Source of the DNA: Chlamydiota bacterium
Lineage (GTDB): Bacteria; Auribacterota; Tritonobacteria; UBA1439
Assembly (NCBI GenBank): GCA_037133055.1
Contig: JBAXOY010000017.1
Coordinates: forward strand, 1-36,647
Length of the DNA: 36,647 bases
Reading direction: 5' to 3'
Part shown: one piece after another, positions 1 through 36,647 of the stretch
How positions within the stretch are numbered: position 1 is the first letter of the stretch
How the letters are laid out: every line of letters begins with the position of its first letter
Program-made: the position numbers and the translations under genes
Notes under the pieces: model-generated
The model's input: only the letters and a program-made list of their open reading frames with translations
Told to the model about the DNA's origin: nothing
Databases searched by the model: none

Positions 1-478
1 GGATATCCTCCCGCCAGAGCGTGACGGGGGCCAGGGCCTCGAATTCGGGCCGGAGTTCCCCGTCGTCCCCCAGCAGGATCTCGAACGGGATGCCCGCGTG
101 CTCCTTGAACCACCGCAGGAAATTCAGGAGCAGGATGGGGGCCCCCATCCGGCGGGCGTCGTGCGAGATGAAGAGGACCTTCCCCCCGCGGAGGGATGCG
201 GCGGCGCGGGACGGTGCGGAAGCGGCGCGTTCCTTCCCCTCCGCGCGGGCCGTCGTCCGGCGGAAAGTGGCGGCGATGTTCCTTCCCGCCCGCACCAGAA
301 GAGAGCGCAGCGCGTACCACTTCTCGCCGAGGCGCCAGACCGACGTGCGCTCCATCGCGTCGATCGCCTCCTGGAGATGGGTGATCTGCCTCGTCAACTT
401 CCCGATCTCCTGCTCCGCGCGGGCCGCGCGGAAATCATCCCGGGGCGCGCCTCCGGGTGCGGGTGTATTCCCTTTCAT
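1..478 (-). CDS. GT4-family glycosyltransferase, N-terminal part (runs off window start)
   Basis: Not in the ORF track because it is truncated. Manual translation: MKGNTPAP...LQEAIDAMERTSVWRLGEKWY...KVLFISHDARRMGAPILLLNFLRWFKEH...ELRPEFEALAPV. GGAGGGAG SD precedes ATG 478; an alternative ATG at 499 overlaps the upstream stop (ATGA). Confidence 0.8.
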   Translation of the reverse strand, partial: MKGNTPAPGGAPRDDFRAARAEQEIGKLTRQITHLQEAIDAMERTSVWRLGEKWYALRSLLVRAGRNIAATFRRTTARAEGKERAASAPSRAAASLRGGKVLFISHDARRMGAPILLLNFLRWFKEHAGIPFEILLGDDGELRPEFEALAPVTLWREDI

Positions 479-495
479 CGCTGGCTCCCTCCGCG

Positions 496-1896
496 TCATG
501 CCCCGCCCCCCCCGAGAGAGACCTCGAGCAGGCGCCTGATCTCCGGGATCCACCTCGACGAGTCGAAAAGCTCCCCGGCTGTCGCGATCCCCGCGGCGGC
601 GATGTGCGCGCGGAGCCCGCGGTCGGAAAGAAGCGTCCGGATCGCCTCCGCGAGCGCGCCCGGATCCTCCGGCGTCACCAGGAGGCCGTTCTTCCGGTCG
701 CGGATCACTTCGGGGATCCCCGAAACATACGTGGAAACGACGGGCACGCCCATCGCCATCGCCTCGGAGATCACCGTGGGGAAGCCGTCCCGCTCGCCGT
801 CCGGGGCGTAGACCGAGGGATGCACGAGGACGGCGTCCGGCGTGAAATACGCCATCGCCTCGTCGTTGGGGAGCCCTCCCGTGAAGACGACCCGGTCGTC
901 GAGCTTCAGCGCGGAGGAGAGATCCCGGAGCCGGGCGCGCAGCGGGCCGTCGCCGATGACGAAGAGCTCGAAATCCACCCCCCGTTCCTTCAGCATCCCG
1001 CACGCCCTGAGCAGGTGCCGGTGTCCCTTCTTGGGCACCAGCCCTCCCACGATGAGGAGCCGCGGCCGCTTCGATCCCGATGCCGGGCAGGGCTTCACCC
1101 GCTCGAGGTCGAGGCCGAACCGCACGAGATGGATCTTCTCCCGGTGGCGCTCGGAGGTATATTCCAGGAGCCGCTCCCTGCAGAACGCGGTGTGCACCAC
1201 GGCGAAGTCGCAGAGATCCAGCTTCTCGTCGAGCATCTTGAACCCGTACTGGAAATCGAAATCCACGTAGGCGTTGAAACTGAAACTCGCCCCGAGCATG
1301 TGCGCCGCGACGATCGCGAAGTTCGTGGTGATGTTGGAGCAGTAGGCGTGGATGTGGGAGATGCCCTGCCCCTCCAGGAGATGCGCGAGGAGGAACCCGT
1401 GCACCGGGTGGATCCTGTCGGGCGCCGACCGGGGGCTGCAGAACATCCACCAGCCGCCCCCGCCCTCCCGCCGGTAGAGCCTGATGAGGTTTGCCACCCT
1501 CAGCGGGTGAAGGATGAGGTATTTCAGGTAGGCGAGGTAGCACGCGGCGAAGCCCGCGCCGCCGTCGAGCGACGGCATGAAGGCGATCCCCCCGGCGAGG
1601 CGCCGCGTGAGCGGGGTCTCGTAGGCGTCATCCCCCCTCTCGAGGGCGACCAGCGCGCAGTCGAAGATCTCCCTCAGGCGCGCGACTTCCCGGTAGATGA
1701 AATGGAGTGTCTGGTCGGGGATGCGCGTGACGACGATGGCCAGGCGTCCCCCCCTGCGCCGGGTGAACGGAACGTACCGCCGATGCAGAAGCAGGGCGAC
1801 GGGGAGAATGAGGCAGCTCGCCGCCCCGCAGAGCCCGAGCCCGAACACGGGCGGCACAAGCCGCTTCAGGAATCTCTTCAGCGCTTTCATACGCAC
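496..1896 (-). CDS. GT4 glycosyltransferase (WcaL-like)
   Basis: VGGLVPKKGH, DGFPTVISEAMAMGVPVVST and GIPEVI GT-B motifs; HIHAY N-domain motif; start may be ATG 1890. Confidence 0.9.
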   Translation of the reverse strand: MRMKALKRFLKRLVPPVFGLGLCGAASCLILPVALLLHRRYVPFTRRRGGRLAIVVTRIPDQTLHFIYREVARLREIFDCALVALERGDDAYETPLTRRLAGGIAFMPSLDGGAGFAACYLAYLKYLILHPLRVANLIRLYRREGGGGWWMFCSPRSAPDRIHPVHGFLLAHLLEGQGISHIHAYCSNITTNFAIVAAHMLGASFSFNAYVDFDFQYGFKMLDEKLDLCDFAVVHTAFCRERLLEYTSERHREKIHLVRFGLDLERVKPCPASGSKRPRLLIVGGLVPKKGHRHLLRACGMLKERGVDFELFVIGDGPLRARLRDLSSALKLDDRVVFTGGLPNDEAMAYFTPDAVLVHPSVYAPDGERDGFPTVISEAMAMGVPVVSTYVSGIPEVIRDRKNGLLVTPEDPGALAEAIRTLLSDRGLRAHIAAAGIATAGELFDSSRWIPEIRRLLEVSLGGGGA

Positions 1897-1954
1897 TCTC
1901 GATCCGCCGGTCCCGCGGCGACGCGCCGGCTCCCGTCACCCATGCAGCCCGCGC

Positions 1955-2854
1955 TCACCTGAACCTGCGCCCACGGCACCGGATCGTCGCGGGGAGGTGG
2001 AGCAGGTTCCATGCACACCCGGCGAGGAGGTGGCTGACCTTCCACGGAACGTCCGTGGCCCGGCCCCCGCGGTCGGACAGGTCTTTCGCGCACGCCTTCA
2101 GGAACCGCCTGCAGCCGAAGTACTTGATGATGAAACGGTACCGATTCCTCAGGTACAGGAGGTAGAAGCGGCGTGTCCTCCCTCCCATGAACGACATCTC
2201 GTGGTGCCGCGCCACCGCGTCCGGGTCATAGACCACCTTGAACCCGGCGCGCCGCGCCGCCTCCGCCCAGTCTATCTCCTCGCAGTAGATGAAATAGTGC
2301 GGATCGAAAAGGCCTGTCGCATCGAGGCACTTCCTGCTGATCATCATGGCGGCGGCCATCACGTATCCCACCTCCCGCCGCGCGTCGTACTGCCCCCTGT
2401 CCTCCTCGAATATCCCGTAGTGCCCGAACCGCACATCCGCGTCGTAATAGCCGCCCGCGTGCTGGAGGGTGCGGGTCCCGGAGTAGTAGATCTTGCACCC
2501 CGCGATCCCCACCGACGGATCATCGAAAAAGCAGCTTAGCATCCTTGAGAGCCAGCGTCCCTCCAATTCCGCGTCGGCGTTCAGCAGGACCAGGTACTCG
2601 CCGCGCGCGGCGCGGAGCCCGACGTTGTTCCCCTCGGAGAAACCGAGGTTGCGGTCATTTCGCAGCACCCGCACCCGCGGGTGGTCCTTCTCGACATACC
2701 CGGCCGATCCGTCGCCCGATGCGTTGTCGACGTAGATCGTCTCAACCCTGTCGCGGGGGTAGTCGAGCCCCTCGACGGACCGGAGGCACGCGGGGAGGAA
2801 GCGCTCCACGTTCATCCCGACGATGACGATGGACACGCGCGGATATTCCGTCAC
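1955..2854 (-). CDS. GT2 glycosyltransferase
   Basis: VSIVIV...VDNASGD...NLGFSEGNN...LLNAD...YCEEID motifs. GTG start at 2854 overlaps the upstream TGA (GTGA); the ORF-track start at 3148 is over-extended. Confidence 0.9.
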   Translation of the reverse strand: MTEYPRVSIVIVGMNVERFLPACLRSVEGLDYPRDRVETIYVDNASGDGSAGYVEKDHPRVRVLRNDRNLGFSEGNNVGLRAARGEYLVLLNADAELEGRWLSRMLSCFFDDPSVGIAGCKIYYSGTRTLQHAGGYYDADVRFGHYGIFEEDRGQYDARREVGYVMAAAMMISRKCLDATGLFDPHYFIYCEEIDWAEAARRAGFKVVYDPDAVARHHEMSFMGGRTRRFYLLYLRNRYRFIIKYFGCRRFLKACAKDLSDRGGRATDVPWKVSHLLAGCAWNLLHLPATIRCRGRRFR

Positions 2855-4038
2855 GGCGCCGCCCCCTCGTACACCGCATCCATCGTCTTCGCGATCCGCG
2901 CGTAGTCGAACTCCTCCGCCCTCCGCCGGGCGGCGGCCCCCATCCTTCCGGCGAGATCCCGGTCGAGGAGGAGGGCGCACACGGCCCCGGCAAATGCCCG
3001 GGGCCGGTCGGCGACCGCGATCTCGCGGCCGTTCTCGAGACCGAGCCCCTCGCACCCGACGGAGGTGGAGACCACGGGAATCCCCATCGCCATCGCCTCC
3101 AGTATCTTGACCCTGGTGCCGGCCCCCACCCGGAGGGGCACGATGCACACGGACGCCCTGGCGATGTGCCCCCGCGCGTCGCCGGGGTCATCCACGAGGG
3201 CGATGCGCCGATCCCCCGCGAGGAGGCGCAGCGCCGCCGTAGGGCCAGGGCCGACGACCGTGAGCCGCGCGCCGGGAATCTCTTTCCAGATACGGGGGAG
3301 AATATCCCGCATGAACCAGCGCGCCCCCTCGTCGTTCGGGAGCCAGGACATCGTCCCGGTGTACACCATCGTCTCGGGCTCCTGCCCGCCGCGCGCGGGG
3401 GAGAAGCGCCGGATATCAACCCCGTTGGGGACGATCGCGATATCCCGGCGCCCCGTGAGCGCGCCGAGCAGTTTCGCTTCGTTCTCCGAAAGCGCGATCA
3501 GTCGGTCGTAGAGGGATGAGACCCTCCTCTCGTAGGCCCGCATCCTGAGCCACTCACGGAACGCGCGGAGTTTTTCCGCCGGGTTTCTGCGCGTGGCGAA
3601 TACCCGGTACTCGAAAAGCGAACAGGCGTTGTGGAACACGAGGATCGCCGGTATGCGCCGCGCGAGGCCGTCCAGCCATATGCCATTGGTCGAGTGTTCC
3701 ACCTGGACTGCGTCGAACCCCCGATCGAGCAGCGCCGCGACCTTCGCGCGCATCTGCCCCCTGAAGATGCCGGTCTCCCTGACCTGCGCCGGGAGTTTCG
3801 AGAAGTCATCGAAGATGAAACCCCGGGAAGGCGCGGCGGCCCGGTCGGCCCCCGACACCCGCTCCACCGCGATCCCCATCCGCTCCAGCTCCCCGGCCTC
3901 CTCCCGGCGCCCCTGCGCGGTGGTGAGGACGGTGAACGAGTGCTTCCCCGCGAGTTCCCGCATGAGGCAGAAGCAGCGGCTCTCCGTCCCCGGCCCCGGC
4001 ATTCTCGGGACCTGGTCGGTGATCGAGAGTATCCGCAT
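2851..4038 (-). CDS. GT4 glycosyltransferase
   Basis: IVPNGVD, YTGTMSWLPN, PLRVGAGTRVKILEAMAMGIPVVSTSVGCEGL. Confidence 0.92.
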   Translation of the reverse strand: MRILSITDQVPRMPGPGTESRCFCLMRELAGKHSFTVLTTAQGRREEAGELERMGIAVERVSGADRAAAPSRGFIFDDFSKLPAQVRETGIFRGQMRAKVAALLDRGFDAVQVEHSTNGIWLDGLARRIPAILVFHNACSLFEYRVFATRRNPAEKLRAFREWLRMRAYERRVSSLYDRLIALSENEAKLLGALTGRRDIAIVPNGVDIRRFSPARGGQEPETMVYTGTMSWLPNDEGARWFMRDILPRIWKEIPGARLTVVGPGPTAALRLLAGDRRIALVDDPGDARGHIARASVCIVPLRVGAGTRVKILEAMAMGIPVVSTSVGCEGLGLENGREIAVADRPRAFAGAVCALLLDRDLAGRMGAAARRRAEEFDYARIAKTMDAVYEGAAP

Positions 4039-4058
4039 CGCTCAGCCCCCCCTCCCCG

Positions 4059-5093
4059 CTACTCCGATATCGCGCGGTACATCTCCATCATCCTCGGGAC
4101 GACCGCCTCCCAGTGGAACGAGAGGGCCTTCTCCCGCGCATGCCGGCCCATCTCCGCGCGGCGGCGGTCGTCGCCCAGAAGCGCGAGGACGGCGTCGGCC
4201 ATGTCCCGGGCCGTGCCTCCCGGGGCCGCCAGGACGGCGCACGAGGGATCGGCGTAGTCCCGAACCCCCCCGACGTCCGTCGAGACCACCGGCAGGCCGC
4301 AGGCCATCGCCTCGAGCAGAGCATTGTTGAAGGTGCAGTCCTCGAGCGGCAGGACGAGCAGGTCCGCGGCGCGGTAGAGCGCGCGGAGCTCCTCGTCCGA
4401 CACGCCGCTCCTGAGCTCCACGTTCCCGAGGCCCTTGAAATGCCGGAAGCGCGGGGGGAAGGTGACGATCACGAAGCGAACGCCCGCGTCCCTCTCATGG
4501 ACCGAAAGGATCACTCTTCTCATCATTTCGAAATCGCGGAGCCACTGCCCCACGAAGATGCACGTCCGGCCGGGCCTGTCGACCGGAGGACCGGGCGAGA
4601 AAAATTCCGCGTCTATCGGGTGCGGGATGAGGAAGACCCTCTCCTCCGGGACCAGGCGTCTGAAGTAGGGCACCTGGTTGCTCGCGACGACGTGGACCGC
4701 GCTCAACCGCCGCACGTGGTTCGTGCAGCCGGCGATCCGCTCGAAGACCCCCGGCGGCTGGTGGAAGGAGGCGACCACCCTCGCGCCGCGCACCCCGTTC
4801 AGGAACCCGAGGTAGCGGTAGCAGTCGTCGCCGAAGACGACGTGGTAGATGCGGTTTCGCCGCGTCAGGATCGAGAGGGCGGCCAGGCACTCGTCCCTGA
4901 GGTTGAAGATCGTGTACTGGTGCAGGCCGGAGAGGCGGTAGAGCCGGTGGTTGAGCCAGCGGACGGGCGCCGACGGGGGGGCGTAACTGATCGTCCGCTC
5001 GATGTTGCCGGTCCCGATCGCAGCCGCCATCCGGTACAGCGGATGGTGCGCCGCGTGGTGCCCGTGCTTCTCGCAGATATAGGTGATCTTCAT
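4059..5093 (-). CDS. GT4 glycosyltransferase
   Basis: DCTFNNALLEAMACGLPVVSTDVGG. ATG 5093 (MKITYI); an alternative GTG at 5135 is coupled to the upstream stop. Confidence 0.88.
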   Translation of the reverse strand: MKITYICEKHGHHAAHHPLYRMAAAIGTGNIERTISYAPPSAPVRWLNHRLYRLSGLHQYTIFNLRDECLAALSILTRRNRIYHVVFGDDCYRYLGFLNGVRGARVVASFHQPPGVFERIAGCTNHVRRLSAVHVVASNQVPYFRRLVPEERVFLIPHPIDAEFFSPGPPVDRPGRTCIFVGQWLRDFEMMRRVILSVHERDAGVRFVIVTFPPRFRHFKGLGNVELRSGVSDEELRALYRAADLLVLPLEDCTFNNALLEAMACGLPVVSTDVGGVRDYADPSCAVLAAPGGTARDMADAVLALLGDDRRRAEMGRHAREKALSFHWEAVVPRMMEMYRAISE

Positions 5094-5131
5094 CGTACGG
5101 GCCGTCCCGCCGGCTGCGGGGGGTTGGACGA

Positions 5132-6367
5132 TCACGCCCCCGCGAGCCCGGACAGGGTGTGCTCCACCCTGTCTATCATGACTTCTCTGGTGAACGCGCG
5201 CCCGACCAGCGCGCGCGCATTTCCCGTCAGCCTCTCGGCGAGACCGGGGTCCCCGATCAGCGCCCGGATCGCCTCCGCGAGCGCCGCGGCGTCCCCCGCG
5301 GGAAACACGAGGCTGTTCTCCCCGTCCGCGAGGACTTCCCTGCTCCCCCCCAGGGGCGTGCCGATGACCGGGAGTTCGGCGGCGAAGGCCTCGAGGATCG
5401 CAAGGGAGAAAGGCTCCTCCCACATGGAGGGGAATATCAATGCGTCATGGGCGTGATAGATCGCGGGCATCTCCTCCCGCGAGGCGGGCTTCAGAAAGCG
5501 GACCGCATCGCCCGGCCCGAGATCCGCCGCCCTTTTCCTGAGATCGTCCACGTACCCGGGGTCGGTCTCGGGGCCGCAGAGATCGAGCGTCAGATCCCGC
5601 ATCCCGTCCCGGCGCAGGATGCGGACCGCCTCTATCGCGGTGTGCACCCCCTTGTCGGCGCACATGCGGCCGGCGTACAGGAGGCGGGCGATTTTCCTCT
5701 CCTTTCTCCCGCCTTTTCTCCGGAACGCCTCGACATCGATCCCGCAGTAGATGACCGGCGCCCGCTCGACCGCATAGCCCTTCGCCTGGTACGCGTCCCT
5801 GAGCGCCCTGCTCGTGAAATAGCAGGACTCCGGCGTGAACGGCTCATGGGCGAGGGTGATTCTCGACGAGAGCGCCTTCCGGGCCAGACGCTTCGCCCAC
5901 CGGAGACACAGTCGCTGCGCGTCCCTTCCCCAGAGCTCGACCCACGCGTCGAGCGGGATAGGCCCCCGGTTGTACAGCCAGATCCAGTAATCCGATATGT
6001 CGAAAAGGACCGGGACGCCGGCATGTCGCACCGCCGCCACGATCGAGGGGGCGATGTTCAGCCCCTGCCACACATGGATGACATCGGGGCGAAAATCTTT
6101 TAGAAGCCTCCGGAGATAGGCGTTGTCCCTGAGTTCGAGCCCGAGCCTCTCCCCGAACGGCAGGCCCCACGGCCCTCCCCCAGGGAAAAATCCGAGCGCG
6201 CGGTGGACATGGTCCTCGGTGACCCGGCCGCGGCACCCCTTTGTGCCGGTGAGCACGCGGACGTCGTGCCCCTTCCCCCGCAGCCCCTGCGCCACGTCGC
6301 TGCACCGCATCTCGTACCCGCCCATGCTGTGCGGGGGATAGAGGTTGGTGAGCACGAGTATTTTCAT
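5132..6367 (-). CDS. GT4 glycosyltransferase
   Basis: MKILVLTNLYPPHSMGGYE; YAGRMCADKG; FPSMWEEPFSLAILEAFAA. Confidence 0.93.
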   Translation of the reverse strand: MKILVLTNLYPPHSMGGYEMRCSDVAQGLRGKGHDVRVLTGTKGCRGRVTEDHVHRALGFFPGGGPWGLPFGERLGLELRDNAYLRRLLKDFRPDVIHVWQGLNIAPSIVAAVRHAGVPVLFDISDYWIWLYNRGPIPLDAWVELWGRDAQRLCLRWAKRLARKALSSRITLAHEPFTPESCYFTSRALRDAYQAKGYAVERAPVIYCGIDVEAFRRKGGRKERKIARLLYAGRMCADKGVHTAIEAVRILRRDGMRDLTLDLCGPETDPGYVDDLRKRAADLGPGDAVRFLKPASREEMPAIYHAHDALIFPSMWEEPFSLAILEAFAAELPVIGTPLGGSREVLADGENSLVFPAGDAAALAEAIRALIGDPGLAERLTGNARALVGRAFTREVMIDRVEHTLSGLAGA

Positions 6368-6373
6368 GCGGGC

Positions 6374-7465
6374 CTATACCAGTTTGAGGATCCTGAACAG
6401 ATCGATCCATCCCATGGATGCCTTCCGCACGAGCCTGTTCAGCGGGCGGTACTGGCAGAGCGTGGCGTCGAGCTCGCACCCCGACCAGCAGTCCTTGTAG
6501 CCGCAGGCCTTGACCCTCCTCCTGACCTCCCACGCCCGCGGCGAGTTCCAGACGTCGTCGATCTCGGCGGCGGCGATTCCGCCCATGACGAACTCCTCCC
6601 GGCCCGCCATCGTGACGCAGGGGTACACGTCTCCCAGGGGGTTGAGGTAGATCGAGGTGTAGCCCGCGAAGCACCTGAGGGGGCGCGCGCCCTCGGGCTC
6701 GAACCACTCGTCGATGCCGGGGAACCCGGCGACCTCCACGACCCTCCGTCGCTCGGCGTCGGTGAACGCCCTCGCGCTGTAGTCGCTGTCGAGGTTGGAC
6801 AGGTTGGGGGCCTGCTGGATGATGGAGAAGTGGCACGGGATGGATTTGCTCCGGCAGAAGTCCCTGAGTTCGTCGATGTGCCCGATGTTCATCGGCTGGA
6901 GCGTGCAGCAGGCGAGCGCGCTCAACCCGGGGAACTCCCCGCGGAGGGATCGAAGGGCGTCGATCGTCCTCTCGACGCCGGCGAACACCCCTTCTCTCCC
7001 GCGGATCTCATCGTGCAGGTCGCCCGCGGCATCGAGGGAGATGGAGACGCACAGCGTCCTGCCGCCTCCCAGCCCCTCCATCGCGTGACGGACATCCTCG
7101 ACGATCCTCTCCGTCATGGCCCCTCCCGTGGCGATGGAGAAGGACCCCGCGCGCTCGAGCCGCAGCAGGGCGTGGAGGAACTTGCCAAACCCCGGCTTCA
7201 GGAACGGTTCGCCGCCGGTTATGGACACATGCCCACGATCGCCCAGCAGCGTGGTGTTTTCGAGCCTCCTGATCCACGTGTCGCAGTCGAGCTCCCTGTC
7301 GAAGCCCCCGGTCTGCTTCCAGATATTGCACATCCTGCAGCGAAGCGCGCAACGGTGCGTGATGCCGATCGTAAAGTAGCCGATCGGAAGCGGGGACACC
7401 GCCCCGGTGAGGCGGGACAAGAAGTTCCTGGCCACGCTCGTGTAGCGTGATAGTGTGCTCGCCAT
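6374..7465 (-). CDS. Radical SAM protein with SPASM/twitch domain
   Basis: CALRCRMC (CX3CX2C), TGGEP; C-terminal CFAG...GDVYPC...C..CWSGC. Confidence 0.92.
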   Translation of the reverse strand: MASTLSRYTSVARNFLSRLTGAVSPLPIGYFTIGITHRCALRCRMCNIWKQTGGFDRELDCDTWIRRLENTTLLGDRGHVSITGGEPFLKPGFGKFLHALLRLERAGSFSIATGGAMTERIVEDVRHAMEGLGGGRTLCVSISLDAAGDLHDEIRGREGVFAGVERTIDALRSLRGEFPGLSALACCTLQPMNIGHIDELRDFCRSKSIPCHFSIIQQAPNLSNLDSDYSARAFTDAERRRVVEVAGFPGIDEWFEPEGARPLRCFAGYTSIYLNPLGDVYPCVTMAGREEFVMGGIAAAEIDDVWNSPRAWEVRRRVKACGYKDCWSGCELDATLCQYRPLNRLVRKASMGWIDLFRILKLV

Positions 7466-7583
7466 GGTTACTCGCGATTTCGAGGCGATTCCGTTTCGGG
7501 TGAAGGGGCGGACGGCGGAAGCGGGCGCCTGCGACCGTGCACCCGCCGCTCGTTACCCGCGGGCGATTAACAGACTGGGGCAT

Positions 7584-7618
7584 TTGCTGATGGTCTGCCC
7601 GCCATTTTAGTATATAAT
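7584..7618 (+). promoter_or_regulatory. Candidate promoter for the rightward operon
   Basis: TATAAT at 7613-7618 with overlapping TAGTAT at 7608-7613, and TTGCTG 18 bp upstream of the latter; AT-rich island in a GC-rich background. Confidence 0.45.
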
Positions 7619-7626
7619 CGGCTTTG

Positions 7627-7656
7627 ATTATATCTCTTTGCGCAGAGACATGGCAA
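7627..7656 (-). promoter_or_regulatory. sigma70-type promoter for the leftward operon
   Basis: Minus strand TTGCCA (7651-7656), 18 bp, TATAAT (7627-7632). Confidence 0.6.
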
Positions 7657-7672
7657 CGAGTTAAAGGAAGCC

Positions 7673-8479
7673 ATGGCCCGTATCCTCATCATAGGCGAAA
7701 GCCCGCTGCCCTTCGAAGAGAGCGCCCCCCTTCACGCGCCCGGGGCGCGGACGTGGCAGTTCGCGAAGCACCTTTCCGGCGGCGGCAACGAGATCCTGGT
7801 CGTCGCCCTGCGCGGGCGGGCCGCCGGAAGGGGAGAAGGCGGCGCCGGGCTGTCGCACGACGGGATTCCCTGCCGCTTCATCGAAGCGGAACGCGCGTCG
7901 CCGGATCATCTCCGCGGCGTGTGCGGGCTCTTTGCCCCCGATGCGCTCATCGGGATCGGGCTCGCGGGGGCATCCCTCGCCGCCGCATTCCGGCCCGACC
8001 TTCCCCTGTGGGCGGACATGGACGGGGATCCGCTCTTTGAAACCATTCTTCGCAAGGAAAGCGACGGGCGGCTCCACGATCGGTGGCTGATGTTCCGGAC
8101 GATCATCCGCGGGGCGGATCTCCTTTCGGTTTCCTCCTCGGCGCAGAGATATATCCTGATCGGGGAACTCGCGACCCAGGGCAGGCTGTGCGCGAAGAAC
8201 GCGGGCCGCGAGCTCGTCTTCTGCATCCCGCCGCCGGCGGACGGCCTTTCCGTCCAGTCCGGGACCGACGCGGCCCCCGTCAGGCAATGGGCATCCTCCC
8301 CCTGCCGGACGGAAAGGTCGGTCGCCATGGCGGAACTTACCGTCCTCCCCTGGCTTCTCGACCGCGAGGATATCGCCGCAAAGCTCGACGAGCTCCGCGC
8401 GCTCAAGGGGTCGCGCCTCCTCCGCGCGCTCCTCGCCGTCGTCAGGGTTAAAAATACGCTCACGGGGGGAGGGGCATGA
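7673..8479 (+). CDS. GT4-like protein lacking the C-terminal Rossmann domain (internally deleted paralog of the next gene)
   Basis: Colinear with 8476..9864 at the N-terminus (PLPFE..APGxRTWQ, LPxWAD, GELATQGR) and the C-tail (RQWA, AKLDELRALK) but about 190 aa shorter; AAGGAAG SD. Confidence 0.75.
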   Translation: MARILIIGESPLPFEESAPLHAPGARTWQFAKHLSGGGNEILVVALRGRAAGRGEGGAGLSHDGIPCRFIEAERASPDHLRGVCGLFAPDALIGIGLAGASLAAAFRPDLPLWADMDGDPLFETILRKESDGRLHDRWLMFRTIIRGADLLSVSSSAQRYILIGELATQGRLCAKNAGRELVFCIPPPADGLSVQSGTDAAPVRQWASSPCRTERSVAMAELTVLPWLLDREDIAAKLDELRALKGSRLLRALLAVVRVKNTLTGGGA

Positions 8480-9864
8480 GCGCTATCCTTTTCATGGGCG
8501 CCGGGCCTCTCCCGTTCGAGAACACGCGCCGTTTCTCCGCCCCCGGCGGCAGGACATGGCAGCTCATACGCCCACTGCTGAAGGATGGTCATCGCGTGCT
8601 GCTCCTCGCGCTCTATCCACGGGACAGCGAGCCCGTCCCCGCCGGGGCCGCCTCGCCCGAGAAGGGCCTCACGTGCAGGCCGATCACCCGGGACACCCTG
8701 CGCGCGCCCGGCGCCCTTCCGTCCCTGCTCGGCGAGTTCAGGCCGGACGCCCTCGTCGCCACCGGGGCGGAGTCCTGCTGCATTGCCGCCGGCGCGAGCG
8801 GGGAACTCCCCTTCTGGGCCGATGTGTTCGGGGACCTGCTCGCCGAGGCCCAGGCGAAAGCGGCCCGGTGCGAAGACGATCACTGGGTCGCGTCGTTCTG
8901 GAGCCGGTTCAGGCCGGTCCTGCTGCGGGGCGACCGGTTCTCCGCAGTCTCGACGCCCCAGAAATATGCGCTCCTCGGCGAGCTCGCGACGCAGGGGCGC
9001 GTGAACGCGGCGAACGCGGGCACCGAGCTCGTGCACGTCGTCCACAGCGCCGTTCCCGGGATTCCCTACCGGCGCGAAAGCCGCGCGGTCCGCGGGAGCA
9101 AGGTCGGCGAAGGGGATTTCGTCGTGCTCTGGAGCGGGGGATACAACACCTGGGCCGATACCGAAACCCTTTTCCTCGGCCTCGAGTACGCCATGGAACG
9201 GAACCCCGCCGTCAAATTTGTCTCGACCGGCGGGGAGATCCGGGACCACGACGAGGTGACCTACCCGCGCTTTCTCGACCGCATCCGCGGGTCCCCGCAC
9301 CGGGAGCGCTACGTGATGGAGGGCTGGGTCCCCCGGGAGAGGGTGAAGGATTACTTCCTCGATGCGGACGTCGGCATAAACGTGGACCGATTCCTCTACG
9401 AGGGGGTGCTGGGGTGCCGCACCCGCCTGCTGGACTGGGCCGCCGCGGGCCTCCCCGTCCTCACCACGGTGCTCTGCGAGCTCACCGTGACGCTCGATAG
9501 GGAAGGGCTCGTGACCGCATTCCCGATCGGCGATCCGGCCGCCCTGGGGAAAAGCATCCTCTCGCTCGCGGGAAACCGGGGTTCCTTGCGCGCCATGGGA
9601 CAGAGGTTCCGGGAATATGTCTTTTCCCGTTTCACCTATGAGGCGACGACCGGCCCGATCAGGCAATGGGCGGCGGCGCCTTTCGTGGTGGACCATCGCA
9701 CGAGCATGGACAGTCTCTCCCCGCTCCGGTTCGACGAGAGCCCGGAAGAACTCAAGGCGAAGCTCGACGAGCTCAGGGCGCTCAAGGCATCGCGGGCCTA
9801 CCGCCTGTTCCTCGCATTGACCGGCGGGGCCGCCCGGAGCGGGCGGCGGGGGATGATCCGATGA
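8476..9864 (+). CDS. GT4-like glycosyltransferase
   Basis: VLWSGGYNTWAD...GWVP...DADVGIN...RTRLLDWAAAGLPVLTT GT-B C-domain; ATGA coupling at both ends. Confidence 0.85.
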   Translation: MSAILFMGAGPLPFENTRRFSAPGGRTWQLIRPLLKDGHRVLLLALYPRDSEPVPAGAASPEKGLTCRPITRDTLRAPGALPSLLGEFRPDALVATGAESCCIAAGASGELPFWADVFGDLLAEAQAKAARCEDDHWVASFWSRFRPVLLRGDRFSAVSTPQKYALLGELATQGRVNAANAGTELVHVVHSAVPGIPYRRESRAVRGSKVGEGDFVVLWSGGYNTWADTETLFLGLEYAMERNPAVKFVSTGGEIRDHDEVTYPRFLDRIRGSPHRERYVMEGWVPRERVKDYFLDADVGINVDRFLYEGVLGCRTRLLDWAAAGLPVLTTVLCELTVTLDREGLVTAFPIGDPAALGKSILSLAGNRGSLRAMGQRFREYVFSRFTYEATTGPIRQWAAAPFVVDHRTSMDSLSPLRFDESPEELKAKLDELRALKASRAYRLFLALTGGAARSGRRGMIR

Positions 9865-11339
9865 GCGCCCCGCTCGTCTATGTCATCGTGTTGAGCTGGA
9901 ACGGGATGGAGCACCTCCCCGTGTGCCTTGCGTCCCTGAAACGGCAGTCCTACCCCAATTTCAGGGTGCTGCTCGTGGACAACGGCTCGACGGACGGGAG
10001 CCGGTCCTACGTGCGCCGGGAGCACCCGGGGGTCGAGCTGATCGAGAACGGTCGCAACCTCGGCTTCGCGGAGGGGAACAACCGCGGCATGCGCCTCGCG
10101 ATGGAGCGGGGGGCGGAGTTCGTCATCCTCCTGAACAACGACACCGAGTGCGACGCGGATCTCGTCGCCGCGCTCGTCGCGGCGGCGATGACGGACCCGT
10201 CGGTAGGCGCCTGCGCCGCCAAGCTGCTCTTCTTCGACGCCCGCACAGTCCTGAACGGCATCGGCACGGAGGTTACCATGCTCGGCTGCGGCGGGGACCG
10301 GGGGATGGGCGAGAAGGACGAGGGGCAGTACAACCGCATCGAGGAGGTGTTCGGGGTCTCCGGGGGGGCGTGCCTCCTGAGGAGCGCCGCCCTGCGGAAG
10401 GTCGGCCTGTTCGAGCCGGGCTACTTCATCTTCCTCGAGGACATAGACCTCTCGTGGCGGATACGGCTGGCGGGATACAGGATTCTTGCCGTTCCCGGTT
10501 CGGTGGTGTACCACAAGTTCAACGCGACTATGGGGAGCTTCAGCGCGTTCAGGATCTTCCTCAACGAGAAGAACAGGATCAGGAACGTCCTCAAGAACTT
10601 CTCCGCGCGGACGCTCCGGACCGTCCTCCCCCGGATGCTGCGCTACGACACGAAGCTCGTCCGCGACATCGTCGCCGGGGGCGGCGCGCGCTCCTTCGCC
10701 CGCGCCATGATCTACCCCCGGGCCTACGCATGGAACCTGCTCCACCTGCCGGGACTCCTCGTCATGCGGAGGCGGGTGCGCGGATTCCGGGCGGTCTCCG
10801 ACGAGGAGATGCTGCGATTCATTACCCCCGTCTACGGGCAGAGCCACCGGATCACGCCCGACTACCCGGTGCACGACAGGCGGCTCTACGAGCGGTCTTC
10901 AGCGAAGCCCCCGCGCATCGTCATGGGGGAAAGCGATACCGCCTCCCTCGGCGCGGGCTGGGCGAACCTTTACCGCGCCGGGCCGGCCGGCGAAAAAGCC
11001 AGGCGCCTCTCCACGGACGCATGGTTCTTCCTGCCCCGCTCTCCCGGCGCGGCCGAGTTTTTGGAGATTGCATTCGTGGGATGCCCCGTGAAGCCCCTCT
11101 CGGGCGAGGTGTTCGCGAACGGAGCGCGGGTGGGACCGTTCGCGCTCGACAAAGACGAGCGCCGGACCATCCGCTTCCCCCTCGGGGTCAGACCTCGACT
11201 ATTGACAGATATTCAAGGCGTCTGGGAATGCCGGATCGTCACGAAGGAGGGATGGCGACAGAACGACGATTTCGGGAACGGCGACTATCGTCTCCTCGGC
11301 CCGAGTGTCGGCACAATCACGCTGAGCGGCACATCATAG
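9861..11339 (+). CDS. GT2 glycosyltransferase with C-terminal accessory domain
   Basis: VIVLSWNG, VDNGSTDGS, NLGFAEGNN, LLNNDT, FLEDIDLSWR; about 150-aa C-terminal extension; ATG 9861 overlaps the upstream TGA. Confidence 0.92.
   Translation: MSAPLVYVIVLSWNGMEHLPVCLASLKRQSYPNFRVLLVDNGSTDGSRSYVRREHPGVELIENGRNLGFAEGNNRGMRLAMERGAEFVILLNNDTECDADLVAALVAAAMTDPSVGACAAKLLFFDARTVLNGIGTEVTMLGCGGDRGMGEKDEGQYNRIEEVFGVSGGACLLRSAALRKVGLFEPGYFIFLEDIDLSWRIRLAGYRILAVPGSVVYHKFNATMGSFSAFRIFLNEKNRIRNVLKNFSARTLRTVLPRMLRYDTKLVRDIVAGGGARSFARAMIYPRAYAWNLLHLPGLLVMRRRVRGFRAVSDEEMLRFITPVYGQSHRITPDYPVHDRRLYERSSAKPPRIVMGESDTASLGAGWANLYRAGPAGEKARRLSTDAWFFLPRSPGAAEFLEIAFVGCPVKPLSGEVFANGARVGPFALDKDERRTIRFPLGVRPRLLTDIQGVWECRIVTKEGWRQNDDFGNGDYRLLGPSVGTITLSGTS
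11176..11206 (+). repeat. Intragenic copy of the transposase end motif
   Basis: TCCCCCTCGGGGTCAGACCTCGACTATTGAC is identical to 11357..11387. Confidence 0.95.
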
Positions 11340-11340
11340 T

Positions 11341-11372
11341 TCCCCCTCGGGGTCAGTCCCCCTCGGGGTCAG
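11341..11372 (+). repeat. 16-bp tandem duplication at the left end of the element
   Basis: TCCCCCTCGGGGTCAG x2 (11341-11356, 11357-11372). Confidence 0.95.
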
Positions 11373-11382
11373 ACCTCGACTA

Positions 11383-11411
11383 TTGACTAAGATGGTTGGC
11401 GATGATACGGT
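11383..11411 (+). promoter_or_regulatory. Transposase promoter (leaderless)
   Basis: TTGACT (11383-11388, inside the left IR), 17 bp, TGa-TACGGT (11406-11411), then 6 nt to ATG 11418; no SD. Confidence 0.6.
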
Positions 11412-11417
11412 TTAGAC

Positions 11418-12425
11418 ATGGCAAGACCGCTGAGAATTGAATATCCGGGTGCATGGTACCACGTCACAAGCCGCGGGAACGAGCGGGGTGAGATATTCCA
11501 GGACGATAGAGATAGGAAGAGGTTTCTCCAGACATTAGAAGAGAGTATTGAGCGCTACAAGGTGGAAGTGCATTGCTATGTGCTGATGAGCAATCACTTC
11601 CATTTTTTATTGAGGACGCTCGAGGCCAACCTGAGCAGGTTCATGCAGCGATTCAACACGGCCTACACGGCATATTACAATGTGCGGCATCACAGGGCGG
11701 GACATCTATATCAGGGGAGATTCAAGGCGATCGTGGTGGAAGCGGATGAGTATCTGAAGGAACTGAGCCGGTATCTGCACTTGAATCCCGTGCGGCTGAA
11801 GAAGTACAAAGAGCTGACGACAGAGGATAAGGCCAAAATACTCAAAGGGTATAGATGGAGCAGCCTGCCGGGATATATGGGATTAATGAAGCGGGATGAA
11901 TTCGTAACATACGGAACGGTGTTGGAATACATGGGAGGAGACACCCGGGAGGGGCAGAGGCGGCATGGTGATTTTGTTGCGGTGGGGTTGCGGAAAGAGA
12001 TGAAGAATCCGCTCGCGGAAGCGCACGCAGGGGCGGTACTGGGGACGGAGAGCTTCATAGAATGGGTGAGGAAAACGTTTATCGATGGGCGGGAGTGGGT
12101 GCGGAAGGAACAGCCGCAAGTCAGCATGCTGAGGGGCGTGATTCCCGTGCGGGAGATTGCGCGGGTGGTGGGTGAGGAGTACGGGGTGCGGGGGGAGGAG
12201 TTGTTGAAGGCACGCTCGCCACACAGAGAGGCACGACGGGTGCTTATCGAGATGAGTTATCGGTTGAACATGAGTGGGAAATCGCTTCAGGAACTGGGGC
12301 GCGAGTTGGGCAGGATAGGCGGGGATGCGGTAGCGCATACGCATGAGCGCATGGAGAAACAGATGTCGAAGGATAGTAGATTGTTGAAGCGCGTGGAACG
12401 AGTCCTGGACAAACTTAGTCAATAG
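11418..12425 (+). CDS. REP-associated-type tyrosine transposase (Y1_Tnp, HUH) with C-terminal DnaA-domain-IV-like HTH
   Basis: MARPLRIEYPGAWYHVTSRGN, YVLMSNHFHFL (HUH), GHLYQGRFK, LSRYLHLNPVR (catalytic Tyr), YRWSS; C-term EIARVVGEEYGV...EARR...SLQELGRELG resembles the DnaA C-terminal HTH. Confidence 0.92.
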   Translation: MARPLRIEYPGAWYHVTSRGNERGEIFQDDRDRKRFLQTLEESIERYKVEVHCYVLMSNHFHFLLRTLEANLSRFMQRFNTAYTAYYNVRHHRAGHLYQGRFKAIVVEADEYLKELSRYLHLNPVRLKKYKELTTEDKAKILKGYRWSSLPGYMGLMKRDEFVTYGTVLEYMGGDTREGQRRHGDFVAVGLRKEMKNPLAEAHAGAVLGTESFIEWVRKTFIDGREWVRKEQPQVSMLRGVIPVREIARVVGEEYGVRGEELLKARSPHREARRVLIEMSYRLNMSGKSLQELGRELGRIGGDAVAHTHERMEKQMSKDSRLLKRVERVLDKLSQ

Positions 12426-12482
12426 TCGAGGTCTGACCCCGTTTTCTCGGGGGTCATGCGCAACCCGAAGTCCGCCGCCCGG

Positions 12483-13661
12483 TCAGGAGAAATCGAGGTC
12501 CATCACGAGGGAGGGGTTGCACTTCCGCTTGATGAAGGCGCACACCCTCTTCAGCTCTTCGGGGCTCAGGGAGAGCCCGATTTTTTCCGCCTCCTTCGCC
12601 AGCCCGCTCGCGCTGCCCGCGAGCAGCGCCCGGTCGAGGTTCTCGCCGTGCTCGCAGGGCGCGTAGCAGGTGAGGTCGCAGGGGTTGATGTAGAGGGAGT
12701 GGATGCTTTCACATGCCACGCGGGCCTTGTCGCGCTTCCCGCCGTCCCTGTAGCCCGGGATAAAGTAGTTGCGCGAAAACCAGTCCGGCTTGCAGTAGGT
12801 CCATGCCCCGTCCGGCATGAGCATGGCGGTGAAGAACTGCCGCCAGCAGTTGGACCTCAACTTGCCGCCGCCCTTGTTCAAACCGCTGAACGCGCTCACG
12901 CCCCTCACCTCGACCCGGATGTCTTTGTAGTCCCGCTCCCACTCCCTGCTTTTCGCGACGAAATCCTCCCACACCTCTGGCCGCGAGGCGGGCGACAGGG
13001 GCTTGTGGTACGGGAATACCGGTTTGACCTCGACGTTCATATCGAGCACGCTCTTCCTCCTGATCTCCCTCAGCCGGTCGAAGAGCTCGGGGAGACGCGC
13101 GTAGGAGTTCACGGTGGCCGTGGGGACGGCCATGATCCTTCGAAAGCGGCTCCCGGACGGGTAGCGGTGCAGGGCGATCTTTTCGATCGTGGCCAGCACC
13201 TCGTCCCCGTCGATACCACGCTGGGCCTTGTTGACCTCCCCCACCCCGTCGATGCTGGCGGCGATGATGTTCGCATAGGGGAGGATGTCGGTGAGGAGCT
13301 CGGGGCGGCCGGTGAGGTTCGAGTTGAACTCGACCTGCATCCCCTCCCCGCATCCCTCCCGCAGCCGCCGCATGATCGCGACAATATCCGGAACCAGGGT
13401 CGGCTCTCCGCCGGAGATGCACAGGTGCTTCGGCTTGACGCGGGAGAGCTCGACGAGCGCCTTATCGTAGTCCGGCGCGACCGGCGGGAGGGCGGCATCC
13501 TGCTCGTTGAAGCAGTAGATGCACTTCTGGTTGCACGCGAAATGGATATGCCACGTGACGCACCAGTAAAATCTCGGGGAACCTTCCCTATAGAGTCCGA
13601 AAAGAGCCCTCACTGATATACCCCTGTCTCGTGTTATTTCTGTCCGCGGGTACCGCCCCAT
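12483..13661 (-). CDS. Radical SAM protein (twitch-like C-terminus)
   Basis: CNQKCIYC, ISGGEP, SIDG; C-terminal CWRQF...YC...CDLTCYAPC. Confidence 0.88.
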   Translation of the reverse strand: MGRYPRTEITRDRGISVRALFGLYREGSPRFYWCVTWHIHFACNQKCIYCFNEQDAALPPVAPDYDKALVELSRVKPKHLCISGGEPTLVPDIVAIMRRLREGCGEGMQVEFNSNLTGRPELLTDILPYANIIAASIDGVGEVNKAQRGIDGDEVLATIEKIALHRYPSGSRFRRIMAVPTATVNSYARLPELFDRLREIRRKSVLDMNVEVKPVFPYHKPLSPASRPEVWEDFVAKSREWERDYKDIRVEVRGVSAFSGLNKGGGKLRSNCWRQFFTAMLMPDGAWTYCKPDWFSRNYFIPGYRDGGKRDKARVACESIHSLYINPCDLTCYAPCEHGENLDRALLAGSASGLAKEAEKIGLSLSPEELKRVCAFIKRKCNPSLVMDLDFS

Positions 13662-14911
13662 CCGTCCGGGATGACGGAGGAGCTTTTGTGAGCCATATGC
13701 GCCTTTATGAAGAGCTTGAGCCCCCGGGGGATGATCCTCCTCACGGCGGAGGGGATCCTCTCATTGATGGCCGCCCACCCAGGCGAAAGCTCCCCTGATC
13801 GCTCGATGCCGAAGTCTTTTCTATAGGTGGTCATGTCATAGGCGGTGTTTATGCAGATACATCTCGAGCATATATCGTACCAGTGGTCGAGGCCCCCGTA
13901 GAAGGCCCTGCGCATGTCCTGGTAGCGCGCATTGTTCCATATCTCGCTGAAGGCGTGCTCGCGAAGATTGCCCATCACTTTTGTCTCGCAGTTCCCGCAG
14001 CTCACCACCGTGCCGTCGCCGAATATGTAGGGCCTGTGGAAGAAATATGGGCAGGTGGCCCCTTCGTGAGAACGGAAGCCGCCCTCGGCCGGCGTATCCT
14101 GGGGCTTCCCCCGGGCGGCGAGCGCATACGCCGGGTCGGGGACGCGATTGAACCCGAGCTCCAGGTCGATCCCGAGCTCCTTCGCCCTTTTGATTGCCGC
14201 CGTTATGGCGGCATTCGCCCGTGCGGGGATATCGAAAAGCTCCTCTTTCCTGAAATCCGGATGGTATGTCACCAGCCCGAGGGTCTGGACCTCGTCTGCC
14301 CCTACCTCCTTTGCGAATTCGACATATCGGGGGAGGGAGTCTATGTTCCTCTTCATCAGGACGATGCCGAGCCTGAACCGCGGCTCCAGGGTCATATGCT
14401 TCTTCATTCTCCCGAAGGCCTTGAGATTGTTCACGGTGGTTTCGAAGGTGGCGCCCCTGTGAATCGACTCGTATGTTTCCTTGTCGCAGGCGTCGCATGA
14501 CACCTTCAAAAAGTCGGTGACGCCGTTGAGGCTCTCTATCACCTCCTCGGTGAGAAGCGTGCCGTTCGTTGTGAGATGCAGCATCACGCCATAGTGCTTG
14601 AACAGTGCGACGATCCGGTCCCAGTACGAGCACATAAGCGGCTCGCCGTAGAGCGTCGGTTCAGCCCGAAGCAGTGTGGGGAATATTTGTTCGGCAAGAC
14701 TCTCGAACATCTCCTGAGGCATATCGTGGTGGGAGGCGATCATGGAAGGGAAATTGCGGAAACATTTTATGCACAGCAGGTTGCACTTCTTGCTGAAGTA
14801 GATGGTCGCCTCCGTGGGGAGGGCGGCAAGAACCGTCTTCTTGTCCGCTATCTCCTTTTCCAGAAGCTGCTCGTTACATCTCTTGAGTTCCTGATACTGC
14901 TCTCGTGTCAT
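13634..14911 (-). CDS. Radical SAM/SPASM protein
   Basis: CNLLCIKC, YGEPLM, TTNGTLL; CPYFF...GTVVSC...MGNL...IWNN...CSRC. Start ATG 14911 chosen because the promoter lies at 14964-14992. Confidence 0.9.
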   Translation of the reverse strand: MTREQYQELKRCNEQLLEKEIADKKTVLAALPTEATIYFSKKCNLLCIKCFRNFPSMIASHHDMPQEMFESLAEQIFPTLLRAEPTLYGEPLMCSYWDRIVALFKHYGVMLHLTTNGTLLTEEVIESLNGVTDFLKVSCDACDKETYESIHRGATFETTVNNLKAFGRMKKHMTLEPRFRLGIVLMKRNIDSLPRYVEFAKEVGADEVQTLGLVTYHPDFRKEELFDIPARANAAITAAIKRAKELGIDLELGFNRVPDPAYALAARGKPQDTPAEGGFRSHEGATCPYFFHRPYIFGDGTVVSCGNCETKVMGNLREHAFSEIWNNARYQDMRRAFYGGLDHWYDICSRCICINTAYDMTTYRKDFGIERSGELSPGWAAINERIPSAVRRIIPRGLKLFIKAHMAHKSSSVIPDGWGGTRGQK

Positions 14912-14949
14912 GGCGCCCCGCGTGATCCCTACCCCTGTCACCGGCAAGG

Positions 14950-14958
14950 TGCTATACT
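14950..14958 (+). promoter_or_regulatory. Extended -10 promoter
   Basis: TG-c-TATACT upstream of ATG 15010. Confidence 0.55.
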
Positions 14959-14963
14959 TCACC

Positions 14964-14992
14964 AGTATATATCCTGACACCCGCATTGTCAA
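14964..14992 (-). promoter_or_regulatory. Near-consensus sigma70 promoter
   Basis: Minus strand TTGACA (14987-14992), 17 bp, TATACT (14964-14969). Confidence 0.75.
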
Positions 14993-15009
14993 AGGCCTCC
15001 GATCGCTCA

Positions 15010-16248
15010 ATGAAGATTCTCTTTATATGCCATCAGTACTGGCCGGCCCTGTGCGGCTCGGGCATCTTCTTCCAGGAGATGGCGGAGCGGCTCGCCCGCG
15101 AGGGGCATGAGGTCACTGTCTTCACCACGGACGCCCTCCTGTTCGAGCGGTTCCTCACCAGGAAGGGCGCCGGGATTTCGCCTCTCCGGGAAGTCCACGG
15201 CGGCGTCTCCATACGGAGGTTTCCCCTCCGACACCCCCCCGGCTACGAGCGGTATCGATGGCGCCTCGCCCGCCTCCCCTTCGCCGCCGCCCCCCATCTC
15301 TTCAGCACGGGCTTCCTGCCGGGCATGGCGCTCGAGGGGCTGAGATCCCACCGGGTGGATGCGGTCCACGCCGGCCTTGTCCCCTACGGGATGATCCTCT
15401 ACCTCGCCTCGAGGATCGCCCGGAGGGCGGATGCGCCCCTGATCTACAGCCCCTTCCTCCACACGGGAGAACCGCACGACGACCGGGTGCTGCGGATCCA
15501 CACCGACCGCGACCAGATGAAGCTCCTGGCGCGGGCGGATGCCGTCATCGCCCAGACCTCTATCGAAGCTGAGGCGCTCGAGGGGGCCGGCGTTTCCCGG
15601 GACAGGATCACCGTCGTCGGCATGGGGGTAAACCCCGCCGACGTCCGCGGGGGGGACGGCGAGCGCTTCAGGAAAAAATACGGGGTGCGGGGGGGCATGT
15701 TGTTTTCCGTGGGTCCGAAGGCGTTCGACAAAGGCGCCCGACACACGGTGCAGGCGTTCGAGCGTCTCCTGCGCAACGGCTGCGACGGCACCCTCGTCCT
15801 CGCCGGCCCCACGTTCGAGGACTTCCGGTCGTTCCATGCCGCGCTCGCCCCGTCGACCCGGGAGCGGCTCGTGCTGATCGAACGGATCGAGGGGGACGAC
15901 AAAAAGGACCTTTTCGCCGCCGGCGACATCTTCGTCATGCCCTCGCGGAACGAGTCGTTCGGCATGGTCTATCTCGAGGCGTGGGCGTGCGGGATCCCCG
16001 TCGTCGGCTGCGCGGCGGGGGGGGTGCCCGCGGTAATCACCGACGGGGGGGACGGGTTCCTCGTCCCCTTCGGCGACGTGGACGCCCTCGCCGGGAGGCT
16101 CCGGTCCCTGCTCGTCGACGGGCAGATGCGGCGGGAGATGGGGAGACGCGGGCGGGACACGGTGCTCGCCCGGTACACGTGGGATATTCAGTACGGCAAA
16201 GTGAAGCGGCTCTATGCTACACTTTCACTTCCGGTCGGTATGCGATGA
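15010..16248 (+). CDS. GT4 glycosyltransferase
   Basis: MKILFICHQYWP; FVMPSRNESFGMVYLEAWACGIPVVG. Confidence 0.93.
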   Translation: MKILFICHQYWPALCGSGIFFQEMAERLAREGHEVTVFTTDALLFERFLTRKGAGISPLREVHGGVSIRRFPLRHPPGYERYRWRLARLPFAAAPHLFSTGFLPGMALEGLRSHRVDAVHAGLVPYGMILYLASRIARRADAPLIYSPFLHTGEPHDDRVLRIHTDRDQMKLLARADAVIAQTSIEAEALEGAGVSRDRITVVGMGVNPADVRGGDGERFRKKYGVRGGMLFSVGPKAFDKGARHTVQAFERLLRNGCDGTLVLAGPTFEDFRSFHAALAPSTRERLVLIERIEGDDKKDLFAAGDIFVMPSRNESFGMVYLEAWACGIPVVGCAAGGVPAVITDGGDGFLVPFGDVDALAGRLRSLLVDGQMRREMGRRGRDTVLARYTWDIQYGKVKRLYATLSLPVGMR

Positions 16249-17663
16249 AAACGGCCATCTGTAATCCCCCGTGGCTCACGAAAAAGAGGATCGGCTTCCG
16301 CGCGAACGTGCGGTGGCCGTTCACGATCCCCCTCTCCGTGTTCAGGGCGAAGGGGTCCGCCTCCTACCATTTCCCGATTTATCACGCCTACCTCGCCGCC
16401 CTGATGATGCGGGAGGGGCTCGAGGTCGGCGTCATCGACGCCACGCTGGACCTCCTCGACATCCCCGCGTTCATCCGGCGGCTCAGGGCCGAGAAGGCCG
16501 ACCTTTGCGTCATCGAGACGAGCACCCCCTCCTTCCCCGTCGATATACACACGATGCGGGCGGTAAAGGAGGAGCTCGGCATTCCCGTCATCGCCATAGG
16601 GCCGCACACGAGCATCTACCACAGGGAGGCGCTCGCGGAGCACCCGTGCATCGACTACATCGCCCGCGGGGAATACGAGGTCACCGTCACGGAACTCGTG
16701 AAGCACCTGCGGGACGGGAAGGACCCGCACGGCGTGCGGGGGATCAGCTACCGGAGGGACGGCGCGGTCGTCGCAAACGGGGACCGGCCCTTCATCCAGG
16801 ACCTCGACGGCCTCCCCTACCCCGCCCGCGACCTCTACCGCTGGGAACGCTATCACGAGCCGAGCTATCTCGCCCTCCCCTGGATCACGATGATCACGAG
16901 CCGGGGCTGCCCCTTCCGGTGCACCTATTGTCTCTGGCCGCAGGTGATGTACGGGGGCAGGTTCAGGGCCCGCGGGGCGCGGAACGTGGTGGACGAGATG
17001 GAGCACTGCGTGCGCCGCTACACGCCGGGCGAAATATTCTTCGACGACGACACCTTCACCATCGGGAAGGAGCGCGTCATCGGGATATGCGACGAGATCA
17101 CCCGGCGGGGCCTTGCGGTCATCTGGAGTTGCATGGGGCGCGTGGACACCGTGGACGAGGAGATGCTCTCCCGGATGCACCGGGCGGGCTGCCGGAAGAT
17201 CAAGTTCGGCGTGGAGACGGGCTCCCCCGCGATCATGAAGGCGATCAAAAAGGGGATCGACCTCGCGCGGGTCCCCGGGGCGTTCGCGGCCGCCAAGCGC
17301 TGCGGCCTCGAGGTGCACGGGACGTTTATGATCGGGCTCCCCGGCGAAACGCCGGACACGGTGCGCGAGACGGTCGCCCTGGCGAAGAAGCTTCCCAACG
17401 ACTCTCTTCAGTTCAGCATCGCCACCCCGTTCCCGGGCACGGAGTTCTTCGACCAGTGCAAGCGCGACGGCCTCCTCGTCACGGAGGACTGGGCCGACTA
17501 CGACGGCACCTTCGGCGCCGTCGTGAGCTACCGGAACCTCGGCAAGAAGGAGATCGAATCGCTCCACGCGGCGGCCATCCGGGAGTGCTACCCGCGGAAG
17601 AGCCTTCGCGCCGGATTTATGGAGGGCGTACGGAGGAGAATGGCGCGGCTCCTTCGGAAATAG
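16245..17663 (+). CDS. Cobalamin-binding radical SAM protein (class B / HpnJ-like)
   Basis: N-terminal B12-binding domain (GPH...RGEYE), ITSRGCPFRCTYC, FFDDDTF, FGVETGS, FMIGLPGET, TPFPGT; ATGA coupling at 16245. Confidence 0.93.
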   Translation: MKTAICNPPWLTKKRIGFRANVRWPFTIPLSVFRAKGSASYHFPIYHAYLAALMMREGLEVGVIDATLDLLDIPAFIRRLRAEKADLCVIETSTPSFPVDIHTMRAVKEELGIPVIAIGPHTSIYHREALAEHPCIDYIARGEYEVTVTELVKHLRDGKDPHGVRGISYRRDGAVVANGDRPFIQDLDGLPYPARDLYRWERYHEPSYLALPWITMITSRGCPFRCTYCLWPQVMYGGRFRARGARNVVDEMEHCVRRYTPGEIFFDDDTFTIGKERVIGICDEITRRGLAVIWSCMGRVDTVDEEMLSRMHRAGCRKIKFGVETGSPAIMKAIKKGIDLARVPGAFAAAKRCGLEVHGTFMIGLPGETPDTVRETVALAKKLPNDSLQFSIATPFPGTEFFDQCKRDGLLVTEDWADYDGTFGAVVSYRNLGKKEIESLHAAAIRECYPRKSLRAGFMEGVRRRMARLLRK

Positions 17664-17664
17664 C

Positions 17665-17762
17665 GGAATCGGACGCGGATCGCCGCGGATGAACGCGGAT
17701 AAGACGGTTGAAGGAGGAATGGGACGCGGATCGCCGCGGATGAACGCGGATTACGGCTTGAA
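17665..17762. repeat. Intergenic 51-bp-period direct repeat built from 10-bp CGCGGAT units
   Basis: GGACGCGGATCGCCGCGGATGAACGCGGAT is identical at 17671-17700 and 17722-17751. Confidence 0.9.
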
Positions 17763-17784
17763 CCGCTTGAACAAAAGCTTTTCA

Positions 17785-17810
17785 CCCTGAACGCCGAACC
17801 CTGAACCCTA
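17785..17810. repeat. Heptamer repeat
   Basis: CCCTGAA CGCCGAA CCCTGAA CCCTA. Confidence 0.7.
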
Positions 17811-17829
17811 GTTTGGCCGGCGGGGGCGG

Positions 17830-19059
17830 TCAGAGGAACTTCTTCAGGAACGGTTTCACGCGCTTCAGGACGGGGTTGCGCCGGAACGCGCGCCTCAGGG
17901 GGAGGGCGGCGAGTCCCCGCGCCTCCCGAAGCTCCATCCCCGCGTCCTTCGTGCGCCACCCCCGGGCCGAGCAGATGATGCACGTCGGCGGGGGCTTCTC
18001 GCTCAGCAGCGAGCGCCGAAGGTCCCGGTAGGATTTCCCCCTCCATATCTCCTCAAAGCTCTTCTCGTTCAGGTTCCCCATGGAGGTGAACATCGCGCAG
18101 CAGGGGATGACATCGCCGCCGGTCGTCACCACGGCCATCTTCCAGGGGAAAAAGCAGTCCTTGATGACCGCGGCCCTCCGCGCGCCGTCGGCTTCCTTGT
18201 AGGACTCCTGCGCCTGCGGCGGCTCGAACTGGTCGGGGGGGATGAGCGAGAGCTCGACCCCGACCTCCCCTGCGACCGCCCGCGCCTTCTCGTACCACGA
18301 CCTTCCGATCTCCCGGTGGCGCCAGGCGAGGGATTGCCCCTCGCCCCCCTCGAACTCGACCATCTCCTGGAGGCCGACCCGGGAGACGCCCAGCGCCCCC
18401 GCCATCCTCACCACCTCGGGGAGCTCGCCGATCGTGTCCTTCATGCCGAGGACCATGAACTCGACGCGCGGCGCCGCCGTCCGCCGCGCCCCCTTCTCCC
18501 CGCGGATATGCGTGAGGGCGGACACGATCTCCCCGATCTCCCCCCCGACCCGGATCCTCCTGTAGGTCTCGGGGCGGGCGGCGTCGAGGGAGATGGTGAG
18601 GATGTCGAGCCCCAGCCGGACGATCTCCCTGGCGACATCGGCGGTGATGAGCACGCCGTTGCTGATCGTCCTGACGGTGATGCCGTGGGCCTTGAGCGCC
18701 GCGAGCATCCTGAGGTAGAGGTCGGGACGTATGAACGCCTCGCCCCACACCCCGCTCAGATCCACGTAGTCGAGCAGGGGAAAAAGCGGCTCGATCTTCC
18801 TGAACAGCTCCCAGTCCATCAGGCGGTCCGGGGCGGTGCCGACGCGCCCGACCGTCTTCGCGCACATGACGCAGCGCAGGTTGCAGAGGGATGAAATCTC
18901 CAGCATGAGCATGGAGGGGAGGGGAACACGGCCCGATTCGAGGAAACGGCGCACGAGCGGGCGCATCACCCGGGCGCCGATGCCCGTCCTCCCCCCTTCC
19001 GCGTTCGCGCCGCCGCGGGCGACGCACGCCGCCGCGGGCGCGGCGGACTTCTCCGTCAT
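17830..19059 (-). CDS. Radical SAM/SPASM protein
   Basis: CNLRCVMC, WGEAF, SLDAA; CFFPW...GDVIPCC...MGNL...EIWRG...CIIC. Start ATG 19059; 19107 lies within the promoter. Confidence 0.9.
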   Translation of the reverse strand: MTEKSAAPAAACVARGGANAEGGRTGIGARVMRPLVRRFLESGRVPLPSMLMLEISSLCNLRCVMCAKTVGRVGTAPDRLMDWELFRKIEPLFPLLDYVDLSGVWGEAFIRPDLYLRMLAALKAHGITVRTISNGVLITADVAREIVRLGLDILTISLDAARPETYRRIRVGGEIGEIVSALTHIRGEKGARRTAAPRVEFMVLGMKDTIGELPEVVRMAGALGVSRVGLQEMVEFEGGEGQSLAWRHREIGRSWYEKARAVAGEVGVELSLIPPDQFEPPQAQESYKEADGARRAAVIKDCFFPWKMAVVTTGGDVIPCCAMFTSMGNLNEKSFEEIWRGKSYRDLRRSLLSEKPPPTCIICSARGWRTKDAGMELREARGLAALPLRRAFRRNPVLKRVKPFLKKFL

Positions 19060-19096
19060 GGCCGTCACCCGATGCCCCCCCCGACCGAACGGGGCA

Positions 19097-19169
19097 ACTA
19101 TATACATGTCCGGGGGGGCGTGTAAAGCACTTTGAATCTACTTGACCGCGGGCGCAGTACGCATAGAAT
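19097..19169. promoter_or_regulatory. Back-to-back sigma70-type promoters
   Basis: Minus: TTTACA (19121-19126), 18 bp, TATAGT (19097-19102). Plus: TTGACC (19142-19147), 16 bp, TAGAAT (19164-19169). Confidence 0.55.
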
Positions 19170-19198
19170 GGTCACAAACCCAAGGCGGCCCGGCGCCC

Positions 19199-20617
19199 AT
19201 GAAACCGCTCGTATACGTCATCGTCATCAACTGGAACGGGATCGACCATCTCCCCTCGTGCCTCGGCTCGCTCGCCCGGCTCTCCTACGGCAACGCGAGA
19301 GTCGTGCTGGTGGACAACGCCTCCACGGACGGGAGCCGGGACTACGTGCGGACGCATTTCCCGGAGGTGACGCTGATCGAGAACCGGACGAACGCGGGCT
19401 TCGCCGCCGGCAACAACCGCGGGATGGCGTATGCGATGGAACAGGGGGCGGAGTTCATCGCCCTCCTCAACAACGACATGGAGGTGGACCCTGACTGGAT
19501 CACCGCGCTCGTCGACGCCGCCGGCGAAGATGCCTCCGTCGGGGCGTGCGCGCCCACGCTCCTCTATTTCCACAATCGCGACATCGTCCAGGGAATCGGC
19601 GTCTGCCTCAACAGGATCGCCCTCACGTGGGACTGCCTGAACGGGCGCTACGACACCCCCGAGCTCGCCGTCGCCCCCGAGGTCATCGCCGCGTGCGGCG
19701 GGGCGTTCTTCGTGCGGGCCGCGGCGCTCAGGGACGCGGGCCTGTTCGACCCGGCGTATTTCATCTACCTGGAGGACGTGGACCTCAGCCTGCGGATCCG
19801 GGCGCGGGGATACCGGATCATCACGGCTCCCGCGGCGCGCGCGTACCACAAGGCGTCGGCCACCATGCGGGAGAATTCGCCCCGCAAGAATTACCTGACC
19901 CTGCGGAACCGGATCATGCTCATCCTCAAATGCTTCCCCGCCCCCATGATCCCCGGCGCGCTCGCCGGCACCCTGCGCTGGGAATGCGGGGTTGCGCGGG
20001 CCAACTACTGGAGGGGGGATTCCCGGCTGATCGCCACGCAGGCCCGCGCAATCCTCGCCGCCCTCCTCCGTCTCCCCCGCCTTATCGCCGCGAGGAGGAG
20101 GCTCGGCCCCATGACGCACGAGCGCGTGTGGCGCCTCCTGAACCCAGACACGGCGCCCCCCCGCGTCCGCCTGCCGTCGCCCCCCGCGGCCGGGTGGGAT
20201 CGCCCGGCGGAAACAGAGATCGCGCTCGGCTCGCCCGGCGCCCGCCTCGGGCCCGGGTGGTACCTGATGTACGACGCGGGCGACCGCGACTACCGCCGCT
20301 TTGCCCGCGAGGCCTCGCTCGCCCTGCGCATGCCGCGGGGGGCGGAGGCATCGCTCCGGATCACCGTCGGCAACGACCACGCCGCGCTGAAACGGATCGG
20401 CCTTCGCGTGTTCGCGGGCGGGGGGGAGATCGGGCGCGTGACGCCCGGCTCAGGCTGGAACGTCTACACCTTCCCGCTCGTGAACGCAGGGCCGGGCCCC
20501 GTGACCGTAACGCTCAAAGCGGACGACCTCTACCGCGCCGAGTCCACCGGCGAACCCACGGACCTGAGCTTCAAGGTGCGGGCGGCCGGATTGAGGGCGC
20601 CCGGAGACACGAGGTGA
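19199..20617 (+). CDS. GT2 glycosyltransferase with C-terminal accessory domain (paralog of 9861..11339)
   Basis: MKPLVYVIVINWNGIDHLP...VDNASTDGSR...GNNRGM...LLNND...YLEDVDLSLR, colinear with the 9861 gene. Confidence 0.92.
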   Translation: MKPLVYVIVINWNGIDHLPSCLGSLARLSYGNARVVLVDNASTDGSRDYVRTHFPEVTLIENRTNAGFAAGNNRGMAYAMEQGAEFIALLNNDMEVDPDWITALVDAAGEDASVGACAPTLLYFHNRDIVQGIGVCLNRIALTWDCLNGRYDTPELAVAPEVIAACGGAFFVRAAALRDAGLFDPAYFIYLEDVDLSLRIRARGYRIITAPAARAYHKASATMRENSPRKNYLTLRNRIMLILKCFPAPMIPGALAGTLRWECGVARANYWRGDSRLIATQARAILAALLRLPRLIAARRRLGPMTHERVWRLLNPDTAPPRVRLPSPPAAGWDRPAETEIALGSPGARLGPGWYLMYDAGDRDYRRFAREASLALRMPRGAEASLRITVGNDHAALKRIGLRVFAGGGEIGRVTPGSGWNVYTFPLVNAGPGPVTVTLKADDLYRAESTGEPTDLSFKVRAAGLRAPGDTR

Positions 20618-20683
20618 TTTTCTCCGCCGCCGGGGCGCGTGTGAATGGCGGGGATGCGCCGGGGGGAACACGCCGCGCGCCCC

Positions 20684-20836
20684 CCCTCGCACAATGAGTC
20701 GCCCCGTATCGCCTGCCTCGAGGCGCGGGCATGCGGGAAGCCGGTGATCAGGGCGCGCGCCGGCGCGGCACCAGAGGTGATCGCGGACGGCGTGGGCGGA
20801 TCCCTCGTGCCCTTCGGAAGGCCGGCGGAGCTCGCC
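20684..20836 (+). pseudogene. Degenerate GT4 C-terminal fragment
   Basis: PSHNESPRIACLEARACGKPVIRARAGAAPEVIADGVGGSLVPFG aligns by eye to PSRNESFGMVYLEAWACGIPVVGCAAGGVPAVITDGGDGFLVPFG of 15010..16248; no N-domain. Confidence 0.75.
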
Positions 20837-20849
20837 CGTCCAGAGCCGG

Positions 20850-21863
20850 TCAGTCGACGACCCAGTGGCATCTCCGACAAAACACGGGAATCCGGTTGCG
20901 GAGCGACAGGATCCGGAATTTCACGGCCTCCCGGCTGTTGAGACAGCGCAGCAGGCCCTTTTCGAACACGTTTCCGAAATGCAGTTCTTTTCTGAACGGC
21001 TTGGCGCAGCAGGGGGCAAGATACCCGTCCCATGTGACATACATAAATTTCCAGACATACGGGCAATTCCTGAATTCCCTTCGTTCTGTCGGCGGAACCA
21101 GTGAAAGCCCCACGCCTTCAGCGGCGGCCGCGGATTTCGCCTCGGCGAGCATCCGGTTGAATTCGGGGGTGTGGAAAAACCGGTAGTACTCGATATCCCA
21201 ATCCACGCTTGCGAGATTTACGGGTGTAAACGTCACCCTGGCGATGCCGATCTTCTTCGCCAGCCTGATGACCTCGGCCATCTGGTGATGATTCTCCTTG
21301 AGGATCACCATGTTGAAGAGAATATCCGTCCCCCCTTCATGCGCTGTGCGGGCGATCCGCCTCACGTTGGAGAGAAACAGATCGTACGTCGCTCCTTTCC
21401 TCAGTTTTTCAAAAACCTCTCCAATGCCGTCGATGGATATCTGGATGCTGTTGATCTTGTCCATGACCGAGCCGATGATTTCGGCGCTGGACGGAAGGCT
21501 CGCGTTGGTGGAAAGATAAATGCTGACCGACGGTTTTTTATCCCTGATATATTCCACAGCCTCCCGGAGATGCGGGTACAGCACGGTCTCGCCCAAGCCG
21601 GTAAGGCCCACATTGTCGAGATAGGGGTGGCTCTCGTCGATGAGCCTCTTCAGTTTTTCCAAATCCATATGCCCCTTATCCATTGCTCTCCCGTACGAGT
21701 AATGGAGCGGGCAGATGAGACACCGCAAGGGACAATAGGTCGTCAGTTCACAAATGATGGAGCGCGGATACGGGAGATACGGCAGGAGTTTGAATTCACT
21801 GAGGCGATTGAGCCCCTTGTTCACCGCATCGGCGATCCTCCCGTACTGCGCCCTGATGCTCAT
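20850..21863 (-). CDS. Radical SAM/SPASM protein
   Basis: CPLRCLIC, GLGET, SIDG; CPYVW...GYLAPCC...FGNV...CRRC; GGAGGGAG SD before GTG 21866/ATG 21863; visibly lower GC. Confidence 0.9.
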   Translation of the reverse strand: MSIRAQYGRIADAVNKGLNRLSEFKLLPYLPYPRSIICELTTYCPLRCLICPLHYSYGRAMDKGHMDLEKLKRLIDESHPYLDNVGLTGLGETVLYPHLREAVEYIRDKKPSVSIYLSTNASLPSSAEIIGSVMDKINSIQISIDGIGEVFEKLRKGATYDLFLSNVRRIARTAHEGGTDILFNMVILKENHHQMAEVIRLAKKIGIARVTFTPVNLASVDWDIEYYRFFHTPEFNRMLAEAKSAAAAEGVGLSLVPPTERREFRNCPYVWKFMYVTWDGYLAPCCAKPFRKELHFGNVFEKGLLRCLNSREAVKFRILSLRNRIPVFCRRCHWVVD

Positions 21864-22028
21864 CACGATCTCCCTCCGGTGCCGTTTCCCGCCCACGGCC
21901 TGATATCTCCCCGCGTGAATACCTATCCGCCCATCACCGCGTCTGCCCGTGCGGACACCGGTGACGGCGTGCAGGTGACCGGGCAGATCATCCCGAACGC
22001 ACGGGAACAGTGACGATTCACGCCGTGA

Positions 22029-22997
22029 TCAGGGCGGCGTCGCCGCGCGCCTCCGATACTCATCCGCGATCGCGGGGTTGTCGCGGAGCCAGTCCGCCAT
22101 GAGGCGAAAGCCGGACTCGAAATCGTGGCGCGGCGCCCACCCCAGTTTCTCCCCGATCAGCCGCGCGTCCGCGACCCAGATGCCGGTGTCCCAGATCCTG
22201 TTCTCCATGGTGCCCCACCGCGGCCCGGCCTTGACGTCGAACACCCGCCGCGCGATTTCGACCACCTGCCGTATCGTCGTCTGCACCCCCGTCCCCACGT
22301 TGTACACCGCCCCCGGCTCATTCGCCGACGCCCCGGCGGCGAGGAGAAACGCCTCCACCACGTCGTCGACGTGGACGTAGTCCCGGGCGACGTCCGGGTT
22401 CACGAGCGGCGGCAGCGCCCCCTCCATGCAGTTCAGCATCAGGGTCGGCATGAGCCTGGTCGGCTCCTCCCAGGGGCCGTACACGGAATAGAGGCGGAGC
22501 GTCGTGATCGGAACGTTTTCCCTGCGGGATGCGTAGCGGCAGTAGAGCGCCGCGGCGGCCTTCGTGACGGCGTAGTAGCTGTTCGGGTCGATCCGCTCGT
22601 CTTCCGCGGGCGCGTGGTCCTTGAACCCGTACTCGGAGGAGGACCCCGCGTTCACGAACGACCCCACCCCCGTCTTCAGGCACGCCTCGACCAGGTTCGC
22701 GATCCCGACGACGTGCGTCTCCGCCATGCGGCGCGGGTCCGTCTGCGAGGAGTAGGCGCCGTAGGCGGCGAGGTGGAACACCCGGTCCGGCCTCGCCTCG
22801 CCGACCGCCCGCGCGACGGCGTCCCCGTCGCGGAGATCCACCTCGTGGATCCGGACGCCGTGCAGGACGCCCGCCAGCCGCCAGGGCGTGAACCCCTTCC
22901 GGAGGAAAAGGTGCACCTCGTCTCCGTCGCGGACAAGGCGGCGGCAGAGGTTGCTCCCCACGAACCCGGATGCCCCGGTGATCAGCACGCGTGTCAT
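22029..22997 (-). CDS. NAD-dependent epimerase/dehydratase (extended SDR)
   Basis: ITGASGFVG, GSSSEYG, YAVTK (YxxxK), LRLYSVYGP, RDYVHVDD. Confidence 0.93.
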   Translation of the reverse strand: MTRVLITGASGFVGSNLCRRLVRDGDEVHLFLRKGFTPWRLAGVLHGVRIHEVDLRDGDAVARAVGEARPDRVFHLAAYGAYSSQTDPRRMAETHVVGIANLVEACLKTGVGSFVNAGSSSEYGFKDHAPAEDERIDPNSYYAVTKAAAALYCRYASRRENVPITTLRLYSVYGPWEEPTRLMPTLMLNCMEGALPPLVNPDVARDYVHVDDVVEAFLLAAGASANEPGAVYNVGTGVQTTIRQVVEIARRVFDVKAGPRWGTMENRIWDTGIWVADARLIGEKLGWAPRHDFESGFRLMADWLRDNPAIADEYRRRAATPP

Positions 22998-23023
22998 ATC
23001 ATGTGCCCTGCTTTGATGTAGCC

Positions 23024-23174
23024 CGCAGATAAACGCAGATCGTCAGGATAGTCAGGATACAACCACTTCCTTTTCTTCCGCCATGTAATTCAACATGTCA
23101 CTATTTACTTTCAGCCTTTAACTTTCAACTATGGTCTCATCTGCGTCCATCCTGACGATCCGCGTTCATCTGCG
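23024..23174. repeat. Intergenic 26-bp imperfect inverted repeat enclosing an AT-rich core with heptamers
   Basis: CGCAGATAAACGCAGATCGTCAGGAT (23024-23049) vs ATCCTGACGATCCGCGTTCATCTGCG (23149-23174), 24/26 complementary. Confidence 0.85.
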
Positions 23175-23218
23175 TTCCGGCGTTAAAGCTGTATCCCGGT
23201 GCAATCCGCGGTCCGACA

Positions 23219-24139
23219 TTAAATAAAGTCGCCGTATTTCATCAGCTCAATATACGGCCCCGCCCAGAGCCGGACCTCGTCCCGTTCGGCCTGCGTGAGT
23301 TCCTCCGCGGTCGCCTTGTTCGCCTCCGCGGTCGCGCGGCGGATGGTGCCCCACGGGTACACCTCATCGAGCGGCGCCCCGTTCCACGTCGGGGCCGCCA
23401 GCGTATCCGCGGGCGCGATCCCGATCGATCTGCACAGCCCCCCGAGCACCTTCTTCGGGTCGGCGATGATATCCTCGAACCGGGCGATGTGGAGCCTGTC
23501 CGGATGCCGCCGCTGGAAGAAAAGGGCGTGGGCGAGCGCGGTCACCCAGCCCGTCATGTAGTGCTGCAGCGACAGGGGCACCGGCCTCTTCCTCGTGTCG
23601 CCGTACGCCGACCAGGGGTTCCGCACCACGTGCAGGACATGCGCCCCGGGCATCTCGCCGAGGATCGCACCGGCGTCCACGGCGATGATGGGGCTGTACC
23701 CGACGTAGACCGACTGCCGGCCGGTCTTCCGGTAATCCCTCCACGCGTCGAAGGTCGCCCGGAAGAACGCCTCGACGTTCGCGGGGCGTGAACGGCCCGA
23801 GGCGCGGACGTAGGCGACGTAGCGCTCGCACCGGTCCTCGTCGCTCAGGTCGAACGGCATGTGCCGGAACTTGCTCACCTTCGGCGTGCGGGCCCGCACC
23901 TTGCCCTCCTCGTCGATGATGGCCCGGTAGTCCTGGGCCGGGGTCGCGCTCAGGTCGAAGACCGGCCAGCGGTATTTCGCCGGGAACATGCCGCTCAAAT
24001 GATCGCGCACCAGGCGGGTGCCGATCTGCGACTCGAACGGGTAGACGAAAAGCTCCGGATGGCCGTCGAGCAGGCGGTGGGTCGTGTTGCCGCCGTTCTC
24101 GTACATCGCGGAGAGCATCAGGAAACGGAACTCAGCCAT
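23219..24139 (-). CDS. Sulfotransferase-like protein
   Basis: N-terminal GGNTTHRLLDGHPEL (PSB-loop-like), HVVRNPWSAY and ARFEDII motifs typical of bacterial sulfotransferase families; the PSB loop is divergent. Confidence 0.7.
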   Translation of the reverse strand: MAEFRFLMLSAMYENGGNTTHRLLDGHPELFVYPFESQIGTRLVRDHLSGMFPAKYRWPVFDLSATPAQDYRAIIDEEGKVRARTPKVSKFRHMPFDLSDEDRCERYVAYVRASGRSRPANVEAFFRATFDAWRDYRKTGRQSVYVGYSPIIAVDAGAILGEMPGAHVLHVVRNPWSAYGDTRKRPVPLSLQHYMTGWVTALAHALFFQRRHPDRLHIARFEDIIADPKKVLGGLCRSIGIAPADTLAAPTWNGAPLDEVYPWGTIRRATAEANKATAEELTQAERDEVRLWAGPYIELMKYGDFI

Positions 24140-24151
24140 TGCGATACCTCC

Positions 24152-25345
24152 TTACCGTGTGTGCAGATCGAACGAATAGAACAGCCCCGCGGCGCGCGCC
24201 GCCGAGGCCTCATCGCCGGGCGTGAACGGGAACCCCCCGCTCATCGCCGACGGCATCCATTCGAGCGCGAATATCTGGTTGCCCGCGGGCCAGACGATGG
24301 CCCCGAGCGCCTCTCCCGTCCGCGCATCGAGCGCGTGGACGCCGCACCGGGCGGCATCGGGGTCGAGCCCCGGCGCGTACGCCCGGAACCGCGGCAGGAC
24401 GCGGGAGGTCCCGACAAACGCGACATCCCCGCAGAAGGCGAGGCCGCGCGTCCATCCCGGAAGCCGCCTGACGGGGACGAACGCGCCCCCCTCGACGACG
24501 CCGACCTCCCCGTAGCCGCTGTTGTCCACCCAGATCTTCCCCCCGTGGAGCCTGGCCGAGTGCGGGCGCGTCAGCCCGCGGGCCATCGCCTCGCGGGTCA
24601 CGCCGGAGAATATCACCCCGCGCCCGTCCACCGGGAAGGCGGGATCGCCGGGGCGGAGGGCGGTGACCTCGTCCGCCGAGGCGGAGAAAAACGAAGCGGC
24701 GGGACTGTCGCCGGCGGCGATGGAGTTGAGCTGGAGGTGGTTCCGGCCGACGACGGGGCCGCGCGACGTCTCGATGCACCGCGGCCACCAGACCCTTTCA
24801 CATGCACCCGAGGGGCCGATCCTCACGATCGAGTTCTGGCCCACCGAGGTCGCGTGGAGCTCCCCCCCGACCAGGGCGAGGTCGTGCAGGTACAGGCACC
24901 CGGGGAGAAACCGCACCAGGGCCGGGACAAGGGGGGCGCCCGCAGGGGCCTCCGCGTCGCTGTCGAGCCGCGGCATGAGCGTCCGCGCGGGTTTGAGATC
25001 GTAGATCTGGTTCGGGTTCCGCGTGCAGGCGACGTGCACCGTCCCGCGGGCGCCGTCCACCGCGATCCCCGACGGGTGCGGGAGCCGCATGAAGGTGAAG
25101 GCCCCCCCCCCCTCCGCATCCGCCCGCATCCCCAGCAGGAGATGCTCGTACTCGCGCGAGACGAGGAGCGTGATCCCGCACCGCCCGAGGGTCTCCCACC
25201 ACCGCCCCTCCACCGCGCATTCGAAGAGCCCGGGATCGATCGCCCCCGCCCCGTGCCAGAAGGCGACGAGGTCCGCGGGGTCGCGGAACTGCTCGTGGTG
25301 GCGCGCCCAGAGCGCCTCGCGGGAATTTTGGGGGGAATCGTTCAT
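24152..25345 (-). CDS. DUF4915 / TIGR03032-like beta-propeller protein
   Basis: YLHDLA, NHLQLNSIA, GLTRPHSARLH, LPGWTRGLAF, AFVGTS; ATG 25345 overlaps the upstream TGA. Confidence 0.75.
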   Translation of the reverse strand: MNDSPQNSREALWARHHEQFRDPADLVAFWHGAGAIDPGLFECAVEGRWWETLGRCGITLLVSREYEHLLLGMRADAEGGGAFTFMRLPHPSGIAVDGARGTVHVACTRNPNQIYDLKPARTLMPRLDSDAEAPAGAPLVPALVRFLPGCLYLHDLALVGGELHATSVGQNSIVRIGPSGACERVWWPRCIETSRGPVVGRNHLQLNSIAAGDSPAASFFSASADEVTALRPGDPAFPVDGRGVIFSGVTREAMARGLTRPHSARLHGGKIWVDNSGYGEVGVVEGGAFVPVRRLPGWTRGLAFCGDVAFVGTSRVLPRFRAYAPGLDPDAARCGVHALDARTGEALGAIVWPAGNQIFALEWMPSAMSGGFPFTPGDEASAARAAGLFYSFDLHTR

Positions 25346-26067
25346 CAGCGATCCGTGGAAGCGGCGGGGGCGCCGGCGCGGCGCATGTTCCGCCAGAGGC
25401 GGAAGGCCCCCGCGTACATTTTCAGGGCGGAGGGGACCATGGTGGTGGACCGGCCGCTGTGCCGCCCCGGCGAAACCACCGGCACCTCGATCACCGGGAT
25501 GCCGCTCCGCACACAGTGGAGGAGCAGTTCCAGGTCGATCAGGTCGCCCTCTTCCCTCAGGCCCCCGGGGGGGAGAAAGGACCTCGCGAACACTTTCGGG
25601 GTCCCGTTCACGTCCCATACCGCGAGAGAGAAAAGCGCCCGGCACTGAAAGTTGTAGAGTATCGACCCCATCCTCCGCATCACGGGGAACCTCAATTTTC
25701 TCTCGGCCTTGATAAGGTACCCGGGGTTGGCGTACCCCAGCAAAATGAGCGCGCAGAGCGCATGCGGCGGCGTCCTCGCGGAGTTCGCGTAGGCGATGAG
25801 ATCCCCCCGCGCGACCGCAATGCCGCTGCGCACCGCGCGCCCCCATCCCGGCGCGGGATCGTGCAGCACCCTGACGGAGGGATGGGCGCGGGCGATCTCC
25901 TCGCACGCCTTCAGCGAGCCGTCGGTGCTCGCGTTGACCACCGCGATGATTTCGAAATCGTGCCGGAGGTTCGAGAGCGCGGCGAGATAGCCGCGGAGGA
26001 TATCCCCGATATGGTCCCCCTGGTTATAGACGGGGAGGACGATGGAGAGGGGTATTCCCCCGCTCAC
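25345..26067 (-). CDS. GT2 glycosyltransferase (DPM-synthase-like size)
   Basis: LSIVLPVYNQ, VVNASTDGS, GWGRAVRSG; GTG 26067 coupled to the upstream TGA; no obvious DxD. Confidence 0.82.
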   Translation of the reverse strand: MSGGIPLSIVLPVYNQGDHIGDILRGYLAALSNLRHDFEIIAVVNASTDGSLKACEEIARAHPSVRVLHDPAPGWGRAVRSGIAVARGDLIAYANSARTPPHALCALILLGYANPGYLIKAERKLRFPVMRRMGSILYNFQCRALFSLAVWDVNGTPKVFARSFLPPGGLREEGDLIDLELLLHCVRSGIPVIEVPVVSPGRHSGRSTTMVPSALKMYAGAFRLWRNMRRAGAPAASTDR

Positions 26068-26993
26068 GGCCTTCCCCCCCCGCGCCCCTCGCGGACCGAG
26101 CGGGCGATATTCTCCGCCGAAAGGCCGTGGTGCTCCCTGAGGAACCGGGTGCTCCCGATTACGGCTGGAAACGGAAATTGAGCCCCGAGGCGAACGACCC
26201 GGCACGGCGCGCCGATCCCGGCGGCGGTCTCCGCCACGAGGGAACCGAGCCCGCCCTCCGGGTAGTGCTCCTCGACCGTCACCACCGTGGCGACGCCCCC
26301 CAGGAACTTCCTGATGTCGTCCGCCGGCGCGGGCCGGAGCGACGAGACGATCCCCACCGCGGTCCGGATCCCGTCCGCGGCGAGCATCTCCGCGGCCCGG
26401 ACCGCCTCCGCCGCGATGCTCCCGATGGCGATGATCCCCGCGTCGGCCCCCTCGCGCAGGATCTCCATCCTGCCCAACGTGAACCGGCCGTCGAGGCCGG
26501 GGAGCGGCGGGCAGTTCTCCTTGCTGATGCGGAAATAGACCGGCCCGGGGAGATCGTACACGGCGCGGATCGCCGCCGAGGCCTGGTCATCGTCGGCGGG
26601 GGCGATCACGGTAAGACCCGGCTGGCAACGCATGATCCCGAGGTCCTCCAGCGCGGCATGCGTGGGGCCCGCATGCCCGTATTCAAACCCGCCCCCTATC
26701 CCGAGGACGCGGACGGGCAGGCGGTGGAGCACGGGGCCGTCGCGCAGCTGCTCGTAGCCCCGCATGGAGGCGAAGGTGGCGATCGAGTAGAGGAACGGGA
26801 TGTAGCCGCACGCCGCGAGCCCCGTCGCGATCCCGGCCATATCGGCCTCCGCGACCCCCACGTTGTAGAAGCGGTCGGGGTAGGCGGCGGCGAACTCCTC
26901 GAGGACCATGAACCCGAGGTCCGCGGTGAGGAGCACGATGCGCGGGTCGCGGCCCGCGAGATCGAGCAGGGTCGCCGCCAGTTGCTTCCTCAT
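26064..26993 (-). CDS. Transketolase-like, C-terminal (pyrimidine-binding) subunit
   Basis: LTADLG, FYNVGVAE, YEQLR, GPTHAALEDL, TVEEHY...GGLGS; ATG 26993. Confidence 0.92.
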   Translation of the reverse strand: MRKQLAATLLDLAGRDPRIVLLTADLGFMVLEEFAAAYPDRFYNVGVAEADMAGIATGLAACGYIPFLYSIATFASMRGYEQLRDGPVLHRLPVRVLGIGGGFEYGHAGPTHAALEDLGIMRCQPGLTVIAPADDDQASAAIRAVYDLPGPVYFRISKENCPPLPGLDGRFTLGRMEILREGADAGIIAIGSIAAEAVRAAEMLAADGIRTAVGIVSSLRPAPADDIRKFLGGVATVVTVEEHYPEGGLGSLVAETAAGIGAPCRVVRLGAQFPFPAVIGSTRFLREHHGLSAENIARSVREGRGGGRP

Positions 26994-27790
26994 GGCGCGG
27001 CCTCGATCTCTCCAAGTGCCCTCTCGTACAGCTCCCCGGTGAGCGGCAGGTAGTGCCACTTCACCTCTCCCTCCATGAACGACACCCCCCTGCCCGATAC
27101 CGTGCGCGCGATGACCGCGCGCGGCCGCCCCGGGCCCTCCCCCGCGGCGCAGAGGACGCCCCTGAGCTCGGGGACGCTGTGCCCGTCGACCTCGCGCACA
27201 TCCCAGCCGAAGGCGCGCCACTTCGCGCCCAGGGGGCTCAGGTCGATGATATCCCTCGTCTTCCCCATCGCCTGCTGCCCGTTGTCGTCGACGACGGCCA
27301 CCAGGTTCGAAAGCCTGTGGTGCGCGGCGAACATGACGGTCTCCCAGAGCGAGCCCTCGTTGCATTCGGCGTCGCTCACCAGCACAAACGCGCGATGGGG
27401 CGAGCCCGCCATGCGCGCCGCGAGCGCGACCCCCGCCCCGATGGCGAGGCCGTGCCCGAGCGAACCGGTGGAAAAGTCGATGCCGCGCAGGGTGTGCTCC
27501 GGGTGCGCCCCCAGCAGGGTCCCGTCGCCGCAGTAGGTCGCGAGTTCCTCGCGGGTGAGGATGCCCTTGAGCATGAGGGCCGCGTAGAGCGCCAGCACGG
27601 CATGCCCCTTGGAGAGGATGAACCGGTCCCTCTGCGGGTCGTCGGTTCCCGGGAAGCGCAGCGCCTCCCCGAAGAGGACCGCGACGATCTCCGCGATCGA
27701 AAGCGCCGAGCCGATATGCCCGACATGGGCGCGCATGGACTCATCGAGGATGAGCCTGCGCATCGCGCGGGGGGTGACTGCTGATTCCAT
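26990..27790 (-). CDS. Transketolase-like, N-terminal (TPP-binding) subunit
   Basis: GHIGSALS, DRFILSKGH, STGSLGHGL, SDAECNEG...DDN TPP motif, DGH. Confidence 0.93.
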   Translation of the reverse strand: MESAVTPRAMRRLILDESMRAHVGHIGSALSIAEIVAVLFGEALRFPGTDDPQRDRFILSKGHAVLALYAALMLKGILTREELATYCGDGTLLGAHPEHTLRGIDFSTGSLGHGLAIGAGVALAARMAGSPHRAFVLVSDAECNEGSLWETVMFAAHHRLSNLVAVVDDNGQQAMGKTRDIIDLSPLGAKWRAFGWDVREVDGHSVPELRGVLCAAGEGPGRPRAVIARTVSGRGVSFMEGEVKWHYLPLTGELYERALGEIEAAP

Positions 27791-27796
27791 GCGGGT

Positions 27797-27825
27797 AGTG
27801 TAGCTGAAGTGCCAGCCGATGTCAA
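27797..27825 (-). promoter_or_regulatory. sigma70 promoter, leaderless transketolase operon
   Basis: Minus strand TTGACA (27820-27825), 17 bp, TACACT (27797-27802), 6 nt, ATG 27790. Confidence 0.7.
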
Positions 27826-27867
27826 AGTGCTAAAGTACGAGTGTCAGTGCGAAAGTGCGAAATTAGG

Positions 27868-27897
27868 TTGCGCGCCGCGCCGCCGCTGTGCTACAGT
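27868..27897 (+). promoter_or_regulatory. Extended -10 promoter, leaderless
   Basis: TTGCGC, 18 bp, TG-c-TACAGT (27892-27897), 6 nt, ATG 27904. Confidence 0.55.
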
Positions 27898-27903
27898 TCT
27901 GTC

Positions 27904-28056
27904 ATGATCGCGCTTCTCAAGGAGCTTTTTCTTTTTCTCAAAGAAACCAAAATGTGGTGGATCGCGCCGATCCTCATCATCCTGGTCCTCCTCAGCATCT
28001 TTATCTTCGTGACCGAGGGCTCGGCGGTGCTGCCGTTCATCTACACGCTTTTCTGA
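27904..28056 (+). CDS. Small membrane protein, DUF5989 / SxtK-like
   Basis: MIALLKELFLFLKETKMWWIAP...GSAVLPFIYTLF, with the characteristic WWxxP and PFIYTLF C-terminus. Confidence 0.88.
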   Translation: MIALLKELFLFLKETKMWWIAPILIILVLLSIFIFVTEGSAVLPFIYTLF

Positions 28057-28117
28057 TCGCCCCCCGGGCGACGGCGATTCCGCCCCTCGCGCCCCGGAAT
28101 GCGCTCTGGGATTTCCC

Positions 28118-28441
28118 ATGCGTCTGCGGCTTAAGGTTGCGTTGACGGTTTTGTCCATCGTCGTGACGCTTTCCCTGCTCACGTGGCAGCGGAGGCGCTT
28201 CCCCCGCCCGGTCGAACGGACCCTTGACGGGCTGCGGACCTGGTGGCTCGGCGTCGCGAAGACAATCGGCCACGCCCAGACGGTCGTGATCCTCACCGTC
28301 GTCTATTTCACCGCGATCGCCGTCACCGCCCTGATCGCGCGATGCGCCCGGCGGGACTTCCTGAGGCTCAGGGGGCCCGGCGCGTGGCATCCCCGGAAGC
28401 GCGCGGCGGACACGATCGAAACCCTGAAGAGGCAGTTCTGA
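28118..28441 (+). CDS. SxtJ-like membrane protein
   Basis: Two hydrophobic segments, W...IG...VILTVVYF...DFL...W..R...LKRQF C-terminus; lies between the SxtK-like and carbamoyltransferase genes. Confidence 0.75.
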   Translation: MRLRLKVALTVLSIVVTLSLLTWQRRRFPRPVERTLDGLRTWWLGVAKTIGHAQTVVILTVVYFTAIAVTALIARCARRDFLRLRGPGAWHPRKRAADTIETLKRQF

Positions 28442-28448
28442 ACAGCGT

Positions 28449-28479
28449 AAATCCAAAATCCCAAATCCCAAATCCCAAA
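28449..28479. repeat. Heptamer microsatellite (AAATCCC)n
   Basis: AAATCCA AAATCCC AAATCCC AAATCCC AAA. Confidence 0.9.
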
Positions 28480-28508
28480 GAGATTTGCGCGGGTTCGACG
28501 GGGCGCAG

Positions 28509-30311
28509 ATGAAGATCCTCGGCATCTCCTGCTTCTACCACGACGCCGCGGCGGCGCTCTGCGTGGACGGCACGATCGTCGCGGCGGCCGAGGAGGAGCG
28601 GTTCAGCAGGAAGAAGCACGACTCCGGCTTCCCGAAGCAGGCCATCGACTTCTGCCTCCGCTTCGCGAACGTGAAGATCTCCGACCTCGACTACGTCGTC
28701 TTCTATGAGAAGCCGTTCATCAAGATGGAGCGGCTCCTCACCTCCTACCTCGCCACCTGGCCGCGCTCGTACCGGTCGTTCATCACGGCGATGCCGGTCT
28801 GGCTCAGGGAGAAGATGCACATCCCCTCGGTCATCCGGAAGGAGACCGGCTACGAGGGCGAGATCCTCTACACCGACCACCATGTCTCCCACGCGGCGAG
28901 CTGCTTCCTCTGCTCCCCGTTCGAGGAGGCGGCGATCTTCACTATAGACGGGGTCGGCGAGTGGAACACGGCCTCCTGCGGGACCGGGAGGGGCGGCCGC
29001 GTCGAGCTCACCCGTGAGATCAACTTCCCCCATTCCCTCGGTCTCCTCTACAGCGCCTTCACGGGGTACCTCGGCTTCCGCGTCAACGACGGGGAGTACA
29101 AGGTGATGGGCATGGCCCCGTACGGCACCCCGCGCTACGTGGACAAGATCAGGGAGCTCGTCGAGATCAACGACGACGGGAGCTTCAAGCTGAACATGGA
29201 CTATTTCGCCTACCACTACCGGCTCGAGAACCTGACCCGGAAGTTCATCGAGCTCTTCGGCCCCCCGCGTGCCCCCGAGTCCGTCTTCTACACGCACTTC
29301 ACGCACCCCCGCAAGGACGTCCCCGGCTGGGACGAGGAGTACGCGCGGGAGAACCAGCGCTTCGCCGACATCGCGCACAGCATCCAGGAGGTCACCGAGG
29401 AGGCGATGCTGAAGACCGCCGCCTTCCTCCACCGCGAGACCGGGATGGACTATCTGTGCATGGCGGGAGGGGTGGCCCTGAACTGCGTGGCGAACGGCGA
29501 GGTCTTGAGGAAAACCCCCTTCAAGGACATCTGGATCCAGCCCGGCGCCGGCGACTCGGGCGCGGCGATCGGGGCGGCCCTCTACGTGTACAACACGGTC
29601 CTCGGCAACCCGCGGAAGTGGGTGATGGACCAGGCCTACCTCGGGCCGTCGTTCAGCGAGGAGTCGATCAGGAAGTGGCTCGACGAGCAGGGGATACCGT
29701 ACACCGAATATTCCGAGAAGGAGCTGCCGCGCGCCCTCGCGAAGCTCATCGCGGACAAAAACGTTGTCGGGTTTTACCACGGCCGCATGGAGTTCGGCCC
29801 CCGGGCGCTGGGGGCGCGCTCCATACTCGCCGACCCGCGCACCGCCGCCATGAAGGACATCCTGAACGAAAAGATCAAGCACCGGGAGCAGTTCAGGCCA
29901 TTCGCCCCCGCGGTCCTCGTCGAGAAGGCGGGGGACTATTTCGACCTCGGGTGCGCGGACGCGCCCTACATGCTCATCGTGGGCGAGGTGCGGCCGGACA
30001 AGCGGGCGCTCATCCCCGCGGTCACGCACGCGGACAACACCGCGCGGCCGCAGACCGTCCGCCGCGACTCCAACCCGCGCTACTACGACATCATCGCGGA
30101 GTTCGGGAAACTGACCGGCGTCCCCGTGATCATCAACACCTCCTTCAACGTCCGCGGCGAGCCGATCGTCCTGACCCCCTCGCAGGCGTATCGCTGCTTC
30201 GCCACCACGGATATGGACTACGTGGTGCTCGAGCGCTTCGTCGTGGCGAAGAAGGATATCCGCCCCGACCAGGTGCCGCCGCCGCCCGAGTGGCTGCTGC
30301 TCGACAGGTAG
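28509..30311 (+). CDS. O-carbamoyltransferase (NodU/CmcH family)
   Basis: MKILGISCFYHDAAA, EEERFSRKKHD, HHVSHAAS, DGVGE, GEYKVMG, GGVALNCVANG, EFGPRALG, RPFAP, NTSFNVRGEP. Confidence 0.96.
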   Translation: MKILGISCFYHDAAAALCVDGTIVAAAEEERFSRKKHDSGFPKQAIDFCLRFANVKISDLDYVVFYEKPFIKMERLLTSYLATWPRSYRSFITAMPVWLREKMHIPSVIRKETGYEGEILYTDHHVSHAASCFLCSPFEEAAIFTIDGVGEWNTASCGTGRGGRVELTREINFPHSLGLLYSAFTGYLGFRVNDGEYKVMGMAPYGTPRYVDKIRELVEINDDGSFKLNMDYFAYHYRLENLTRKFIELFGPPRAPESVFYTHFTHPRKDVPGWDEEYARENQRFADIAHSIQEVTEEAMLKTAAFLHRETGMDYLCMAGGVALNCVANGEVLRKTPFKDIWIQPGAGDSGAAIGAALYVYNTVLGNPRKWVMDQAYLGPSFSEESIRKWLDEQGIPYTEYSEKELPRALAKLIADKNVVGFYHGRMEFGPRALGARSILADPRTAAMKDILNEKIKHREQFRPFAPAVLVEKAGDYFDLGCADAPYMLIVGEVRPDKRALIPAVTHADNTARPQTVRRDSNPRYYDIIAEFGKLTGVPVIINTSFNVRGEPIVLTPSQAYRCFATTDMDYVVLERFVVAKKDIRPDQVPPPPEWLLLDR

Positions 30312-30401
30312 CGAATCTCATTACGTGGCACGCACCCTCGCCTCCTTATGTTTGCACATGCTGAACGCAATCAGCCTTCTCGCATCAGGAGGATCGGATT
30401 C

Positions 30402-31877
30402 ATGACCGCTGCGACACAACCCGGGCGCACACTGGCCGTGCGCGCCAGGATACTCGCCGTTATCTTCGGTTTTTGTCTTGCGTGGCTCGTTCTTGAAATC
30501 GGGTTGCGCGCGGCGGGCTTCGTATTTCTCTCCCTCCAGGAGCATTGGAACAAGATCTCGATCGTAAAGAGGGGCGAATTCCGCATACTGTGCCTCGGCG
30601 AATCAACAACCGCGATGGGGGGCGCAAAATCCTACCCTGCCCAACTGGAGGAAATTCTCAATAGCTCAAACCTGCGCAAAAAGATCAGCGTGATAAACAA
30701 GGGAATGATTTGTGTCCAAACCTCCTACATACTTGATCAGCTTGGGACCAACCTCAGAAGCTACAACCCCGATATGGTAATCGCGATGATGGGCATCAAC
30801 GACGGCGGCGATCTTCTGTCGTTTGACGATATTTTCATTGGCAAATCAAAACCATTCCTTTCGAATTTCAGGACATATAAATTAGCCCGCCTTCTGTGGG
30901 ACGGGATTCACTCAAGGGCGAAAGAACTCATCCCGAGGGACGATACGTCATGTGTCAGGAGGGGACGCGCACTCAGGCGGGAACGGCGCTATTACCAGGC
31001 CGAACACGCGTTTGCGCGGGCGCTCGAACTGAACCCCCGCAACATCGATGCCTATCTTGAGCTTGGGTACCTGCACCAGGAAATGGGAAAGCCGGATCGG
31101 GCGATAGAATATTTTGAAAAGGCCGTTGCGCTCATGCCTGTCGACGACGAGGCGCTTGTGACCCTGGGGTGCCTTTACCGAGACAAGGGAAGGCATGCAG
31201 CGGCTCAGAAAATACTTAAAAAGGTTATCGCGCGCAACCCGCGCAATACCTCCGCCCTGATCAACTTGGGGATCAGTTATACATGGACGAAAAGATTTCC
31301 TGAGGCCGAAGAGGCCTTTAAAAAAGCCGTCGCTATCGCCCCCTCCGACCCTAGCGGATATAGGAATCTCGGGTACTGTTACCAGGTACAGAATAAATTA
31401 TCCCAGGCCGAAGATTCTTTTAATACGGTTTTGGCACTTGATCCAAAAAATCCATGGATCAAACAGGCACTCCAAATAATCTCCCGGGAGAAGGGCCATG
31501 CTGCATCTCCGCCATCGATGAAAGAAAAGGTCGGGGGCGATAATTCTCGCGGAAACCAGTATCCCCTTTCGGTACGAAATACTTATCTCGCACTCAAACA
31601 TGCCCTGGATAAACAAGGCAGCATCCTCGTGTGCATGCAGTATCCCTTGCGCAACATCACGCCCCTTAAAGCTATTTTCCAAACCGAGAAAAATGTCATA
31701 TTTGTCGATAACGAAAAATCTTTTAAAAACGCTGTGGCAAGAGAAGGGTATAAGGAATATTTCACCGATATTTTCGCCGGGGACTTCGGTCATTGCACCC
31801 CCAAGGGGAACAGGCTCATCGCCGAAAACATCAAGAATGTCCTTTTGAGAGAATATTTTAAGGCTCGCCACAACTGA
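30402..31877 (+). CDS. Membrane-anchored SGNH/GDSL-like protein with inserted TPR repeats
   Basis: TM segment + LEIGLR; CLGESTT (block I), INKG (II), GIND (III), DFGH (V); about five TPRs between blocks III and V; AGGAGG SD before ATG 30402; low GC. Confidence 0.82.
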   Translation: MTAATQPGRTLAVRARILAVIFGFCLAWLVLEIGLRAAGFVFLSLQEHWNKISIVKRGEFRILCLGESTTAMGGAKSYPAQLEEILNSSNLRKKISVINKGMICVQTSYILDQLGTNLRSYNPDMVIAMMGINDGGDLLSFDDIFIGKSKPFLSNFRTYKLARLLWDGIHSRAKELIPRDDTSCVRRGRALRRERRYYQAEHAFARALELNPRNIDAYLELGYLHQEMGKPDRAIEYFEKAVALMPVDDEALVTLGCLYRDKGRHAAAQKILKKVIARNPRNTSALINLGISYTWTKRFPEAEEAFKKAVAIAPSDPSGYRNLGYCYQVQNKLSQAEDSFNTVLALDPKNPWIKQALQIISREKGHAASPPSMKEKVGGDNSRGNQYPLSVRNTYLALKHALDKQGSILVCMQYPLRNITPLKAIFQTEKNVIFVDNEKSFKNAVAREGYKEYFTDIFAGDFGHCTPKGNRLIAENIKNVLLREYFKARHN

Positions 31878-32002
31878 TCGGTCAGGCAGACCCACGCACA
31901 CCCATGCCCTTATGCCCTTCCGGCGCCTCTCGGCAGCCTCCGATCGAACACGAGACCGAATGCCGCATTCATCAGCCCCGGTTACACGTTGTCCCCGCGC
32001 AG

Positions 32003-32039
32003 AAATCGTGTCCGGCCAAATCGTGTCCGGCCAAATCGT
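32003..32039. repeat. 15-bp tandem repeat (2.5 copies)
   Basis: AAATCGTGTCCGGCC x2 + AAATCGT. Confidence 0.9.
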
Positions 32040-32067
32040 TGACTCATTGTGCGGGGAGTGCTAGAAT
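32039..32067 (+). promoter_or_regulatory. sigma70 promoter for sppA-rnhC
   Basis: TTGACT (32039-32044), 17 bp, TG-c-TAGAAT (32062-32067). Confidence 0.7.
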
Positions 32068-32105
32068 TGCCATGAAGTTATCGAAATAACCGATGGGGCT
32101 CGTAG

Positions 32106-33098
32106 ATGGGTTCGCGCGTACAAAAGGCGCTGAAATGGATCGGGCTGGCCGTGCTCCTGGCGGCGCTCCTCGGGAGCATCGCCATGAACGCCGCGCTCGT
32201 CGCGGTTCTCCTAGGTGAGAACGTCTCCTCCGAGGACGACGCGTTCAGGTTCCGCGAACTGACCGTGGAGGGGCAGGGCGATCAGAAGGTCGCGCTTATC
32301 CCCCTCACCGGGGTGATCGGCCGGGGCTACGGCGACGCCCTCTTCGGGGGCCGGGGCATGGTCTCCTCCGTCGTTGCGCAGCTGAGGAAGGCCGGACGCG
32401 ACAAGGGCGTCATGGCCGTCCTCCTCGAGATCGACAGCCCGGGCGGGGGCGTCGGGGACAGCGACCTGCTCTACCACGAGGTGCGCAGCCTGCGGGCGAA
32501 GGGGAAGCCGGTCGTCTGCCACCTTCAGGATGTCGCCGCCTCCGGGGCGTACTACGTCGCCGTCGCCGGGAACCGGATCATCGCGCAGCCGACGACGATC
32601 ACCGGGAGCATCGGCGTCATCCTGCACGGCATCAACGTGGAGGGGCTCTTCGAGAAGATCGGCGTCCGGGAGGTCACCATCAAGAAGGGCAGGATGAAGG
32701 ACATCCTCTCCCCCACCCGGCCGATCACGCCCGACGAGGAGCGACTGCTCCAGGGCATCGCGGACGGGGTCTTCTACCGCTTCGCGGGGATCGTGGCGAA
32801 GGAGAGGGGCCTGAGCAGGGAGGCGATGACGACCATCGCCGACGGGAGGCTCTTCCTCGCCCCGGAGGCGCTGAAGGCGGGCCTGATCGACGGCATCGGG
32901 TACCGGGAGGACGCGCTCGCCGCGGCGGGAGACCTGCTCGGGGTGAAAAAACTCCGCCTCATCCGCTATGAAAAGATATTTTCGTTCAGGGACCTGTTGA
33001 GCGCCTCGTCGGGCTCCGTGGCGCCCGCGGCCAGCTTCTGGGACGGGCTCATGGAGGCATGCGCGCCGAAACCGATGTACCTGTGGGCCCTCCGATGA
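32106..33098 (+). CDS. sppA: Signal peptide peptidase SppA (S49, 36K type)
   Basis: N-terminal TM, IDSPGG, VAASGAYY, TITGSIGV, KKGRMKD, DGRLF...GLID. Confidence 0.93.
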   Translation: MGSRVQKALKWIGLAVLLAALLGSIAMNAALVAVLLGENVSSEDDAFRFRELTVEGQGDQKVALIPLTGVIGRGYGDALFGGRGMVSSVVAQLRKAGRDKGVMAVLLEIDSPGGGVGDSDLLYHEVRSLRAKGKPVVCHLQDVAASGAYYVAVAGNRIIAQPTTITGSIGVILHGINVEGLFEKIGVREVTIKKGRMKDILSPTRPITPDEERLLQGIADGVFYRFAGIVAKERGLSREAMTTIADGRLFLAPEALKAGLIDGIGYREDALAAAGDLLGVKKLRLIRYEKIFSFRDLLSASSGSVAPAASFWDGLMEACAPKPMYLWALR

Positions 33099-33148
33099 GA
33101 CCCTATTTCAAATAACCGCCTCGCGCGCTGCTCCGGAGCGCATCCGCC

Positions 33149-34069
33149 ATGCTCACCAAACGGTCAGAGAACACCTATATCGCCCGCGTGGACGAGCGTC
33201 AGGTCACGCAGATGAAGCGGGACCTCGCCGCGCAGGGGTACGCGCTGCGCGAAAACGTCCCCCACGCCTTCTTCGCCGCCGGCAGGAACGGCGTCAGCCT
33301 CACCGCCTTCAGGAACGGCAAGCTCCTCGTCCAGGGGAAGGGCGCCCGCGAGTTTATCGAGTTCTATCTCGAGCCGGCGGTGCTGAAGGAGGTGTCGCTC
33401 GGGTACGAGGAGGTCGTCGACCCATCGGTCGCCGAGCCGCGCATCGGCGTGGACGAGAGCGGCAAGGGGGATTACTTCGGCCCGCTCCTCATCGCCGCGG
33501 TCTACGTCGACGGGGGGCCCGCGCGGCGGCTGCTCGACCTCGGCGTCGCGGACAGCAAGACCCTCGGCGCGAAGAAGATCGACGAGCTCGCCGAGGTGAT
33601 CAGGAGCGAAACGACGCACTCCGTGGTCGCCATCGGCCCCGAGAAATACAACGCCCTCTACGACAAGATCGGGAACCTCAACCGGCTGCTCGCCTGGGGG
33701 CACGCGCGCGCGCTCGAGAACGTGCTCATCAAGAAGACGGCCTGCAAGAAGGCCATACTCGACAAGTTCGCGGACAGGAGCGTTCTCACCCCCGCCCTCA
33801 TGAAGCGGGGCAAGAAGATCGACATCGTCTTCAGGACGAAGGCGGAGTCCGATATCGCCGTCGCCGCCGCCTCGGTGCTCGCCCGGAGCGAGTTCTGCAG
33901 CCGGCTCAAGAAGCTCGGGGAGGAGTTCAAGACGGAGTTCCCGAAGGGCGGCGGGGCGGCCGTCGACAGGAAGGCGAAGGAGTTCGTCAAGGCCCACGGC
34001 GTCGAGGGCCTCGCCCGCGTGGCGAAACTGCACTTCAAGATCACCAAAAAGGCGATTCTGGAGAGCTGA
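33149..34069 (+). CDS. rnhC: Ribonuclease HIII
   Basis: N-terminal TBP-like domain (NGKLLVQGK), IGVDESGKGDYFGPL, DSK, AVAAASVLAR, AKLHFK. Confidence 0.93.
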   Translation: MLTKRSENTYIARVDERQVTQMKRDLAAQGYALRENVPHAFFAAGRNGVSLTAFRNGKLLVQGKGAREFIEFYLEPAVLKEVSLGYEEVVDPSVAEPRIGVDESGKGDYFGPLLIAAVYVDGGPARRLLDLGVADSKTLGAKKIDELAEVIRSETTHSVVAIGPEKYNALYDKIGNLNRLLAWGHARALENVLIKKTACKKAILDKFADRSVLTPALMKRGKKIDIVFRTKAESDIAVAAASVLARSEFCSRLKKLGEEFKTEFPKGGGAAVDRKAKEFVKAHGVEGLARVAKLHFKITKKAILES

Positions 34070-34111
34070 CCGCCGATGCCTCGCCGCGGAGAGACGGGCG
34101 GAAAATAGCGG

Positions 34112-34141
34112 TTGACCCCTCCCGCCCGCCTCTGCTAGTAT
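34112..34141 (+). promoter_or_regulatory. sigma70-type promoter
   Basis: TTGACC, 18 bp, TG-c-TAGTAT, followed by GGAGG SD and ATG 34167. Confidence 0.6.
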
Positions 34142-34166
34142 GATCCCCGGTTTTCCCGGAGGTCCC

Positions 34167-34562
34167 ATGCGCACTACAGCCGTCGTGATCCTCGCCGTGG
34201 CGGCGCTCGCGGCGTCATCCCCCCTGCACGCGGCGATCGACCGGTTCACGAAAGAGGACCCCGCCCGCTTCGGCATCGGCATCCTCCAGCTCTACTACAA
34301 CATATGCAAGGGCATCCTCGACTACGGCAAGACGGTCGTGGTCACTTCCCCCGACCTGCCCAAGGCGGTCGCCACCGACGTCTTCCAGGTGGGGCAGAAA
34401 CGGGTGCCCGAGGCGTACTACATGACCGAGCGGGAGAAGCAGGAGCGGGAGAGGCAGGACAAGCTTGAGAAGCGCCTCGAGCAGCAGAAAAGGAAGGAGG
34501 AGGGCGCGGGCGGCCTCGTGGGCGCCGGCGGCCAGTCTCCTCTCACAACCATCAAGAAATAG
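34167..34562 (+). CDS. Secreted hypothetical protein with charged coiled-coil C-terminus
   Basis: Signal peptide MRTTAVVILAVAALAASSPLHA; SD present; GC3-rich codons. Confidence 0.7.
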   Translation: MRTTAVVILAVAALAASSPLHAAIDRFTKEDPARFGIGILQLYYNICKGILDYGKTVVVTSPDLPKAVATDVFQVGQKRVPEAYYMTEREKQERERQDKLEKRLEQQKRKEEGAGGLVGAGGQSPLTTIKK

Positions 34563-34589
34563 GGCGCTCCGCTTCGCGCGCATCCCCCC

Positions 34590-35714
34590 ATGGGCACACG
34601 CATGATCCCATTCCCGTCGCTGCGTTTTCGCGCCGCGCTCGCGGCCGCCGGCCTCGCGCTCCCCCTTGCGGCATCTCCGGCCCCGGGGGCCGACGTCATC
34701 GACACGATCCCTCCCGACGCCGTGATGTTCATGCACCTCTCGATCAAGGAGAAAGACCCGGGGCAGAAATGGGTCTTCACAGAGCTCACCCGTTTTCTCA
34801 TCGCCCGGGCGCGCGAGAAGCAGGAGTCGGCCCAAATCGGCGACGTGAACCTCTTCCACTTCTCTGATTCCTGTTTCGCGCTCCTTCCGCGGGACAGGGA
34901 TGAGAAAGACCGGCTCCTCCTTGCCGCGACCCTCCTCCCCGGCACGGGGCAGTTCGGCCTCACCTACGGCTCTCAGAAGTTTCAGTTGAACATCCGCGAC
35001 GAAAAGACGGCGGCGGGCGCGCAAACCGCCCTCCTCTCGATCGTCCTCGGGATCATCTGCGAGGTCCCCGCCGGCGGCGCCCCGGAGGACGGCATCTACT
35101 TCAACAGCGAGCGTGAGAAGAAGGGCAGGTTCTCGGCCTACTGCGTGAGCGACACGCGCGCCTTCCTCGCCACGAGCAGGCAGCTCATCGCCGCGGCGCT
35201 TGTCGAGAAGCACGGCATCGCCTCGACGCCGTCCTTCACGGAGGTGCGGGGACTCCTCCCGAACGGGTGGGACGCCTACGGCTACGCGAACGACGAGGGG
35301 GGGGGCCTGAGCCGCTATCTTCGCGAAAATGAGAAGGGATGGGCGACGCTCGTCCTCGCACTGCTCGACCCGGCCCGGAAGATGGGCCTCGCCCTGGACG
35401 TGGAGGACAGGGACCACAGCCGCGCGGTCGCGGTCTTCCCCCTTCCCTCCGCGGCGGGGGTGCACGCCCTCCGCGCGAGGCTCGAGACCGCCCTCGCGGC
35501 GCTCCTTGCCGAATATCTCGACCCGCGATTGAAGGCCGAGCTCCAGTACGAGGAGCTCCCCCGCGCGCTCCGCATCACGGCCCGGCTCTCCGACACCGCC
35601 CAGTTCTGGGAAAAGGCGTTTGGGGGTAAGGCAAAAAAGAAGGGCGCGCACTCCGACAAGACGGCGGCGAAAGAGCCGCCCGTGGCCACCGTCGCCGCAC
35701 CGCTCGACCGCTGA
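34590..35714 (+). CDS. Secreted hypothetical protein
   Basis: Signal-peptide-like N-terminus (RFRAALAAAGLALPLAASPAPG-AD); coding-like codon usage; no family recognised. Confidence 0.7.
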   Translation: MGTRMIPFPSLRFRAALAAAGLALPLAASPAPGADVIDTIPPDAVMFMHLSIKEKDPGQKWVFTELTRFLIARAREKQESAQIGDVNLFHFSDSCFALLPRDRDEKDRLLLAATLLPGTGQFGLTYGSQKFQLNIRDEKTAAGAQTALLSIVLGIICEVPAGGAPEDGIYFNSEREKKGRFSAYCVSDTRAFLATSRQLIAAALVEKHGIASTPSFTEVRGLLPNGWDAYGYANDEGGGLSRYLRENEKGWATLVLALLDPARKMGLALDVEDRDHSRAVAVFPLPSAAGVHALRARLETALAALLAEYLDPRLKAELQYEELPRALRITARLSDTAQFWEKAFGGKAKKKGAHSDKTAAKEPPVATVAAPLDR

Positions 35715-35756
35715 AGATCCCCCCGGGCAAGCTCTGAGCCGGAAGAGGTTGCTCCC

Positions 35757-36494
35757 ATGGAAAATGCTCCTGCGGGCGAGATGCGAGGTCCGAACACACA
35801 ATCGGCGCAGGACGTGATCAAGTTCCCCCCCCTAATGCACCGGGAAGGTTCTATCGGTTACATAGAGAAAATGGTCATCGGCGCATTCCTGGTGATAAGC
35901 CGTCCGCGCCTCGTCATAGAGACGGGAACATTCAACGGAGACACAACCCGCTTCATCGCGGACTATATCGCCCTTAATCAACTCCCTGTCTGCCGGATTG
36001 TGACATTCGACATGCCGGAGATACTCCAGGCACTGCGAAAGTCGGATCCGTACTTCTCAAATCATCAGGAAATCGAATTCATTCCAGGCCTGCTTCCCCG
36101 GTCCCTTGAGCTCTTTCTCTCCTCAGTCGATCAGCCTGTAGATTTTGCGATTATCGACGCAACCCATGCCTATCTTCCTGTAATGCAGGAGCTGCTATTA
36201 ATTCACCCCCTCTTGAAAAAGGAGGGTTACATATATTGTCATGATTATCGGGAGCACGATCCGGACTACGAGGGGACAGTATGCGCTGTCGACCGGTTTG
36301 CCGCATCGCATCACTACGGGAAAATTGCGCTCAACTCCGTCGGTACGGTCTGGGGGAGTGCTCTTCTGAGAAAACCTTCTCAGCGCTATTCTACACTCCG
36401 GCATGCGTATTATTCCTATGCCCTGCGCACTTTCCCTTTCCTCCGCCGCCTGCACCCCAAAGGGCTAAGGGAAACACCCTCGCGCGCCGGCTAG
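35757..36494 (+). CDS. Class I SAM-dependent methyltransferase (Methyltransf_24-like)
   Basis: VIETGTFNG, TFD, DFAIIDATHAY, IYCHDY; lower GC; start uncertain. Confidence 0.82.
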   Translation: MENAPAGEMRGPNTQSAQDVIKFPPLMHREGSIGYIEKMVIGAFLVISRPRLVIETGTFNGDTTRFIADYIALNQLPVCRIVTFDMPEILQALRKSDPYFSNHQEIEFIPGLLPRSLELFLSSVDQPVDFAIIDATHAYLPVMQELLLIHPLLKKEGYIYCHDYREHDPDYEGTVCAVDRFAASHHYGKIALNSVGTVWGSALLRKPSQRYSTLRHAYYSYALRTFPFLRRLHPKGLRETPSRAG

Positions 36495-36570
36495 ATTCTG
36501 GTTGCAGCCCACGACGACCTCGACATACCCGTTCGGTTATGCATGCGTATCACCGGGGAAAGGGGTCAAC

Positions 36571-36631
36571 TCAGGTGATGAGCCAGCGCTCTTGGGGTCA
36601 GACCTTAACTATTAACTGGCTCATCACCTGA
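36571..36631. repeat. Perfect 16-bp hairpin whose loop carries a transposase end motif
   Basis: TCAGGTGATGAGCCAG (36571-36586) / CTGGCTCATCACCTGA (36616-36631); GGGGTCAGACCTTAACTATTAAC at 36594-36616. Confidence 0.9.
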
Positions 36632-36647
36632 ACCTGTCTCAAGGTAA

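Follow-up and report, generated by a model that had tools for sequence, protein, structure and literature searches.

In the window, that is, the whole stretch of 36,647 nucleotides analysed, a GT2-family glycosyltransferase (GT) gene carries, in frame and in a predicted loop of its C-terminal domain, a solo terminal repeat of the transposase element that follows it, and the left end of that element probably obtained its GT-derived flank through local recombination between the direct copies. The original prediction had reported a duplicated 31-mer, TCCCCCTCGGGGTCAGACCTCGACTATTGAC, at 11176-11206 and 11357-11387; both coordinates were verified, and the two copies are identical. The first lies inside the GT ORF, where it is translated as FPL-GVRPRLLT-D. 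A search with the 23-nt core, allowing up to 3 mismatches, gave 4 matches in the window and none in any of 100 shuffles. The solo copy within the GT (L1, 11184..11206, + strand; GVRPRLLT, residues 442-449) matches, in 23 of 23 nucleotides, both 11365-11387 and the reverse complement of 12418-12440. A perfect inverted 24-nt copy at 12418-12441, previously unremarked, makes of the GT copy and the right end of the element a perfect 24-nt inverted pair (I2). Another subfamily of the same repeat is represented, with 3 mismatches, at 36594..36616 (+ strand), at the contig end.

The motif had been proposed to be the end of a neighbouring HUH transposase element, and this was borne out, as inverted repeats bracket an ORF matching PF01797. 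This ORF (P0002, 11418..12425, + strand) is intact and encodes a Y1 (HUH) tyrosine transposase of 335 aa, with a PF01797 E value of 2.1e-13 (50.9 bits, the cut-off being 23) and, by inspection, HFH at residues 60-62 and the conserved tyrosine in HLYQGRF. Its C-terminus resembles domain IV of DnaA, as indicated by a match to TIGR00362 (residues 242-333, E 1.9e-5) and by a phmmer match of residues 240-333 to the DnaA of PDB entry 8btg_A (E 1.9e-6); for the N-terminal Y1 domain, the phmmer search against the PDB gave no relative of solved structure up to E 0.01. The inverted repeat around the ORF (I1) comprises 33 nt, is 94% complementary and pairs the left terminal repeat LE2 (11364-11396) with the right terminal repeat RE (12409..12441, - strand), which overlaps the transposase stop codon. 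Together with the preceding TCCCCCTC, the left end occupies 11357..11396 (+ strand). The 24-33-nt inverted repeats start with GGGGTCAG, found at 11184, at 11365 and, on the opposite strand, at 12440. The left repeat stands about 53 nt upstream of the ATG, likewise in 13 of 30 related loci. Shuffled sequences fold as well as the repeat does by itself (z -0.16). A small hairpin formed by the RE tip and the host flank, GACCCCG-TTTTCT-CGGGGGTC (12435..12455, + strand), is weak (-6.9 kcal/mol, z -1.2), and G001, a genome of the same genus that lacks the element, contains CGGGGGCTC as the equivalent of the hairpin's outer arm. Beyond the right end, a converging ORF (12483..13661, - strand) is conserved beside the GT in G001 (82.2% nucleotide identity over 1124 nt), where it lies about 165 nt past the GT stop with no transposase in between. 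A promoter and terminator scan of 11000-12700 returned nothing over shuffle expectation.

Judged by its sequence, the transposase is a TIR-associated tyrosine transposase, a class described as TIRtrons or TIRYTs by Di Nocera et al. (2013, PMC3733652) and, as subclass 2.1 of TnpA_REP-like HUH proteins, by Quentin et al. (2018, PMC6006769). We found the Y1 domain, flanking TIRs that are not self-complementary, the terminal-repeat consensus GGGGWSAS given in both papers and the DnaA_C-like C-terminus. The sections of these papers that characterize the class also report transposases whose length is about 335 aa and whose C-terminus is Bac_DnaA_C-like, as in P0002, non-palindromic terminal inverted repeats that start GGGG[AT][CG]A[CG] and whose spacing from the ORF is constant, moderately abundant repeat families present as singles, dimers and groups, and genomes in which several transposase paralogues each have a repeat variant of their own. 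The genome studied here, a bin of 191 contigs, contains 29 repeat copies at up to 3 mismatches (0 with the reversed-pattern control) and 43 at a looser threshold, and an IUPAC pattern for the repeat matched 36 copies here, 1 in G001 and 0 in G002. Copies occur as singles, inverted doublets and arrays, with short-spacer inverted doublets on contigs C20, C65 and C68, and four full-length transposase paralogues, 44-68% identical, are encoded in the genome. Of the 30 related transposase loci, 15 have a repeat of the same kind on one side or more, and 11 of these have it on both. A scan of genome contigs for the repeat followed by AGA yielded 5 loci (4 in one MAG and 1 in an Endomicrobiales MAG), and none of these 5 copies lies in a glycosyltransferase.

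The GT itself (P0003, 9861..11339, + strand) is an intact protein of 492 aa, assigned to the GT2 family by PF00535 (E 6e-21) and its orthologues, with a C-terminal beta-sandwich domain in the AF2 model. In this model (mean pLDDT 80.3, pTM 0.69, 14-row alignment), residues 442-453 are placed between predicted strands 434-441 and 454-461, and local pLDDT falls to 58. The motif had been said to begin right after conserved FPL codons, keeping the frame and lengthening a probable loop. Translation and the paralogue at 19199-20617, which reads FPLVNAGP at the matching site, agreed with this description, and the loop has 12 residues in P0003 versus 8 in orthologues without the repeat. P0005, P0006 and P0007 have the shorter loop and FPL or HPL at the site, and G001 also has the shorter loop, with CAT CCC CTC at the FPL site; the repeat is missing from all of these. 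The hallmarks of an in-frame insertion were thereby found (no stop, a conserved ORF and absence from those orthologues), the GT copy being a solo end repeat in a loop that the model predicts to be fold-tolerant. A similar peptide, GVRPLLFTD, occupies the loop of P0004, differing at the protein level in 2 of 9 residues. P0004 is the sister of P0003 (support 93/95) and has the insertion site and the subsequent xQG residues in common with it. A metagenome scan for GT relatives gave 9 loci, the P0004 contig not being among them.

The bases immediately before L1, TTCCCCCTC (flank X, 11175..11183, + strand), are the native GT codons for Phe-Pro-Leu. According to the original prediction the same flank preceded both downstream copies, and TCCCCCTC does occur at 11341-11348 and at 11357-11364, but the first of these copies is only a partial one of 17 nt, TTCCCCCTCGGGGTCAG (11340..11356, + strand), composed of flank X followed by 8 nt from the start of the repeat, and standing in tandem with the next unit. 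This stutter consists of a 16-nt unit present twice in tandem, with 0 mismatches, at 11341-11372. Since orthologues without the repeat already have FPL, the shared flank represents GT codons, and the transposase left end likely copied it. The outer module of the right end is GAGAAAAC and that of most related ends is GAAAA..TC; at the left end, TCCCCCTC stands instead.

In the history that we favour, the repeat would have reached the GT loop either because the element is itself mobile or through templated copying, and would have survived there because it was read in one of its two stop-free forward frames, in a loop accepting extra residues; the insertion is probably older than the split between P0003 and P0004. 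The junction of flank and repeat would have arisen within the GT, TTCCCCC being GT codons, and would later have been copied to the transposase left end, which lacks the A-rich outer module of most related ends. Such copying may have proceeded by break repair or template switching using the nearby copy, or the transposase may have cut both copies at one set distance 5' of GGGG, with cross-joining of the two. The 16-nt tandem stutter could be a scar of the same end-proximal processing. Strict stutters were present at 4 of the 43 copies, compared to 28 of 5000 random sites, and tandem duplications at left ends also occur in G003 and G007. The whole arrangement would then be a by-product of selfish-element activity and no device for remodelling an enzyme.

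Simpler orders of events were considered and rejected. Had the element first inserted in the GT loop, the C-terminus would lie past the right end, which adjoins intergenic sequence homologous to G001. A simple tandem duplication of a 165-nt or 181-nt unit does not fit a C-terminal segment that occurs only once, had the GT copy and the right end recombined by inversion, the C-terminus would now be reversed, and an element bringing the whole 31-mer with FPL is at odds with the FPL of orthologues without the repeat. No single simple event gives the present order of flank-repeat, C-terminus, flank-partial repeat, flank-repeat and transposase; transfer of the flank requires two joins, or a conversion tract ending 9 nt outside the homology.

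The identity of L1 to the local ends (23/23), set against the 2 of 9 residues by which P0004 differs, implies either later homogenisation or a recent independent insertion. In the latter case, the GT copy would be restricted to this lineage, written from the left end by template switching, and the P0004 peptide would be a parallel event. The two differences of P0004 do fall at repeat positions 14 and 21, where the subfamilies differ. However, P0003 and P0004 are sisters with the site and the xQG residues in common, which makes one insertion more parsimonious, and we regard a recent copy as unlikely. This account departs from the explanation given above in timing alone.

The shared flank might also reflect target choice, the element and the solo repeat having inserted independently, each next to a similar C-rich target (..CCCCCTC). 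Directly before the repeat, T[CT] was found in 20 of the 43 copies and in 10.9% of controls, only these two bases being enriched. C-runs within 15 nt upstream accompanied 7 of 43 copies (8% in controls) and CCCCC accompanied 4 of 43 (2.2% in controls), so that a target preference could contribute to the shared flank, and the C65 copy has the flank GTCCCCCTTT. Nevertheless, three of the four CCCCC cases belong to the window locus, the fourth being C65, and copies of the same subfamily have unrelated flanks (GGCGGTTC on C58 and GAGAAAAC at the right end). Moreover, 8-9 flank bases identical at the same offset are not expected from a loose preference, and G001 differs in the sequence past the GT stop. 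Two independent insertions are accordingly quite improbable.

Between the 31-mer copies lie the last 43 codons of the GT and its TAG (11208..11339, + strand). The original prediction, which put this C-terminal cassette at 44 codons, had envisaged that the HUH enzyme swaps or excises it, as a possible glycan-diversification mechanism. Read more fully, the transposase would use the two direct copies to excise, reinsert or swap the cassette, with a switchable or diversifiable GT and glycan variation as the outcome. Several features suit that proposal: the perfect 31-nt direct repeats bracket exactly the last 43 codons plus the stop, the GT copy and the right end make up the I2 pair, the transposase has an unbroken ORF in which HFH and the conserved tyrosine were recognised by inspection, and a deletion between the repeats would keep the frame open, ending 8 codons on. 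We found, however, that the segment (WECRI...GNGDYRLLGPSV) is kept in all close orthologues and is collinear with G001, to which it is 80.6% identical (75/93 nt), compared to 80.2% for 9861-11183. An alignment of orthologues, the check suggested for a phylogenetic breakpoint at the motif, revealed none, the ranking of relatives being identical on either side of it, and the genome holds no second copy of the 133-nt C-terminal segment and thus no alternative cassette. The final 9 residues are closer to P0005 (8/9) than to the sister P0004 (2/9), but they are too few for a breakpoint to be called there. On these sequence comparisons, the C-terminal segment is vertically inherited, and a swap is not supported. 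The GC content of 11207-11339, put at about 58% in the original prediction, was indeed 57.9% versus 66.1% in the gene, although 8.5% of the 133-nt windows of the same gene have a GC content this low; the drop is real but modest and was left out as evidence for foreign origin. GC3 in the segment is 0.74, against 0.91 in the rest of the gene, and a drop at least as large occurs in 5.9% of the 1089 long ORFs of the genome. This lower GC3 suits a cassette and counts against the explanation that we favour, which leaves it unaccounted for.

Evidence from other samples was also consulted. Contigs of runs belonging to four studies contain pieces 10600-11205, 11177-11386 and 11358-11585 with 0 differences, run X3 containing the middle piece only as far as 11342 and run X5 containing pieces 11075-11205 and 11176-11386, the third piece not being among the matches listed. 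A 210-nt unitig spans the two junctions of the middle piece, one joining the repeat with the C-terminus and the other running from the stop through the flank and the partial repeat into the full repeat; it showed 0 differences in runs of three studies, a 166-nt version being present in a fourth. The depth of the middle unitig was close to that of the GT unitig in four runs (9.34/8.75, 7.4/6.75, 6.74/5.96 and 3.82/3.9), and no joined or deleted form was found in the contigs of four runs, a weak test of excision given that rare variants are lost from contigs. Of the 30 related loci, that of the window alone has another direct copy in the 400 nt upstream of the transposase, and the arrangement is therefore no conserved design. 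An assembly artefact, in which the assembling of a bin of 191 contigs with repeated 31-mers created the duplication or the piece order, is extremely improbable, since both middle junctions recur in single unitigs across studies, the unitig depths agree, and the GT has an intact frame and a conserved C-terminus, even though the k=31 contigs of the public runs break exactly at the repeat and do not by themselves prove the order.

Copies within spanning ORFs numbered 9 of 43 at the thresholds used (in the window and on C119, C41, C42, C62, C88, C90, C94 and C168). Visual inspection led to the dismissal of those of C41, C42, C62, C88, C90 and C94, which looked Arg/Pro/Gly-rich or overlapped with a gene already known. 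A genome scan for in-frame copies in other coding sequences, proposed earlier, thus added one copy with homologue support to that of the window: at C119:164-186 the repeat is translated as QGQTSTIH, in a frame other than that of GVRPRLLT, within an unrelated membrane protein. The presence of the repeat in two frames in two genes fits a filter for stop-free frames in tolerant loops and speaks against a dedicated glycan-diversification device. Taken with the inherited, single-copy segment and the contigs lacking a joined form, this makes transposase-driven switching of the cassette very unlikely, and there is no support for programmed editing of the C-terminus or for glycan diversification. There is likewise only a slim chance that the copy inside the GT functions as an active alternative left end, cut by the transposase and for that reason kept identical to the element's own ends. 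Were it so, a 181-nt unit (repeat plus 43 codons) could be excised as a circle, or a 1.26-kb unit (11184-12441) mobilised, and the GT would toggle between its full-length form and a truncated one of 457 aa. Such a transposase-driven on/off switch of a surface glycan enzyme would be the first TIRYT activity observed on a natural substrate.

The insertion of a repeat in frame within a gene is an already known kind of event. Intragenic REP and RPE units also are short dispersed repeats in frame in conserved genes, which add few residues, are missing in orthologues and are apparently tolerated, not functional, in the account of PMC3733652. Those units, in contrast, are palindromic (hairpin-forming) and often of 20-30 aa, whereas here a 23-nt non-palindromic transposon end adds 8 aa and the mobilising gene lies directly downstream. 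Where PMC3733652 and PMC6006769 treat intragenic copies, only GTAG and CGTC REPs are concerned and TIR families are not. Compared to the TIRYTs described there, the present locus stands apart in that one repeat copy is in frame inside a neighbouring gene and that the left end has host coding bases in place of the usual outer module.

Other mobile systems resemble the locus in part. Inverted doublets with short spacers recall the REPIN-RAYT system, in which, as reportedly described by Bertels and Rainey, a tyrosine transposase present in a single copy per variant is flanked by the repeat that it presumably spreads. A classical RAYT or REPtron was rejected, as P0002 scored 68.9 bits with the NCBIfam RAYT model NF047646, below the cut-off of 80, the repeat is no palindrome and has neither GTAG tag nor hairpin, and the genome has four full-length paralogues. 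IS200/IS605 elements of the IS608 type also have a Y1 HUH catalytic domain, as P0002 does, and their left-end flank is expected to matter for cleavage; they carry subterminal hairpins without terminal inverted repeats, insert 3' of a fixed tetra- or pentanucleotide and occur as near-identical whole copies. That identity was discarded because TIRs are present here, the paralogues are 44-68% identical and the flanks are variable except for T[CT]. In shufflons and phase-variable hsdS loci, more than one cassette is available, the coding sequence contains inverted repeats and the populations are mixed. They share with the locus repeats that bracket the 3' end of a surface-related gene beside a recombinase-like gene, whereas here there is one cassette between direct repeats, with no alternative form in the contigs of four runs. 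A programmed cassette switch was discarded on the single-copy segment, the lack of joints in contigs (in which rare variants may be missed) and the single occurrence among 30 loci.

In the GT, the outcome is an 8-residue insertion in a variable loop of the C-terminal beta-sandwich, with no sign of programmed variation. TIRYTs are presented in PMC3733652 and PMC6006769 from comparative genomics only, and cleavage sites, targets and the mode of repeat spreading are not established in those accounts. The locus offers a natural record of events at a TIRYT end: a solo end repeat kept inside a working gene, a left end with acquired host coding bases, and short stutters of a kind that recurs at the ends of the family. 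The predicted transposase may have acted on the GT-internal copy and on the left end. The scars point to a site of the enzyme or of nick repair about 9 nt outside and 6-8 nt inside GGGGTCAG, positions that make an oligonucleotide cleavage assay well defined.

The 31-mer TCCCCCTCGGGGTCAGACCTCGACTATTGAC was found at 11176-11206 and again at 11357-11387, confirming the motif that the original prediction had read in frame within a glycosyltransferase (GT), whose ORF (9861-11339) is intact. The first copy is translated as FPL-GVRPRLLT-D, with 43 codons and the stop downstream, while a partial 17-nt copy (TTCCCCCTCGGGGTCAG, 11340-11356) lies immediately 3' of the GT TAG and a perfect 24-nt inverted copy occupies 12418-12441. 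The 23-nt core gave four matches (≤3 mismatches) in the window and none in 100 shuffles. The repeat brackets a 335-aa Y1/HUH transposase ORF (11418-12425; PF01797, E 2e-13) as a 33-nt, 94% terminal inverted repeat (11364-11396 and 12409-12441), the left one starting about 53 nt 5' of the ATG and the right one overlapping the stop. The transposase C-terminus resembles DnaA domain IV, the NCBIfam model of REP-associated tyrosine transposases scored 68.9 bits, under its cut-off of 80, and a single repeat unit formed no hairpin (fold z -0.16). Di Nocera et al. (2013, PMC3733652) describe the TIRtron/TIRYT class as tyrosine transposases with flanking terminal inverted repeats sharing GGGGWSAS, the repeats forming families of singles, dimers and groups, and Quentin et al. 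(2018, PMC6006769) place most TIRYTs in subclass 2.1, with C-terminal Bac_DnaA_C or HTH domains. The start of the window repeat, GGGGTCAG, agrees with the class consensus, and the element is a member of this class.

In the genome bin (2.99 Mb, 191 contigs, of which the window is the whole of C17) we found 29 copies of the core at ≤3 mismatches, and 0 with a reversed-pattern control; a looser threshold raised the number to 43. They fall into several sequence subfamilies and include several inverted doublets. Four full-length transposase paralogues are encoded, on C17, C88 (68%), C11 (44%) and C64 (43%), and relatives (E ≤1e-60) occurred in 18 of the 79 genomes of the phylum searched. A repeat of the same kind was present on at least one side in 15 of 30 fetched transposase loci and on both sides in 11; the remaining 15, mostly below 60% identity, had no match to the pattern used. 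Across the family's eight genomes, copy number ranged from 0 to 36, with 1 and 0 in the two same-genus genomes G001 and G002, respectively.

The gene carrying the in-frame copy encodes a 492-aa GT2 enzyme (PF00535, E 6e-21). Its paralogue (19199-20617) reads FPLVNAGP at the corresponding site, its BLASTP alignment stopping at residue 425 (43% identity). Related genomes yielded two full-length orthologues, from G001 (contig C226; 73% identity over residues 1-489) and from G003, of the same family (C167; 49%), and the protein database supplied P0004 (83%), P0005 (77-78%), P0006 (73-74%) and P0007 (72%, G001 type). The window protein (P0003) and these four share a strand ending in FPL/HPL and a next strand starting with WECRI, separated by 8 residues in P0005, P0006 and P0007 (SREIPGDD, SAEIPGDD and PPGGAAED), by 12 in P0003 (GVRPRLLTDIQG) and by 15 in P0004 (PPNGVRPLLFTDSQG). 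At this loop the G001 DNA is CCC CTC CCC CCG GGC GGC GCG GCG GAA GAT ATA TGG and that of the window CCC CTC GGG GTC AGA CCT CGA CTA TTG ACA GAT ATT CAA GGC GTC TGG. An AlphaFold2 model from a 14-row alignment (mean pLDDT 80.3, pTM 0.69) puts residues 442-453 in the C-terminal domain, which is all beta, linking strand 434-441 to strand 454-461; local pLDDT dips to 58. The repeat thus occupies a variable loop, which it lengthens, as had been anticipated.

A maximum-likelihood tree groups P0003 with P0004 as its sister (support 93/95, branch lengths 0.10 and 0.13). Both have the peptide in this loop, and a single insertion predating their split is the parsimonious reading. Compared at the protein level (the P0004 gene lies on a 2312-nt contig), the ungapped peptides GVRPRLLTD and GVRPLLFTD show two differences, each one base change away and at positions that vary between repeat subfamilies. 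The GT copy nevertheless matches the left and right ends of the neighbouring element at 23/23 positions, which requires either later homogenisation or a fresh insertion.

The original prediction also offered swapping of the C-terminal cassette as one possibility, and put the GC content of the segment, by hand count, at about 58%, apparently lower than in the rest of the gene. The composition was borne out (57.9% between the repeats versus 66.1% for the whole gene) and GC3 was 0.74 in the last 39 codons versus 0.91 in the remainder; among 1089 long genomic ORFs with high GC3, however, 5.9% had an equal or bigger 3'-end drop. Over the final ~140 codons GC3 falls, with values of 0.79-0.87 from about codon 350, and it reaches its minimum in the last ~75 (0.64-0.74, versus 0.91 for the gene). 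A swap finds no support in the alignments: the block WECRI...GNGDYRLLGPSV is kept in all close orthologues, identity to G001 is 80.6% for 11223-11315 (75/93 nt, gap-free) and 80.2% for 9861-11183, and a search across the genome found no second copy of the 133-nt segment. Over residues 454-483, identity to P0003 was 93% for P0004, 83% for P0006, 80% for P0007 and 77% for P0005; P0004 being the nearest relative on either side of the motif, there is no break at it. The last nine residues (GTITLSGTS, 11310-11336) match P0005 at 8/9 positions and the sister P0004 at 2/9, over too short a stretch to be interpreted. On the sequence comparisons, the C-terminal segment is native.

Excision between the repeats, also suggested originally, was evaluated in public sequencing runs, 20 of which hold part of this stretch. 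Contigs from four runs of four studies, all assembled at k=31 and broken at the repeat, were compared. In X1 and X4 three pieces, 10600-11205, 11177-11386 and 11358-11585, matched without any difference; the middle piece of X3 stops at 11342, and X5 had 11075-11205 and 11176-11386 among the matches listed. Since the middle piece recurs in separate studies, both its junctions are real in independent samples, the order of the pieces not being proven by contigs. Depths of the middle and GT pieces were equivalent (9.34 and 8.75 in X1, 7.4 and 6.75 in X3, 6.74 and 5.96 in X4, 3.82 and 3.9 in X5), which counts against any substantial deleted form and against multicopy circles, and no joined (deletion or circle) form was reported in the contigs of the four runs, which are blind to rare variants. 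Of the editing attributed to the HUH enzyme, only the mildest form, the deposition of an end repeat in a neighbouring gene, is supported, and cassette swapping, excision and glycan diversification are without support.

The GT copy is preceded by TTC CCC CTC, the codons of the conserved FPL. Orthologues lacking the repeat have FPL too and G001 has CCC CTC at that site, indicating that these are host bases. The sequence (T)TCCCCC also precedes the partial copy and the left end of the transposase element. Enrichment among the repeat copies was limited to the two adjoining bases (T[CT] in 20/43 versus 10.9% of random sites), CCCC within 15 nt being found at 7/43 copies, three of them at the window locus, versus 8% of random sites; the further 6-7 bases, (T)TCCCCC, are therefore locus-specific. 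In most related elements the bases outside GGGG form an A-rich outer module, GAAAA..TC, at either end; the window element has GAGAAAAC at its right end and, in place of the A-rich module, TCCCCCTC at its left. The most economical reading, we infer, is that the junction between FPL codons and repeat was born inside the GT gene and later copied to the left end. A nicked left end might have been repaired or template-switched on the copy 181 nt upstream; alternatively, the transposase might have cut each of the two direct copies at a set distance 5' of GGGG and cross-joined them, with resolution within the 23-nt homology. We found no single simple event that yields the present order of pieces. A second direct copy less than 400 nt upstream, enclosing host coding sequence, occurred in 1 of 30 loci, the window.

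A 16-nt unit, TCCCCCTCGGGGTCAG, is in tandem at 11341-11372. By a strict test, comparable stutters, which join outer bases to the opening 4-8 nt of the repeat, occurred at 4/43 copies versus 28/5000 random sites, looser ones being found on C88, C41, C28 and C49 and, in other genomes, at L076 and L080. In the related genomes G003 and G007, left ends are duplicated in tandem over 45-50 nt or occur as paired direct copies with a common outer module. End-proximal duplications are a family trait, and the stutters may have been left by nicking and repair where the transposase cleaves. Stutters with 8-10 outer bases and 4-8 nt from the start of the terminal repeat were noted at window 11341-11372, C88:4960-5005, C90, C168:205-240, C3 and C41, and at L076, L080, L105 and L107.

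The left end of the element lies one base past the GT stop codon. In G001 some 165 nt, free of transposase, separate the GT stop from a converging gene 82% identical to window 12483-13661; the right terminal repeat adjoins sequence homologous to that interval, so that the element sits in intergenic space. Within the shared region, the stretch CGGGGG(C)TC pairs with the repeat tip: at 12435-12455 the tip GACCCCG pairs with host CGGGGGTC, 6 nt apart. The element is absent from G001 (L031), where the homologous position reads CGGGGGCTC; insertion may therefore have been next to host sequence that was already complementary to the element's tip. In several related ends, GGGG is preceded by an A-rich spacer and, before that, a C-run. 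The closest paralogous element (68%; C88:4950-6100, L061/L088) begins directly 3' of the TAG of its upstream gene, with three stuttered outer units at its left end, and the family may prefer left ends directly at stop codons.

Nine of the 43 copies lie inside spanning ORFs at the thresholds of this analysis, two with homologue support: the GT copy and C119:164-186 (L059/L062). Six further candidates were dismissed by inspection. The C119 copy belongs to another subfamily. It is translated as QGQTSTIH and falls in a loop of P0123, a conserved multi-pass membrane protein for which Pfam gives a weak DIE2/ALG10-like hint (E 0.069). P0123's tandem paralogue (C119:1593-2837) and G001 orthologue lack the repeat and have a loop 9 residues shorter, the site holding 57 nt in place of 30 nt. 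The repeat has only two stop-free forward frames and the two copies use exactly those, which fits selection on random insertions and not a peptide-writing device. The sections of PMC3733652 on in-gene repeats report in-frame dispersed repeats in conserved genes (GTAG and CGTC REPs of Opitutus terrae and others) and the RPEs of Rickettsia, and argue that such inserts are tolerated, not functional. In the portions covered of the literature on RAYTs, REPINs and TIRYTs, we came across neither a TIRYT end repeat within a gene nor a TIRYT end that had acquired host flank. The locus is a fresh example of two known things, a TIRYT element and an in-frame repeat insertion; its unusual local detail is the inferred flank transfer together with the stutter, which may help to map the cutting sites of these unstudied transposases.

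The C119 tandem paralogues are 100% identical over ~85 nt just past the repeat loop (250-340 versus 1840-1930) and 75% overall, which suggests gene conversion between them. C168:71-256 (L060) holds three direct copies in 190 nt, with an identical 40 nt after two of them and no transposase gene nearby, and looks like a non-autonomous array. Finally, the flanks of a CTTAACTATTAAC-subfamily copy at window 36571-36631 pair as a 16-bp perfect hairpin with the copy in its loop (-19.5 kcal/mol and z -5.0 when folded as DNA). C17 and C95 end in the same sequence 3' of a copy of this subfamily, indicating that the assembly breaks there within a larger repeated element.
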